DNA of 64,000 nt. Origin: an uncultured Acidobacteriota bacterium (GTDB lineage: Bacteria; Acidobacteriota; Thermoanaerobaculia; Multivoradales; UBA5704). Of the stretch, positions 1 through 64,000 are shown piece by piece (positions within the stretch are counted from its first letter, which is position 1; the number at the start of each line of letters is the position of its first letter). A program made the translations under genes and the position numbers. The DNA is taken from NCBI GenBank assembly GCA_963770895.1, contig CAVYRF010000002.1, forward strand, positions 2,784,001-2,848,000, given 5' to 3'. The notes under the pieces are model-generated. The model was given only the letters and a program-made list of their open reading frames with translations. It had not been told where the DNA came from and searched no databases.

Positions 1-113
1 CGCCAAGCACGGCGGTTGATAACCGAGACGGGCGCCGGGCGCCGGTACGGACGGGGAGCGGTGATCCCGGTGGCGGACGCGGGCCGGTTGCCCAGCGGTG
101 GACGCGGCGCCGG

Positions 114-2549
114 TTACCCCGGCGGCGGCTGGGGGGCGGTGGCGAGCGCCGCCGGGACAGGCGCCGGAGCAGGCATCGGGGCGCGGTCCAGACGCGCCAG
201 GGCGGCGGTGCCGGTGACCGCCATGACGGCGTAGCAGCCCAGGCCGGCCACCAGGTTGGCGTGGCTGCCCAGGCTGAGGCCGATGACGGCGGCGAGGGCG
301 GAGCCGGCGATGGAGGCGGCGCCGTTGACCGCCCACATGCGCTGCACGGCCCACTCGCCGAGCGGCGCCACCAGCCGCACGCCGCAGGGGAACGGGAAGC
401 CGAGCACGAAGCCGATGGCGAAGATGAGCGCGCCGGCGCCGACGGCGCGCGCCGTGGCCGAGGTGGTGGCGCCCAGGGCGGCCAGGACCAGCGGCCATGC
501 CAGGTTGAGCACCGCGAGCGCCGCGACGATGGCGACCCAGGTGCGCCGCGTCGCCCGCGGTCCGGCGATGCGCCCCGACAGCGCGGCGCCGGCGCCGGTG
601 CCCAGCAGCATGCTGAACAGCACCACCGACAGCACGTAGGTGGGATGGCCGAGCAGCAGGATCAGGCGCTGGTGCAGGCCCAGCTGGATCAGCAGGTAGC
701 CCAGGCCGATGGCGGCAAAGTAGAGGACCATCCAACGATGGGCAGTGGCCGCCGGTGTGGGCAGCGGCGCGCGTCCGGGGGCGCCGGCGCCGGCGAAGAG
801 GGCCACCGCCAGCATCATCAGCAGCGCGATGCCGGTCAGCAGGGTCATGACGCGGACGCTGTTGAAGGTGATCTCGGTGATCGAGCCGAACCGTTCGCCG
901 AACAGGCCGGGCAGGTCGCGCGCCCGCATCTGCAGGAAGAAGTAGGGCCGGTCGTCCGACGGCGGCGAGATGTCGAAGGGGCTGGCTTCGACGGTCGCGG
1001 CGCGGCGGCGCGGGTCGAGCAGGCCGGCGAGCGCCGGGTCGGCGGGCAGCGCATCCGGCACCGCCAGGAGCTTGAGGTGGTCGGCCGCGGCGAGCGCGTG
1101 CGCCTGGGCGATCTCGGCGGGCGAGAAGGGGAGCTTGGACACCACGATGGTGCCCATGTTCATCGTCCGCGTGCGGGCCAGGCTCTCGCCGAACAGGATG
1201 ATGTGGGCGGCGGGATCGGCAATGCCGGCGTCGGACAGGGCGGCGCTGGCCAGGCCCACCAGCCGCTCGACTTCGGCCGGCGCGTCCGGCACGTACCAGC
1301 GGGTCATGGTGAGCAGGCCGCGGTCGGTCAGCGCGCCCAGGAAGGTGTGCCAGCCTTCCTGGGTGTACAGGCCGTTTTCGGAGAGCACGAAGCCGCCGCT
1401 GGCGGTCGCCGCCCAGGTGTCGATGAGCGAAGCCTGGATCAGGTCGTAGTGCGCGCCCGACCGGGCGATGCCGACGCGCGCCTCGCTGTGGATCAGGTGG
1501 ATCTCGGGGCGCGTGGCGATGGCGTTGAAGCTGGTCCAGTGGCGCCGCAACAGGTCGATGAGGATGTCGTTGATCTCGTAGCCGTCGATGCGCGAGGCGC
1601 CGTGCGCCAGGGGCGGCCCCAGGTCCTCGCCGCCGCCGACGCCGATGATCGCCACCCGGTCCACCGGGCGGCCCAGGCGGTAGGCCAGGTAGCGGCTGGA
1701 ATCGTCCCACTCCGCCGGGATGGCGAAGCGCCCGGCGAGCGCGCTGGCCGGCAGGCGCCGCATCGTGGTGGCGGCCGAGCGGTCGATGATCAGCACGCGC
1801 GAGGGTTCCTGCCCGATGGTGCCGGTCGGGTAGGCGACGATCCTGCTGTACTCGTTCCAGCGTTGGAAGGCCGGTTGCAGTGTCAGGGGCAGGGTGAGGA
1901 AGCGGCCGTTGGCCGCCACGCTGATCCAGATGCCGACGCCGCAGGCCAGCGCCATCGTCACCGCGACGATGCGCAGCCGGCGCGCCGTGGGCAGCGCCGC
2001 GGCGGCGAGCGCCGCGAGCAGCGCCGGGCAGAGCAGCACCGCCGGCCCCTGCACCTTGCGCAGCAGGGCGATCGCCGACAGGCACGCCAGCGCCGCCGCG
2101 GTCAGGTCGGCGGCGTACAGCTTGCCGATCCACTCCTGGCGATAGGCGAAGGCGGCGGCCAGAAAGGCCCCGGCGGCCACCAGGCCGGGCAGGAACACCA
2201 GCGCGTGCAGGGCGACGCCGGCCATGCTGAGCTTGTCGCCCGCGGGGGCGCCGTAGACGGTCTGGTGCAGGGCGACCAGCACGCAGCCGCAGAGCGCCAG
2301 CGCCAGCCACGCCAGGGCGTCGTACAGCCGCCCGAGCGGCAGGCCGCGCACGTTCCAGCGCGACACCAGCAGGCCGCCCAACGCCAGGCCGCTCATCACC
2401 AGCGACACGGCAAAAAACGAGAAGTGGTAGTAGAAGAGCACCGAGAACAGGCGGGTGGTCACCAGCTCGACCAGCAGCATGGCGGCGGCCACCATGGCGA
2501 CCGCCGCCTGCAAGGCTCGCGGTGACCTCGCGATGAGGGCGCTGGGCAT
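114..2549 (-). CDS. Multi-pass membrane protein with a central spermidine-synthase-like SAM-dependent (class I methyltransferase fold) domain
   Basis: 811 aa. N-terminal TM block 'ELVTTRLFSVLFYYHFSF', 'KLYAADL'; SAM-binding 'VAIIGVGGGED', 'YEIND', 'SEAR', 'LSENGLYTQE'; 'PPSDDRPYFF'; C-terminal TM block 'LGHPTYVLSVVL', 'WAVNGAAS'. Confidence 0.75.
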   Translation of the reverse strand: MPSALIARSPRALQAAVAMVAAAMLLVELVTTRLFSVLFYYHFSFFAVSLVMSGLALGGLLVSRWNVRGLPLGRLYDALAWLALALCGCVLVALHQTVYGAPAGDKLSMAGVALHALVFLPGLVAAGAFLAAAFAYRQEWIGKLYAADLTAAALACLSAIALLRKVQGPAVLLCPALLAALAAAALPTARRLRIVAVTMALACGVGIWISVAANGRFLTLPLTLQPAFQRWNEYSRIVAYPTGTIGQEPSRVLIIDRSAATTMRRLPASALAGRFAIPAEWDDSSRYLAYRLGRPVDRVAIIGVGGGEDLGPPLAHGASRIDGYEINDILIDLLRRHWTSFNAIATRPEIHLIHSEARVGIARSGAHYDLIQASLIDTWAATASGGFVLSENGLYTQEGWHTFLGALTDRGLLTMTRWYVPDAPAEVERLVGLASAALSDAGIADPAAHIILFGESLARTRTMNMGTIVVSKLPFSPAEIAQAHALAAADHLKLLAVPDALPADPALAGLLDPRRRAATVEASPFDISPPSDDRPYFFLQMRARDLPGLFGERFGSITEITFNSVRVMTLLTGIALLMMLAVALFAGAGAPGRAPLPTPAATAHRWMVLYFAAIGLGYLLIQLGLHQRLILLLGHPTYVLSVVLFSMLLGTGAGAALSGRIAGPRATRRTWVAIVAALAVLNLAWPLVLAALGATTSATARAVGAGALIFAIGFVLGFPFPCGVRLVAPLGEWAVQRMWAVNGAASIAGSALAAVIGLSLGSHANLVAGLGCYAVMAVTGTAALARLDRAPMPAPAPVPAALATAPQPPPG

Positions 2550-2723
2550 CGTGGGCTAGGTTGGAACGGGCTGTGCGGCGGCCGGCAGGATCAGCGGGCC
2601 GGACCGCAAACAGGCAGGATGCACATCGGCATGTTCGGCCCAATCTATGCCATCCGGCGCGGCCGATCAATGCCGGGACTCGCCTCGCGCCGGCGGCAGG
2701 CCGGCGGCCGGCCGGCTGGCGGG

Positions 2724-3842
2724 TCAATCGTCGGGGTGGAGCAGGCGGAAGCCGAACAGGGGGTGCGCGTTGCCGTCCAGCGTCCGGGTCAGCTGGTCCA
2801 TCATGTCGAGCCCCGCGGCGCCGTTGGTGAAGGCGACGAAGCCGTCGCCGGTCATGGGGTTGCCGAGCACGAAGGCGCGAAAGCCGTCGTTGACGCCCCA
2901 ATGGAAGAAGCAGCGGCTGCCCTGCCAGGTTTCGAGCGCCCAGCCCAGACCCCAGCCCAGGCCGAGCCGGGGGTCGACGGCGACGCGCTGCACCAGCATG
3001 CTGCCGGCGGCGGCGGGCGGCAGCAGCGCGGCATGGGCGGCGGGGTCGAGCATGGCGGCCAGAAAGCGGCCGTAGTCGGCGGCGGTCGCGTGCAGCGACG
3101 ACGCGGCGCTCGCCTGGCCCGGCCGGTCCTTGGGCAGCGGCCGGCCCTGGCGGTCGTGCGGCGCGGCGGCCGCCGTCTCGTAGGCGGCGCGCCAGACGTA
3201 GCTGCTGGCGGTCATGCCGAGCGGGTCGAGCGCCGCCTGGCGCATCAGCTGGTCCAGCGGCAGGCCGGTCTGCCGCTCCACGACGTGCTGCAGGTAGTTG
3301 TAGCCGGCGCCGGAATACTGCCACCGCGAGCCGGGCTCGAACTCCGTCGCCAGCGGCTTGCCGCCGGCCGGCCAGTTGGGCAGCCCGGTCGTATGGTCGA
3401 GCACCTGCAGCGCGGTGATGCGGGCGGCGCGCGGATCGCCGGGCAGGTACGGTGTGGCCAGGTAGCTGTCGAGCGGCTTGTCGAGCGCCAGCCGGCCGGC
3501 CACCACCTGGCGCAGGACCGCCCAGGCGAACAGCGGTTTCGACAGCGAGGCGGCCTCGAACACCGTGTCCGCGGCGACCGGCCGCGGGCTGCCGGCGCGC
3601 TGCACGCCGAAGCCCTCGACCCATGCCAGGCGCCGCCCCCGCACCAGCGCCACCGCCAGACCCGGCACGTGGTAGCGCCGCAGCAGCTCGGGGGCGATCC
3701 GTCGCAGCTCCGCGCGCGGATCGGCGGGCGCGCGCACCGGCGCTGGCGCCGCCGCGGCGGGTGTGCCAGTTGGAGCAGGCACCGGCGCCGGCGCGCCGGC
3801 GAGCGCGTGGAGGACGGCGAGCGCGAGCGCCGCGGCGCTCAA
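2724..3842 (-). CDS. Secreted serine hydrolase, beta-lactamase/AmpC-like family
   Basis: SxxK 'FEAASLSK', 'LDHTTGL', 'FEPGSRWQYSGAGY', 'FHWG'; signal-like N-terminus. Start reassigned to TTG 3842, which overlaps the dapD stop (TTGA). Confidence 0.85.
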   Translation of the reverse strand: MSAAALALAVLHALAGAPAPVPAPTGTPAAAAPAPVRAPADPRAELRRIAPELLRRYHVPGLAVALVRGRRLAWVEGFGVQRAGSPRPVAADTVFEAASLSKPLFAWAVLRQVVAGRLALDKPLDSYLATPYLPGDPRAARITALQVLDHTTGLPNWPAGGKPLATEFEPGSRWQYSGAGYNYLQHVVERQTGLPLDQLMRQAALDPLGMTASSYVWRAAYETAAAAPHDRQGRPLPKDRPGQASAASSLHATAADYGRFLAAMLDPAAHAALLPPAAAGSMLVQRVAVDPRLGLGWGLGWALETWQGSRCFFHWGVNDGFRAFVLGNPMTGDGFVAFTNGAAGLDMMDQLTRTLDGNAHPLFGFRLLHPDD

Positions 3843-4738
3843 CGCACCCAATCTTCCAGCTGGACGCGGGTGTCGGTGGCGGCGTCGCGGTACTTGACGA
3901 TGACCGGCGTGTAGAGCGACAGGCCCCAGTCCTTGCCCATGCCGCGGGTGACGGCGCGCGCGCCGGCGACCACCACGGCGCCGGCGGGGATGACCAGCGG
4001 GCCGCCTTCGAGCGGGCGGTGGATGCACTCGCGCACCAGGTCGTAGACCGGCGTCGAGCGGGTGAGGATGGTGCCGGCGCCCAGGATGGCGCCGCGCTGG
4101 ATCACGGTGCCTTCGTAGACGCCGCAGTTGCCGCCGATCAGGGCGTCGTCTTCGACGATCACCGGCAGGGCGCCGACCGGTTCGACGACGCCGCCGAGCT
4201 GCGCCGCCGCCGACAGGTGGACGCGCTTGCCGACCTGGGCGCAGGTGCCGACCAGGGCGTGCGAATCGATCAGCGCGCCTTGGTCCACGTAGGCGCCGGT
4301 GTTGATGTACATGGGCGGCATGCAGATGACGCCGCGGCCCAGGTAGGCGCCGCCGCGCACCGCCGATCCGCCCGGCACCAGGCGCACGCCGGCGTCGACG
4401 CCCAGCCGGCGCAGCGGCATGGTGTCCTTGTCGAAAAACGGGAAGTGCGCGCCGTCGGGCGCGCCCACGCTGAAGTCGGCCAGCTGGCCCAGGCGGATGC
4501 TGGCCAGCAGCCCCTGCTTGACCCAGGCGTTGACCCGCCAGCCGCAGGGCTCCGCCGCGTCGGGCTGGGCGGCGCGCACCAGGCCGCGGTCGAGCGCCTG
4601 GCGAAAGCGCGCCAGCAGCTGCCGCTCCGCCGGGCCGGCCGTCGCCGGGGGCGCCGCGTAGAGCGCCTCGATATCCTGGCGCAGCGCCCCGATGTCTTCG
4701 CCGTCCCCGTCCGGCGTGGCGGCGGGCGGCGCCGCCAT
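3839..4738 (-). CDS. dapD: Tetrahydrodipicolinate N-succinyltransferase
   Basis: 'WRVNAWVKQG', 'FFDK', 'VRLVPGGSAVR', 'TCAQVGKRVHLS', 'GGVVEP'; hexapeptide repeats; adjacent to dapA. Confidence 0.93.
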   Translation of the reverse strand: MAAPPAATPDGDGEDIGALRQDIEALYAAPPATAGPAERQLLARFRQALDRGLVRAAQPDAAEPCGWRVNAWVKQGLLASIRLGQLADFSVGAPDGAHFPFFDKDTMPLRRLGVDAGVRLVPGGSAVRGGAYLGRGVICMPPMYINTGAYVDQGALIDSHALVGTCAQVGKRVHLSAAAQLGGVVEPVGALPVIVEDDALIGGNCGVYEGTVIQRGAILGAGTILTRSTPVYDLVRECIHRPLEGGPLVIPAGAVVVAGARAVTRGMGKDWGLSLYTPVIVKYRDAATDTRVQLEDWVR

Positions 4739-5655
4739 CAGCTGGCGACCGCCGTCTGGCGCGCGCCCTGTGCCGCCACCGGCAGCATTCCCAGGTCGGC
4801 CAGCACGGCTTCGATGCGGCTCATGCTGTCGGGCCGCGGCGGCACCGAGGGCAGACGGAAGATCGGGTCGATGAGGCCGAGCAGGCCGAGCGCCGCCTTG
4901 ACCGGTCCGGGGTTGGACTCGATGAAGGCGACCTCCATCAGGCGTTGCAGGCGCCGCTGCAGGACGCGGGCGCCGGCGAAGTCCCCTTCCAGGGCGAGCG
5001 CGGTCAGCCGCGCCATCTCACCCGGCACGACGTTGGAGACGACCGAGACGACGCCGGTGCCGCCCAGGGCGACCACCGGCAGGGTCATCGAGTCGTCGCC
5101 GCTGACCACGGCGAAGCTTGCGGGCACCAGGTTGAGCAGCGTCGCGATCTGCGAGGCGTTGCCGGACGCCTCCTTGACCGCGGCGACGTGCTCGATCTGC
5201 GCCAGCCGCGCCATGGTCACCGGTTCGACGTTGGAGCCGGTGCGGCCGGGCACGTTGTAGACCATGATCGGCAGCCGGGTGGCGGCGGCGATCTCGCTGA
5301 AATGGGCGACCAGCCCTTCGGGCGTCGGCTTGTTGTAGGGCGGCGTGACGCTCAGCAGGGCGTCGGCGCCGACCGCCGCGACCTGGCGCGCCAGCTCGGC
5401 CACGGCGCGCGTGTCGCTGCCGCCGGCGCCGGCGACCACCGGCACGCGCCCCTTGGCTTCCTGGACGGTGATCTCCACCACCCGCAGGTGCTCCTCGCGG
5501 CTGAGCGTGGGGTTTTCGCCGGTGGTGCCGCAGGGCACCAGGAAGTGAATGCCCTGATCGATCTGGCGGCGCACCAGCCGGCGCAGCGCCTCTTCGTCGA
5601 GCGAGCGGTCGGGCCGGAAGGGGGTGACGAGGGCGGTGCCGCATCCTTTGAACAT
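4738..5655 (-). CDS. dapA: 4-hydroxy-tetrahydrodipicolinate synthase
   Basis: 'ALVTPF', 'GTTGE', 'PPYNKP', 'YNVPGRT', 'KEASG', 'SGDD', 'ESNPGPVK'. Confidence 0.96.
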   Translation of the reverse strand: MFKGCGTALVTPFRPDRSLDEEALRRLVRRQIDQGIHFLVPCGTTGENPTLSREEHLRVVEITVQEAKGRVPVVAGAGGSDTRAVAELARQVAAVGADALLSVTPPYNKPTPEGLVAHFSEIAAATRLPIMVYNVPGRTGSNVEPVTMARLAQIEHVAAVKEASGNASQIATLLNLVPASFAVVSGDDSMTLPVVALGGTGVVSVVSNVVPGEMARLTALALEGDFAGARVLQRRLQRLMEVAFIESNPGPVKAALGLLGLIDPIFRLPSVPPRPDSMSRIEAVLADLGMLPVAAQGARQTAVAS

Positions 5656-5659
5656 GACG

Positions 5660-6382
5660 TCAGGTCTCCATGGGTGGTGCGGTGCGGGCGACGTCCTGCC
5701 AGACGTCGGTCCAGGCGTACACCCCGCGGTGGCCGAGCACCCATCGCGCGGCGCGCAGCGCGCCCTGGGCGAAGCCCGAGCGGTTGCGGGCCTGGTGTTC
5801 CAGGCGGATGGTATCAGCCTCGGAATCGAATCCGACGACGTGGGTGCCGGGGATGGCGCCGGCGCGGCTGCTGGCGACGTCGAGGGGGCGGTCGTAGCCG
5901 GCGCGCTCCATCACCTGGCGCAGCTCGCGCAGCGTTCCCGAGGGGGCGTCGCGCTTGCGGCGGTGATGGATCTCGTACAGCCAGGGGTCGTATTCGGCGT
6001 CGCCGGCGAGCGCCTGCGCCGCCGCGGCGACGATGCTGTAGAAGACCTGCACGCCGATCGAGAAGTTGGCGCCGTGCACCAGGCCGATGCCGTGCGCGAG
6101 GGCCGCCTGGCGCACGCGCGGCAGCTGGTCGGCCCAGCCGGTCGTGCCGATCACCACGGCGACGCCGAGCGGCGCCAGGCGCTCCACGTTGTCGGCCACC
6201 GCCGCCGCGGTCGAAAAGTCGATCGCCACCTGGGCGCCGCGCAGGCGCTCGGCGTCCAGGACCACGCCGGCGCGCTGGTCGGCGCCGGTGTAGCGCAGCT
6301 CCACGGTGAAGCCGTATCGCGGCGCCAGCTGCTCGACCAGGCGCCCCATGGCGCCGTACCCCAGGAGCGCCAGCCCGGTCAT
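5660..6382 (-). CDS. dapB: 4-hydroxy-tetrahydrodipicolinate reductase
   Basis: C-terminal part of the 5660..8737 ORF: 'LLGYGAMG', 'IDFS', 'VIGTTG', 'ANFSIG', 'EIHHRRKRDAPSGT', 'FAQGA'. ATG 6382 overlaps the lysC stop (ATGA). Confidence 0.93.
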   Translation of the reverse strand: MTGLALLGYGAMGRLVEQLAPRYGFTVELRYTGADQRAGVVLDAERLRGAQVAIDFSTAAAVADNVERLAPLGVAVVIGTTGWADQLPRVRQAALAHGIGLVHGANFSIGVQVFYSIVAAAAQALAGDAEYDPWLYEIHHRRKRDAPSGTLRELRQVMERAGYDRPLDVASSRAGAIPGTHVVGFDSEADTIRLEHQARNRSGFAQGALRAARWVLGHRGVYAWTDVWQDVARTAPPMET

Positions 6383-7875
6383 GCCGGCACCTGCTCGCGG
6401 CCGGGGCGCGGTGCGGCGGCGGCCGCAGCCGCCGGCGCGGCGGTCGATGCGGCGGAGTCGGCGGCGTCGGCGGCGTCGGCGGCGGGGCCGGCCGCGAACA
6501 GCCGATGGTGCAGGGCGGCGGCGACGGCAGGCATGTCTTCCTCCTCGATCAGGCAGCGCACCGCCGGCGCCGCGGTGCCGGCAAAGACCAGGTGCGGCTG
6601 GAGGGCGGCGGCGGCCTCCAGGGTGCGCGCGGCCAGCGCGGCATCGGTCGCGAAGTCGTCCGAGACCAGCGACAGCACGGCCCGCCCGCTGGCGACGCCG
6701 ACGCTGTCGACGCCGCGGCCGGTGGCGGCGGCGAGCGCCTGCCGCGCCTGGTCCAGGCGGTCGCCGCCGGCCAGCGCCAGCTGCGCGCCCGCGGCGTCCA
6801 GGCGCACCACCAGCAGCGCCGGCCGCAGGCGCTCGACCGCGGCGGCGATGCCGGCGGCAAAGGCGCCGCCGTCCTCGCCGGCGGCGGTGGCGGGCGGCGC
6901 CGCGACAAACAGCAGGAAATCGTTGGTGCGGCAGGCGAGCGATCGCACCGCGGGCCGCTGGGCCGCCGGGCCGGCGCCGCGCGGCCCGATGAGCGTGCCG
7001 GCGACGTGCGGCGCCAGTGTGTTGAGGATGCGGATGGGCACCCCGGCGCGGCTGGCCGGACCGAGAGTTCCCGGATGGGGCTTCTTGGCTCCCGAGCAGG
7101 CCAGCTCCAGCGATTCGCCGAACGACAGCGCGGCGACCGGCCGCGCCGCCGGCACCAGGCGCGGATCGGCGGTCAGGATGCCGTCCACGTCGGTCCAGAT
7201 CTGGATTTCGTCGGCGCCCACCGCGGCGCCGACGATCGCGGCGGTGAAGTCGGAGCCCTCCTTGCCCAGGGTGGTGACGACGCCGTCGCGGGTGGCGCCG
7301 ATGTAACCACCGAGGACCGGCACGGCGCCGCGCTCGACCGCCGGCAGCAGGGCGGCCCGCAGGCGTGCGCCGGTTTCGTCGTAGAGCGGCCGCGCACGGG
7401 TGAAGGTGTCGTCGGTCACCATCACCTGGCGGGAGTCGATCCACGCCGCCGCGACGCCCCAGGCCGGCAGGGCGAGCGCCAGGATCTGGCTCGCCAGCAC
7501 CTCGCCGCAGGCGGCGGCGGCGTCGGCGTCGCGCGGGTCCAGCCGGCGCTCGCGCGCCACGCGCTCGAGCAGGCGGTCGAGCGCGGCGAAGGTGGGGTCG
7601 AGCGCCGCGGCCAGCGCCGGCCGGGCCGCCGGCGGCACCGCCGCCGCGGCCTCGCTCCAATGCATCTGGCGCAGCGCGGCGACGTCGGCCTGGGCCTGGC
7701 TGAGGTCGCCGGCGGCGGCCCCTTCGGCGGCTTGCAGCAGCTGGCGGGTGGTCTTGCCCATGGCCGAAACCACCACGATCGGCCGGGCGCCCAGGCGCGC
7801 ACGCACCAGCCCGGCGACGCGCGCAATGCCGCCCGCGCCGTCGATCGAGCTGCCGCCGAACTTGCACACGATCAC
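6379..7875 (-). CDS. lysC: Aspartate kinase
   Basis: 'KFGGSS', 'VVVSAMGKTT', 'GE', 'TTLGKEGSDFTA', 'IWTDVDGILTADPR'. Confidence 0.92.
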   Translation of the reverse strand: MIVCKFGGSSIDGAGGIARVAGLVRARLGARPIVVVSAMGKTTRQLLQAAEGAAAGDLSQAQADVAALRQMHWSEAAAAVPPAARPALAAALDPTFAALDRLLERVARERRLDPRDADAAAACGEVLASQILALALPAWGVAAAWIDSRQVMVTDDTFTRARPLYDETGARLRAALLPAVERGAVPVLGGYIGATRDGVVTTLGKEGSDFTAAIVGAAVGADEIQIWTDVDGILTADPRLVPAARPVAALSFGESLELACSGAKKPHPGTLGPASRAGVPIRILNTLAPHVAGTLIGPRGAGPAAQRPAVRSLACRTNDFLLFVAAPPATAAGEDGGAFAAGIAAAVERLRPALLVVRLDAAGAQLALAGGDRLDQARQALAAATGRGVDSVGVASGRAVLSLVSDDFATDAALAARTLEAAAALQPHLVFAGTAAPAVRCLIEEEDMPAVAAALHHRLFAAGPAADAADAADSAASTAAPAAAAAAAPRPGREQVPA

Positions 7876-7939
7876 CCCGCAAGTCTACTGCACCGCCCGA
7901 TGGCGGCGGCGTGCCATGATTCCCACCAGGAGGTGACAC

Positions 7940-8866
7940 ATGGAGCATCGCCGTATCGGCTCGTTGGACGTCTCGGTGATCGGCTTGGGGTGCAACAACT
8001 TCGGCGGCCGCCTCGACGTAGACGGCACCCAGCGGGTGGTGGACGCCGCGCTCGACTGCGGAATCAACTTTCTGGACACCGCGGACATGTACGGCGGCAC
8101 CAGGAGCGAAGAGTTCCTGGGGCGGGTGCTGGCCGGCCGCCGCGAGCGGGTGGTGCTGGCGACCAAGTTCGGCTGGCGCATCGACGACCAGCGCCCCGGC
8201 GGCGCCAAGCCCGCCTATCTGCGCCAGGCGGTCGAGGACAGCCTGCGGCGGCTGGCGACCGATCGCATCGACCTCTATCAGCTGCACTGCCCGGACCCCG
8301 ACACGCCGATCGGCGATACCCTGGCGGTGCTCGACGAGCTGGTGCGCGCCGGCAAGGTGCGCCACATCGGCTGCTCCAACTTTTCCGCCGAGCAGCTGCG
8401 CGCAGCGCGCGATGCGGCCGGCCCCGGCGCGGCGCGGTTCGAGAGCGTACAGAACGAATACAGCCTGGTGGTGCGCGAACCCGAGAGCGAGGTGCTGCCG
8501 GAAGCGGAGCGCCAGGGGATGGCCTTCGTGCCGTTCTTTCCGCTGGCCAGCGGGCTGCTGACCGGCAAGTACGCCGCCGCCGCGCCGCCGCCGGGCCAGA
8601 CCCGGCTCGCCGCCGGCAATCCGTTCGGCGATCGCTTCCTGAACGACCGCAATCGCCAGCTGGCCGAAGGTTTGGGCCGCTTCGCCGCCGAGCGCGGCCA
8701 CTCGCTGCTGGAGCTGGCCTTTTCGTGGCTGCTCCACCGGCCGGTGGTGGCCTCGGTGATCGCCGGCGCCACCAAGCCCGAGCAGGTGCGCGCCAACGCC
8801 GGCGCGGCGGGCTGGCGGCTGAGCGCCCAGGAGCTGGCGGAGATCGACCGGATCGCGCCGCTCTGA
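7940..8866 (+). CDS. Aldo/keto reductase
   Basis: 'GLGCNNFG', 'DTADMYG', 'LATKFG', 'SLRRLATDRIDLYQLH', 'GCSNF', 'PLASGLLTGKY'; RBS AGGAGG upstream. Confidence 0.93.
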   Translation: MEHRRIGSLDVSVIGLGCNNFGGRLDVDGTQRVVDAALDCGINFLDTADMYGGTRSEEFLGRVLAGRRERVVLATKFGWRIDDQRPGGAKPAYLRQAVEDSLRRLATDRIDLYQLHCPDPDTPIGDTLAVLDELVRAGKVRHIGCSNFSAEQLRAARDAAGPGAARFESVQNEYSLVVREPESEVLPEAERQGMAFVPFFPLASGLLTGKYAAAAPPPGQTRLAAGNPFGDRFLNDRNRQLAEGLGRFAAERGHSLLELAFSWLLHRPVVASVIAGATKPEQVRANAGAAGWRLSAQELAEIDRIAPL

Positions 8867-10764
8867 TGGATCGATCGGGCCTGGCGTGGCGGATCGGGGC
8901 GGCGCACCTGGCGCTGGCGGTGCTGCTCCAGCTGGAGGACGCCGCCCACCTGGCGGCGGCAGGCGGCGGCGCCGTCCCGAGCGCCTGGAAGCTGGCCGCC
9001 GAGCTTCCCTTCCTGCAGTTGCAGAACCTCGCCGTCGCCGGCGGCCTGGCGCTGGTCGCCTGGCTGTGCGGCGGCCGGCGCTGGCTGCGGCCGCTGCCGC
9101 ACCTGCTGCTCGCGATGGCGAACTGCCTGCTGGTGGCCGACCAGCTGTCGTTCAAGGTGTTCCTGACCCACGTCGACCTGACGCCCGGCGACGCCCCCTG
9201 GAGCTCGCTCGCCGCCCTGCGCAGCTCGGCCTGGGCGGCGGCCGGGTGGACCGCGGCGGCCAACGTCGCGGCGCTCGTCGCGCTGTCGGCGTGGGCGGCG
9301 CGCGGCGCGGCCGGGCTGCCCGCGTGGCTGCGCTCGCGGCGCGCCTGGTGGGCGGCGGCGTGGGCGGTCTGCGCGGCGGTGGTTTCGGTCGTCGCCGAGG
9401 CGCACCAGCTGCAGGCCCATCCGCTGTTCAGCCTGGTGGCAAGCCTGCGCGACGCGGTCCCTGATGCCGCCGGCGCCGGCGCCGCGCCGCAGGTGCCGCT
9501 GGCGGACCTCTACCTGCCGCGCTCCGGCGCCGTGCCAGCGCCCGCCGGCGAGGACGCGGCGCTGCTGCGGGTGCTGGCGCGGCTGCGGCGCCTGAGCCGG
9601 CCCAACGTGCTCCTGGTGGTGCTGGAATCGGTGGGCGCCAAGCAGATGCTGCCGTTTGGCGCGCTCTCCGCCAAGCTGACGCCGGGTCTCGCGGCGCGCG
9701 CCCGCGGCGGCGTCGCGTTCACCGCCGTCTACGCGCCCTTCCCCGGCACCACGCGCTCGCACGTGGCGCTGGAAACGGGCGGCGCGGACATCGCCGGGAG
9801 CGACTTCGACGCCGCGGTGCAGGCGGATTTCGCGGCTCCCGACGCGGCCCGCGCCTTTGCCGGGATGGGGTATCGTGCGGCAGTGTTTTCGGCCGGCTAC
9901 CTGGGTCCGCAGAAGCTGGGCGAAATGCTGCAGCACCAGGGCTATCCGCTGCTGTTCGACCCCGAGCAGCAGGCCCGGCCGTGGCGCACGGCGCACGAAG
10001 TTTCGTCCTGGGGAGTCGACGAACGCGTGGTCTGCCAGCGGCTGCTCGCCTGGACCGCCGCCGCCGGTGCGCAACCCTGGTTCGCCCAGCTGCTCACCGT
10101 GTCCACCCATCATCCGTACGCCGCCCCGGGCGTGCCGGCGCAGTTGGGGGACCAGCGGCGCTACGAAGCCACCCTGGGCTACACCGACACGGTGCTCGCC
10201 GAGCTGCTGCAGGACCTGGAGCGCAGCGGCCAGCTGGCAAGGACCGTCGTGGTGGTGTGCGGCGATCACGGCGAAGCGTTCGCCCGCTGGCACATGCTCA
10301 ACTTCACCCACCGCAACTACCTGTACGAAGAGAACGTGCGCAGCTTCCTGATGGTGCTGCCGCCGCCGGATTCCTCCAGCGCGGGCGACGCCGTCGTTTC
10401 GCAGCGGGTGGCGACGATGGGAGACGTGCTGCCGACGGTGCTGGCCGCGCTCGGCCGGCGGCTTGCCGGCGTCCCCGGCCAGAGCCTGTGGCCGGACGCC
10501 TACAGCCCGCGCATCGTCTACTTCAGCAAGAGCACCCAGCCCGCGCAGTGGGGCCTGCGCGACGGCCGCCTCAAGTTCATTGCCCGCACCGGCAGCGACC
10601 AGCGCGTCGAGCTGTACGACCTGCCGGCGGACCCCGACGAGCAGACCAACCTGGCGGCAGGCCGCCTGGACCTGGCGCAGCTCTACGATCGCCTGTGCGC
10701 CCACTGGTTCGCGAGCGCGTCGGCCGACTTCAGGGCGCGCCTCGCGCCGCGAAAGGACCTTTGA
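8866..10764 (+). CDS. Membrane-anchored LTA-synthase/sulfatase-family (alkaline phosphatase superfamily) protein
   Basis: C-terminal part of the 6505..10764 ORF; ATG overlaps the upstream stop (TGATG). About 5 TM helices, then 'PNVLLVVLES', Thr-nucleophile region 'PGTTRS', 'THHPY', 'GDHGE', 'ELYDL..DPDEQTNL'. Confidence 0.8.
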   Translation: MDRSGLAWRIGAAHLALAVLLQLEDAAHLAAAGGGAVPSAWKLAAELPFLQLQNLAVAGGLALVAWLCGGRRWLRPLPHLLLAMANCLLVADQLSFKVFLTHVDLTPGDAPWSSLAALRSSAWAAAGWTAAANVAALVALSAWAARGAAGLPAWLRSRRAWWAAAWAVCAAVVSVVAEAHQLQAHPLFSLVASLRDAVPDAAGAGAAPQVPLADLYLPRSGAVPAPAGEDAALLRVLARLRRLSRPNVLLVVLESVGAKQMLPFGALSAKLTPGLAARARGGVAFTAVYAPFPGTTRSHVALETGGADIAGSDFDAAVQADFAAPDAARAFAGMGYRAAVFSAGYLGPQKLGEMLQHQGYPLLFDPEQQARPWRTAHEVSSWGVDERVVCQRLLAWTAAAGAQPWFAQLLTVSTHHPYAAPGVPAQLGDQRRYEATLGYTDTVLAELLQDLERSGQLARTVVVVCGDHGEAFARWHMLNFTHRNYLYEENVRSFLMVLPPPDSSSAGDAVVSQRVATMGDVLPTVLAALGRRLAGVPGQSLWPDAYSPRIVYFSKSTQPAQWGLRDGRLKFIARTGSDQRVELYDLPADPDEQTNLAAGRLDLAQLYDRLCAHWFASASADFRARLAPRKDL

Positions 10765-11768
10765 TGACCGCGCCCAACGTCCCCTTCACGCCTGCCGCCG
10801 CACGATCTCGCGGCGGCGCCGTCCTCGGCTTCGCGGCCGCCGCGGCGCTGGCCGCAGGCATGGCCAGCGTCGCCCTCCCTTCCCGCGCCGCCGCCCCACC
10901 GGTCAGCGCCCCGCCGGCCGCAGCCGTGCCCGGCGCCCAGGCGCGCACCTACGCGGTGCAGCTGGCGCGGCCCTCGGTGGTGGGCCAGAAGCAGCTGGCG
11001 ATCGGCGCGCTGGAAAACGACGACACCTCGTCGGGCGGCCTGGACGGCGCCCAGCCGGTCAAGCGGCTGGACAAGGCGACGATCCGCTTTGTCGTCGCCA
11101 GCGAGATCCTGGAAGTGAGCCCGAGCGGCAACGCCCGCCGCGCGGTGCTGACGGTGCGCCGGCTCGACAAGGAGAGCGGCGGCGTCAGCGTCGAGCTGGC
11201 CAAGCCCGGCGAGCTGTTCACCGCGCGCATGGTGGGACACGACCGCGTCGTCGAGCAGCAGGGGACGCCGGTGGCAACCGACCTGCAACAGGCGCTGGCG
11301 GCGGCGGTGCCGCTGCGCTCCGACGACGAGCCGACCGACGACGACCTGTACGGCACGGCCACGCCGCACCGGGTCGGCGACAGCTGGCCGGTGCCGGGCG
11401 CCCTGTTCGCCAGCGCCGGCGCCCAGCACGTGCAGTTCGACCCCAAGCAGGTCGCCGGCACGGTGACCCTTACCGCGGTCAAGCCGGTGCAGGGGCAGCT
11501 CTGCCTGGAGGTGCAGTGGAAGGTCGAAGCGCACCACGGCTCGTTCAAGGCCGGCGGCCTGCCGGGCGGGTTGCTGGGAACGCTGGCGACGATGACGGTG
11601 ACGGGCTCGGCGACGGTGCCGGTCGCCGGCGGCCTGCCGCCCCTGGCGCGCGCCAACGTGATCGCGGCGGTCGGCGACTTCACCGGCGCCAACGAGGACG
11701 GCACCGGACTGACCATCCATCGCGACATGCGGCAGGTCTCGCACGTGGAGTTTTCGCGCATTCCCTGA
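10764..11768 (+). CDS. Hypothetical secreted protein, beta-rich
   Basis: C-terminal part of the 9981..11768 ORF; ATG overlaps the upstream stop; signal peptide ending 'SRA-AA'; GC-rich codon pattern. Confidence 0.7.
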   Translation: MTAPNVPFTPAAARSRGGAVLGFAAAAALAAGMASVALPSRAAAPPVSAPPAAAVPGAQARTYAVQLARPSVVGQKQLAIGALENDDTSSGGLDGAQPVKRLDKATIRFVVASEILEVSPSGNARRAVLTVRRLDKESGGVSVELAKPGELFTARMVGHDRVVEQQGTPVATDLQQALAAAVPLRSDDEPTDDDLYGTATPHRVGDSWPVPGALFASAGAQHVQFDPKQVAGTVTLTAVKPVQGQLCLEVQWKVEAHHGSFKAGGLPGGLLGTLATMTVTGSATVPVAGGLPPLARANVIAAVGDFTGANEDGTGLTIHRDMRQVSHVEFSRIP

Positions 11769-11783
11769 GCCGCGCGCACCGGC

Positions 11784-11809
11784 GGAACTTTTTTGCCGGC
11801 GGTGCCGTA
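11784..11809 (+). promoter_or_regulatory. Putative ECF-sigma promoter GGAAC-N17-CGTA
   Basis: GGAAC at 11784-11788 followed by a T-run, and CGTA at 11806-11809, upstream of the hydrolase RBS (GGAGG at 11842). Confidence 0.5.
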
Positions 11810-11854
11810 GTCATGAAGGCTCGGTCACCCCATCGCGTCCTGGAGGACCTCCTG

Positions 11855-13648
11855 ATGCCCGCACCCGCTTCGCCCCGTCTCCTGTTGCTTGCCTCGCTGA
11901 CCCTGCTGGCGCTGGTGCCGCTGCACGCGGTGTCGGCGTCGGCGCCGCCGCCCGCCGCGGTGGCGGGCGCCGCCCCGGCCAAGGTCAGGGCGGCCGATCG
12001 GCTCAAGCCCTGCCAGATTCCGGGAGTCGCAGGAGGGGCGCTGTGCGGCACCTACTCCGTCTGGGAAGATCGCGACGCCCGGCGCGGGCGGCGCATCGAT
12101 CTCAACGTCGTGGTCCTGCCGGCGACGGGTCCGGCCGCAGCGCGGGCCGCGGACGCGGTCACCATGCTGGGCGGCGGGCCGGGGGAGGCAGCGACCGATT
12201 TTGCCGGCGACGTCAGCCGTAACAGCGCGCTGCGCAGCGCGCACGACATCCTGCTGATGGACCAGCGCGGCACCGGCAAGTCCAACCCGCTCAACTGCGA
12301 CTTTTACGGCCCCGGCTCGCACGCCCACGGCGCCGACCCGAAGCTGCTGGCCGGCGACCTGTTCCCGCCTGACAAGGTGCGCCAGTGCCGCGATCAGCTG
12401 TCGCGCGTCGCCGACCTCAAGCTGTACACCACGGCGCTGGGGATGGACGACCTCGACGAGGTGCGTGCCTGGCTCGGCTATCCACGGCTCGACGTCTTTG
12501 GCGGCTCCTACGGCACCCGCGCCGCCCAGGTCTATCTGCGCCGCCACCCGGCCGCGGTGCGCACCGTGATCCTCGACGGCGTGCTGCCGGTCGACGAGCT
12601 CATCCCGCTGCACCACGCCTACGCCGGCAAGCGGGCGATCGACCTGCTGCTGGTCGAATGCGCCCGCGACGCTGCCTGCCATGCGGCGTTCCCGCGGCTC
12701 GCCAGCGAGCTGCAGGAAGTCTTTGCGCGCGTCGATCGCGGCGTCACGGTACGCGTCCTCGACTCCCGGACCGGCGGTACGTTCGAGGTGACGCCCAGCC
12801 GCGCGCTGATCGCCGAAGGGCTGCGCTTCACGATGTACGGCTCGACCGCGCGGCTGGTGCCGCTCGCCATCCACACCGCTTACCAGGGCGACATGGCGCA
12901 GCTGGTGCGGATCGCCAGCGACCGCCGCGCCACCCTCAACAGCGAGCTGGCGATGGGGATGAACTTTTCGGTGACCTGCGCCGAGGACCTGCCCTTCATC
13001 GACGCCGCGACGGCGGCGCGGCTGACCGCCGGCACGCTGCTCGGCGACTACCGCATCCGCGAGCAGAAGCGGGTGTGCCAGGACTGGCCGCGCGGCAGCA
13101 TCCCTGCCGACGCCCATACGCCGGTGCGCTCGACGGTACCGGCACTGCTGTTTTCGGGCGAGCGCGACCCGGTGACGCCGCCCGAGTTTGGCGAGCGCGT
13201 TGCCAAGGGGCTGCCCAACGGGCTGCTGCTCATCGTCCCGCACGGCAGCCACGGCGCCCGCGGTCCGTGCGCTGACGGCATCGTCGCGCGCTTCGTCGCC
13301 AGCGCCACGGTCAAGGGCTTGGACACCTCCTGCATCCAACAGGTGCCGGCCACGGTCTTCGTCACCAAAATGCCGGCCGAAGTGCAGGTCCCCGCCGCCG
13401 TGCTGGACAGCTACGATGGCGTCTACGACCTGCCGGGCGCCCGGCTGAAGGTGGTGCGCAGCGGCTCGCACCTGGTGGTAACCGGTGACGACGGCACTGC
13501 CACCGAGTTCTTTGCCGAAGCCAAGGATCACTTCTTCGCCAAGTTCGACGACGTGGACATCGCCTTTGTCCCCGGCGCCGCGGGCGCTCCCACCGAGATG
13601 GTCGCCAACTTCGGCGGCGAAAAGCTGCGCGGCAAGCGGGTGCACTAG
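11855..13648 (+). CDS. Secreted alpha/beta hydrolase (tripeptidyl-aminopeptidase/TAP-like) with a C-terminal DUF3471-like domain
   Basis: 'GGGPG', 'DQRGTGKS', nucleophile 'GGSYG', 'GERDPVTP', 'HGSHG'; C-terminal 'LDSYDGVY'; RBS GGAGG before ATG 11855. Confidence 0.85.
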   Translation: MPAPASPRLLLLASLTLLALVPLHAVSASAPPPAAVAGAAPAKVRAADRLKPCQIPGVAGGALCGTYSVWEDRDARRGRRIDLNVVVLPATGPAAARAADAVTMLGGGPGEAATDFAGDVSRNSALRSAHDILLMDQRGTGKSNPLNCDFYGPGSHAHGADPKLLAGDLFPPDKVRQCRDQLSRVADLKLYTTALGMDDLDEVRAWLGYPRLDVFGGSYGTRAAQVYLRRHPAAVRTVILDGVLPVDELIPLHHAYAGKRAIDLLLVECARDAACHAAFPRLASELQEVFARVDRGVTVRVLDSRTGGTFEVTPSRALIAEGLRFTMYGSTARLVPLAIHTAYQGDMAQLVRIASDRRATLNSELAMGMNFSVTCAEDLPFIDAATAARLTAGTLLGDYRIREQKRVCQDWPRGSIPADAHTPVRSTVPALLFSGERDPVTPPEFGERVAKGLPNGLLLIVPHGSHGARGPCADGIVARFVASATVKGLDTSCIQQVPATVFVTKMPAEVQVPAAVLDSYDGVYDLPGARLKVVRSGSHLVVTGDDGTATEFFAEAKDHFFAKFDDVDIAFVPGAAGAPTEMVANFGGEKLRGKRVH

Positions 13649-13688
13649 CGGCGGCGCCGCCGCCGGTGCCTGGGGCGATCGGCGGCGG

Positions 13689-14771
13689 CTAGCCGGCCAG
13701 CAGGCCATCGCTGGCCATCAGCTCGGCGTTGAGCAGGGCGGCGCCGGCGGCGCCGCGCATGACGTTGTGGGCCAGGGCGACAAATTTCCAGTGCAGGACC
13801 GGGCATGGGCGCAGGCGGCCGACGGAGGTCGCCATGCCGCGCTCCAGCCCGGCGTCCTTGCGGGTCTGCGGCCGGTCGGGCGCTTCCATCAGGTGGATGG
13901 GGGCGAGCGGCGCGGTCGGCAGGCGCCGCTCCTGCGGCAGGCCGCGCCAGGAGGTGAGCGCGGCGACCAGCTGCTCGCGCGTCGGACTGGCGGCGAATTC
14001 GACGCTGGCCGCCACCAGGTGGCCGTCCACCGCCGCCACGCGGTGGCAGGCGGCGCTCACCGTGAAGGGGAGCGGCCGCACCTGGTCGCCGTCCAGGTCG
14101 CCCAGGATCTTCTGCGGCTCGCTTTCGATCTTGGGCTCCTCGCCGCCGATGTGGGGGACGACGCTGCCCAGGATGTCGAGCGACGGCACCCCCGGATAGC
14201 CGGCGCCGGAGACGGCCTGCAGGGTGGTCACCAGGACGCGCCGCAGCCCGAACTGGCGCAGGGGGGCAAGCGCCATCACCAGCACCACGGCGGCGCAGTT
14301 GGGATTGGTGACGATCGCCCCCTGCCAGCCGCGGCGCTGGCGCTGGACGGGCAGCAGCCCCAGGTGCGCGGGGTTGATTTCCGGCACCAGCAGCGGCACG
14401 TCGGCGGCCATGCGGAAGTGGCTGGAGTTGGAGATGACCAGGTGGCCGGCGGCGGCAAAGGCGGCCTCGATCTCGCCGGCCTGGGCGCCGGCCATCGAAG
14501 AGAACACGACGCGCGGGCCGCGCCCCGGCTCGCACTCGTCGACGCGCAGCTCGCCTAGGCGCGCGGGTGGCGCGCCTTCCAGCTGCCACTGGGTGGCGTC
14601 GGCGTAGCGCTTGCCGGCGCTGCGGTCGCTGGCGCCAAGCCAGGTGAGCTGGAACCAGGGGTGATCGGCCAGCAGCTGCACGAAGCGCTGGCCGACGGTG
14701 CCGGTGGCGCCCAGGATGCCGACCTCGATCCTGGCGGGGGTGGGCGGCGGGGCGGCGGTGGAGGTGTCCAT
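13689..14771 (-). CDS. asd: Aspartate-semialdehyde dehydrogenase (archaeal/eukaryote-like type)
   Basis: 'GILGATGTVGQRF', 'ASDRSAGKRY', 'VPEINP', 'NPNC', 'QAVSGAGYPG', 'HNVMRGAAG'. Confidence 0.94.
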   Translation of the reverse strand: MDTSTAAPPPTPARIEVGILGATGTVGQRFVQLLADHPWFQLTWLGASDRSAGKRYADATQWQLEGAPPARLGELRVDECEPGRGPRVVFSSMAGAQAGEIEAAFAAAGHLVISNSSHFRMAADVPLLVPEINPAHLGLLPVQRQRRGWQGAIVTNPNCAAVVLVMALAPLRQFGLRRVLVTTLQAVSGAGYPGVPSLDILGSVVPHIGGEEPKIESEPQKILGDLDGDQVRPLPFTVSAACHRVAAVDGHLVAASVEFAASPTREQLVAALTSWRGLPQERRLPTAPLAPIHLMEAPDRPQTRKDAGLERGMATSVGRLRPCPVLHWKFVALAHNVMRGAAGAALLNAELMASDGLLAG

Positions 14772-14788
14772 GGCGGTGTGGCGGCTCC

Positions 14789-15805
14789 TCAGGCGGCGTC
14801 GGCGAGCAGCTGGCGCACCAGCTCGGCATACAGGCCGGCCGCCTCGACCAGCTGGCTCTTGGCAACGCGCTCGGCGGCGGTGTGGGCGTCGTGGATGCTT
14901 CCCGGCCCCAGCAGCAGGGGTTGGCCCCAGGCGGTCAGGCGCGGGATGTCGGTGGTGAATTTGACCACGGCGGTGGCGAAGCCGGGCAGGGCGCGCAGCG
15001 CCACCGCGGGCGTCTCGCGCACTTCGGCGACCCGCGCCGGAGCGACGGCGGCGATCAGGTCGCGGCGCAGCGCCGTGGTGTCGCCGACCGTGCGCACCAT
15101 CACTTCGGCGCGCGCCCGGTCGGCGATCACGTTGGGGGCCCGGCCGCCGGTCAGGGTGCCGATGTTGAGCGTCGTTTCGCCCAGCACCTCGGACGTCGGC
15201 AGCGGCACCTGGCGCAGGCGCCCCAGGGCGGCCAGCAGCTGGTCGATGGCCGAGTCGCCCAGCTCGGGATAGGCGGAGTGGGCGGCGCGCCCGTCGGCTT
15301 CGATCGCCAGGTAGAGCGAGCCCTTCGATCCCACGGCCAGGCGGTTGTCGGTGGGCTCGCCGTCGATCAGGAAGCGCGCCCCGCGCGGTGTCAGGTTGGC
15401 GGCGGTGGCGCCGGCGCTGTCGGTCTCTTCGCCCACCACCAGCAGGACGCCGAAGCCGCGCCGGCGCTCCTCGAGCAGGTGCGAAACGGCGCCGAGCATC
15501 GCCGCGATCGCCCCCTTGGCGTCGCACGCGCCGCGGCCGTGGATGTGGTCCGCGTCTTCGCGCGCCGGCAGGAACGGCGGCACGGTGTCCATGTGGGTGG
15601 ACAGCACCACCGCCGGCTCCCCCCAGGCGGCAAACAGGTTGAAGCGGCCGGGCGCGACCGGCAGGCGCTCGACGGTGCCGCCGCCGCGCGCCGCCAGCTC
15701 GCCCAGGCGCGCCGCCAGCAGCTCGCCCAGGCGGCCTTCGTTGCCGGTGATCGACTCGACGTCCACCAGCTCGCGGGTGAGGCGGAAGATCTCGGCCGGG
15801 GTCAT
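14789..15805 (-). CDS. M20 family metallo-hydrolase (DapE/ArgE-like deacylase)
   Basis: 'STHMDTVPP', 'GRGACDAKG', 'VGEE', 'GEPT', 'AHSAYPELG', 'GPGSIHDAHT'. ATG 15805 chosen as start. Confidence 0.88.
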   Translation of the reverse strand: MTPAEIFRLTRELVDVESITGNEGRLGELLAARLGELAARGGGTVERLPVAPGRFNLFAAWGEPAVVLSTHMDTVPPFLPAREDADHIHGRGACDAKGAIAAMLGAVSHLLEERRRGFGVLLVVGEETDSAGATAANLTPRGARFLIDGEPTDNRLAVGSKGSLYLAIEADGRAAHSAYPELGDSAIDQLLAALGRLRQVPLPTSEVLGETTLNIGTLTGGRAPNVIADRARAEVMVRTVGDTTALRRDLIAAVAPARVAEVRETPAVALRALPGFATAVVKFTTDIPRLTAWGQPLLLGPGSIHDAHTAAERVAKSQLVEAAGLYAELVRQLLADAA

Positions 15806-15881
15806 TGGGGAGCAGAGCGTAAGGCGCGCCGCCGCCGCCGTCAAATTGTGCCCGCCAGAGCTTGGGCTAAGATACCCGGCC

Positions 15882-16709
15882 ATGATTGCCATCGACCTTA
15901 CCGGTAAGCGGGCGCTGGTCATGGGCGTCGCCAACGCTCGCAGCCTGGGCTGGGCGATCGCCGAGCGGCTGCACGCCGCCGGCGCGCGGCTGGCCTTCAG
16001 CTACCAGGGCGAGCGGCTGCGCGACGACCTGGTGAAGCTCACCCGCGACCAGCCGGACGCCCTGCTGTACGACTGTGACGTGCGGCGCGACGCGGACATC
16101 GCGGCGCTCTTTGCCTCCCTCCAGGCGGAGTGGGGCGGCCTGGACTACCTGGTCCATTCCATCGCCTTCGCGCCGCGGCCCGCCATGGACGGCCGCTACG
16201 TGGACACGACGCGCGAGGATTGGGCGACGGCGCTGGAGGTGTCGGCCTATTCGCTGGTGGCGGTGGCGCGCGGCGCGGAACCGCTCCTGGCGCCCGGCGG
16301 CGGCATCATCACCCTCAGCTACTACGCCGCCGAAAAGGTGGTGCCGCGCTACAACGTCATGGGCATCGCCAAGAGCGCGCTGGAAGCCAGCGTACGATAT
16401 CTGGCCTACGACCTGGGCAAGCGCGACGTGCGGGTCAACGCGGTGTCGGCGGGCCCGGCGCGCACCGTCGCCGCGCGCAGCATCCCCGGCTTCATGAAGA
16501 TGTTCAACAAGGTCGGCGCCATCGCGCCGCTGGGGCGCAACGTCACCCACGAAGAGATCGGCAACCTGGGTCTGTTCCTGCTCTCGCCGCTCGCCGGCGG
16601 CATCACCGGTGAAACGGTGTACGTGGACGCCGGCTTCCACGTGATGGGCATGGAGCTGGGGGAGGACCCGGCGCCTCCCGCCGGCGGCGCGCCCGCCGGG
16701 GCGTCGTGA
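15882..16709 (+). CDS. fabI: Enoyl-ACP reductase
   Basis: 'GVANARSLGWAIA', 'VHSIAFAP', 'SAYSL', 'YNVMGIAKSALE', 'NAVSAGP'. Confidence 0.95.
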   Translation: MIAIDLTGKRALVMGVANARSLGWAIAERLHAAGARLAFSYQGERLRDDLVKLTRDQPDALLYDCDVRRDADIAALFASLQAEWGGLDYLVHSIAFAPRPAMDGRYVDTTREDWATALEVSAYSLVAVARGAEPLLAPGGGIITLSYYAAEKVVPRYNVMGIAKSALEASVRYLAYDLGKRDVRVNAVSAGPARTVAARSIPGFMKMFNKVGAIAPLGRNVTHEEIGNLGLFLLSPLAGGITGETVYVDAGFHVMGMELGEDPAPPAGGAPAGAS

Positions 16710-16761
16710 GGCGGCTCCGGCCGCGGGGAACGCGGCGACCGCGGCAGAGCGAGGGACGACG

Positions 16762-17871
16762 ATGCAGGCGCTGATCCTGGCCGGAGGCAGCGGCACGCGG
16801 TTCTGGCCGCTGTCGCGGCGGCGGCGGCCCAAGCAGCTGCTCAGCCTCGAGGGCGCCGACAGCTTGCTGCGGGCGACCGCCCTGCGCCTGGCGCCGCTGG
16901 TGCCCCCGGAGGCGATCTGGGTGTGCACCACGGCCGAGCTGGCCCCGGCGGTGCGCCGCGATCTGCCCGAGGTGCCGCCCGAGCAGGTGCTGGTCGAGCC
17001 GCAGGGGCGCAACACGGCGCCGGCGATCGCCTGGTCGTTGCTGTCGATGCCACAGGCGGTGCGCGACGGCGTGGTGGCGGTGCTGCCGGCCGACCATCGC
17101 ATCGGCCAGCCGGAAAGCTTCCGCCAGCTGCTCGGCCAGGCGGCCCAGGTGGTGCGCGCGGAGGACCGGGTGATGACGCTCGGGGTGACGCCGCGCTGGG
17201 CGGAAACCGGGTACGGCTATCTTGAGGTGGCGGCCCCGGCGGCTTCGTCGGCCCCGGCAATCCCGGCGACCCCGGCAACCCCAGCAATGGATGAGACCGG
17301 CGCGGCGGCCGCCGCCGGTGTGCGGCGGGTGGTGCGCTTCATCGAAAAGCCCAACGCCGCCGACGCGGCGCGCTATGCCGCCTCGGGCTGCCACCTGTGG
17401 AACGCCGGAATCTTCGTCTTTCGCGGCAACCGCCTGCTGGAGCTGATCGCCCACCACGATCCCGAGCTGGGGCGCGGCCTGGCGGCGATCGCCGCGGCGC
17501 CGGAGCGCCTGGCGGAGCTGTACGCGACCCTGCCGGCGCGCTCGATCGACTACGCGGTGATGGAGAAGCTCGATTCGCTTTCCACGCTGCCGCTCGACTG
17601 CGGCTGGAGCGACCTGGGCGGCTGGGCGGCGCTGCAGGAAGTGCTGCCGGCCGACGCCGGCGGCAACACCGGCCGCGGCGACCGCGTGGCGGTCGACGCC
17701 AGCGGCAACCTGCTGTTCTCCGACGCCGGCACCATCGCCGTGCTGGGCGTTCACGACCTGGTGGTGGTGCGCACCGGCGACGCCGTGCTGGTGATGCCCA
17801 AGGAGCGCGCGCAGGAGGTGCGCCGGCTGGTGCAGGAGCTGGCCGACCAGGGGCGTGAGGAGCTGCTCTGA
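16762..17871 (+). CDS. manC: Mannose-1-phosphate guanylyltransferase
   Basis: 'LAGGSGTRFWPLSR', 'EPQGRNTAPA', 'PADH', 'ETGYGY', 'FIEKP', 'WNAGIF', 'SIDYAVME', 'WSDLG'. Confidence 0.92.
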   Translation: MQALILAGGSGTRFWPLSRRRRPKQLLSLEGADSLLRATALRLAPLVPPEAIWVCTTAELAPAVRRDLPEVPPEQVLVEPQGRNTAPAIAWSLLSMPQAVRDGVVAVLPADHRIGQPESFRQLLGQAAQVVRAEDRVMTLGVTPRWAETGYGYLEVAAPAASSAPAIPATPATPAMDETGAAAAAGVRRVVRFIEKPNAADAARYAASGCHLWNAGIFVFRGNRLLELIAHHDPELGRGLAAIAAAPERLAELYATLPARSIDYAVMEKLDSLSTLPLDCGWSDLGGWAALQEVLPADAGGNTGRGDRVAVDASGNLLFSDAGTIAVLGVHDLVVVRTGDAVLVMPKERAQEVRRLVQELADQGREELL

Positions 17872-17885
17872 TCCAACCTCTGCAG

Positions 17886-18665
17886 GTGGCCACGGCCGGC
17901 GGTGAGCACGGCCTGGCGGAGCTTGGCACGCCGCTGCCGCTTTCCGGTCTGGTTCCCCCCGAGCAGGCGCCCTGGGAGGTCGAAATCGGCTTCGGCAAGG
18001 GGCGGTACCTGCTGCGCCGCTGCCGCGAGTCGCCGGAGCGCCGCTTTCTCGGCATCGAGCAGGTGGCCGAGTACCACCGGATGTTCGTCGGGCGGGCGCG
18101 CCGCAAGGGGGTGGGCAACTGGATGGCGCTGCACGGCGAGGCGCTCTACCTGCTCTGCGCGGTGTTGCCCCGCGGCTTTGCCGCGGCGGTGCACGTGTAT
18201 TTCCCCGATCCGTGGCCCAAGGTCCGCCATCACAAGCGGCGGCTGTTCGACCCGGTGACGGTGGACCTGGTGGCCGGGCTGCTGGCGCCGGGGGGGCGGC
18301 TGTATTTCGCCACCGATTTCCTGGACTACGGCGCCCTGGTCCAGGAGCTGCTGGCCGGCTATCCGGCGCTGGCGGTGGCGCGCCGCGACGGCGGGTGGGA
18401 CGACGGCGCGCGCACCAACTACGAAGCCAAATACATTGCCGAGGGAAGGCCGATCCTGCGCCTGGAGGCGGTTCTGAACGGGACGGCGGCACTGCACCCG
18501 CAAGGACGCCGGGCGGTGCTTGCCGCCACCTGGCAGGAGGCGGCGGACGACGCGGCGCCGGCGGCGGGTGATGCCGCGACGGCGGTGGGAGACGCCGCGG
18601 CGGCGTCGCGGACCGGCACGCCGGAGGCCGCAGGAAACATCCGGGCCGCGGGTTCTATGGATTGA
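17886..18665 (+). CDS. trmB: tRNA (guanine-N7)-methyltransferase
   Basis: 'VEIGFGKG', 'FLGIE', 'YFPDPWPKVRHHKRRL', 'ATD', 'TNYEAKY'. Confidence 0.88.
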   Translation: MATAGGEHGLAELGTPLPLSGLVPPEQAPWEVEIGFGKGRYLLRRCRESPERRFLGIEQVAEYHRMFVGRARRKGVGNWMALHGEALYLLCAVLPRGFAAAVHVYFPDPWPKVRHHKRRLFDPVTVDLVAGLLAPGGRLYFATDFLDYGALVQELLAGYPALAVARRDGGWDDGARTNYEAKYIAEGRPILRLEAVLNGTAALHPQGRRAVLAATWQEAADDAAPAAGDAATAVGDAAAASRTGTPEAAGNIRAAGSMD

Positions 18666-18678
18666 GGAGGTAACAACA

Positions 18679-19017
18679 ATGGCTACTCGCCAACTCAAAA
18701 CCAAGCTCACGATTCTCACGTTGATCGCTAGCTGTGCACTGTTCGTCGCCACCGCCACTCCTTCCCACGCCGGCGTCGTCGTCGGCTTCAACGTCGGCTT
18801 CGCGCCGCCGGTGGCGCCCGTCGAAGTCGCGGTGGCCGCTCCCGGTCCCGGCTACGTCTGGGTCGCCGGCCACTACGGCTGGTACCCCGGCGTCGGCTAT
18901 CGCTGGGAGCGCGGCGCCTGGCTGCGGCCGCCCTACCCGCACGCGGCGTGGGTCGGTCCCCGCTACGTCTATGGCCCCCACGGCCGCATGTTCTACCGCG
19001 GCTACTGGCGCCGCTGA
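18679..19017 (+). CDS. Secreted YXWGXW-repeat protein
   Basis: RBS GAGGAGG; signal peptide; 'PGPGYVWVAGHY', 'WERGAW', 'WVGPRY', 'YRGYWR'. Confidence 0.85.
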   Translation: MATRQLKTKLTILTLIASCALFVATATPSHAGVVVGFNVGFAPPVAPVEVAVAAPGPGYVWVAGHYGWYPGVGYRWERGAWLRPPYPHAAWVGPRYVYGPHGRMFYRGYWRR

Positions 19018-19059
19018 CGCCCAGCCTTAACCCCCCCGCGGTACCTCGCTTCGCAACAC

Positions 19060-19106
19060 CTGCCGGCCGCTCGGCGCGCTCCGCCGACGCGGCCGGCAGC
19101 CGTTTT
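19060..19106 (+). terminator. Putative intrinsic terminator
   Basis: Nested stems CTGCCGGCCGC/GCGGCCGGCAG and TCGGCG/CGCCGA, followed by CCGTTTT, downstream of the YXWGXW gene. Confidence 0.5.
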
Positions 19107-19159
19107 GGCGCGTCTCCGGCGCGGTCGGCAATGATATTGTCCCGACCGGGAGCCTGCCC

Positions 19160-20905
19160 TTGCTCAAACGTCTTGCCGCCCTCTGGCCCTACCTGTCGCG
19201 GTACCGTTGGAAAGTGGTCTGCGGACTGCTGACCACCGCCGCGTCTGTCGCCTTTGGACTGATCAATCCCGTGGTGGTCGGCAGGGCGATCGATGCCTTG
19301 CATACGCAGATTCGCCCTACGCGGCTGCTCGCATATGCCGGGCTGATCGTGGCCGCCAGCATGGCGCAGGGAATCTTCAGCTTCGCGCAGCGGATGATCC
19401 TGGTGGGGATGAGCCGCGACATTGAGTTCGACCTGCGCAACGACTACTTTGCCGCCCTGGAGCGGCAGCCGCCGGCCTTCTTTCACGACCATCCCACCGG
19501 CGACCTGATGGCGCGCGCCACCAACGACCTGCAGGCGGTGCGCATGATCTGCGGGCCGGCGATCATGTACCTGGCCAACACGGTGCTCACCGGCACCGGC
19601 GCAATGTTCTTTATGTTGCGGATCCACTGGGGGCTTGCCCTGATGGCGCTCGCCGCCACGCCGGTGGTGGCGCTGGTGACGCAGTTCTACGGCCAGCGCA
19701 TCCACGTCTTCTTTCAGCGCGTGCAGGAACGGTATTCGGAAGTGACGGCGCGGGCGCAAGAAAGCCTTTCCGGCGTGCGGGTGGTGCGCGCCTACGCGCA
19801 GGAAGAGCACGAGCAGGAGGCTTTCGGCCGCCTGAACCGCGCCTACGTCACCGCCAACAAGCGGCTGATCGGCTGGTCGGTGAGCTTTCACCCGCTGTTG
19901 CAGGCGATCATCGGCGTGGCGATGGCGGCCGTGCTGTGGTACGGCGGGTCGCTGGTGCTCGCCCAGCGCATCAGCATCGGCCAGCTGGTGAGCTTCAACT
20001 TCTTCCTTGCCAAGCTGGTCTGGCCGATGATCGCGCTCGGCTGGGTGGTCAACCTGGCGCAGCGGGGCGCGGCCTCGCTGGGGCGGATCCAGGCGGTGCT
20101 ACGGACGGTGCCGGCGATCCGCGACGAGCCGCCGCTGGTCGAAGATGCGGACCTGCGCGGCGCGGTGACCATGCGCGGTCTCACTTTCTTCTATCCCGGC
20201 GGCAAGTCGCCGGTGCTCGGCAACGTCGAGCTGGACGTGGCGGCGGGGCAGACGCTGGCGCTGGTCGGCCGCACCGGCGCCGGCAAGAGCACGCTTTTGT
20301 CGCTGATCCCGCGGCTGCTCGATCCGCCTCCCGGCAGCCTGCTGATCGACGGCATCGACGTCCGGCGCCTGCCGCTGGCGCACTTGCGGGCGGCGATCGC
20401 GATGGTGCCGCAAGAAACCTTTCTGTTTTCCGCCACGCTGCGCGCCAACATCGCGCTCGGGGTGCCCGACGCCGCCGACGCCCAGATCCTGGAGGCGGCG
20501 CGGACGGCAGGACTGCAAAGCGACCTGGCGGGCTTCCCCAAGGGGCTCGACACCCTGGTGGGCGAACGCGGCCTCACCCTGTCCGGCGGTCAGAAGCAGC
20601 GGGTGGCGCTGGCGCGGGCGTTGCTGCGCCAGCCGCGCATCCTGCTGCTCGACGACTGCCTTTCGGCGGTCGATACCCAGACCGAAGAGCTGATCCTGCG
20701 CAACCTGCGGGCGGTCTTCGCCGGCCGCACGGTGCTGCTGGTGTCGCACCGCATCTCGACCGTCAAGGACGCCGACCAGATCCTGGTGCTCGACGGCGGC
20801 GAGGTGCTGGAACGCGGCACCCATGGGCAGCTGCTTGCCGCGGGCGGCATCTACGCCGACCTCCACCAGCGACAGCTGCTGGAGGAGGAGCTGGCGGCGG
20901 TGTGA
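19160..20905 (+). CDS. ABC exporter, fused permease and ATPase (MdlA-like)
   Basis: 6-TM domain 'GDLMARATND'; Walker A 'GRTGAGKST'; 'LSGGQKQR'; 'LLLDDCLSAVD'. Confidence 0.93.
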   Translation: MLKRLAALWPYLSRYRWKVVCGLLTTAASVAFGLINPVVVGRAIDALHTQIRPTRLLAYAGLIVAASMAQGIFSFAQRMILVGMSRDIEFDLRNDYFAALERQPPAFFHDHPTGDLMARATNDLQAVRMICGPAIMYLANTVLTGTGAMFFMLRIHWGLALMALAATPVVALVTQFYGQRIHVFFQRVQERYSEVTARAQESLSGVRVVRAYAQEEHEQEAFGRLNRAYVTANKRLIGWSVSFHPLLQAIIGVAMAAVLWYGGSLVLAQRISIGQLVSFNFFLAKLVWPMIALGWVVNLAQRGAASLGRIQAVLRTVPAIRDEPPLVEDADLRGAVTMRGLTFFYPGGKSPVLGNVELDVAAGQTLALVGRTGAGKSTLLSLIPRLLDPPPGSLLIDGIDVRRLPLAHLRAAIAMVPQETFLFSATLRANIALGVPDAADAQILEAARTAGLQSDLAGFPKGLDTLVGERGLTLSGGQKQRVALARALLRQPRILLLDDCLSAVDTQTEELILRNLRAVFAGRTVLLVSHRISTVKDADQILVLDGGEVLERGTHGQLLAAGGIYADLHQRQLLEEELAAV

Positions 20906-20969
20906 AAACCTTTCTGGCGATTCCGCAATGACCCATTCGCCGTCGCACGCAAACGCGCAAGGAGATCTC

Positions 20970-23144
20970 ATGCGACGTAAGCTGCTGCCCACGACCCTCC
21001 TGTGCCTCTTCTCGCTGGCGCTCGGCCTGCTCGCCCTGTCGCAAGCCGCGCGCCCGGTCGAGGGCGCCGCGGCGCAGGCCGCGGCGGCGCAGGCCGCGGC
21101 GGCTCCGGCCGCGGCTCATCCCGCGGCCGCGACCTCGATCGCGCCGGCAACGCCCGCGCCTGCGCCGGCCGCGCCCGCCGCCGTCCCCGCCGGCGCACGG
21201 CCCGCGGCCGCCCCCGGCGAGCTGCGCTACGTCGTCCTCCTGGCCGGCAATCGCGCCGGCAGCGCCACCGCCCGCTCGGCCGGCGACGTGTGGAACTTCA
21301 CCTTCGAATTCAACGATCGCGGGCGCGGCCCCAAGGTGAACGTGCAGGCGGTGCTCGACCGCCACGGCGTGCCGCTGCGGCTCGACGTCAACGGCTTCGA
21401 TTACTACAAGAAGCCGGTCAGCGAGCACTACGAGGAGACGGACGGCAAGGCCAGCTGGAAGAACTCCGCCGAGACGGGCCAGCGCGAGGCCTTCGGGCGC
21501 GCCTTCTACATGGACATGGAGGGGTCGCCGCTGGAGATCTGGCTGCTGGCGCGGGCGATGCTGGCGTCCGGCGACCGCATGGCGCTGTTGCCGGATGGCA
21601 ACGCCCGCATCGAAGAGGTGAAGTCGCAGCTGGCGCAGGGGCCGGGTTTTGCCCGCACCGTCCACCTGTACGAGATCACCGGCCTCGGTCTCGAACCGAG
21701 CTACATCTGGTTGGACGACCACCAGGGACTGTTCGCGATGCACGACGGCTGGTCGGACGTCATCCTGGAGGGATGGGAAGCCGCCAAGGATGCCCTGATC
21801 CAGGCCCAGGAGCAATTTGCGGCGGGGCGTGACAAGCAGCTGGCCGCCCGGCTGGCGCGCCGGCCCGACGAGCACCTGGTGATCCGCAATGCGCGCCTGT
21901 TCGATCCGGAAACGCTCACCAGCCGGCCGGGCATGAGCGTGCTGGTGGCCGCGGACCGCATCGAAAAGGTGGGGCCGGACCGTGACGTCGACGCCCCGGC
22001 GGGCGCCGAGGTGATCCGTGCCGGCGGCAAGGCGCTGCTGCCGGGGCTGTGGGACATGCACGTCCATCTGTCGCCGGTCGACGGCCGGCTGCACCTGGCC
22101 GCCGGAGTCACCAGCGTGCGGGACATGGCCAACGATATCGACAATCTGCAGGACATGCGACGCCGCTTCGACAGCGGCGACGCGTTGGGCCCGCGGGTGC
22201 TCATGGCCGGCTTCGTGGACGGCCCCGGCCCCTACGCCGGGCCCTCCAAGGTGCTGGTTTCGACCGAGGCCGAAGCGCTCAAGGCGGTCGATCGCTATCA
22301 CGACCTGGGTTACATCCAGATGAAGATGTACAGCTCGCTCGATCCCAAGCTGGTGCCGGTGATCGCGCAGCGCGCCCACCAGCTCGGCATGCGGGTGTCG
22401 GGGCACATCCCCAACGGCCTCATCGCCGAGCAGGCGGTGGAGCAGGGCTACAACGAGATCCAGCACGTCAACTTCCTGTTCCTCAACTTCCAGACCGGCG
22501 TCGACACGCGCACGCCGCAGCGTTTCATCGCCGTCGCCGAGCATGCGGCGGACCTCGACCTGAGCTCGCCCGAGGTCCGCAACTTCCTCTCCCTGCTCAA
22601 GCAGCGGCACGTCGCGATCGATCCGACGGTCAACGTCTTCGAGAGCCTGTTCACCGACCGGCCCGGCACGGTCGGCCCACGCCTGACCGAGATCCTCGAC
22701 CGCATGCCGCTCTCGCTGCGCAGGACGCTGGTGCGGGGCGAGGGTCTGCCGGTGCCCGAAGGCAAGGACGCCCAATACCGCAAGTCCTTCAAGGCCTGCC
22801 TGGCGATGGTCAAGGCCCTCTACGACAACGGCATCCAGATCGAAGCCGGCACCGACAGCCTGCCGGGTTTCAATCTCCACCGCGAGCTGGAGCTGTACGT
22901 CGAAGCCGGCATCCCGGCGCCCGAAGTCCTGCGCATCGCCACCCTGGGCGCCGCGCGCATCACCTCGCGCGACAAGGACCTGGGCTCGATCGCCCCCGGC
23001 AAGCTGGCCGACTTCATCCTGGTGGACGGCGATCCCGCGGCCAACATCGCCGACATCCGCCGCGTCACCCTCACCGTCAAAGGCGGCATCGTCTACGACC
23101 CCGCCAACATCTACCGCTCCCTGGGGGTCAAGCCGGCGGTATAA
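20970..23144 (+). CDS. Secreted amidohydrolase-family protein
   Basis: RBS AAGGAG; signal peptide; 'LPGLWDMHVH', 'GVTSVRD', 'AGTD', 'GSIAPGKLADF'. Confidence 0.88.
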   Translation: MRRKLLPTTLLCLFSLALGLLALSQAARPVEGAAAQAAAAQAAAAPAAAHPAAATSIAPATPAPAPAAPAAVPAGARPAAAPGELRYVVLLAGNRAGSATARSAGDVWNFTFEFNDRGRGPKVNVQAVLDRHGVPLRLDVNGFDYYKKPVSEHYEETDGKASWKNSAETGQREAFGRAFYMDMEGSPLEIWLLARAMLASGDRMALLPDGNARIEEVKSQLAQGPGFARTVHLYEITGLGLEPSYIWLDDHQGLFAMHDGWSDVILEGWEAAKDALIQAQEQFAAGRDKQLAARLARRPDEHLVIRNARLFDPETLTSRPGMSVLVAADRIEKVGPDRDVDAPAGAEVIRAGGKALLPGLWDMHVHLSPVDGRLHLAAGVTSVRDMANDIDNLQDMRRRFDSGDALGPRVLMAGFVDGPGPYAGPSKVLVSTEAEALKAVDRYHDLGYIQMKMYSSLDPKLVPVIAQRAHQLGMRVSGHIPNGLIAEQAVEQGYNEIQHVNFLFLNFQTGVDTRTPQRFIAVAEHAADLDLSSPEVRNFLSLLKQRHVAIDPTVNVFESLFTDRPGTVGPRLTEILDRMPLSLRRTLVRGEGLPVPEGKDAQYRKSFKACLAMVKALYDNGIQIEAGTDSLPGFNLHRELELYVEAGIPAPEVLRIATLGAARITSRDKDLGSIAPGKLADFILVDGDPAANIADIRRVTLTVKGGIVYDPANIYRSLGVKPAV

Positions 23145-23181
23145 AGGCGGGCGCGCGCCGGTCCTTTGCCGGCCGCCGCGG

Positions 23182-24579
23182 TCAGGGCTCGGAGGTTGCG
23201 GCCAGCGGTGGGACGGCCGCCGCGGGTGGGGTGTTCAGCTCGCCCTCCCAGCGGGCGATGACGGCGGTGGCCAGGCAGTTGCCCAGGACGTTCAGGGCGG
23301 TGCGGCCCATGTCGAGCAGGGCGTCGACGCCGAGGAGCAGGAAGATGGGCGCCGCGGGCAGGTGGAACGCCGCGGCGGTGGCGAGCAGCACCACCAGGCC
23401 GGCGCGCGGCACGCCGGCGACCCCCTTGCTGGTCAGCATCAGGGTGAACAGCATCAGCAGCTGCTCGCCCCAGGCCAGGTGCATGCCGGCAGCCTGGGCG
23501 ACAAAGATCGCGGCCAGCGACACGTAGATCGCGGAACCCGCCAGGTTGAAGCTGTAGCCGGTCGGCATGACGAAGGCCACGATGGGGAGCGGCACGCCGA
23601 TCGACTCCATGGCCTCCATGGCGCTCGGCAGAGCGGCCTCGGAGCTGGTGGTGGCAAAGCCGATCGACACCGGTTCGGCGACCGCGCGCAAGAAAGGCCG
23701 CAGCGGGATGCGCGCCAGCAGCGCCACCGGCAGCAGGCCGACCAGGATGAAGGCGACGATCGCCGCGTACAGGGTGGCGAGCAGCGCCGACAGGTTCACC
23801 AACACGCCCAGGCCGCTGTGGCTGACCGTATAGGCGATCGCGGCGCCCACCCCCACCGGCGCGAACAGCATCACGATGTTGGTCAGCTTGAACATCACGT
23901 CGCTCAGACTTTGGGTGAACTGCAACATCGGCCGCCGGCGATCCTCGGGCAGCAGCGCCAGGGCGATGCCGAACAGCACGCTGAACACCACGATTTGCAA
24001 CACCTGGCCGTCGGCCACCGCCTTGGCAATGTTTTCGGGGAAGGCGTGCAGCACCATGTCCGACGGGGACAGGCGCGGCGCGTTCAGCTCCTCGCCGGGT
24101 CCCGGCGGCGGCACGTGCACCCCCACTCCGGCGCGGCTCACATTGATCGCCACCAAGCCGATCACCAACGCCACCGTGGTGACGACCTCGAAATAGATCA
24201 GCGCCTTGACACCCATCCGCCCGACCTGGCGCAAATCCGCGTGCCCGGCGATGCCGACCACCAGCGTCGCAAACAGCAGCGGCCCGATCACCGTCTTGAT
24301 CAGCCGCAAAAAGATCTGGCCGAGCATCTGCAAATTGCCGGCGAACCCCGGCGCGTCGTGGCCCAGCTCGGCGCCCACCACCATGCTGATCACCATCCAC
24401 ACGGTGAGCGAGCGCCGCATCCCTCCATACACGCAAAGCATCCCGATCGCCGCCCACCGCACCGCCACCAGCACCGCTCCCGGCACCGCCACCACCCCGC
24501 TTACCGCCGCCACCGTCAGCGCCGCCGCCACCCCCAGCGCCGCCAGCGCCCCCACCAACACCCGCGACTTAGCGCTCAT
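23182..24579 (-). CDS. Dicarboxylate/amino acid:cation symporter (GltP/DctA family)
   Basis: 'FLRLIK', 'LQIVVFS', 'FATTSSEAALP', 'PTGYSFNL', 'LTSKGVAGVP', 'DMGRTALNVLGN'. Confidence 0.93.
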   Translation of the reverse strand: MSAKSRVLVGALAALGVAAALTVAAVSGVVAVPGAVLVAVRWAAIGMLCVYGGMRRSLTVWMVISMVVGAELGHDAPGFAGNLQMLGQIFLRLIKTVIGPLLFATLVVGIAGHADLRQVGRMGVKALIYFEVVTTVALVIGLVAINVSRAGVGVHVPPPGPGEELNAPRLSPSDMVLHAFPENIAKAVADGQVLQIVVFSVLFGIALALLPEDRRRPMLQFTQSLSDVMFKLTNIVMLFAPVGVGAAIAYTVSHSGLGVLVNLSALLATLYAAIVAFILVGLLPVALLARIPLRPFLRAVAEPVSIGFATTSSEAALPSAMEAMESIGVPLPIVAFVMPTGYSFNLAGSAIYVSLAAIFVAQAAGMHLAWGEQLLMLFTLMLTSKGVAGVPRAGLVVLLATAAAFHLPAAPIFLLLGVDALLDMGRTALNVLGNCLATAVIARWEGELNTPPAAAVPPLAATSEP

Positions 24580-24780
24580 TGCCCCTCCCGTACCCACCCG
24601 CCAAGGTCGAGTCGTCGCCCATCCGCCCCGCCGCGTCGTGTGGACGCGGCGTCAGCACTGGCCGGTTGGCCGACTTGGTTTGGAACCTTGCCTGCATCGG
24701 CGCGCATGGCTCCCGGCGCCGATGGGCGGCGCCAGCCACGACGGATTCTGCTGGTGAGCCCAGCCGGCCGTCCTGCGGTG

Positions 24781-25665
24781 TCATTTGGCGGCTTGCGTGT
24801 GCTGCCAGAAGAGGATGGCGGTCACCACCAGGCCGATCACGACCACCGCGGCGCGCGCCTTTTCCTGGCCGATGCGGCGGGCCAGGCGCGCGCCCCCGTA
24901 GCCGCCGGCGATCGAACCGGCCATCATCAGCAGCGCCACCGGCCACACCACGGCGCCGCGCAGGATGAAGTAGGCCGCGGCGACGCCGTTGATGCAGAAG
25001 CCGAAGAAGTTCTTGAGGCCGTTCATCGCAAAGATGTTGCTCAAGCCGAGGAACCCCAGCACCGCCAGCATCAGGATCCCGATCGCCGCGCCAAAGTACC
25101 CTCCATACACCGAGATCAGGAACTGAAAAAAGATCGCCGCCGCCCACCGCCGCGAAGACAGCTGGACAGAAGTCCCCGCCGCGGCCTGCCGCCTGGCCAC
25201 CGGCGTCCCGGCAGCTTGCCCGTCGCCACCCGCCAGTCCGATGGGACGCGTGCCGCCTGAGCCGTCGCCGGTCAGCGGGGCGCGCTGGGTGCGGCGGCGC
25301 GCGAGAAAGCCTTGCAACATGAAGAGCAGGGTGGCGAACAGCACGAGCAGCGGTGCCAGCGCGGCAAAGGTCGATTCGGGCGTCCGCAGCAGCAGCAGGG
25401 ATCCCAGGCCGCCACCCAGCAAGCTGGGCAGCAGGAGGGTTTTCAGCCACTCCTTGTGGGTGAGCACCTCGTCGCGATACCCGGCCATGCTCGCCGCCGC
25501 GCCTGGCAGCAGGGCGACGGTCGAGGTCGCATTGGCAATGATCGACGGCTCGCCCAAAAACACCAGGATCGGGAACGTCACGATCGTGCCGCCCCCCGCC
25601 ATGGCATTCATCAGGCCGCCGCCGGCGGCCGCCCCCATCATCATCGCAATCTGGCCCGCGGTCAT
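24781..25665 (-). CDS. TauE/SafE (TSUP) family transporter
   Basis: 'NAMAGGG', 'ANATST', 'YGGYFGAAIG', 'NGLKN'. Confidence 0.9.
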   Translation of the reverse strand: MTAGQIAMMMGAAAGGGLMNAMAGGGTIVTFPILVFLGEPSIIANATSTVALLPGAAASMAGYRDEVLTHKEWLKTLLLPSLLGGGLGSLLLLRTPESTFAALAPLLVLFATLLFMLQGFLARRRTQRAPLTGDGSGGTRPIGLAGGDGQAAGTPVARRQAAAGTSVQLSSRRWAAAIFFQFLISVYGGYFGAAIGILMLAVLGFLGLSNIFAMNGLKNFFGFCINGVAAAYFILRGAVVWPVALLMMAGSIAGGYGGARLARRIGQEKARAAVVVIGLVVTAILFWQHTQAAK

Positions 25666-25703
25666 CGGCGCATGCTACAGCAACCCTGGACGGGGTGGAC
25701 GGT

Positions 25704-28700
25704 TCAGTGGAAGTCGTGGCTGGGGGTGGCGAGCATCTCCTCCAGGGCCCAGAACCTTTCGCCGCGGACGGAAATGCTGCCGTCGCGTTTTTGCAACACG
25801 CCTTCGACGACCAGGCCCGGCGAGCCGACGATCAGGCGGCGGTGCTGCTGCAGGAGGTTGGGGGATATGACTGCCTGGGACATCCCGGTCTCATCTTCGA
25901 GGGTGAGAAAGAGAAGTCCCTTGGCGGTACTGGGGCGCTGGCGGACGATGACGGCTCCCGCGGTGCGCACCAGGTCGCCGTTGCGGTAGCGGATCAGGTC
26001 GGCGGCGGTGACGATGCCCTTTCTGCGCAGCTGCTCCCGGCGATAGGAGAGGGGATGGGGGCCAAGGGTCAGCTGCGTGCCGCCGTAGTCGGCCTGCGTC
26101 TGCTCGGGCATGGTCATTTCGGGCAGGGGAGACGGTTCGGGCTCGGACAGCCCGGCAAGCAGCGGGCCGGCCGGTCGGCCCAGCCGCGCCACCTGCCACA
26201 GCGCCGCCCGGCGGCTGAGCCCAAACCCGGAGAGGGCGCCGACACTGGCCAGGGTTTCGATCTCGCCAGCCTGCAGGCCGCAGCGCTCGACAAAATCGGC
26301 AAGATCGGCAAACGGCCGTCGTTGCTGCTCGCTTTCGATCGTCAAGCCGGATTGCGAGCGCAGCCCGCGCACAAACCGCAGCCCCAATCGGATCGCCCCC
26401 GCCGCCGGCTCAACCCCGGCGGTACCGGCACCAGGGGAGGGGGATTCCCCATGCGATCGCCATCCCCCTGCCGGTTGGACGGCAGTTTGACCGGGCGAGA
26501 GGTCGAGCGATTTCTGGTGCGATCGCCAGCCTGCCGCCGGCTTGGCCCCAGCGGGACGGGGCGCGGGGGAGGGGGATTGCCAGCGGGAGCGCCAGGTGGA
26601 GGTTTGGACGTCGATGGGGAGGATCTGGACGCCGTGGCGCTGGGCGTCGCGCACCAGGGTTGCGGGGTGGTAGAAGCCCATCGGCCAGGCGTTGAGGATG
26701 CCTAGATAGAAGGCGGTGGGGTGGTAGGCCTTGAGATAGGCGCTGGCGTAGGCGATCAGGGCGAAGCTGGCGGCGTGGGATTCGGGAAAGCCGTAGAGGG
26801 CGAAGGAGGTGATCCCCTGGACGATCCCGTCCTGTGCCTGGCCGGTGATGCCCCGCGCGGTCATGCCGGAGCGCAGCCGCGCTTCGATCGCCTGCATGCG
26901 TTCGACGGAGCGCTTGAACCCCATCGCCCGCCGCAGCTCTTCGGCTTCGCCCCCGGTGAAGCCGGCTGCCACCATGGCGATGCGCAGCAGCTGCTCCTGA
27001 AAGATCGGCACCCCCATGGTCCGCTCCAGGATCGGCTGCAAGCTGGGATGGGGGTAGGTCACCGCCTGGCGGCCGGCGCGGCGCTCGAAGTAGGGATTGG
27101 TCATGTTGCCGGCGATCGGCCCGGGGCGGATGATCGCCACCTGGATCACCAGGTCGTAGAAGTGGTGGGGGTTGTTGCGGGGGAGGCTGGCCATCTGCGC
27201 CCGGCTCTCCACCTGGAAGACCCCGACGGTATCGGCTTCGCGCAGCATCTTGTAGACCTTGGGATCGTCCGCGGGCAGGTGGGCGAGGTCCACCTGCACC
27301 CCTTCGTAGGTGCGGATCGTGGGGACCATCTCTTCGATGGCACTGAGCATCCCGAGCCCCAGAAGGTCCACCTTGATGATGCCGAGGTTGGCGCAGTCGT
27401 CCTTGTCCCACTGCACCACGACGCGTCCGGGCATGGCCGCCGGTTCCAGGGGGACGATCTCATCGAGGCGTCCGGCGGCGATCACCATGCCGCCAGAGTG
27501 CTGGCCGAGGTGGCGGGGCAGGTCGTGGATGCGGTGCCACATGTCGGCAAAGCGCAGCATGCGCGGCTCTTCAGGGTCGAAGCCGGCGGTGGCGACGTCG
27601 GCGGCGAAGGACCTGCTGTCGCCGCGGTCGAGGTCGTAGCTCCAGCTGCCGAGCTGGCGGGCGAGCGCATCGATCTGCTCGGCGGAGTAGCCGAACGCCT
27701 TGGCGACTTCCCGCGTGGCCGAACGGTCGCGATAGGTGATGACGTTGGCCGTCATCGCCGCGCTGTCGGTTCCACCGCTGCCGTAGCGGCGGTACACGTA
27801 CTGGATGACCCGTTCCCGCTGGTCGCCCGAAGGCAGGTCGAGGTCGATGTCCGGCCATTCGCCGCGCTCTTCGGAGAGGAAGCGTTCGAACAGCAGATCC
27901 ATCTTCACCGGGTCCACGGCGGTGATGGACAGCGCATAGCAGACCGCGCTGTTGGCCGCGGAGCCGCGCCCTTGCGCCAGGATGCGGTTTTCGAGACAGA
28001 AGCGAACGATGTCCCAGACGATCAGGAAGTATCCCGCGAGATCGAGCTTTTCGATCAGGCTCAGCTCTTTCTGGATCTGCGCCTGGGCCTTGCCGGTCAA
28101 GGGACGGAAGCGGGCGCGGGCGCCGTTCCAGGTGAGGTGACGCAAGTACGAGGCCGCGGTTTCGCCAGGCGGCAGCGGATAGGCGGGGAAGCGGTATCCC
28201 AGGTCGGCGAGGGTGAAGTCCAGCCGCGCCGCCAGCTCGCCGCTGGCGGCGATCGCCTGCGGCAGGTCGGAGAACAGCCGCGCCATCTCTGCCGCCCCCT
28301 TCAGGTGGCTTTCTCGATGGCACTCCAACAGCCGGCCGGCGCGGTCCAGGCTGGTGTGGGCCCGGATGGACGCCAGCACGTCCTGGAGCGCCTTGTCCGC
28401 CGCCCGCGCATAGCGCACTCCATTGGTCGCCATGACCGGCAGCCGCAGCTGCCGCGCCAGGTCCAGAAGCGCCCGGTTGCGGTGCTCTTCGTCGCGCAGC
28501 CGGTGGCGCTGCAGCTCCACGTGCAGCCGCTCGGGGAAGATCGCCGCCATCCGTTCCAGCAGCTTGCGGGCGCCATCCACACCCTTTGTCGCCGATATCG
28601 CCGATGGCGCCCATGGCGCCGCGGCGGTTTGCATCGCCTGCGTGGTGCACAGACTCTGCGCCAGCGGGCCTTCGGCGCCGCCGGTCAAGCAGTGCAGCCC

Positions 28701-29309
28701 CGCCGAGTGCTCCGCGATCAGCTGCCAGGTGGCGCGCGCGCTGCCCTTGGGTCTGCCCGCCGCCGCGGCGGTCAGCAGCTTGCACAGGTTGCGATATCCG
28801 GTCTTGCTCTCAACCAGCAGGGTCACCCGCGGCACCAGCTGGTCCGCCGCAGGGTCCGCGGCGGCGTCGTTGTCTGGCGCCCGCTTCGCTCCCGCCGAGG
28901 AGGGCGGTGGAGGCGCCAGCCCCAGCGGGCCGATCTTGCCCACCCGCCGCAGGGATTCCCGCAGGTTGGGCGTCGGCTCTTCCAGCACGACTTCAGCCCC
29001 CACCAGCGCCCGCACCCCGGTCTGCCGCGCCGCCTGGTGGAAGCGGGGCGCCCCATACACCCCGTTGACGTCCAGCAGCGCCACCGCCGGCAGTTCCAGC
29101 TCCGCCGCCCGCGCCATCAGGTCTTCGGGCAGCGAGGCCCCGCGCAGGAAGGAGAAGGCCGAAGCGCAATGCAGCTCAACGTAGGGGGATCCGGGAGAAC
29201 GCGCAGGGCGTGAAGCCCGCGTCGATCGCGTCGGTCGCGTCGGTCGCGGGGACCGCGGCGACGGGGATGGCGAAGCCGGGGCGGCAGGCGGATGGGGTGG
29301 AGGCTCCAT
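25704..29309 (-). CDS. dnaE2: Error-prone DNA polymerase DnaE2 (ImuC)
   Basis: PHP 'YVELHCASAFSFL'; 'GRGSAANS'; catalytic 'PDIDLD'; 'GQHSGG'; 'FQVESRAQM'; 'YGFPESHA'; DnaE2-type C-terminus 'SHDFH'. Confidence 0.95.
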   Translation of the reverse strand: MEPPPHPPAAPASPSPSPRSPRPTRPTRSTRASRPARSPGSPYVELHCASAFSFLRGASLPEDLMARAAELELPAVALLDVNGVYGAPRFHQAARQTGVRALVGAEVVLEEPTPNLRESLRRVGKIGPLGLAPPPPSSAGAKRAPDNDAAADPAADQLVPRVTLLVESKTGYRNLCKLLTAAAAGRPKGSARATWQLIAEHSAGLHCLTGGAEGPLAQSLCTTQAMQTAAAPWAPSAISATKGVDGARKLLERMAAIFPERLHVELQRHRLRDEEHRNRALLDLARQLRLPVMATNGVRYARAADKALQDVLASIRAHTSLDRAGRLLECHRESHLKGAAEMARLFSDLPQAIAASGELAARLDFTLADLGYRFPAYPLPPGETAASYLRHLTWNGARARFRPLTGKAQAQIQKELSLIEKLDLAGYFLIVWDIVRFCLENRILAQGRGSAANSAVCYALSITAVDPVKMDLLFERFLSEERGEWPDIDLDLPSGDQRERVIQYVYRRYGSGGTDSAAMTANVITYRDRSATREVAKAFGYSAEQIDALARQLGSWSYDLDRGDSRSFAADVATAGFDPEEPRMLRFADMWHRIHDLPRHLGQHSGGMVIAAGRLDEIVPLEPAAMPGRVVVQWDKDDCANLGIIKVDLLGLGMLSAIEEMVPTIRTYEGVQVDLAHLPADDPKVYKMLREADTVGVFQVESRAQMASLPRNNPHHFYDLVIQVAIIRPGPIAGNMTNPYFERRAGRQAVTYPHPSLQPILERTMGVPIFQEQLLRIAMVAAGFTGGEAEELRRAMGFKRSVERMQAIEARLRSGMTARGITGQAQDGIVQGITSFALYGFPESHAASFALIAYASAYLKAYHPTAFYLGILNAWPMGFYHPATLVRDAQRHGVQILPIDVQTSTWRSRWQSPSPAPRPAGAKPAAGWRSHQKSLDLSPGQTAVQPAGGWRSHGESPSPGAGTAGVEPAAGAIRLGLRFVRGLRSQSGLTIESEQQRRPFADLADFVERCGLQAGEIETLASVGALSGFGLSRRAALWQVARLGRPAGPLLAGLSEPEPSPLPEMTMPEQTQADYGGTQLTLGPHPLSYRREQLRRKGIVTAADLIRYRNGDLVRTAGAVIVRQRPSTAKGLLFLTLEDETGMSQAVISPNLLQQHRRLIVGSPGLVVEGVLQKRDGSISVRGERFWALEEMLATPSHDFH
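26397..26594 (-). repeat. Three in-frame 66-bp (22-aa) imperfect tandem repeats inside dnaE2
   Basis: WRSRWQSPSPAPRPAGAKPAAG / WRSHQKSLDLSPGQTAVQPAGG / WRSHGESPSPGAGTAGVEPAAG. TGCGATCGCCA occurs at 26452 and 26518; GCCGCCGGCT at 26401 and 26533. Confidence 0.8.
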
Positions 29310-29337
29310 TACCGCTCAGCATAAGCGGTAATGGAGC
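29303..29337. promoter_or_regulatory. Perfect 14-bp inverted repeat overlapping the dnaE2 start codon
   Basis: GCTCCATTACCGCT (29303-29316), 7-nt loop, AGCGGTAATGGAGC (29324-29337). The dnaE2 ATG is at 29309-29307. Confidence 0.7.
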
Positions 29338-29342
29338 GTAAG

Positions 29343-29558
29343 TCAAGATCCGATATGCAACGGCGTGAACGCCGGCGGGTCGCTCGCCGGGAACGACTCG
29401 ATGGACGCTTCGTCCACCTGGTCCCTGCCGCTCGGGTCGCCCCGGTCGCCGTTGCCAGGTCGCGCCGGCACGGCAGGCGCCGCCGGCGTCGCGGGTCCCT
29501 CCGCGGGAGCGCCAGGCTGTTCTTTGCCCGAATTGTCGTGGCCGCTTGAGCCTTCCAT
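29343..29558 (-). CDS. Small (71 aa) hypothetical protein with a 'VDEASxESFPASDPP' motif
   Basis: RBS GGGAGG before ATG 29558; disordered N-terminus; C-terminal 'DQVDEASIESFPASDPPAFTP', a motif I recognise from small uncharacterised bacterial proteins. Confidence 0.75.
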   Translation of the reverse strand: MEGSSGHDNSGKEQPGAPAEGPATPAAPAVPARPGNGDRGDPSGRDQVDEASIESFPASDPPAFTPLHIGS

Positions 29559-29818
29559 GCAGCACCTCCCCATCCCCGGTGGAAAACGCCCCCGGCGTAG
29601 CCGGGAGCCCGAGCCTTTCCAGTATCCCACTCTCTCCCCAGACCTGCTGCCGCCTTGCCTGTGCCTGGGGCGTGATTTGCGGAATCGTGGCTCTGACGTT
29701 CTTTGTCAGGCGCGGATAAAACCATCTATTGATCAAGATTTGGAACAATTATTGCACCTGGACCTACTTGAGTGGGCATCCTGCCCCTCTGAATCACATA
29801 CTCAATAGGAATCCAGCA

Positions 29819-31180
29819 ATGAAAACGATGACAGTTGCAGTCAGCACGGCCCTCTTGCTCCTCACATCCCTCATGGCACATGCGACCGAGGTCGAGGTTT
29901 CCACTCCGGTCCAGGTCACCACGGTCGGGGCATTCGCCGCCTACAACCCCACAGGCATCGTGATCAACACCAGCGGCACCAACTACATGTACCTATACAC
30001 CCAAGGCGGCGGCTTGCCGGGACAGGACACCAACTGTCCGTTGCAGGGGGACAAGATCATCGCCTATCGAGCCGCCCTGGACGCCAACGGCAATCCCCTC
30101 TCGTTCAGCCGGATCGGGCGGATCACCCCGTGCGTTTACGATCCGGAGTCCGGAAACGGCATGACCACCCCGGCATCCTTCGCCCCCGGCCAGATCTTCC
30201 AGGCGACCGTCAACGGCGTCACGGCCTATCACGTGCTGGCCGACGTCTCGAATGCGGTGAACACGTTCCATAAGATCTGGCACGGTTGGACGACCGACGG
30301 AGAGAACTGGACGTGGGAGATCGGCAACGCCCACTACGTGTCCCCGATCACCAATCCTGAAAGCTTCGCCGACCCGGTCCAGCACACCGTGACGTCGACG
30401 ACCGCCGGGCCTTTCCTGCAGGTCCAGGCGAACAATGGTTCCTACCCCTTCTACATCCTGGGTCCGGTGATGCTGAGCACGCGTCCGCTCACCAGCAACG
30501 CGTCGTGGTGGGGCTATCTCAATCTGAATGACGGGATCTTTGAAGTGACGGAGATCCTGGTCGACTGGTCCACCGGGTCACCGCGAATCCAGTACCTGAC
30601 CGATGGCAGCTTCGACTTTTCCGGCTACCTGACCAACGGCGTCATCACCAGCTCGCCCTACCCCTACTACCTCATCCCCAGGGCGGGTGTGAAGTCGCTC
30701 ATCATCGACGCCGCCTCCGGCGTGACGCAGCTCTGGGGAGGCGTGAACTACACCGCCTCGGGAACCTGCAACTATCCCTACTCGGCGAGCACCGTCGACT
30801 GCAACACGGCAACGCAGGTGACCTGCAACCAGTCTGGCGGGTGTCCTACGGCGGGCGGCACCCTGGTCGCTGACAATGCAATGGCCAACGCATTCCAGGA
30901 CAACACCATCGGTCCCAGCATCCCCAGTCCTTGCGGCGAAGGCTTCAACTGGTGGGCCGTAACCCGCTTCTCGATCGGCGCGACCAACACCATGTACAGC
31001 GAAACCCGATACATGCCTTCCGGGTATCTCGGCGCCCGCGAGTATCCCTTCCGCTGGAATTCGTCGAGCGGCACCCGCTACCTGTTCTCGGCCACCGCCG
31101 ACAACAACGTCTGCACCAACCTGCTGTTCAGCTACTACTACTTGATGTACGTGGTCGAATCGACGGTGCAGATGCAGTAG
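29819..31180 (+). CDS. Hypothetical secreted protein (Thr/Asn/Tyr-rich, 8 Cys)
   Basis: RBS AGGA; signal peptide 'MKTMTVAVSTALLLLTSLMAHA'; AT-rich upstream region; lower GC than its neighbours. Confidence 0.8.
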   Translation: MKTMTVAVSTALLLLTSLMAHATEVEVSTPVQVTTVGAFAAYNPTGIVINTSGTNYMYLYTQGGGLPGQDTNCPLQGDKIIAYRAALDANGNPLSFSRIGRITPCVYDPESGNGMTTPASFAPGQIFQATVNGVTAYHVLADVSNAVNTFHKIWHGWTTDGENWTWEIGNAHYVSPITNPESFADPVQHTVTSTTAGPFLQVQANNGSYPFYILGPVMLSTRPLTSNASWWGYLNLNDGIFEVTEILVDWSTGSPRIQYLTDGSFDFSGYLTNGVITSSPYPYYLIPRAGVKSLIIDAASGVTQLWGGVNYTASGTCNYPYSASTVDCNTATQVTCNQSGGCPTAGGTLVADNAMANAFQDNTIGPSIPSPCGEGFNWWAVTRFSIGATNTMYSETRYMPSGYLGAREYPFRWNSSSGTRYLFSATADNNVCTNLLFSYYYLMYVVESTVQMQ

Positions 31181-31304
31181 ACGGCCCAGGCCACCCATGA
31201 TGGGAGCTTTCAGGCGGCCGGCGCGCTCCGGACCTTGCGCCGGCGCCTGAGATCCCGTCCGTGGCTTGCTCCGCTGGCCGGTTGTGCCTATCCTTCTCGC
31301 CAGG

Positions 31305-32306
31305 ATGAGCACACCCGACACCTTGCTGGCAGCAGCCAGCGCCGCGGATGCGGCGGCCGCCCCGGAGCTGCGCCACGACTGGGATGACGACCAGATCGCG
31401 GCGATTCACGACCTGCCGCTGACGGAGCTGATCTTCCGCGCCCAGGTGGTGCACCGGCGGCATCACGACCCGACGCGGGTGCAGCTGTGCACCCTGCTGT
31501 CGATCAAGACCGGCGGCTGTCCCGAAGACTGCGCCTACTGCCCGCAAAGCGCGCACTACGACACCGGGGTCGAACGCCAGGGGCTGCTGCCGCTGCCCGA
31601 GGTGCTCGCCAAGGCAAGCGAGGCGCGCGCCAACGGCTCGACCCGCTTCTGCATGGGCGCCGCCTGGCGCCAGGTGCGCGACGGTGCCGAGTTCGACCGC
31701 GTGCTGGCGATGGTGCGCGGGGTGCGCGACCTGGGGATGGAGGCCTGCTGCACCCTGGGGATGCTCACCCCCCAACAGGCCGAGCGTCTGGCCGAGGCCG
31801 GCTTGACGGCCTACAACCACAACCTGGACACCGGCCCCGACTTCTACCCGTCCATCATCAGCACGCGCATCTACGACGAGCGCCTGCGCACGCTGCAGGC
31901 GGTGCGGCAGGCGGGTATCACCGTCTGCTCGGGCGGCATCCTCGGCATGGGGGAGAGCTGCCGCGACCGCATCGCGATGCTGGGGGTCCTGGCGCGCCTG
32001 ACGCCCCATCCCGAAAGCGTGCCGATCAACGCCCTGGTGCGCGTCGCCGGCACGCCGCTCGCCGATGCGCCGCCGCTCGATCCGCTGGACATGGTGCGGA
32101 TGATCGCGACCGCCCGCATCCTCATGCCCGCCAGCCGCGTGCGCCTTTCCGCCGGCCGCACCGAAATGTCGGCGGAAACCCAAGCGCTGTGCTTTCTGGC
32201 CGGCGCCAACTCCATCTTCACCGGCGAGAAGCTGCTGACCACCCCCAATCCCGGCCAGGACCACGACCAGGCGCTGCTCGGCCGCCTGGGCCTGTCGCCG
32301 CTGTAG
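31305..32306 (+). CDS. bioB: Biotin synthase
   Basis: '[17 protein letters not shown]' (radical SAM), 'RFCMGAAWR', 'YNHNLDT', 'PESVPIN', '[14 protein letters not shown]'. Confidence 0.97.
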
Positions 32307-32316
32307 CGGCGGGACC

Positions 32317-33813
32317 ATGGCCGAAACGTCGCGGTCTGAAGCCGGGGCCGGCGCGCCGCGGCCTACGCCGACCCTGAAGGAGCCGGCCCCAGACGATTCC
32401 AGCGCCGGTTGGCCTCCCCTTGCAATCGGCGACCGCCCGGTTGCACCGGAGAATCGCCCTGCGCCGCGGCTCTCGCCGAACGCGCAGGAACCGGCCCCAT
32501 CGGCCAGCAGCGCCAGCGTCGGTCGGGCTCCGTCTCCAATCGGCGACCGCCCGGCTGGAGCAACGGCGAGCGCCGCGCCGCCGCCCTCGCCGCCCTCGCC
32601 GGCGACGCTGGCGGGCGAGCTGGCGACGCGGCTTGCCGGCGGTGCCCAGCAGGGGTTGGCGCGCTCGCTGCGCTCCGGCGTCGGGATCGATTTCTGCTCC
32701 AACGACTACCTGGGCCTGTCCGGCGATGCGCCGCTGCGCGCCGCCCTGCTGGCGCGCCTGGCCGCCCTGCCGGACGGGACGGCTCTGGGCGCGCCGGCGT
32801 CGCGCCTGCTGCGCGGTCATACCGAGCTGCACGCGGCGCTGGAGATCCGGCTTGCCGCCTGGAAGGGCACCGAGGCGGCGCTGCTCTTCGCCAGCGGCTA
32901 CCAGGCCAACGTCGGCCTGCTGTCGACGCTGATCGGCGCCGGCGACCGAGTGCTGTCCGACCAGCTCAACCACGCCAGCCTCATCGACGGCCTGCGCCTG
33001 ACCGGCTGCCAGCGCGTGGTCTATCCGCACCTGGACGTCGCCGCCGTCGAGCGCGAGCTGGCCCGGCCGCACGCCGGCGGCCGCACCTGGCTGGTGACCG
33101 AGTCGCTGTTCAGCATGGACGGCGACGTCGCACCGCTCGGCGCCTACGCCGCCCTGGCCGCCCGGCACGGCGCCGAGCTGATCGTCGACGACGCCCACGC
33201 CGCCGGCCTCTACGGCGACGTCCGGGGCTCGGGGCTGTGCGAGCTGTACGGGATCGAGCGCCAGCCCGCCGCCATCGTTTCGACCCTGGGCAAGGCGGTG
33301 GGCTTCGCCGGCGCCTTCGTCGCCGGTTCGCGCGTGCTGATCGACTACCTGGCAAACCGCTGCCGCGCCTTCGTGTTCACCACCGCCGCGCCGCCGCTGG
33401 TCCTGCACGCGATCGACCTGGCGCTCGACCGCATCGCCGCCGAGCCGGCGCGGCGCCGCCGCGTCTTCGACCTGGCGGAGCGCCTGCGCGGCGGGCTCGC
33501 CGCGCGCGGCCAGCAGCGCCCCGGCGGCGACGGCCCGATCGTGCCGGTGATGCTGGGCGACAACCACCGCGCCCTGGCGGTCGCCGCGCACCTTGCCGAG
33601 CTGGGCTTCGACGTGCGGGCCGTGCGCCCGCCCACCGTGCCGCCCGGCACCGCCCGCCTGCGCATCTCCGTCCACGCCAACCATAGCGAAGCCCAAATCG
33701 ACTCCCTGGTCGCTGCCCTGGCCGCCGCCCTCGCCCTTGCCGGGCCTCCCGCCGTCACCGCCGCCGCCGCGATCGGCCTGGCTTCGGATTCGACGGATTC
33801 GACAACGCCATGA
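32317..33813 (+). CDS. bioF: 8-amino-7-oxononanoate synthase with a ~90-aa low-complexity N-terminal extension
   Basis: 'FCSNDYLGL', 'SGYQAN', 'NHASLIDG', 'ESLFSMDGD', 'DDAH', 'TLGKA', 'RPPTVP'. Confidence 0.92.
   Translation: MAETSRSEAGAGAPRPTPTLKEPAPDDSSAGWPPLAIGDRPVAPENRPAPRLSPNAQEPAPSASSASVGRAPSPIGDRPAGATASAAPPPSPPSPATLAGELATRLAGGAQQGLARSLRSGVGIDFCSNDYLGLSGDAPLRAALLARLAALPDGTALGAPASRLLRGHTELHAALEIRLAAWKGTEAALLFASGYQANVGLLSTLIGAGDRVLSDQLNHASLIDGLRLTGCQRVVYPHLDVAAVERELARPHAGGRTWLVTESLFSMDGDVAPLGAYAALAARHGAELIVDDAHAAGLYGDVRGSGLCELYGIERQPAAIVSTLGKAVGFAGAFVAGSRVLIDYLANRCRAFVFTTAAPPLVLHAIDLALDRIAAEPARRRRVFDLAERLRGGLAARGQQRPGGDGPIVPVMLGDNHRALAVAAHLAELGFDVRAVRPPTVPPGTARLRISVHANHSEAQIDSLVAALAAALALAGPPAVTAAAAIGLASDSTDSTTP
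32421..32560 (+). repeat. Two copies of a hairpin element with the 18-bp core CAATCGGCGACCGCCCGG
   Basis: TGCAATCGGCGACCGCCCGGTTGCA (32421-32445) and CTCCAATCGGCGACCGCCCGGCTGGAG (32534-32560); the cores are 114 bp apart. Confidence 0.75.
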
Positions 33814-35897
33814 CTCTGATCGTCGTCGGTACGGGCACCGATGTGGGTAAAACGATCACGTCGGCGGTGATCGTCGCGCGGTACGGCGCGGATCTGCCGC
33901 TCGCCTACTGGAAGCCGGTGGCGACCGGCGGCGGCGCATCTCCCGCCGCGCCCGGCAGCCTGGCTTCCGATGCGCCGGCCGCTGCCGCCGGAGAGGACCC
34001 GCTACGCGATACGGCGACGGTGGCGGCGCTGGCCGGCGGCCGTGCGGTGATCCTTCCCGAGACCTATCTCTTCCCGGAGCCGCTGTCGCCGCACCTGGCG
34101 GCCCGCCTTGCCGGCGGGCGGATCGAGCCGGCGGTGCTGCTCGAAGATTTTGCGCGTCACCTTGGCGCGGGCCGCGGCCTGATCGTCGAAACCGCGGGTG
34201 GTGTGCTGGTGCCGCTGACCGACGGCGCGGGTGGTGGTGCGGGCTTGCTGCAGATCGACCTGGTGGCAGCCATGGCGCGCCGGGCGTCCCTGGCGTGCCT
34301 GGTCGTCGCGCATTCCGGCCTGGGCACGATCAATCACACCCTGCTCACCCTCGCGGCGCTGCGGGCGCGCGGCCTCACCGTCGCCGGCGTGGTGCTGCGC
34401 GGCCCGCGCAACCCCGAGAACCGCCTTGCCATCCAACGCTGGGGCGGCATCGACGCCGTGCTGGACCTGCCGCCCATCAGCCCTCTCGACCGGCCAACGT
34501 TGGCTGCCGCGGCAACGGCCTTCGATCCGGACGGCCTGCTCGCGCCCTGGTTGCAGCCGGCGCCGCCGCTGCCAGCGCCGGACGGGGCCGACCTTGGCGA
34601 GGCTGGCGACCGCGCGCCCTCCTGGGTGGACGACGATCGCCTGCACGTCTGGCATCCGTACACGCAGATGCTGGCGGCGCCGGCGCCGCTGCCGGTGGTG
34701 CGGGCACAGGGGGTGTACCTGTACACGGCGGACGGCCGGAGGTTGCTGGACGGCATCTCGTCGTGGTGGGTGAACATCCACGGCCACAATCATCCGCGGC
34801 TGAACCGCGCCTTGGCGGAGCAGGTGGAACGCCTGCAGCAGGTGATCTTTGCCGGGCTCACCCACGAGCCGGCGGCACGGCTTGCGGCGGCGCTGGCGGC
34901 GCGGGTCCCCGGCCGGCTGCCGTGGGTGTTCTACTCCGACGACGGCTCGACCGCGGTCGAAGTGGCGCTCAAGATGACCTATCAGCACTGGCGCCACCGC
35001 GGCGAGGCGGCGCGCACGCTGTTTGTGGCCTTCGACGACGCCTACCACGGCGACACCTTCGGGGCGATGGCGGCCGGCGGCGTGGCGGCGTTCCATGAGA
35101 CCTTCCGCGATCTGTTCTTCACCGTGCGGCGGGCGCAGACGCCGTACTCGGCGGCGCACGGCTCGACCTCGCCGCCGCTGGCCGACCTGCTGGCGAGCGA
35201 AGGGCAGCGGGTGGCGGCGGTGATCCTGGAACCGATGATCCAGGCCGCCGGCGGCATGCTGCTGCAGACCCCCGCCTTCCTGCGCCAGGTGCGCCAGCTG
35301 ACCCGGCAGCACGACGTGCCGCTGATCGCCGACGAGATCTTCACCGGGTTTGGCCGCACCGGCCGGCTGTTCGCCTGCGAGCATGGGCCGATCGAGCCGG
35401 ACCTGCTCTGTGTGTCGAAGGCGCTCACCGGCGGCTACCTGCCGCTGGCGGCGACGCTGGCCAGCGACCCGATCTATCGGTCCTTTCTGTCCGCCGATCG
35501 CTCGCGCACGTTCTTTCACGGCCATTCGTTCACCGGCAACGCCCTGGCGTGCGCGGTCGCCCTGGAAAGCCTGGCGCTCTTCGAGGAGGAGGACAGGCTG
35601 GAGCGCATCGCCCGCCTGGAGGCGCTGTTCGGCCGCCGGCTGGCAGCTCTTGAAGGCCACCCGGCGGTGACCGTGGTGCGCAACCTTGGCGGCATGGCGG
35701 CGCTGGAGCTGGCGCCGGCGGGCGGCGGCGGCTACCTGGACCGGCTGGGCCCCGAGCTGGCGCGCCGCTTCGTGGAACGCGGCCTGTTGCTGCGCCCGCT
35801 GGGCAACGTCCTGTACCTGCTGCCGCCCTACGTCATCTCCGATGACGAGGCGGCCGCCGCCTTCGACACCATCGCCGCCGTCCTCGACCAGCTGTAA
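33810..35897 (+). CDS. bioD-bioA: Fused dethiobiotin synthetase (BioD) and DAPA aminotransferase (BioA)
   Basis: N-half 'GTGTDVGKT', 'YWKP', 'SPHLAA', 'ETAGG', 'LGTINHTLL'; C-half 'WHPYT', 'SSWW', 'YHGDT', 'DEIFTGFGRTG', 'SKALTGG', 'LRPLGN'; one continuous frame. Confidence 0.93.
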   Translation: MTLIVVGTGTDVGKTITSAVIVARYGADLPLAYWKPVATGGGASPAAPGSLASDAPAAAAGEDPLRDTATVAALAGGRAVILPETYLFPEPLSPHLAARLAGGRIEPAVLLEDFARHLGAGRGLIVETAGGVLVPLTDGAGGGAGLLQIDLVAAMARRASLACLVVAHSGLGTINHTLLTLAALRARGLTVAGVVLRGPRNPENRLAIQRWGGIDAVLDLPPISPLDRPTLAAAATAFDPDGLLAPWLQPAPPLPAPDGADLGEAGDRAPSWVDDDRLHVWHPYTQMLAAPAPLPVVRAQGVYLYTADGRRLLDGISSWWVNIHGHNHPRLNRALAEQVERLQQVIFAGLTHEPAARLAAALAARVPGRLPWVFYSDDGSTAVEVALKMTYQHWRHRGEAARTLFVAFDDAYHGDTFGAMAAGGVAAFHETFRDLFFTVRRAQTPYSAAHGSTSPPLADLLASEGQRVAAVILEPMIQAAGGMLLQTPAFLRQVRQLTRQHDVPLIADEIFTGFGRTGRLFACEHGPIEPDLLCVSKALTGGYLPLAATLASDPIYRSFLSADRSRTFFHGHSFTGNALACAVALESLALFEEEDRLERIARLEALFGRRLAALEGHPAVTVVRNLGGMAALELAPAGGGGYLDRLGPELARRFVERGLLLRPLGNVLYLLPPYVISDDEAAAAFDTIAAVLDQL

Positions 35898-36003
35898 CGC
35901 GACGCCCGACCGCGGCGTGGCGCGCCGTGGTGCGCGAGTTGCATTCCGGAGCAGCGCCGCTGCCTTGCCGACCGGACCACCCTCCAAGGTCCAGGAGACC
36001 CGC

Positions 36004-38157
<2,154 letters not shown>

Positions 38158-38210
38158 TCGCCGCCAGGCGCCCCGCCCTCGCCTGGCCCGCACCGCGCGC
38201 GTGCACCGAT

Positions 38211-38234
38211 GTAACAAATTGCGGGCGGGAGCGT
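38211..38234 (+). promoter_or_regulatory. Putative ECF-sigma promoter GTAAC-N16-CGT
   Basis: GTAAC at 38211-38215, 16-nt spacer, CGT at 38232-38234, upstream of the DUF4386-like gene. Confidence 0.4.
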
Positions 38235-38353
38235 GGAATTACAGTAGGCGGACGTTGGCGTCCAGCCGCAGGGCAGGCGGGCCGCTTGTGGGCGGCGCCA
38301 AGGTGCGCCGTGCCGGCGGCGGCATCACGCAGATCTTGAGGAGGGAGCCGCAG

Positions 38354-39073
38354 ATGGATCTCAGCGCAACCAGACGGCAGGCAAGAATCGCGGGGCTGCT
38401 GTATCTGCTGGCCTGCATTCCCGCTCCCTTTGCCCTCATCTACGTCCCCGGCGCCCTGATGGTGTCCGGCGACGCAACGGCGACGGCCGATCGCGTGCGG
38501 GCGTCCGAAACCCTTCTGCGCCTCGGCATGGCGGGCGAGCTGGTCAACGCCGCCGCCTTCATTTTCGTGGTTTTCGCGCTATACCGTCTGTTCAAGGCCG
38601 TCGACCAGCGTCTGGCTTCGCTCATGGCAACCCTGTTCGTGGTCTCTGTTCCCATATCGTTTCTCAACGTGCTCAACGACCTCGCCGCCCTGATCCTGGC
38701 CAAGGGTGGCGACTTCCTGTCGGCGTTCACCAAAGCTCAGCTGGATGCCCTGGTCTTGCTGTTCCTGCGTTTGCACGGCAATGGACTTCTGATCACGCAG
38801 ATCTTCTGGGGGCTCTGGCTGTTTCCGCTCGGGATGCTGGTCATGCGATCGGGTTTCATCCCTCGCGTCCTGGGCGTCCTGGTGCTGTTTGCCGGCTGCG
38901 CCTATCCCCTGATGTCCTTCACCTCCATCCTGCTGCCGCAATACGCGCATGCGGTCAGCCAGGTGGCGATGATCCTGATCCTGGGAGAATTGCCGAACAT
39001 CGTCTGGCTCGCGATCTGGGGTGCCAAGGTCCAACCGTCGCTCCGGCAACCCGTGTTGGCCGCCGCCGGTTGA
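38354..39073 (+). CDS. DUF4386-like membrane protein
   Basis: 'ARIAGLLYL', 'ATATA', 'LYRLFKAV', 'IFWGLWLFPLG', 'SGFIPRVLG', 'GEL'; RBS GAGGGAG. Confidence 0.8.
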   Translation: MDLSATRRQARIAGLLYLLACIPAPFALIYVPGALMVSGDATATADRVRASETLLRLGMAGELVNAAAFIFVVFALYRLFKAVDQRLASLMATLFVVSVPISFLNVLNDLAALILAKGGDFLSAFTKAQLDALVLLFLRLHGNGLLITQIFWGLWLFPLGMLVMRSGFIPRVLGVLVLFAGCAYPLMSFTSILLPQYAHAVSQVAMILILGELPNIVWLAIWGAKVQPSLRQPVLAAAG

Positions 39074-39337
39074 GCGCCGCCAGCCCGTCCGCCGCCGTCA
39101 CCGGATCGTCCGCGCCAAGCCGCCGGACGCGGCAGCCGGCCTGCCGCGCAGGGCGGCCAACCACCCCGCCTGGCTGAGTCCCGGCGCGCGAGTGGCCCTA
39201 TCTCGCGTTGCCGAACTGGATCTGTACAGCGCGCGGCGCACCAGGCGAAAATCGTCGTCGCCACCAACCGCCGGCCCGGCTCGCCCAGGCGCCTGGTCCG
39301 GTGGTGATCGAGTCACGCTCCAGGCAAAGAATCCCCC

Positions 39338-40930
39338 ATGTGCGCCTCGCCAGCGATCTGCAGCTCCGGCATCGCGGCCGTCGCGCCGGCCAGCCCGGCG
39401 GTCCGACCGGGCCGCAGTCTTGCCGCCGGCCGGGGCGGGTGGCGCCTCCTGTTCTGGTGCCTGGTGGCGCTGCTTGCCGCGCCGGCGCTGCTCGCCGGCC
39501 GCCCGGCGGCGGCCACCGCGGCCACTGCAGCCACGGCTGCCACGGCTCCGCGGCCCGGCACCGCCACCGATCCGGTGGCGGCCGCCTCAGCCCCCGCGCC
39601 TGCCGCCGGCCGTGCCGGCGCTGCCGGAGAGCCAACCGGTGGGGCGAATGCCGCCGCGCCGGGCGCGCCCATCGCCCTGGGCCGCTCGATCGTGGCGCTC
39701 AACGGTCCGTGGAAGTTCCACGTCGGCGACGATCCGCGCTGGGCCGAAGCGGGATTCGACGACTCCGGCTGGGAGAGCGTCGACTTGACGCCGCAGCCGG
39801 GCGCCCACGACGACGACGTGGGGTTGACCGGCTACGTGCCGGGCTGGATGGCCAGGGGCCATGCCGGCTACTTTGGCTACGCGTGGTATCGCCTGCGAGT
39901 GTCGGTCACGGCGCCGCCAGACGGTCGCTTGGCCATCGCCGGGCCGCTCTACGTCGACCACGTGTACCAGCTCTTCTTCGACGGCCAGCTGCTGGGCGGC
40001 ATCGGCGATTTCGCAGGCGCACAACCGCGGGTCTTCAGCCGCCGGCCGCTGAGGTTCCTCCTGCCCCGGCAGGGAAGCGCCAGCGCCACGCAACTTTCCG
40101 GCGTCGTCGCCGTCCGCGCCTGGATGGGGCGCGGCACCGCCGGCGGCGCGCCGGACGCCGGCGGCATCCACATCGCGCCCGCCGTCGGCGAGGCGGAAGC
40201 GGTCGCGGCGCACCACGAGCACCAATGGCTGCAGATCTTCGAGGGCTACATCGTCGATGCCCTCGAGCCGCTGGCGTTCCTGCTCCTGGCCCTCATGGCC
40301 TGGACCCTGATGCCTTTCGACCGCGCCGCTGCCGCTGCCTATCGCTGGTTGATCCTGGCCCTGCTGCTGACCGCCGCCGTGCGCGCCAATCAGCCGTTCT
40401 ACTTCTGGACCCACATCGAGACCCTGCAGGTTTTCGACGTAGTGAGAAACCTCCTGCTCACGCCGCTGGTGATGGGCGCCTGGATGATGGTCTGGCACAC
40501 CTGGTTCCGGCCGCGCCGGCCGGCCTGGCTACCGGCCCTGGTGCTCTCCCTGACCCTGCTCTACCTGGCGGCGCAGCTCTGCACCCGGCCGTATCTGTCG
40601 GCGCATTTCCCACATCCACTGGTTGCCGGGGCCGCGCTGGCCGCCACCTACGTCCGGCTGGCCTTCGTGCTGGTCCTGGCCCTCATTACCGTCCAGGGCC
40701 TCCGCCAGGCCGCGCCCGACCGGTGGCTGGCCCTGTCCGCCATCCTGATGATTGCGGTTGCCCTGTTCGCGCAGGAGCTGAGCGTCGTCCACGTCAAGGG
40801 GATCTGGTTCCCCTTCGGCGTCGGCGTCTCGCGCACCGAATACGCCCTGGCAGCCCTCAACCTCCCCCTCTTCGCCCTGCTGCTGCGACGCCTGTACCGC
40901 GTCGCACACCCCGCCGCAGCCGCGCTCTAA
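39338..40930 (+). CDS. Membrane sensor-like protein: GH2-type galactose-binding domain plus ~7 TM helices, no cytoplasmic output domain
   Basis: 'LNGPWKFHVGDDPRWA...FDDSGW', 'GYAWYR', 'YQLFFDGQLLG', then a hydrophobic helix series; the ORF ends shortly after the last TM. Start uncertain. Confidence 0.75.
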   Translation: MCASPAICSSGIAAVAPASPAVRPGRSLAAGRGGWRLLFWCLVALLAAPALLAGRPAAATAATAATAATAPRPGTATDPVAAASAPAPAAGRAGAAGEPTGGANAAAPGAPIALGRSIVALNGPWKFHVGDDPRWAEAGFDDSGWESVDLTPQPGAHDDDVGLTGYVPGWMARGHAGYFGYAWYRLRVSVTAPPDGRLAIAGPLYVDHVYQLFFDGQLLGGIGDFAGAQPRVFSRRPLRFLLPRQGSASATQLSGVVAVRAWMGRGTAGGAPDAGGIHIAPAVGEAEAVAAHHEHQWLQIFEGYIVDALEPLAFLLLALMAWTLMPFDRAAAAAYRWLILALLLTAAVRANQPFYFWTHIETLQVFDVVRNLLLTPLVMGAWMMVWHTWFRPRRPAWLPALVLSLTLLYLAAQLCTRPYLSAHFPHPLVAGAALAATYVRLAFVLVLALITVQGLRQAAPDRWLALSAILMIAVALFAQELSVVHVKGIWFPFGVGVSRTEYALAALNLPLFALLLRRLYRVAHPAAAAL

Positions 40931-40974
40931 CCCTGCAGCTGCCCGCGCCGCCACCTGCTGCCACCACCCAACTT

Positions 40975-41550
40975 CTATCGTCGGGCGGCCGCCAGCAGGC
41001 GCTCGAATTCGGGCGTGAGATCGCTGCGGGAGAGTGCCTGCTGCAGCAGGCCCAGGAGGTCTCTGACGCGTGCCAGGTCGAGGCTGGCGTGCCGCTCTTT
41101 GAGAATGGTGCGAACGTCCTCGACGTCCTTTGCCCTGCCGGCGAGCAGCTTGGTCGCGACCAGATCCTCTGGACTGATCACCGGCACCATCATTCCCGCG
41201 AGGTCGACGGTCCGGGCGCGATCCAGGAACTCGTGTTCGAGACCTGGACCCGCAAACACAACATCCAGCGGTAGCTCGGTAGCGCGATGAACGAGCGGCA
41301 GGACACGAGTGCTGGCGAGGAAGGGCTGCCAATCGCTCACCCTGAGATCGAAACCTGCCGCTTCCATTGCCGCGACAAACCTGTCGTGGGGAGTGACGAT
41401 CGCCGCGGTGATATCGACATCGGCGCTAAGCCGCGGACGGCCCCAGACCGCGACTGCCTGCGCGCCAAAAAGATACCAGCGACTTCCGCCGCGCCGTAGG
41501 ACGGGAGCAGCGGCGCCCAGCACCTGCCGGACCGCCGAGTCAACGGACAC
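40975..41550 (-). CDS. Nucleotidyltransferase (AbiEii/DUF6036-like, pol-beta superfamily)
   Basis: 'WYLFGAQAVAVWGRPRLSADVDI', 'PVISPEDLVATKLLAGRAKDVED'. GTG 41550 overlaps the upstream gene's end. Confidence 0.8.
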   Translation of the reverse strand: MSVDSAVRQVLGAAAPVLRRGGSRWYLFGAQAVAVWGRPRLSADVDITAAIVTPHDRFVAAMEAAGFDLRVSDWQPFLASTRVLPLVHRATELPLDVVFAGPGLEHEFLDRARTVDLAGMMVPVISPEDLVATKLLAGRAKDVEDVRTILKERHASLDLARVRDLLGLLQQALSRSDLTPEFERLLAAARR

Positions 41551-41779
41551 TGCGCAAGCAAGCGCCAACCCTGGCGTGCATTTCCAGGTCCTCAGCGCGC
41601 TCGGCCGGTGACGGCCAATCGGGCTTGAGCGCTCGCACGTGGAGGCGCAGGCCCTCGGCAACCGCCAGTGCTTCTGCGGGTGAAAGCGCCTGCTTGCGAT
41701 CAGCCCAGTAGCGCTCCTTGGCTGCCTCGACCCGTGACCAATCTCGGCCGGCAAAGGCCCTGATGTCGTCGTGATCCAC
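41540..41779 (-). CDS. Small helical protein, putative antitoxin partner of the nucleotidyltransferase
   Basis: 79 aa ('RAFAGRDW...PDWPSPAERAEDL'); overlaps the NTase start. Confidence 0.65.
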   Translation of the reverse strand: MDHDDIRAFAGRDWSRVEAAKERYWADRKQALSPAEALAVAEGLRLHVRALKPDWPSPAERAEDLEMHARVGACLRSVR

Positions 41780-41818
41780 GGCGCAGATCGTACCATTGGC
41801 AAGCCGGGCTAGTTCCCG

Positions 41819-42559
41819 CTAGGCATTGCCGGCCGGCTTGGCGGCGAGGGCTTTCTGGATGTAGGCGAAGAGGGCGGGGTCCAGGCCTTGTTGGGTGGCG
41901 ACGGCGGGCTCCGCGGTGTAGAGGGTGCGCACCGAGGCGGCCAGGGCGGGGTCGCCGCCGGTGAATTCGCGGACCAGCTCCATCCAGCGGCGGGCGAGCT
42001 GCTGCACCGGCTCGCTGGCGGGGTCGGCGTTGTTGTCCAGGGCGGCGCGGACCTGGGCGATGAGGCGCGGCCATTCGGCCTCCACCTGCTGGATGTGAGC
42101 GTCGCCCAGCTGGCGCTTGCGTTCGGCGAGGGCGGTCTGCTGGTCGGGGGTGAAGTACTTGTCGAGCATGTTCATCTCCTGGATGGTTTGGGTCAATTCC
42201 GCGACGCTGATCGTTTCGGCCGCGCGCAGGCGCGCTGCGAGGGCGGCGAGGCGGCCATGGAGCTTTTGCTGGAGGTCGATCTGCTGGCGCAGGCGGGCCA
42301 GCTGGGCTTCGACGATCGCAAGCGGCGACAGGTCGGGACGGCGCAGGAACTCCCCCACCTGGGCGAGCGGCAGCCCGAGCTGGCGCAGCGAGACGATCTG
42401 TTGCAGGCGCACGACGTCGCCGGCGCCATACATCCGGTAGCCGGCCGCGGAGCGCAGGGACGGCGACAGCAGCCCGATCTCGTCGTAGTAACGGAGCGCG
42501 CGCACCGAGAGCCGGGTGAACCCGGCCAGCTCGCCGATCTTCCAGGGTGGCTGCCGCAT
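41819..42559 (-). CDS. MerR-family regulator with a TipAS-like antibiotic-recognition domain
   Basis: HTH 'WKIGELA..TRLSVRALRYYDEIGLLSP', 'GYRMY'; C-terminal 'DPASEPVQQLARRW..LV..FTGGD'; RBS GGAGGG. Confidence 0.9.
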   Translation of the reverse strand: MRQPPWKIGELAGFTRLSVRALRYYDEIGLLSPSLRSAAGYRMYGAGDVVRLQQIVSLRQLGLPLAQVGEFLRRPDLSPLAIVEAQLARLRQQIDLQQKLHGRLAALAARLRAAETISVAELTQTIQEMNMLDKYFTPDQQTALAERKRQLGDAHIQQVEAEWPRLIAQVRAALDNNADPASEPVQQLARRWMELVREFTGGDPALAASVRTLYTAEPAVATQQGLDPALFAYIQKALAAKPAGNA

Positions 42560-42615
42560 CGAACCGCTCCCTCCTTGCCCGGCTTTGCCAGCGCGACCTG
42601 CGACCGACGAAGCTG

Positions 42616-42646
42616 AGGCTAAACCCTCCCGTAACGGGAGAGTCAA
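42616..42646 (-). promoter_or_regulatory. MerR-type promoter/operator: TTGACT-N19-TAGCCT with dyad CTCCCGT-N-ACGGGAG
   Basis: -35 at 42646-42641, -10 at 42621-42616, 19-bp spacer containing a perfect 7-1-7 palindrome at 42626-42640. Confidence 0.88.
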
Positions 42647-42801
42647 GAGGGGTGGACCGACGACGTGGCCGAACCCGTGGCCAAGGCGGTCCTCACATCC
42701 CCTGCCGCCGACTACGTCTTGTATAATTCTCTGTACCGCTGCCTGTCCGGCCCCCGCGCCGCCTGCCCCGCAGGACGCCGCGGTTGCCACAACCTGGAGC
42801 C

Positions 42802-43950
42802 ATGACGCGGATGGACTCGCCCGCGAGCCACGAGATCGAGATTCCAGCCGACGAGGCGCGGGACCTGGCCGATACCTATGCCGGGTGGGCGCGCGACGGG
42901 GCGGTGGGCCAGCTCCTGGTCGCCTTCAATCAGCGGGCGCGCTTGCGGGAGGGTCCGAGCCCGGAGGTGTTGGCGCGCACGATCCGGGAGGTGCAGGCTG
43001 CATGCTGGGAGCGCCTGCGGCTCCACCCCGTCCTGGGCGACGAGGTCGAGCGGTTCGGCCGCGAATGCCCGCCCTGGCTCCTGGTCCGTGGACTTGCGCC
43101 GCTGTCCGAGCCTCTTCCAGCCCGCCCCAGGTACCGCGAGGTGGTGCGCGACGGGATGGGCCTCGATTACCTCTTCGCCGCGGTGGCTTTCGGGGTGACG
43201 TCAGGCCGGTCGCTCTTCTGGAACTTCTTCGATCACTGCTCACGCCCCGCCGGAGCAAAGCGCGACGACAACGCCATCGATCCTCACACCGACGCCTGCG
43301 ACACCGTCTGGCTGGCGCCGCTCCATGGGCTGCCGGAGGCCGTGACCTGGGTGGCCGCGGTGGCGGACGTCGTCGCGGCTCTTGAGGAGCGGCACCTTCA
43401 GGTGCTCACCTCACACCGGTATCACGTGGTCTGGTCGGATTTCTTCTCCCACCGGCTCCTGGCTTTGGCCGGAAGGGACGCCACCGAGCCGTTTCCCCTC
43501 CTCGTCATCGAAAACGGGCGCCCGCGCCTGCACGCCAACGCGACGCTTGTCTTCGAGCTGGTCAACCGCGCCACGCGCGGTGTCGACGACGAAGCGGAAG
43601 CGGCTCGGTTCGCACTCCTCCGACAACTCCTCAACCGCCAGCTATACCGGTCCTTCTGCCTGCAGCGCGGCGAGATGCTCGCGATCGGCAACCGCGATTC
43701 CTTCCATTGGGTCGGCCGCCACGGCCCCGGCCGCTGGGTGCTGCGCCTGGAAGTCCTGGGCAACCCGTCGCCCACTGCGGCGCCAACGCCGGCGCTCACG
43801 CAGGGGCTCGCGCCTGCGCTCCCAGGGCCTTCGGGGGACCAGCTGGGCGCGCGCGACGAGGCGGCGATCCGCCGCGATCTAACCCGGCTCACGGCCGAAA
43901 CCCGCCCGCTGCTGCTGCGCGACCTCGACCTCGGCACCCTCGCATCGTAG
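42802..43950 (+). CDS. Putative TauD/clavaminate-synthase-like Fe(II)/2-oxoglutarate oxygenase
   Basis: 'LLVRGL', HxD 'PHTD', 'TWVAAV', 'LQRGEMLAIGNR..FH', 'RWVLR'; RBS GGAG; TATAAT at 42722-42727. Confidence 0.6.
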   Translation: MTRMDSPASHEIEIPADEARDLADTYAGWARDGAVGQLLVAFNQRARLREGPSPEVLARTIREVQAACWERLRLHPVLGDEVERFGRECPPWLLVRGLAPLSEPLPARPRYREVVRDGMGLDYLFAAVAFGVTSGRSLFWNFFDHCSRPAGAKRDDNAIDPHTDACDTVWLAPLHGLPEAVTWVAAVADVVAALEERHLQVLTSHRYHVVWSDFFSHRLLALAGRDATEPFPLLVIENGRPRLHANATLVFELVNRATRGVDDEAEAARFALLRQLLNRQLYRSFCLQRGEMLAIGNRDSFHWVGRHGPGRWVLRLEVLGNPSPTAAPTPALTQGLAPALPGPSGDQLGARDEAAIRRDLTRLTAETRPLLLRDLDLGTLAS

Positions 43951-43981
43951 CGATCGATGTGGCGCAGCCTGGCCTGCCAGC

Positions 43982-45049
43982 TCAGCGTCTCTTGCAGCCG
44001 TCCACGCGGGTGGCGGTGGCGGGGTCGTTGCGGTCGTTGCGCCAGGTGGGGTGATTGAAATGGATCACGAAGTCGCCGTTGTAGGAGGCGACGGCGGCGT
44101 CAAAGGTCAGCTTGCCGATGGGGCGCCAATCGCTGAAGGTGCGCCTTTGAAAGGCGGGCGTGCCGCGGGTCGAGCCCTGGTCGGTGACTTCGATGTGGAA
44201 GGTGAGGGTGCGGCGGGGTGCCGGATCTCCCGGATTGAAGATCTGCGCCATGATCTCGTCGCGGAAGTCCAGGGCGTCCCCGGGAATGCGCGGCTGCTCG
44301 GGAGCGACCAGCAGCCGCATGTAGTCCGGCGTCCGCGTGGCCTGGTCGGCGGGCTTGCCGAGCTCGGCGACCTGATAGAGCTGGCGGATGGACGGCTGCT
44401 TGTCGACCGCGTTGAAGACGGCGCCTTCGACGACCAGGGTCGGCGCGCCCGTGGAGCGGCGCCACAGGCGCGTGTCGGGTGCATTGCGCAGCTCCGCGTC
44501 GTTGACGTACTCGGTGCGCTCGCCGCCGAGGTCCTGCTGGGTGAAGAAGTTGGCGGTGCGCAGCGGCTCGGGATGGTCGGGATCGGTGGTGGGAAACAGC
44601 TTGCCGACCAATGCCAGGGAGCGGGTGTGGCCGCGCCGGGTCTCGGTGCAGCAGGTGGAATAACGCCCCACGGCCAGAGCTTGGCTGCCCATGCGGAAAT
44701 AGCCCGAGTAGCCCAGGTCTTCCGTGATCTCCCAGCGGCCGGTGAGACACACGCCGTTGGGATGGAGCAGGCGCCGGAAACCCTTGCCATCGGTCCCCCA
44801 GCGCAGATCCGCCTGGGAATCGACGGTGCGCTCGGTGGCCTGATGAAAGGTATACGGGCGACCGAAGGGCAGGGCTCCGTCCAGGACGCTTGCCAGGGTG
44901 GCCTCGTAGATGGGCAACGGTCGCTCGCCGGCCCCTCCCCAGACCGTCTGGTAAGGATTGGCAAACAGGGCTTCCCGCACTGCCGAGAAACGCGATCCTC
45001 GATACGCGCGGTCTTCGTCGGTGAACTGTTCCGTGCCGATATAAACCAT
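43982..45049 (-). CDS. Hypothetical protein with catalase-like (heme catalase superfamily) N-terminal motifs
   Basis: 'RRLLHPNGVCLTGRW', 'GRYS', 'LALVGKLF', 'ANFFT', 'W.PIGKLTF'; RBS GGAGG before ATG 45049. Confidence 0.6.
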   Translation of the reverse strand: MVYIGTEQFTDEDRAYRGSRFSAVREALFANPYQTVWGGAGERPLPIYEATLASVLDGALPFGRPYTFHQATERTVDSQADLRWGTDGKGFRRLLHPNGVCLTGRWEITEDLGYSGYFRMGSQALAVGRYSTCCTETRRGHTRSLALVGKLFPTTDPDHPEPLRTANFFTQQDLGGERTEYVNDAELRNAPDTRLWRRSTGAPTLVVEGAVFNAVDKQPSIRQLYQVAELGKPADQATRTPDYMRLLVAPEQPRIPGDALDFRDEIMAQIFNPGDPAPRRTLTFHIEVTDQGSTRGTPAFQRRTFSDWRPIGKLTFDAAVASYNGDFVIHFNHPTWRNDRNDPATATRVDGCKRR

Positions 45050-45062
45050 ATCCGCAACCTCC

Positions 45063-45095
45063 GAGCCGTCAGCCTGTCGAGAGCCGTCAGCCTGT
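45063..45095. repeat. 15-bp direct repeat x2 (period 18)
   Basis: GAGCCGTCAGCCTGT at 45063-45077 and 45081-45095. Confidence 0.8.
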
Positions 45096-45185
45096 GGACA
45101 GCCGACCCGCCGGCGCCTCACGTCCCTTCGATGATGTTGCCTTTTATTGCATGATACACCAACTGAACCGCCGCTCGTCGAGCCG

Positions 45186-46961
45186 CTAGTCCAGCCAGTA
45201 GCCGCGGGCGAGGTCCCGGTAGGCGGCGACCTGGCTGCCTGCCCAGGCGGGGTCGCGGCCCAGCTCGGCGGCCAGCAGGGCGGCGACTTGCGGGGCGGCT
45301 TCGGCGCTGGCGCGCGCGTCCAGGAGGAGGGCGCGGGTGCGGCGGGACAGGACGTCTTCGACGGACAGGGCCATTTCATGGCGGGCGGCCCAGATGACTT
45401 CGGCGGCGCGGTAGGGGAGGCGGGGATGCAGGAGGGCTGCCCATGCGGGGCGCTCCGCGGCCAGGCGCTCCAGCGCGGGCGCGTCGGTGCCGTAGGGCGA
45501 AGGGGCTGCTGCTGCGCCGGTCCCGCCGGAACCGCTACCCGCATCGACGTCGGCTGCATCGCCGGCGGGGGCACCGTGGAGGCGCAGCTGGGCGGTCGGT
45601 GAGGGCCGCTCGGGCAGGCCGGCGATGGCGGCGGCAGCGTTGACCGCGTCTTCGCCCATGCGGCGGTAGGTGGTCCATTTGCCGCCGGTGATGGTCACCA
45701 GGCCGGACGGCGAGACGCGCAGCACGTGGTCGCGGCTGAGCGCCGCGGTGCCGTGCGCCGCCGCATCGTGGACCTGGTCATGCCCCGCCCCCGCCGCGAC
45801 CAGCGGCCGCAGGCCGGCAAAGCACGACAGGACGTCCTGGCGGCGGGGATGGCCGGTCAGGTAGCGGCCGGCATGCGCCAGCAGGAATTGGATCTCTTCG
45901 GGCAGCGGCCGCGGCTCGTCGCCCGCGGCCGTGGTCAGCGGCGTGTCGGTGGTGCCGACCACCACCCGCCCCAGCCAGGGCACCGCGAACAGCACCCGGC
46001 CGTCGTCGGTGTGCGGCACCAGGATGGCGCTGTCGCCGGGCAGGAAGCGCCGGTCCAAAACCAGGTGTACGCCTTGGCTGGGAGCGATCAGCGGCGTCGC
46101 CGCCGGATCGTCCAGGCGGCGCACCGCGTCGGCAAAGACACCGGTCGCGTTCACCACCACGCGGGCGCGGACCTCGAAGACTTCGCCGGTTTCCTCGTCG
46201 CGCACCGCCGCGCCGGTGATCAGACCGCTACGGTGGCTGTCGCCGGTGGTGCCGTCGCCGCTGTCGCCAGTGCGGCCCGTATGGCTGCCGCGGCCGCCAT
46301 CGCCCGCTGCGGGATGCCCGGCGTCGCCGGCCGCGCGATGGCCGCCGTCTCCTTTGCGCAGGGCGATGACGCGCATGCGATTGAGCGCCGCGCCGCCCAG
46401 GTCGTCCAGGGTACGGGCCAGGGTGACGGCAAGGCGGGCGTCGTCGAACTGGCCGTCGTGGTAGACGACGCCGCCGCGCAGGCCGGCGGGCTCGACGGTG
46501 GGCAGCATGGCGAGCGTTTCGTCGCGCGACAGCCAGCGCGAGGCGCCGATGCCCAGGCGTCCCGCCAGCAGGTCGTAGACCTTGAGGCCGACGCCGTAGA
46601 ACGGCCCTTCCCACCACTCGTAGTTGGGCACCACGAAGCGCAGGTTGTGCACCAGGTGGGGGGCGTTGCGCAGCAGCAGCCCGCGCTCGTGCAGAGCTTC
46701 GATGACCAGGCCGATGTCGCCCTGCCGCAGGTAGCGCAGCCCGCCGTGCACCAGCTTGGTGCTGCGGCTGGAGGTCCCCTTGGCAAAGTCGTGGGCCTCC
46801 ACCAGCACCGTATGGTAGCCGCGTGCCGCCGCGTCGACCGCCGTCCCCAGGCCGGTCGCGCCGCCGCCGATCACCAGCACGTCCCACGGTTCGCCATCGC
46901 CCGCGCCGGCGGCCAGCCGGGCCAGTGATCGTGCCCGCAGCATCGCCCGGCAATCTATCAC
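45186..46961 (-). CDS. glpD: FAD-dependent glycerol-3-phosphate dehydrogenase/oxidase
   Basis: 'VIGGGATG', 'GTSSRSTKLVHGGLRYL', 'DGQFDDARL', 'VGTTD', 'AGLRPL', 'GGKWTTYR', 'LSRRTR'. Start is 46961 (GTG) or 46943 (ATG). Confidence 0.95.
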   Translation of the reverse strand: MIDCRAMLRARSLARLAAGAGDGEPWDVLVIGGGATGLGTAVDAAARGYHTVLVEAHDFAKGTSSRSTKLVHGGLRYLRQGDIGLVIEALHERGLLLRNAPHLVHNLRFVVPNYEWWEGPFYGVGLKVYDLLAGRLGIGASRWLSRDETLAMLPTVEPAGLRGGVVYHDGQFDDARLAVTLARTLDDLGGAALNRMRVIALRKGDGGHRAAGDAGHPAAGDGGRGSHTGRTGDSGDGTTGDSHRSGLITGAAVRDEETGEVFEVRARVVVNATGVFADAVRRLDDPAATPLIAPSQGVHLVLDRRFLPGDSAILVPHTDDGRVLFAVPWLGRVVVGTTDTPLTTAAGDEPRPLPEEIQFLLAHAGRYLTGHPRRQDVLSCFAGLRPLVAAGAGHDQVHDAAAHGTAALSRDHVLRVSPSGLVTITGGKWTTYRRMGEDAVNAAAAIAGLPERPSPTAQLRLHGAPAGDAADVDAGSGSGGTGAAAAPSPYGTDAPALERLAAERPAWAALLHPRLPYRAAEVIWAARHEMALSVEDVLSRRTRALLLDARASAEAAPQVAALLAAELGRDPAWAGSQVAAYRDLARGYWLD

Positions 46962-47046
46962 CCCGCCCGGCGGGCCCAGCCGGCAGACCCCGCCCGGCGG
47001 GCCTCGGCCGGCGGACCCCTCCCGGCGGACCCGCCCGGCGGGTTTT
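46960..47046. repeat. Cluster of degenerate ACCCCGCCCGGCGG(G) palindromic units
   Basis: Units begin at 46960, 46987, 47015 and 47029; core CCCGCC-C-GGCGGG. Confidence 0.6.
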
Positions 47047-47156
47047 CGTCCGTGCTGGTATGCTTACGGCTGATCCACGACGGCCTGCCGGGAGGGGCCG
47101 GACCCAGGGGCAGGGCTGGCCGTCACGGGCCGGCGCTCCCCTGATCAGGGAGGGTT

Positions 47157-48446
47157 GTGGCGACGGTCACGGAAGCGCGTCCGGTCAACTACCGGGCGCT
47201 CATGAAGAAGGTCGAGCAGCTGGTGGCGACCTTGAGCCAGGCGGAGGACGAGGGCTCGACCATTCAGTCCCTGGTCGAAAGCATCATCGTCAAGTTCCGC
47301 GACGAGCTGGGTATCTTCGGCGGCCGGCTGTACCGCCGGCGCGGGGCGTTCTACGTCCTGCAGGCGACGTTCGGCGACGCCAAGGAGGTGCCGCGGGGGC
47401 TCAAGGTGCCGGTCACCTATCCGCCGATCGAGCTGCTGATCGAGGCGGGCGCCGTGTACATGGACGGCGACGATCCGCGCATCGACAAGAGCCTGGAAGA
47501 CCTGCTGGGAGTACAGCGCTTCGCCGCCATCGAGGTGGGCAGCGAAGAGTACATCCTGGCGTTCAACGTCGCCCCCGGCAACAACCGCGAAGACATCCTG
47601 TTCTCGCTGGGCATCGTGCGCCACAGCATCAACGAGAAGCTGCGCCGCGAGCGGATGGAAGGCATCTTCGAAGAGGCGCGCAAGATCCAGTCGTCGATCC
47701 TGCCGCGCCGCGCGCCGTCGTACGGGGACTTCGACATGTACGGCCGTTCGGTGCCGATGGAGAGCGTCGGCGGCGACTTTTTCGACTACATCCCGCTGAC
47801 CGACAAGATCCTGGGCCTGGCGATCGCCGACGTGTCGGGGCACGGCCTGCCGGCGGCGCTGCAGGTGCGCGACATCTACATGGGGCTGCGCATGGGGCTG
47901 GCGCGGGACTTCAAGATCGTGCGCACCGTCGAGCGCATGAACCGCATCATCCATCGCAGCACGCTGACCAGCCGCTTCGTGTCGCTGTTCTACGGCGAGC
48001 TGGAGCTCAACGGGGTCTTCATCTACGTCAACGCCGGCCACCCGCCGCCCTTCCACCTGGCGGCGGACGGCACCATCAGCCAGATGGAGGCGGGCGGCCC
48101 GGTGCTGGGGCCGCTCTCCGAAGCCAGCTACGAGCGCGGTTTCGTCATCATGAAGCCGGGCGACATGATGGTGTTCTATACCGACGGCATCATCGAAGCG
48201 CGCGGTTCCCACGACGACCGCCCCGGCGCGCCGCTCGACGAATACGGCCTGGATCGCCTGATGCACGTGGTGCGGGCCCACGCCGGCAAGCCCGCCCAGG
48301 CCGTGGTCGAAGCGGTCTTTGCCGACGTCGAAAAGTTCAGCATGCAGGCGCCGACCGAAGACGACCGCACCCTGATGGTCGTCTGCCTGCCGTCCGCGGA
48401 AAAGACCGCGACCGCCGCCTTCCCCCGCCCGCTGGGCCTGATCTGA
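47157..48446 (+). CDS. PP2C/SpoIIE (RsbU-like) serine phosphatase with an N-terminal GAF-like region
   Basis: 'ARKIQSSILP', 'VGGDFFD', 'IADVSGHGLPAAL', 'NAGHPPP', 'YTDGIIE', 'DDRT'. Confidence 0.92.
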   Translation: MATVTEARPVNYRALMKKVEQLVATLSQAEDEGSTIQSLVESIIVKFRDELGIFGGRLYRRRGAFYVLQATFGDAKEVPRGLKVPVTYPPIELLIEAGAVYMDGDDPRIDKSLEDLLGVQRFAAIEVGSEEYILAFNVAPGNNREDILFSLGIVRHSINEKLRRERMEGIFEEARKIQSSILPRRAPSYGDFDMYGRSVPMESVGGDFFDYIPLTDKILGLAIADVSGHGLPAALQVRDIYMGLRMGLARDFKIVRTVERMNRIIHRSTLTSRFVSLFYGELELNGVFIYVNAGHPPPFHLAADGTISQMEAGGPVLGPLSEASYERGFVIMKPGDMMVFYTDGIIEARGSHDDRPGAPLDEYGLDRLMHVVRAHAGKPAQAVVEAVFADVEKFSMQAPTEDDRTLMVVCLPSAEKTATAAFPRPLGLI

Positions 48447-48464
48447 TCCGCCAGGGTCGGGCGG

Positions 48465-49193
48465 CTAGGGCTTCGGCTCTGCAGGCGGGTCTGCCAGCGG
48501 CACGACTTCCAGCTGCTGGCGCAGCTTGACGATGCTCGACGCCGGATAGATCCCGGACCGCAGCTGGACGCCGGGGTAGATCTGGGTGCCGCGGCCGACC
48601 ACCGCGCCCGGATGGAGCACGCAGTTGCAACCGGTCAGCACGCCGTCGCCCAGCACCGCTCCCAGCTTGCGCCGGCCGCTGCCGATCGAGCCGCCAGCGG
48701 CGTCAGCGCCGGCCGCGCCCCCCGCCGTGCCGATGCGGACTTCGCGGCCGTCGTGGCGGAAGTTCGAAAGGATGGTGCCGGCCCCCAGGTTGACGTCGGC
48801 GCCCAGGATCGAATCGCCGACGTAGTTGAGGTGCGGCGCCCGCGCCCCGGGCAGCAGGATGCCACGCTTGATCTCGGTGCTGGCCCCGACCACGCAGCCG
48901 TCGCCGATCCAGGCGCCGCCGCGCACGTAGGCGCCGGGCCGGATCTCGACGTCGCGGCCGATGTACAGCGGCCCCTCCAGCACCACGCCAGGGTGGATGC
49001 GGGTGCCGCGGCCGATGGCGATGCGGTCGCCGGCCAGGTGCACCTCCGGCAGCAGGCCCACCTCGATGGCCGACGATGCCAGGCCGTCGAGCACCTGGTC
49101 GAGCGCCGCGCCGAGCAGCGCCCACGGCGCCTGGGGGTCGAAGTACGGCAGGAAGGGCGCCGGCAAGGCGGCAAAGAGCTGGGGGATCTGCAC
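48465..49193 (-). CDS. Stand-alone hexapeptide-repeat acyltransferase resembling the GlmU C-terminal domain
   Basis: 'IRPGAYVRG', 'APHLNYVGDSILG..VNLGAGT', 'GRRKLGAVLGD'. GTG 49193 chosen to avoid overlapping the divergent gene. Confidence 0.8.
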   Translation of the reverse strand: MQIPQLFAALPAPFLPYFDPQAPWALLGAALDQVLDGLASSAIEVGLLPEVHLAGDRIAIGRGTRIHPGVVLEGPLYIGRDVEIRPGAYVRGGAWIGDGCVVGASTEIKRGILLPGARAPHLNYVGDSILGADVNLGAGTILSNFRHDGREVRIGTAGGAAGADAAGGSIGSGRRKLGAVLGDGVLTGCNCVLHPGAVVGRGTQIYPGVQLRSGIYPASSIVKLRQQLEVVPLADPPAEPKP

Positions 49194-49219
49194 GCGCCGA
49201 ATGATACCCTGGGCGCGCC

Positions 49220-49945
49220 GTGGCCAACCGCCTGACACCCCCGCGGCGGCCGCCACGCCGATCTCCACCAGATCCGCCCACGCCGCCTCCGCCGTCATCG
49301 CCGGCGCATCCGCCGGCGCCGTTCGCCCCCCTGCCGCTGTCGTTCTACCACCGCCCGGCCGAGCAGGTTGCCATCGATCTGCTGGGCCGCTACCTGGTGC
49401 GCGAGATCGCGGGCGACCTGCTGGTGCTGCGCCTGGTCGAAGTGGAGGCCTACCTGGGGGCTCCCGACCGCGCCAGCCACGCCTGGGCCGGCCGCCGAAC
49501 GCGGCGCAACGCCAGCCTCTACCTGCCGGGCGGCCACGCCTACGTCTATTTCATCTACGGCATGCACTGGTGCCTGAACGCCGTCACCAACCAGGGCGGC
49601 ACCGGCGGCGCCGTCCTGCTGCGCGCCGGCGAGCCCGTGGAGGGGGCCGAGGCGATGTGCCGCAATCGCGGCTGGACCCGGCCGCCGCGCCCCGGCGACC
49701 TGGCCGGCGGCCCGGGCAAGCTCTGCCAGGCGCTTGCCGTGGACCGTTCCTTTGACGGCGTTGCCCTGGACGCCGGGCCGCTGCGCATCACCGGCGGCGA
49801 ACCGGTTGCCCCCGGCCTGGCCGCTGCCGGCCCCCGCATCGGCGTCGCCTATGCCGGCGAAGCCGCGGCCTGGCCGCTGCGCTTTTCCGTAGCCGGTAAC
49901 CTCCACGTTTCGCGCCCTCGCCCGGCCGCCCCTCCCGCGGCGTAA
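49220..49945 (+). CDS. mpg: DNA-3-methyladenine glycosylase (MPG/AAG family)
   Basis: 'VEVEAYLG..DRASH', 'YVYFIYGMHWCLN', 'AVLLRA', 'GPGKLCQAL', 'RIGV'. Confidence 0.92.
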   Translation: MANRLTPPRRPPRRSPPDPPTPPPPSSPAHPPAPFAPLPLSFYHRPAEQVAIDLLGRYLVREIAGDLLVLRLVEVEAYLGAPDRASHAWAGRRTRRNASLYLPGGHAYVYFIYGMHWCLNAVTNQGGTGGAVLLRAGEPVEGAEAMCRNRGWTRPPRPGDLAGGPGKLCQALAVDRSFDGVALDAGPLRITGGEPVAPGLAAAGPRIGVAYAGEAAAWPLRFSVAGNLHVSRPRPAAPPAA

Positions 49946-50035
49946 TTCCGACGCTGCGCGGCTAGAGCCGTGCGTCAAATCGGAGGTGTTGCAGGTCGGC
50001 CTGTGTGTCGCGGCTCCCAGGCCCAGGCCGCCGCG

Positions 50036-51220
50036 CTACTTGCCGGCTTTGTTGGTGAAGCGGATGTGGCCGGCCTTGGCCAGCTTCCAGAAGACCATGA
50101 GGGCGTCGATCTGCGGCATGGGGGTGATCTTGATGATGGACTGGATGTCGTAGGTGCCGTTGATGCGCGTCAGCATGAAGCCTTCCTGCGGCGAGATCTT
50201 GGCCGAGGTCAGCTGCTCCATGGGCGCGCCCAGCTGCGGCACCGAGGTCAGGCGGATGCCGTCGCGCTCGATCTGCTCGCGGATCTGCTTTTCGCCCTCG
50301 GTCATGGCGTCCTGCACTTCGCGGTTGTCGGGTTCCAGGCTGCGCGCGGCGCGCAGGTGGCGCAGGGCGATCTCGAAGTTCTTCTGCTCCATGTAGACCC
50401 GCGCCGCGTCCAGCAGCGCGGCGGCGGACAGCACCGCCATGCCGCTGGTCAGGGTGCCGGGGGCGCCGCTGCTCAGCGGACCTACGGAGCCGCCGCCGTT
50501 GTCGCCGGTCGGGAAGCTCCACCGCGGCTTGATGATCTTGACGAAGCCTTGCTGGTACTGCTCGAACAGCACGCGGCAGACGTGGAACTCGGAGGAGTGC
50601 GTCTGCAGGCGGATCTCTTCGACCGTGCGCTCGTCGTCCACCAGCTCCAGGATGCGGCGCTCGCCGGGCCGGGCATTTTCCAGGTCCAGCTCGCGCAGGC
50701 TGACCGGGATCGCCTCCTGCGTCGGGATGAGGGCGCGGATGCGCCGCCATTCGTCGACGCGCTGCACGCCTTCCATGACGATGGCGGTCACGTCCAGGCT
50801 CATCGGCACCATGGCGCTTTCGGGCAGCACGTCGTCCAGAAAGCGGAAGTCGGCTTCGGTCCACGCGAAGACGTCGTAGATGCTCTCTTCGGCCTTCAGC
50901 CGCAGCATGCGGTGCAGGTCGTTCTCGCGCAGCGCGCCGGTGGTGACCAGGATCTTGCCGAGCAGGGTGCGGGTCTTTTCCTGCAGCTCGATCGCCTTGG
51001 ACAGCTCGATCTCGCTGATCAATCCGTGGCTGACCAGAAAGTGCCCCAGGTACTCTTCGGGCTTGGACGAGGACGACGACAGGATGCGCCCGTCCTTGAA
51101 GTAGATCCGTTTTTCGACCTTGCCGCTGTTGATCTCCAGCGTGCCGCTTTTCTTGCTTTGCGACAGCCACTGCAGCAGCTCTTCGAGCTGCATCGTGCGG
51201 AGATTGCCAACAATGCCCAT
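50036..51220 (-). CDS. DUF4388 (PatA-N-like) domain protein with a TPR-like segment
   Basis: 'GNLRTMQLEELLQWLS..KKSGTL', 'IYFKDGRI', 'LGKILV', 'MEGVQRVDEW', 'SPQEGFMLTRING'. Confidence 0.85.
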   Translation of the reverse strand: MGIVGNLRTMQLEELLQWLSQSKKSGTLEINSGKVEKRIYFKDGRILSSSSSKPEEYLGHFLVSHGLISEIELSKAIELQEKTRTLLGKILVTTGALRENDLHRMLRLKAEESIYDVFAWTEADFRFLDDVLPESAMVPMSLDVTAIVMEGVQRVDEWRRIRALIPTQEAIPVSLRELDLENARPGERRILELVDDERTVEEIRLQTHSSEFHVCRVLFEQYQQGFVKIIKPRWSFPTGDNGGGSVGPLSSGAPGTLTSGMAVLSAAALLDAARVYMEQKNFEIALRHLRAARSLEPDNREVQDAMTEGEKQIREQIERDGIRLTSVPQLGAPMEQLTSAKISPQEGFMLTRINGTYDIQSIIKITPMPQIDALMVFWKLAKAGHIRFTNKAGK

Positions 51221-51231
51221 GAGGTCGGTCG

Positions 51232-51720
51232 TCAACCGCGCGCGCGCGTCGTCCCGGTCTGCCCCTGGTAGTGGCTGCTGGAGCCGGGCTCGCCGTAGGC
51301 TACCTCGGGCTCCGATTCCATCGAGATGAAGATCAGCTGCGCGATGCGCCGCCCGGCGTCGAGCACGAACGGCTCGGGCCCCAGGTTCTGCAATTCGAGC
51401 GTGATGTTGCCTTCGAAGCCGGGGTCGCACCAGCCGGCCATGGAATGATTGATCCACAGCCGCCCGAGCGTCGACTTGAGCTTCAGATCGCACGCCACCT
51501 GGCGCGGGATGCGCACGATCTCCATCGTCGACGCCAGCACCACTTCGCCGGGAAACAGCTTGACCTGCGGCGCCCAGAACTCCTGCGGTTCGCGGGTGGG
51601 GCAGATCCAGTGATCGCTCACCCGCACGTCGTAGCTGGCGGAATTGATCTGGCCGGGTTCGAACGGCGTCACGCCGCCCTCCCGCCCCCAGTTGCGAATC
51701 CAGTGATCCGGCTTGATCAA
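51232..51720 (-). CDS. dcd: dCTP deaminase
   Basis: 'INSASYDVR', 'KSTLGRL', 'DPGFEGNITLEL', 'RIAQLIF', 'YQGQ'; TTG start after GGAG. Confidence 0.92.
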   Translation of the reverse strand: MIKPDHWIRNWGREGGVTPFEPGQINSASYDVRVSDHWICPTREPQEFWAPQVKLFPGEVVLASTMEIVRIPRQVACDLKLKSTLGRLWINHSMAGWCDPGFEGNITLELQNLGPEPFVLDAGRRIAQLIFISMESEPEVAYGEPGSSSHYQGQTGTTRARG

Positions 51721-51790
51721 GACGCTCTCTCCTCCCCTTGCTGGACGGGCGTGACCGCGGAATCGCATGCGCCGCGAGCTGGTGCCGCCA

Positions 51791-52813
<1,023 letters not shown>

Positions 52814-52815
52814 GG

Positions 52816-54099
52816 TCAGCGCCTTTCTGCCGCGGCGACGGTGGTGGAACTGGTGGTTGTGGTGGCCGGCGCCGCTGGAGCCGCCGGCGTGGCCTGGCGA
52901 GCGGCGGCGGCGGTGGCGGCGGGGATCGGCGCGTTGAAGGCCGCGACGCCGGTGATCGCTTCGCCCAGGATGAGGGTGTGGATGTCGTGCGTCCCTTCGT
53001 AGGTGTACACGGACTCGATGTTCAGCATGTGCCGGATCACCGGGTAGTCGTCGACGATGCCGTTGGCACCCAGCACTTCGCGCGCCAGCTTGGCGCATTC
53101 GCGCGCCACCCACACGTTGTTGCGCTTGCCGAGCGACACGTGGTGCGGTTTGAGGCGGCCGGCATCCTTGAGATGGCCGAGCTGCAGGCAGAGCATCTGG
53201 CCCTTGGTGATCTCGCTCACCATCCACACCAGCTTTTCCTGCACCAGCTGGTGGCTGGCGATCGGCTGGCCGTTCCACTGCACCCGCTGTTTGGCGTATT
53301 CGATCGCGGTGTGGCAGCACTCCATGGCGGCGCCGATGCCGCCCCAGGCGATGCCGTAGCGCGCCTGGTTGAGACACATCAGCGGGCTCTTCAAGCCGGT
53401 CGAGCCGGGCAGGATGGCGTCGCCGGGCACGCGGCAGTCGTGAAAGCCCAGCTCCGACGTGGTGGAGGCGCGCAGCGAGAACTTGCCGTGCTGGTCGGCG
53501 GCGGTGAAGCCGGGCGTCCCCTTCTCGACCAGGAAGCCGCGGATGCCTTCGTCGGTGCGCGCCCAGACCACCGCGACGTCGGCCAGGGTGCCGTTGGTGA
53601 TCCACTGTTTGCTGCCGTTGATCACCCAATCGCTGCCCTGGCGGCGGGCGGTGGTGCGCATGCCGCCGGGATTGGAGCCGAAGTCGGGTTCGGTCAGCCC
53701 GAAGCAGCCGATCGCTTCGCCGGTGGCGAGCCGCGGGATCCAGCGGTCCTTCTGCTCCTGCGAGCCGAAGGTGTAGATCGGGTACATCACCAGGCCGCTC
53801 TGCACCGACACGAAGCTGCGCAGGCCCGAATCGCCGCGCTCCAGCTCCTGCATGATGAGGCCGTAGGCGACGCCGCCCAGGCCGGGCAGCCCGTAATCGG
53901 GGATGCTGGCGCCGAACAGGTTGAGCGCCCCCATCTGAGGCACCAGCTCGAGCGGCGTGCGGCCCTCGCGATGGCACTCTTCGATGATCGGTTTCACCTT
54001 GTCGTCCACGAAGGCGCGCACGGTATCGCGCACCAGGCGCTCTTCGTCGCCGAGCAGAGCGTCAAGCTCCAGAAAGTCGATGCCAGGGAAGCGGCTCAA
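52816..54099 (-). CDS. Acyl-CoA dehydrogenase, glutaryl-CoA dehydrogenase family
   Basis: '[17 protein letters not shown]', '[14 protein letters not shown]', 'WITNG', 'ARYGIAWG', 'TYEGTHDIH'; TTG start after AAGGAG. Confidence 0.9.
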
Positions 54100-54419
54100 G
54101 GGGAGACTCCTTTTTCAGTCGCCAAGCCGGGCGGCGCGTGGCAGGCGCAGCGCGCGGGCCGCTTCCGGCCCACGCCGGGAGCGGGGGCCGGGTGGCGGCC
54201 AGCGGTGGCAGCGCGGCAAGCCGAGGCAGCGCGGCTGTGTTTTGACTCGCATCGGTCGCATGGATCACACCGGGCGCATCATATAGATGCAACGAGCTTT
54301 GCGGGCGGGATGCCAGGGCTATCGCCGCGGCTTTGCAAAAAGCACATCGCCATCATAGCACGCAGGGGAAGGCGTCCCGCCGCGCCGCGGTAGGAGCGCC
54401 AGGCAGGGTATGATGGCCG

Positions 54420-54689
54420 GTGATGGGCATTCCCGGCGGCAGCGCCTACGCCATGAGCCGCGACATCGCTGGAGGCTTCACCCTGGTGACGGAGCGCTCG
54501 TTCCGCGCCCTGACTCCGGCTGACCTGGACAAGCTGACCTTCGAAATGGACCGCCACATGCGTGAGCTGCGCGGCGAACAGGCCGCAACCGAAGACATCC
54601 CCGCCATCCAGCAGCGCAATCGCCGCATCCAGCGTCTCAACCAGGCGATGGTGGTGCTGCGCAGCTTCCGCCAGCGGCAGAAGGTCTGA
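54420..54689 (+). CDS. Small hypothetical protein (helical/coiled-coil)
   Basis: 89 aa ('GGSAYAMSRDIAGG...RNRRIQRL'); typical codon bias; first gene of an apparent operon. Confidence 0.75.
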   Translation: MMGIPGGSAYAMSRDIAGGFTLVTERSFRALTPADLDKLTFEMDRHMRELRGEQAATEDIPAIQQRNRRIQRLNQAMVVLRSFRQRQKV

Positions 54690-54703
54690 AGGCCCGCCTG
54701 CCG

Positions 54704-55999
54704 ATGGAGGTTCCCGCCGGTTCCCAAGGCGTCCGCGGCGGCGCCCTCGTCTTGATCGCCCTGGCCGCGCTGGGGTCGCTGGCCATGCTGGCCGTCCTGG
54801 GCATGACGGGCGCCGTCCTGGTCCTGCGCACGTTCGGACCGCTCGCCGGGGCGGTGGCGGCGGCCTGGACGCTCGACCACATGTGCCGGCAGCGGGGCCT
54901 GATGCCGCCCGGCTTCCGCCACCCGTGGCGGCGCCTCGCCGCGTCGCTGGTGGTGACGTGCATCCTGTGGATCGCCATCTTCGAGCCCCTGGGCAGCGTC
55001 GGGCTGGAAGTGAAGATGGACCTGTCCACCATCCACACGGCGCAGCTGTTCCTGCTGCACATCCTGATGTCGATTGCCGTCGTCGCCTGGTTCCTGCTCG
55101 GCTTCGCCTTCGTGCGTCCCGCCCCGGCCGCGCCGCCGCCCGACCCCGGCCAACCGGCGCCGGGCGGCCTGCCGGCCACCGGCGGATGGGGCGAGCCCGA
55201 ATCGCTCGTCGTGCCGTCGCCCGCTGCGCCCCAGATCGCGTCGGATGCGGCTCTGACCGTGCCGGCAGTCGCCCCGATCGCGCTCCTGGCCGAGCCGGTC
55301 GCCACCTCGACCGCGCGGATGGACGCGCTGGAATCGGTCCCCTCCGTGGCGGGCGCCGATCAGGACGACCTTGCCTTGCAGCGGGCGGAGGCGCCGGAGC
55401 CGCCGCCGTTTGCCCTGCCGGTATCGTCGCCATTGCCGCTATTGCCGCCGGCGCCGTCGGCGCCGCCGGTAGTGGTGCCGGCGCCCGCGCCGCGGCCGCG
55501 GTTTTTGCGCCAGGTGGCGGCGCAGCTGGGGCTGCTGGCGGCCAGCATCCGGCGCGAAGTCGGCATCGGCATGCTGCTGGGCCTGGGGGCCTGGGCGGCG
55601 GTGCTGCTCACCCTGCTGGTGGTCGCCGTGGTGCTGTCGGCGCTGGGCGGCGAGGGGGCCCTGCCCAAGCCGTCGGCGATCCTGCCCTGGATCGCGGCGC
55701 TGCCGATCGTGGTGCGCATCCTGGTCAGCCTGTCGGCGGGTTTCGTCGAGGAGATCTTCTTTCGCGGCTTCCTGCAGCCCCGCGTCGGCATCACCCTTTC
55801 GACGGCCTTCTTCGTGCTGGCGCACGTGTCCTACGGGCAGCCGTTCATGCTGCTGGGCATCACCCTGCTGTCGCTGATCTTCGCCTTCCTGGTGCGCTGG
55901 CGGCAGACCATCTGGCCCGCCATCGCGGCGCACGCCCTGTTCGACGGCGTGCAGCTGCTGCTGATCATCCCCGCCTTGCGCCGGGTGATCCCCAGCTGA
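54704..55999 (+). CDS. CPBP/Abi (CAAX-like) intramembrane glutamic endopeptidase with a Pro-rich insert
   Basis: 'EEIFFRGFLQ', 'FVLAH', 'AIAAHALFD'. Confidence 0.88.
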   Translation: MEVPAGSQGVRGGALVLIALAALGSLAMLAVLGMTGAVLVLRTFGPLAGAVAAAWTLDHMCRQRGLMPPGFRHPWRRLAASLVVTCILWIAIFEPLGSVGLEVKMDLSTIHTAQLFLLHILMSIAVVAWFLLGFAFVRPAPAAPPPDPGQPAPGGLPATGGWGEPESLVVPSPAAPQIASDAALTVPAVAPIALLAEPVATSTARMDALESVPSVAGADQDDLALQRAEAPEPPPFALPVSSPLPLLPPAPSAPPVVVPAPAPRPRFLRQVAAQLGLLAASIRREVGIGMLLGLGAWAAVLLTLLVVAVVLSALGGEGALPKPSAILPWIAALPIVVRILVSLSAGFVEEIFFRGFLQPRVGITLSTAFFVLAHVSYGQPFMLLGITLLSLIFAFLVRWRQTIWPAIAAHALFDGVQLLLIIPALRRVIPS

Positions 56000-56076
56000 C
56001 GGTTGGCGCGGTCGGCAGCAGGGTCACCGGCAGCTGCGCCTATCTGGTAGACTCCCGCCTCAGAGGGCTCCCCGCA

Positions 56077-56526
56077 ATGTCAGACGAACAGAGTTTCCAT
56101 CTGACGATCGGGAGCCGCTTTGAAAACATCGAGCTGGTTCAGCTCATTTTGAAGGGCTCTCTCGATCAGCTCGGTCTGGACGACGACAACCGCCACTGGA
56201 TCGACGTTGCCGTCCGCGAAGCGGTGGCCAACGCGATCAAGCACGGCAATCAGGAAGACCCCGCCAAGCAGGTCGTGATCGACATGACGATCGAAAACGA
56301 CACCATGGTGATCCGGGTCGAAGACGAGGGCATCGGGTTCGACCCCTCCCGTCTGGACGATCCGCTGGCACCGGAAAACCTGCTCAAGCCGAACGGCCGC
56401 GGGATCTTCTACATGAAAAGCTTCATGGACGACATCCAATACGGCGTCCGCCCGGGAGGCGGCACGCTGGTGACGCTGCGCAAGCGGCTCACCAGGTCCG
56501 AACGTGAACGTGAACGTGGAGCGTGA
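56077..56526 (+). CDS. RsbW-like anti-sigma factor / Ser-Thr kinase
   Basis: 'VREAVANAIKHGN', 'DEGIGFDP', 'GRGIFYM..FMD'. Confidence 0.92.
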   Translation: MSDEQSFHLTIGSRFENIELVQLILKGSLDQLGLDDDNRHWIDVAVREAVANAIKHGNQEDPAKQVVIDMTIENDTMVIRVEDEGIGFDPSRLDDPLAPENLLKPNGRGIFYMKSFMDDIQYGVRPGGGTLVTLRKRLTRSERERERGA

Positions 56527-56542
56527 ATAGGAGAGGCAAGAG

Positions 56543-56878
56543 ATGAAAATCAACGTGCGTAAGCGGAACGACGTCACGATCCTGGACCTGCAGGGCAAGA
56601 TCACCATCGGCGTCGGTGACGTCGCCGTGCGCAACGCGGTGCAGGAAGCGTTGGGCGCCGGCGCCTCCAATCTCATCATCAACATGAAGGACGTCACCAC
56701 CATCGATTCCTCGGGGGTCGGCGAGCTGGTCAGCTCCTACACCACCGCCATCAACCGCGGCGCCAAGCTGCGGCTGGAAAACCTTCCCGCCAAGGTCTCC
56801 GACATCCTGCACATCACCCAGCTGATCACCGTCTTCGACATCTACGACACCGAAGAAGAAGCCCTGGCCTCGTTCTAG
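56543..56878 (+). CDS. STAS-domain anti-sigma-factor antagonist (RsbV-like)
   Basis: 'ILDLQGKITIG', phospho-Ser motif 'IDSSGVGELV', 'ITQLITVF'; RBS AGGAG. Confidence 0.93.
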   Translation: MKINVRKRNDVTILDLQGKITIGVGDVAVRNAVQEALGAGASNLIINMKDVTTIDSSGVGELVSSYTTAINRGAKLRLENLPAKVSDILHITQLITVFDIYDTEEEALASF

Positions 56879-56911
56879 GGTGGCGTCCTCCAGCACCCCT
56901 TTCTGATCCGC

Positions 56912-57889
56912 GTGGCGAGAGCGGCGTCAGGCCAAGGCCACGGGACCGATGCAGCGGGGCGGACCGCGGCCGCGCCGCCGGGCGCCGCGCCCGCCGCCGC
57001 GCAGGCGGCGCTCGCCGGCGGCCTGGCGGCGCTCGCCGAGCGGGTCGACCGGCGGCTGCCGCAGCTGCTGCCGCCGCCGGAGCAGCGCCCCGAACCGGTG
57101 CACCGGGCAATGCACTACGCCTTGACCGGCGCCGGCAAGCGCGTGCGCCCGGTCCTCACCCTGGTGGTGGCGGAGCTGTTCGGTGCCCGTCCGGACGCCG
57201 TGCTCGACCTGGCCTGCGCGGTCGAGATGGTCCACGCCTGCTCGCTGGTCCTGGACGACCTGCCTTCGATGGACGATGCGGCGCTGCGTCGCGGCCGTCC
57301 CACCGTGCACCGGGCGTTCGGCGAAAACGTCGCGCTGCTCGCGGCGCTGGCCCTGCTCAACCGCGCCTACGCGCTGGTGGCCGAAAGCGCGCACCACCTG
57401 TCTCTCAAGCGCTATGCGAGCGAAGACATGGTGCACCACCTGGCGGCGGCCATCGGCAGCGAAGGGCTGATCGGCGGCCAGGCCCTGGACCTGCTGTCCT
57501 CCCCCGGCGACCTCGACCTGGAGGTGCTGGAGTTCATCCACAGCCACAAGACAGGGGCGCTCTTCATGGCCGCGGGGGAGCTCGGCGCCATGGCTGCCGA
57601 CGCGCGCCGCCGCGACCTGGCCCTGGTCGCCCGCTTCGCCAAGAATCTGGGACTGGCCTTCCAGATCTCCGACGACCTGCTGGACGTGCTGGGGTCCACG
57701 GAATCCACCGGCAAGGACGTCCACCGCGACGCCGCCAAGGTCACCTTCGTCAAGCTCCTGGGCCTGGACGGCGCCCAGGCCCTGGCCGCCGAGCTGCTGG
57801 GCTTCGCCGTCCAGTCGCTCGACCCGCTGGGCCGCAAGGGCGACCCGCTGCGCGCCCTCGCCCACTTCGTCCAGCACCGCACGCGCTAA
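56912..57889 (+). CDS. Polyprenyl diphosphate synthase (IspA/CrtE-like)
   Basis: 'GKRVRP', 'EMVH..SLVLDDLPSMD', 'RRGRPT', 'GGQALD', 'KTGAL', 'FQISDDLLD'. Confidence 0.93.
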   Translation: MARAASGQGHGTDAAGRTAAAPPGAAPAAAQAALAGGLAALAERVDRRLPQLLPPPEQRPEPVHRAMHYALTGAGKRVRPVLTLVVAELFGARPDAVLDLACAVEMVHACSLVLDDLPSMDDAALRRGRPTVHRAFGENVALLAALALLNRAYALVAESAHHLSLKRYASEDMVHHLAAAIGSEGLIGGQALDLLSSPGDLDLEVLEFIHSHKTGALFMAAGELGAMAADARRRDLALVARFAKNLGLAFQISDDLLDVLGSTESTGKDVHRDAAKVTFVKLLGLDGAQALAAELLGFAVQSLDPLGRKGDPLRALAHFVQHRTR

Positions 57890-58202
57890 GGCGGTGCCCG
57901 CGGCCCGACCTTGACCCGGGCTTTGATCTGGACATTCGGCTGGTCCCAGGCGGCCACTCCTGTTCTCCCTTACCCCTGAGTCCTCGCGCCTCTTTCCCTA
58001 GCCTTCGTCCCCGCCCGCTTCGGTCCGCATCCCCGCTTCCCGGTCTCCCCTCTTTTGGCCGCCGCCGGGTCTAAACCTCTGTCGGGGAAGGGGTGGGCGG
58101 CGGCTTGTGGGATTTGGTCGGAGCCGGGAATTTCCCGGATTGTGCCAACAGTTGAGTAGGTAGTTACGGGCGGTAACCGCCCGGGCGCCGCTGTAGACCA
58201 GA

Positions 58203-59255
58203 ATGGGAGACACGAACGTGCGCAGGGCTTGCCTGCTTGTGCGAGGTGTGTGCGGTTGGCTGGTTGGAGTGGTCGGGTTGCTGGTGCTGGTGGGGTTGAG
58301 CAGCTCGGCGACCAGGTTGGAAGCGGCGCAGACGGGAGAGATCCGCGACTGCGCGCGGCTGTACGAAGGACGGACCTACGACGATGCGCGGCTGTGTTTT
58401 ACGGGCTACATCGCCGCGCATCCCAGCGACGCGGCGGCGGCGGCCAATCTGGGGCGCACCTACCTGGCGCAGCGCCAGGTGCCGCTGGCGCTCGACTGGC
58501 TGAAAAAGGCGGTGGCGCTGGACCCGCAGCGCTCGGACTATCACGACTGGCTGGGCCAGGCCTACGGCATTGCGGCCGAGCGCGGACCGGTCGTGCGGCA
58601 GTTCGGCCTGGCGGTCAAGGTGCGGCGGGAGTTCGAGCGCGCGGTGGCGCTGGATCCCGAAAACCTGGACGCCCGTGAAGACCTGATTCAGTTCCTCATC
58701 CAGGCGCCGACGTTCATCGGCGGCAGCTTCGAGCAGGCGCGCGCCCAGGCCGCGGAGCTGGCGCGCCGCGACCCGCTGCGCGGGCGCCTGGCCCGCGCCG
58801 AGATCGCCATGCGCCAGCTGCCGCCGCCGGCGGCGGAGCGCGAGGTGCAGGCGATGGCGGCGGACTTTCCCGGCGACGCGCGGCCGCGGCTGACCCTGGC
58901 CGACCTGTACGCCAAGACCGGCCGCGCCGACCAGGCGTTCGACGCCCTGGAGGCGGCGCTACGCATCGAGCCGATGAACGCCGACGCCCACTTTGCCTTC
59001 GCCCGCCTGGCCACTGCCTCGGGGCAGCGTCTGGACCGCGCCCAGGAGCTGCTGGGCGCCTACCTGGCGCACCTGCCGGCCGGCGACTGCGCCGATGAGG
59101 CCGACGCCCACTTCGAGCTGGCCAACCTGCTGCGCCGCAAGGGCGAGGTCGGCCGCGCCCGCGAGCAGCTGCAGGCCACGCTGCGCCTGGACCCCGGCCA
59201 GGGCGCCGCCCGCGAAGCCCTGCGCCGCCTGGACCGCACCGCCCCCGCACCGTAG
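58203..59255 (+). CDS. Secreted tetratricopeptide-repeat protein
   Basis: Signal-like N-terminus; TPR units 'KKAVALDP..SDYHDWLGQAY', 'FERAVALDP', 'ADAHFELA'. Confidence 0.88.
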   Translation: MGDTNVRRACLLVRGVCGWLVGVVGLLVLVGLSSSATRLEAAQTGEIRDCARLYEGRTYDDARLCFTGYIAAHPSDAAAAANLGRTYLAQRQVPLALDWLKKAVALDPQRSDYHDWLGQAYGIAAERGPVVRQFGLAVKVRREFERAVALDPENLDAREDLIQFLIQAPTFIGGSFEQARAQAAELARRDPLRGRLARAEIAMRQLPPPAAEREVQAMAADFPGDARPRLTLADLYAKTGRADQAFDALEAALRIEPMNADAHFAFARLATASGQRLDRAQELLGAYLAHLPAGDCADEADAHFELANLLRRKGEVGRAREQLQATLRLDPGQGAAREALRRLDRTAPAP

Positions 59256-59256
59256 T

Positions 59257-59300
59257 AACCGCCGGCCCGCCCGCCCTCAAGGGTGGCGGGCGCGGCGGTT
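59257..59300. terminator. GC-rich hairpin between the convergent TPR gene and the small peptide gene
   Basis: Stems AACCGCCG/CGGCGGTT, GCCCGCC/GGCGGGC and CCC/GGG around a TCAA loop; no long U-tract. Confidence 0.45.
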
Positions 59301-59323
59301 GACGTCAGCGTTTGCGCCTACAG

Positions 59324-59482
59324 CTAGGGCATCACATCTCTGCCGCAGGGCTCGCCCGACTTCTTGCAGTCGGGGAGCGTGGATCCGGTGAGGCCACCGG
59401 CAGCATGGCGCAGCTCGGCGCTCAGCAGAAGCAGCGTTTCCCGGCCAACCGTAAGGCGCTTGCAATTGCGGTTCGTACGCAT
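59324..59482 (-). CDS. 52-aa putative RiPP (lanthipeptide-like) precursor with a double-glycine leader
   Basis: Translated by hand: MRTNRNCKRLTVGRETLLLLSAELRHAAGG-LTGSTLPDCKKSGEPCGRDVMP*. RBS AAAGGTGG just upstream of the ATG. Absent from the ORF track (under 60 aa). Confidence 0.72.
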   Translation of the reverse strand: MRTNRNCKRLTVGRETLLLLSAELRHAAGGLTGSTLPDCKKSGEPCGRDVMP

Positions 59483-59720
59483 GGGTCCACCTTTCTCGCG
59501 GAGCGGGCATTGCCCGCGTTGCCGCGAGTATGCTTGTTCAATGCAGCCCTTGCTATAGGTCGCGCTGGTATCGCGGGGCCTGTGTGCCGATGATCAGGGC
59601 CGGTTCCTCGACGCGCTTTGAAAGACCCGAAAGGAGCGTGGGCAACCCTCTGCGCCGGGCCGCTTTCTGAGGGGCGGCGATTTCGGGTATGTTTACCGCC
59701 CTTGCGAGGGCGTGGCGCCT

Positions 59721-62700
59721 ATGTATAGTCCGATCCCCAAGATCCCTGACTTTCCGGCCATCGAGCGGTCGGTGCTGCGCTTCTGGGAAGAGCGCCAGAT
59801 CTGGCGCCAGCTGCGCGCGCGCAACGCCGGCGGCCGGCGCTGGTCGTTCCTGGACGGGCCGATCACCGCCAACAACCCGATGGGGGTCCACCACGCCTGG
59901 GGGCGCGCCTACAAGGACATGTTCCAGCGCTACCACGCGATGATGGGCTGCGATCAGCGGTACCAGAATGGTTTCGATTGCCAGGGGCTGTGGGTCGAAG
60001 TGGAAGTGGAAAAGGCGCTGGCCATCAGCGACCGGCGCCAGATCCTGCAGTACGGGATCGATCACTTTGTGCGCCGTTGCAAGGAGCGCGTGCTGACCTA
60101 TGCGGCGCGCCAGACCGAGCAGTCGATCCGTCTGGGCCACTGGTGCGATTGGGACGATCCGCGGACGCTGCGCGCGCTGTCCGAAGCGCTTGCCGACGGC
60201 CGCGAAGAGGTGACCGTGACGGTGCCCTCGGGCGAGCAGGTCACCGGTTCCCCCGAGCAGATCGTGGCGCGGCTGGGGTCGCCCGAATGGGGGGGCAGCT
60301 ACTTCACGCTGTCCGACGACAACAACTACACCATCTGGTCGTTCCTCAAGCGCTGCCACCAGGAGGGTTTCCTGTATCGCGGCACCGACGTGATGCCCTG
60401 GTGCGCGCGCTGCGGCACCGGCCTGTCGCAGATGGAGGTGGCCGAGGGGCGGCGGATCACCAGCCATGCCTCGGCGTTCGTGCGCTTCCCGCTGCGCGGC
60501 CGCGAGCGCGAGGCGCTGCTGGTGTGGACCACCACCCCCTGGACGCTGCCCGCCAACGTGGCGGTGGCGGTGAACCCAGAAATGACCTACCTCAAGGTGC
60601 GGCACGGCGACTGGGTGCTCTACCTGGGCAAGGACAACCTGGGGCGCGAGCGCCTGCAGCAGCTGGAGGCCGGCGGCCTGCGCGAATCGCACAAGCTGCA
60701 TTCGCTCAAGACGCTGCTCGAAGGCTCCGGCACCGTCGAGGTGCTGGGCGAGCTGCTGGGCGCGGACCTGGTGGGGCTGACCTACGACGGACCTTTTGAC
60801 GCGCTGCCGGCGCAGCAGCAGCCGGGTGGCCTCAACGCCTACGGTGCCGGTCCCGCCGAAGCGACCGCCGCCGCCAGCCATCGGGTGATCCCCTGGGGCG
60901 AGGTGAGCGGCGCCGAAGGCACCGGCCTGGTGCACATCGCGCCCGGCTGCGGCGCCGAGGACGCGGGGCTCGGCCGCGAGCACGATCTGCCGGTGATCGC
61001 GCCGCTTGCCGCCGACGGCACCTACCTGGAAGGGTTCGGCGACCTGTCGGGGCGGCCGGTGGCCGAGGTCGCCCCCGACATCCTCAAGGACCTCAAGGGG
61101 CGCGGCCTGCTGCTCGCCCGCGAAAGCTACCCGCACGTCTACCCGCACTGCTGGCGCTGCAAGCAGGAGCTGGTGTTCCGCCTGGTGGACGAGTGGTTCA
61201 TCGACATGTCGTGGCGCGACCGCATCCAGAAGGTGGTCGCCGGCGTGACCTGGATCCCGGCCGAGGGCGAGGCGCGCGAGCAGGACTGGCTGCGCAACAT
61301 GGGCGATTGGATGATCTCCAAGAAGCGCTTCTGGGGGCTCGCCCTGCCGATCTGGGTGTGCGGCGACTGCCAGGGCTTCGCCGTCGTCGGCAGCCGCGAA
61401 GAGCTGCGCAGCCTGGCGGTCGAGGGTTGGGAGGAGTTCGACGGCCACACCCCGCACCGCCCCTTCGTCGATCGCGTCAAGATCCGCTGCAGCGCCTGTG
61501 GCGGCGTCGCCAGCCGCGTCGAGGACGTCGGCAATCCCTGGCTGGACGCCGGCATCGTGCCGTTCAGCACCCTGCGCTACGACTCGGACCGCGAGTATTG
61601 GGCGCAGTGGTTCCCGGCGGATTTCATCGTCGAAAGCTTCCCCGGCCAGTTCCGCAACTGGTTCTACGCGCTGCTCGCGATGAGCACGATGATGGACGGC
61701 CGGTCGCCGTTCAAGGCCATGCTGGGCTATGCCTCGGTGCTGGACGCGCGCGGCCAGGAGATGCACAAGTCGGCTGGCAACGCGATCCTGTTCGACGACG
61801 CCGCCGAGGTGATCGGCGCCGAGCCGCTGCGCTATATGTATGCCGCCAAAAACCCGGTGCAGAACCTGTTCTTCCCCGACCTGGAAGACCGCGGCGACGC
61901 CGGCTCGCGGACGCTGGTCGAAGTGCGGCGGCGACTGCTGACGCTGTGGAACTGCTACAGCTTCTTTGTCACCTACGCCATGGTGGACGGATGGACGCCG
62001 GCGACCGCCGCCGCGGCTCCGCCCGCCGAGCTGGACCGCTGGATCCTGAGCCGCCTGCAGCGGCTGACCGCCGCGGCGCACCAGGCGTTCGGCGAGCTGG
62101 CGCTGTATCGCTTCATGGCGCAGGTCGAGCAGTTCGGCGACGAGCTGTCCAACTGGTACCTGCGGCGGTCGCGCCGCCGCTTCTGGGGGGCGGGCGTCGA
62201 CGCCGACAAGCAGGCCGCCTACCAGACCCTGTACGAAGTGCTGGTCACGCTGGTGCGGTTGCTGGCGCCGATCGTGCCCTTCCTGAGCGAGGAGATCTAT
62301 CGCAACCTGGTGGTGGCGGTGGCCGCGCCCGGCGCGGAGACTGCCGAATCGGTGCACCTGACCGCCTATCCGCAGGTGGACGCGGCGCGCATCGACCAGG
62401 AGCTGGAGCGCAAGTTCGACTGCGTGATCCGCGTGCGCGACCTGGCCCTGGCGTTGCGCGGCGAAGCCAAGGTCAAGGTGCGCCAGCCGCTCGGCCAGCT
62501 CATCGTGCGGCCGCGCGACGCCGCCGACCGCGCGGCGCTGGGCGAGGCCGGCCTGGTGCAGCAGATCCTGGACGAATGCAACATCAAGGGGCTGCAGCTG
62601 ATCGACGACGAGGCGACGCTGGTGAGCAGCAGCGTGCGGCCCAACTTCAAGGCGCTGGGTCCGCGCTACGGCCGCCAGATGAAGAAGATCGCGGAGGCAT

Positions 62701-63200
62701 TGTTGAAGGTCGACGCGCGCACGCTGGAAGAGGCGTTCGCGCGGGAGGGGCGCTATCGCTTCAGCCTGGAGGGTGCGGGGGACGGCGGCGCAGCCGAAGG
62801 CGACGTCGCGGGGGGGGCGGCGCCAGCCGTCGAGGTGCTGCCCGAGGACGTCGAGCTGGTGCGGTCCGGCCCCGCGCACCTGGTCTTCGCCTTCGACCAG
62901 GGGACCTTTGCCGCCCTGGACGTCACCGTGACCCCCGAGCTGGAGCGCGAGGGGATCGCGCGCGACTTCAACCGCCACGGCCAGGAGCAGCGCAAGGCGC
63001 TCGACCTGGACGTCGCCGACCGGGTGGTGGTGCGCTTTGCCGCCAGCGACCGGGTGCGCACCGCCGTCGCCGAGCACGAAGCCTATCTGCGCGACGAGCT
63101 GCTGGCCGACCGCATCGAAGCCGTCGCCACCCTGGAGGGTGGGGCGGCGGCCAAAATCGCCGGCGAAGCGGTGCTGCTGTCCATCCGCAAGAGCGCCTGA
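59721..63200 (+). CDS. ileS: Isoleucine-tRNA ligase, type 2 (IleRS2), with non-canonical GVHH and EMHKS motifs
   Basis: 'FLDGPITAN', 'GFDCQGL', 'WTTTPWTLPAN', 'GTGLVHIAP', 'YPHCWR', 'DWMISKKRFWG', 'LSNWYLRRSRRRFW'; IleRS2-type C-terminal tail 'PNFKALGPRYG', 'EGIARD'. Alternative GTG start at 59712. Confidence 0.93.
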   Translation: MYSPIPKIPDFPAIERSVLRFWEERQIWRQLRARNAGGRRWSFLDGPITANNPMGVHHAWGRAYKDMFQRYHAMMGCDQRYQNGFDCQGLWVEVEVEKALAISDRRQILQYGIDHFVRRCKERVLTYAARQTEQSIRLGHWCDWDDPRTLRALSEALADGREEVTVTVPSGEQVTGSPEQIVARLGSPEWGGSYFTLSDDNNYTIWSFLKRCHQEGFLYRGTDVMPWCARCGTGLSQMEVAEGRRITSHASAFVRFPLRGREREALLVWTTTPWTLPANVAVAVNPEMTYLKVRHGDWVLYLGKDNLGRERLQQLEAGGLRESHKLHSLKTLLEGSGTVEVLGELLGADLVGLTYDGPFDALPAQQQPGGLNAYGAGPAEATAAASHRVIPWGEVSGAEGTGLVHIAPGCGAEDAGLGREHDLPVIAPLAADGTYLEGFGDLSGRPVAEVAPDILKDLKGRGLLLARESYPHVYPHCWRCKQELVFRLVDEWFIDMSWRDRIQKVVAGVTWIPAEGEAREQDWLRNMGDWMISKKRFWGLALPIWVCGDCQGFAVVGSREELRSLAVEGWEEFDGHTPHRPFVDRVKIRCSACGGVASRVEDVGNPWLDAGIVPFSTLRYDSDREYWAQWFPADFIVESFPGQFRNWFYALLAMSTMMDGRSPFKAMLGYASVLDARGQEMHKSAGNAILFDDAAEVIGAEPLRYMYAAKNPVQNLFFPDLEDRGDAGSRTLVEVRRRLLTLWNCYSFFVTYAMVDGWTPATAAAAPPAELDRWILSRLQRLTAAAHQAFGELALYRFMAQVEQFGDELSNWYLRRSRRRFWGAGVDADKQAAYQTLYEVLVTLVRLLAPIVPFLSEEIYRNLVVAVAAPGAETAESVHLTAYPQVDAARIDQELERKFDCVIRVRDLALALRGEAKVKVRQPLGQLIVRPRDAADRAALGEAGLVQQILDECNIKGLQLIDDEATLVSSSVRPNFKALGPRYGRQMKKIAEALLKVDARTLEEAFAREGRYRFSLEGAGDGGAAEGDVAGGAAPAVEVLPEDVELVRSGPAHLVFAFDQGTFAALDVTVTPELEREGIARDFNRHGQEQRKALDLDVADRVVVRFAASDRVRTAVAEHEAYLRDELLADRIEAVATLEGGAAAKIAGEAVLLSIRKSA

Positions 63201-63252
63201 GCCGCCAGGCGGCGCGCTGTCGCCCTGGCGCCCTGCCGGTCCGCTCAGCTGT

Positions 63253-64000
63253 TCAGGAACAGGGCAGGGCGCTGGTGTCCTGAATGGGCGCCGCCGCCAC
63301 GCCGTCGGTGTTCTTGTAGGTGACGGTCTTGTTGTCCGAAGTGTCGGTGACCGTGACCGTGAAGCCGACGTTGGTGGTCGCGGCGTAGAACACCCAATAT
63401 TTGTTGTCGACCGCGCAGCCGTCGATCACCTTGATCAGCATTTCGGGGTTGGTGGCGCCGAAGAACCAGAACAGGCCGCCTTGCGAGACGCCCAGGTTCT
63501 GCAATGCGATGGCCTGCCCCGACCCCGACAGGCCGCCGCCCTGGGCGGTCTTGTAGGTCGATTTGAGCAGGAAGCGGCCATTGATGCAGAGCGCGGTGCT
63601 GGTGGTGGCGCAGCCGGCGCGCTCGCCGGGAGTGCCGGCGGCGTCCGCGGTGGTAGCGGCGCTTGCGGCGGACTGCGGCGGCGCCATGGCGGCCGGCAAG
63701 ATGGCTGCGGCCGCGGCGGCCCCGGTCACCGTGGCAGTGGCGTCGTCGGCATCGGCGCTTGCGCCGGCGGGAGCGACGTCGCTGCCGGTGGTGCAGCTGA
63801 AGGCCGCGGTGTCCTGCACCGGCGGCGCCGCGGTCAGGTCGGCGTTGGTGTACTGCCTGGAGCGCTCCAGCTTGGTATCGGTCACCGTGACGGTGAAGCC
63901 GACGTTGGTGGTGGCGGCGTAGAACACCCAGAAGCTCTGGTTGACGCCGCAGCCGTTGAGCACCTTGATCAGCATTTCGGGATTGTCGGCGCCGAAGAAC
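63253..64000 (-). CDS. C-terminal part of a protein with at least two copies of a Cys-containing repeat domain (5' end outside the window)
   Basis: Two copies of 'FFG..NPEMLIKV..GC.V...WVFYAATTNVGFTVTVTDT...Y.N.D..AA.P.QDT.A..C'; the frame is open to the window edge. Confidence 0.85.
   Translation of the reverse strand, partial: FFGADNPEMLIKVLNGCGVNQSFWVFYAATTNVGFTVTVTDTKLERSRQYTNADLTAAPPVQDTAAFSCTTGSDVAPAGASADADDATATVTGAAAAAAILPAAMAPPQSAASAATTADAAGTPGERAGCATTSTALCINGRFLLKSTYKTAQGGGLSGSGQAIALQNLGVSQGGLFWFFGATNPEMLIKVIDGCAVDNKYWVFYAATTNVGFTVTVTDTSDNKTVTYKNTDGVAAAPIQDTSALPCS

Follow-up and report, generated by a model that had tools for sequence, protein, structure and literature searches.

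The precursor gene described here lies on the minus strand of a 64 kb window (the whole stretch of DNA analysed, G000:C2:2784001-2848000), which belongs to a genome, G000, of 8.16 Mb in 3 contigs with 70.7% G+C. A gap of 456 bp separates a TPR protein gene (58203..59255, plus strand) from ileS (59712..63200, plus strand), and positions 59324..59482 inside that gap encode a peptide of 52 residues, from an ATG start to a TAG stop that is included in the coordinates; a gene caller predicts it as well. A Shine-Dalgarno-like sequence, AAAGGTGG (59487..59494, minus strand), can be read 4 nt before the ATG. Residues 1-30 form a leader, MRTNRNCKRLTVGRETLLLLSAELRHAAGG (59393..59482, minus strand), and the 22 residues that follow form a core, LTGSTLPDCKKSGEPCGRDVMP (59327..59392, minus strand). 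The leader shows the pattern L10-x-V12-x-R14-x5-L20 (in full, L10-T-V12-G-R14-ETLLL-L20) and ends in G29-G30; the LxLx(K)x5L motif and the terminal Gly-Gly of class I leaders are both present, with V replacing the second L and R replacing the K of LxLxKx5L. In an alignment of 21 family members from G000 (alignment A1), E15, T16 and L17 are invariant, and L10, R14, L20, L24 and G30 are at least 90% conserved. The core holds two Cys and four Ser/Thr residues. Thr5-Cys9 and Ser12-Cys16 are both spaced i to i+4, with the Ser/Thr N-terminal of the Cys; the residues preceding the two Cys are Asp and Pro, and there is no Gly-Cys motif. An earlier note, made from the letters of the window, had pointed out this minus-strand ORF with its ribosome-binding site, a hairpin on either side, a leader ending in GG and two S/T-x3-C motifs in a 22-residue core, and all of these are borne out by the sequence, by folding and by a leader HMM.

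The 5' hairpin (59495..59528, minus strand; -23.7 kcal/mol, z -4.4) stands directly upstream of the ribosome-binding site, and 1 of 200 shuffled sequences folds as well. The 3' hairpin (59257..59300; -39.9 kcal/mol, z -5.1), equalled by none of 200 shuffles, is common to the TPR gene on the plus strand and the peptide gene on the minus strand. It folds just as well on the plus strand, where it begins 2 nt beyond the TPR stop codon, and it is therefore a putative terminator common to both convergent genes, one that has no U-tract. A search of the whole source genome finds no recurrence of either hairpin or of the 456-bp intergenic region; the hairpins are thus not repeat elements. The ORF had also been credited with its own expression signals. 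A sigma-70-like promoter scan of the minus strand of the locus gives no site, and because of this the claim comes down to the ribosome-binding site and the terminator-like hairpin. Rfam models run on 58800-60200 at E<=10 give sub-threshold chance matches only, with no T-box or leader RNA before ileS. Contigs of soil DNA from two runs of another study carry the ORF unchanged; their sole difference is T>C at 59511, within the 5' hairpin, where it turns an A-U pair into G-U and the pairing is kept. The unchanged ORF shows presence in the population, not selection. In RNA run X8, two contigs cover 59714-59864 (identical, in ileS) and 59955-59998 (five differences); both stop short of the ORF, and they are uninformative on its transcription either way.

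Curated models do not recognize the window peptide. Pfam and NCBIfam give no match even at E<=10, the class I lanthipeptide leader model NF038153 (lant_leader_L1a) neither reaches its curated cut-off of 22 bits nor matches at E<=10, and a homologue search with the ORF alone returns only the self-match among 5.8 billion proteins. Because NF038153 gives no match, membership of the ORF in a family rests on a family-specific HMM. A regular-expression scan of the six frames of G000, suggested in the earlier note, yields 23 matches, each a short frame with a Cys-containing tail, and a leader HMM was built from the leaders so matched and searched against 108,811 six-frame segments of the genome at E<=0.01. 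It finds 77 distinct frames, with the window ORF at rank ~20 and E 2.4e-9. A profile of the 21-member alignment A1 gives 91 matches. The copies lie on both strands of the three contigs (53, 23 and 1), and 15 of the 77 have another copy within 1.5 kb. Most are far from any enzyme that might act on them: for 69 of the 77, no LanM, LanB, LanC-like, C39, SPASM or GMC match comes within 10 kb, and the other 8 are closer to one. The proposal of a genome-dispersed precursor library, made when a single member was in view, thus holds for a genome with 77-91 copies; as a reading of the genomic data it is supported, with all genomic tests that the earlier note suggested in its favour. By the same sequence criteria the window ORF is a genuine stand-alone gene for a lanthipeptide-type precursor, not a chance ORF.

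Members of the family share an LxLx(R/K)x5L...GG leader followed by variable cores of Cys, Ser and Thr. For the 70 of 77 frames with an identifiable Met start, GGAG, GAGG or AGGA occurs at -18..-4 in 62, against 11% of random 15-mers; the ribosome-binding site of the window gene misses this strict motif and fits a looser set, as do 68 of the 70. Mean GC3 in the family is 0.83, and a 3' fold with z below -2 follows 26 of the 70 genes. Cores could be delimited in 61 members. Ser plus Thr equals or exceeds Cys in 60 of them, Cys-x3-Cys spacing is enriched (57 observed, 21.7 expected), and directly adjacent Cys are under-represented; in composition and spacing the family cores look like lanthipeptide cores. 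The window copy is a compositional outlier within this set. Its charged fraction of 0.26 is the highest of the 61 (median 0.08), and its two Cys are the lowest count (median 4), held in common with about five others. No lost Cys-rich tail is seen past its stop or in the other frames. Common k-mers upstream of family genes are generic GC-rich words only, and a sigma-54 -24/-12 motif precedes 2 of 70 genes, against 4% of random windows. Recurrent neighbours include sigma-54 activators, sensor kinases, TPR proteins, AMP-binding enzymes and ABC transporters, from which no conclusion is drawn because all belong to large paralogue families.

The lineage given for the window is consistent with its IleRS, which has 83% and 69% identity to Thermoanaerobaculia MAG proteins, the next closest coming from other Acidobacteriota. 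The A1 profile has matches in 25 of 41 related genomes (G000 included) and in 20 of the 24 belonging to the same family, mostly with 8-63 copies per genome; genomes from other families of the order have few or none. Among 2120 candidate public proteins, 783 match at E<=1e-3. Most are annotated as hypothetical, a few as natural product precursor, and one as "class I lanthipeptide [Thermoanaerobaculia bacterium]" (NCBI); PF28317 is annotated on a few of these public relatives. The site itself is variable. The closest relative that keeps the neighbourhood, G005 (ileS DNA 84% identical), has no family peptide between TPR and ileS; its gap of ~1.5 kb (L022:1-1500) holds a lipoprotein-like ORF of lower GC and a short ORF that appears, by eye, ribbon-helix-helix-like. 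In G025, from another family of the order, a peptide with a short two-Cys core, an SD motif and a hairpin of its own (L023:2156-2308, minus strand) is encoded in the same direction as ileS, ~160 nt ahead of it. A peptide is thus found beside ileS in 2 of the 5 genomes with the window's type of IleRS, an adjacency that may be chance or old linkage. Besides the window IleRS (59712-63200, plus strand; 1162 aa), no IleRS-like gene was found in G000, and a search with the N-terminal 200 residues of the window protein at E<=1e-40 succeeds in just 5 of the 41 related genomes. Given so patchy a distribution, the gene may have been acquired horizontally.

The earlier note stated that no gene for LanB, LanC, LanM, a SPASM protein or a C39 exporter lies in the window, and profile searches agree: LanB, LANC_like, DUF4135 (LanM), C39, SPASM and GMC models all give no match in the 64 kb. 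The genome search that it called for shows that LanB, LanC, LanM and C39-ABC genes are all present outside the window. There is one full-length LanB (G000:C2:5180053-5183583; L110:10053-13583, minus strand), of 1177 aa with Lant_dehydr_N and Lant_dehydr_C domains, ~2.3 Mb from the window gene, and beside it, convergent with it, a LanC of 536 aa (L110:8405-10012, plus strand). The neighbours of this pair are genes for RNase II, chorismate synthase, a secretion ATPase and peptidases, and no family peptide lies within 20 kb. G000 further contains a second, weak LanB-like gene, two LanM genes, two full C39+ABC exporters (L142:8256-10562, minus strand, and L143:5768-7978, plus strand) together with a third C39-ABC protein, and ~11 LanC-like matches, the closest being 123 kb from the window gene. 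These ~11 LanC-like genes without a dehydratase domain include G000:C2:3320488-3322883 (beside L020), C2:2707932-2709005, C1:1011767-1012966 and C1:1567258-1568097; several have a family peptide or a weak match to the leader (E 0.01-0.1) next to them, and the extra genes may be substrate-specific cyclases. Directly upstream of LanM no. 1 is a LanA of 82 aa of the mersacidin/lichenicidin type (L112:12215-12460, minus strand; TIGR03898, 70.8 bits), and a scan of G000 for this type of leader motif finds no other copy. LanM no. 2 lies 3.7 kb from a family member with 9 Cys (C2:4304002), with no other candidate LanA seen there; its cluster is flanked (L111:678-5899, minus strand) by two CHAT-domain proteins, one with TCAD7, and a lipase-like protein. 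GMC oxidoreductase matches at G000:C2:2151057-2151443 (2 kb from L004) and G000:C2:4968566-4968769 are each ~2 kb from a family peptide, and one of these two peptides has a GGGGVC stretch, an arrangement that recalls the thiazole-forming enzymes ThaO/TheO. A radical SAM/SPASM route was considered and set aside, as G000 has only 5 SPASM loci, one of them within 10 kb of a family member.

The cognate enzyme of the family is probably a class I LanB/LanC pair rather than a ProcM-like LanM, a preference that follows from the curated leader model, gene order in relatives and co-occurrence. Lanthipeptide leader HMMs had been proposed as a check: NF038153 matches 12 of the 21 G000 members tested weakly, every member tested falling below the curated cut-off or giving no match, and the window ORF gives none. 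When peptides of relatives that are adjacent to LanB are scored, 4 of 5 tested pass the same cut-off, at 23.0-40.3 bits. Of 19 LanB loci inspected, 5 have family peptides no more than ~6 kb from the LanB gene. The order is lanA-lanC-lanB at L116 and L138 and lanB-lanA-lanA-lanC-lanC at L141, while L115 has an array of six precursors; these four loci are all from other families of the order, and in the family to which G000 belongs 13 of 14 LanB loci are without a neighbouring peptide. LanB (E<=1e-60) is found in 24 of 25 peptide-positive genomes and 2 of 16 peptide-negative ones, and a LanM match in 18 of 25 and 3 of 16 respectively, counts that are descriptive only because the 41 genomes are related, often incomplete and not independent. 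No LanM match is found in G018 (37 peptides, 100% complete), G022 (33 peptides) or G008 (29 peptides). The earlier suggestion of a remote, promiscuous, prochlorosin-like synthetase therefore fits the dispersed architecture, but probably not the class of enzyme, for which LanB/LanC is likelier.

A model of residues 1-800 of the G000 LanB (alignment A2, 16 orthologues) in complex with the window peptide (alignment A1) scores 0.64, against 0.00 for the best of three controls. Among solved complexes 58 of 80 attain that mark, and among mismatched pairs 2 of 110, a calibration that holds only roughly here because the alignments were custom-made. At least 45% of contacts recur between runs, and with partner pLDDT at least 42 the peptide's own fold is uncertain. 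The confidently modelled contacts join peptide residues 7-25 to LanB 199-218, 275-292 and a few others, the tightest running between G13-L20 and LanB 213-218; all 16 orthologues keep V215 and A216, and conservation is at least 90% at H213 and L214. A conserved strand of LanB may therefore be the docking site of the window leader. A LanB-leader complex, NisB with NisA, has a solved structure, so the high score may reflect likeness to it rather than binding by the window copy. The arrangement predicted here resembles NisA-NisB in that a leader strand is paired with a conserved strand from the N-terminal region of LanB; the leader motif of NisA is FNLD, and that of the window peptide is RETL(L/x)xL instead.

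It would appear, on a balance that we judge moderately favourable, that the window gene encodes a stand-alone lanthipeptide precursor of a dispersed family, matured by a distant LanB/LanC pair and exported by a C39-ABC protein. The sole full-length LanB, ~2.3 Mb away, would bind the leader in the form of a beta-strand, glutamylate core Ser/Thr residues and then eliminate. The adjacent LanC, or one of the ~10 LanC-like paralogues, would add Cys9 and Cys16 to dehydrated Thr5 and Ser12, so that the window peptide would carry two small thioether rings, each i to i+4. Cleavage after Gly-Gly and export of a 22-residue peptide with seven charged residues would then fall to a C39-peptidase ABC exporter.

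Other readings of the same genome have to be set against this one. The same family might be matured by a class II LanM, or by LanM with a GMC oxidase as for ThaA/TheA, and G000 does offer two LanM genes, one of them with the 9-Cys family member as the only candidate LanA seen in its vicinity, as well as GMC genes ~2 kb from two family members; a LanM from Thermoanaerobaculia is described as acting on a precursor with a Cys-rich core (PMC13083261). We nevertheless hold this quite unlikely, since three genomes have 29-37 peptides without a LanM match while three genomes with LanM have no peptide, LanM no. 1 has a TIGR03898-type LanA of its own with a different leader, operons of relatives pair the family leader with LanB/LanC and pass the class I leader model there, and the window holds neither a LanM nor a GMC gene. 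The window copy might also be a decaying or silent paralogue, a member by descent that is no longer expressed or modified. Its outlier core, with two Cys and more charge than any other core of the family, its weaker SD motif, the lack of a promoter site, its absence from the syntenic site in G005 and its position below every curated model all speak for decay. Yet the frame is intact, all invariant leader positions and the GG are kept, the leader scores at rank ~20 of 77, about six of the 61 cores have just two Cys, the docking predicted by the complex model is confident, and there is no trace of a lost Cys-rich tail downstream or in other frames; we therefore regard decay as unlikely, if worth keeping in mind.

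A GG-leader peptide could also be exported by a C39-ABC protein without thioethers, as an unmodified or disulfide-bonded bacteriocin or signal. Two full C39-ABC exporters in G000, weak matches to GG-bacteriocin models and TIGR04149 in some relatives, and two Cys that could form one disulfide are compatible with such a peptide, but the leader family co-occurs with LanB/LanC and not merely with exporters, a Ser/Thr stands N-terminal of each Cys at ring-forming spacing, and SPASM loci number only five, one of them within 10 kb of a member; this strikes us as very unlikely. As for a chance ORF in a GC-rich intergenic region, the ORF is short, lacks a curated family match and is known from its sequence alone, and we consider chance so improbable as to be negligible against an HMM E-value of 2.4e-9, an invariant leader motif, a ribosome-binding site and a terminator-like hairpin. 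Maturation by the distant LanB/LanC pair remains the likeliest reading.

The molecule belongs to a known kind. The earlier note called leaders of this type typical of lanthipeptide precursors that end in GG and are cleaved by C39 peptidases, and such leaders are indeed described for class I LanAs: Walker et al. 2020 report LanAs of this class from Bacteroidetes with an LxLxKx5L leader, many of them Gly-Gly-ended, and a C39 protease in the cluster (PMC7268733). The window family is like these pinensin-type/NF038153 precursors in its L-x-L/V-x-R/K-x5-L leader, its Gly-Gly end and its cores of Ser, Thr and Cys, and the same C39 cleavage would be expected, going by that description (PMC7268733). 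It differs in lineage (Acidobacteriota rather than Bacteroidetes) and in having Arg (RETL) where they have Lys. Whereas pinensin-type genes form operons, the window gene is ~2.3 Mb from LanB/LanC on the same contig, with neither in the window. In architecture the closer parallel is with picocyanobacteria. Prochlorosin precursors are found far from their LanM (PMC7268733), and SyncM is described as able to modify up to 79 SyncA substrates (PMC9872173). As far as these sources describe them, the prochlorosins with ProcM and SyncA with SyncM share with the window family tens of precursors, a conserved leader, variable cores and many genes remote from the synthetase, but they are served by a class II LanM and have Nif11-type leaders, in contrast to the class I-type leader and co-occurring LanB/LanC seen here. 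No Nif11/NHLP-type leader model is among the NCBIfam and Pfam matches of the 21 G000 members. From Thermoanaerobaculia MAGs, class II lanthipeptides with a thiazole-forming GMC oxidase have been characterised (PMC13083261). Compared by the text description of that source, ThaA/ThaM/ThaO and TheA/TheM/TheO come from the same class and likewise pair an N-terminal leader with a Cys-rich core; their clusters are compact, with LanM and a GMC oxidase, whereas the window ORF has neither nearby and no Gly-Cys (PMC13083261).

What is new is the occurrence of tens of orphan class I-type precursors per genome together with enzymes in a housekeeping context. A search of one literature library, supplements apart, together with term look-ups in PMC12328550 and PMC7268733, turns up neither a class I library of dispersed genes nor any such library in Acidobacteriota, and within the same scope dispersed libraries with one promiscuous enzyme are otherwise known only for picocyanobacterial class II lanthipeptides. 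We tentatively propose, as a possibility held with less than even confidence, that in this family of Thermoanaerobaculia one housekeeping-embedded LanB/LanC pair matures a dispersed, quickly diverging library with as many as ~90 precursors per genome, that LanC paralogues and GMC oxidases add substrate-specific steps, and that the charged two-ring peptide of the window is functionally distinct, for example a signal rather than an antibiotic. If true, it would mark the first time that class I (Glu-tRNA-dependent) enzymes are seen to operate a natural combinatorial library, and a LanB/LanC pair that processes ~80 different cores would be a naturally promiscuous class I toolset. Because 69 of the 77 precursors are more than 10 kb from candidate enzymes, cluster-based genome mining would miss most of the family.

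The surroundings of the window gene hint at how the family has spread. The 3' end of the TPR gene of the window (59060-59266) is 78% identical to a 207-bp fragment at L113:8496-8704, which lies just 3' of, and convergent with, a family peptide gene (L113:8326-8493) in the same layout as in the window, and the two peptide genes themselves align at only ~55-60%. The duplicated TPR fragment, matching layout and diverged peptide genes suggest that segments were duplicated and that the peptide genes then diverged fast. A phage-type integrase (L126:4-1314, minus strand) lies 468 nt from a pair of family peptides at G000:C2:5269264-5269828. Duplicated permeases with MacB_PCD and FtsX domains form ~54 loci in G000, among them L119:1-2418 (G000:C2:76574-78994) and L120:4-2505 (C1:985610-988114), and they are found within 320 nt of 4 of the 70 family peptides, a weak enrichment that could reflect export or immunity.
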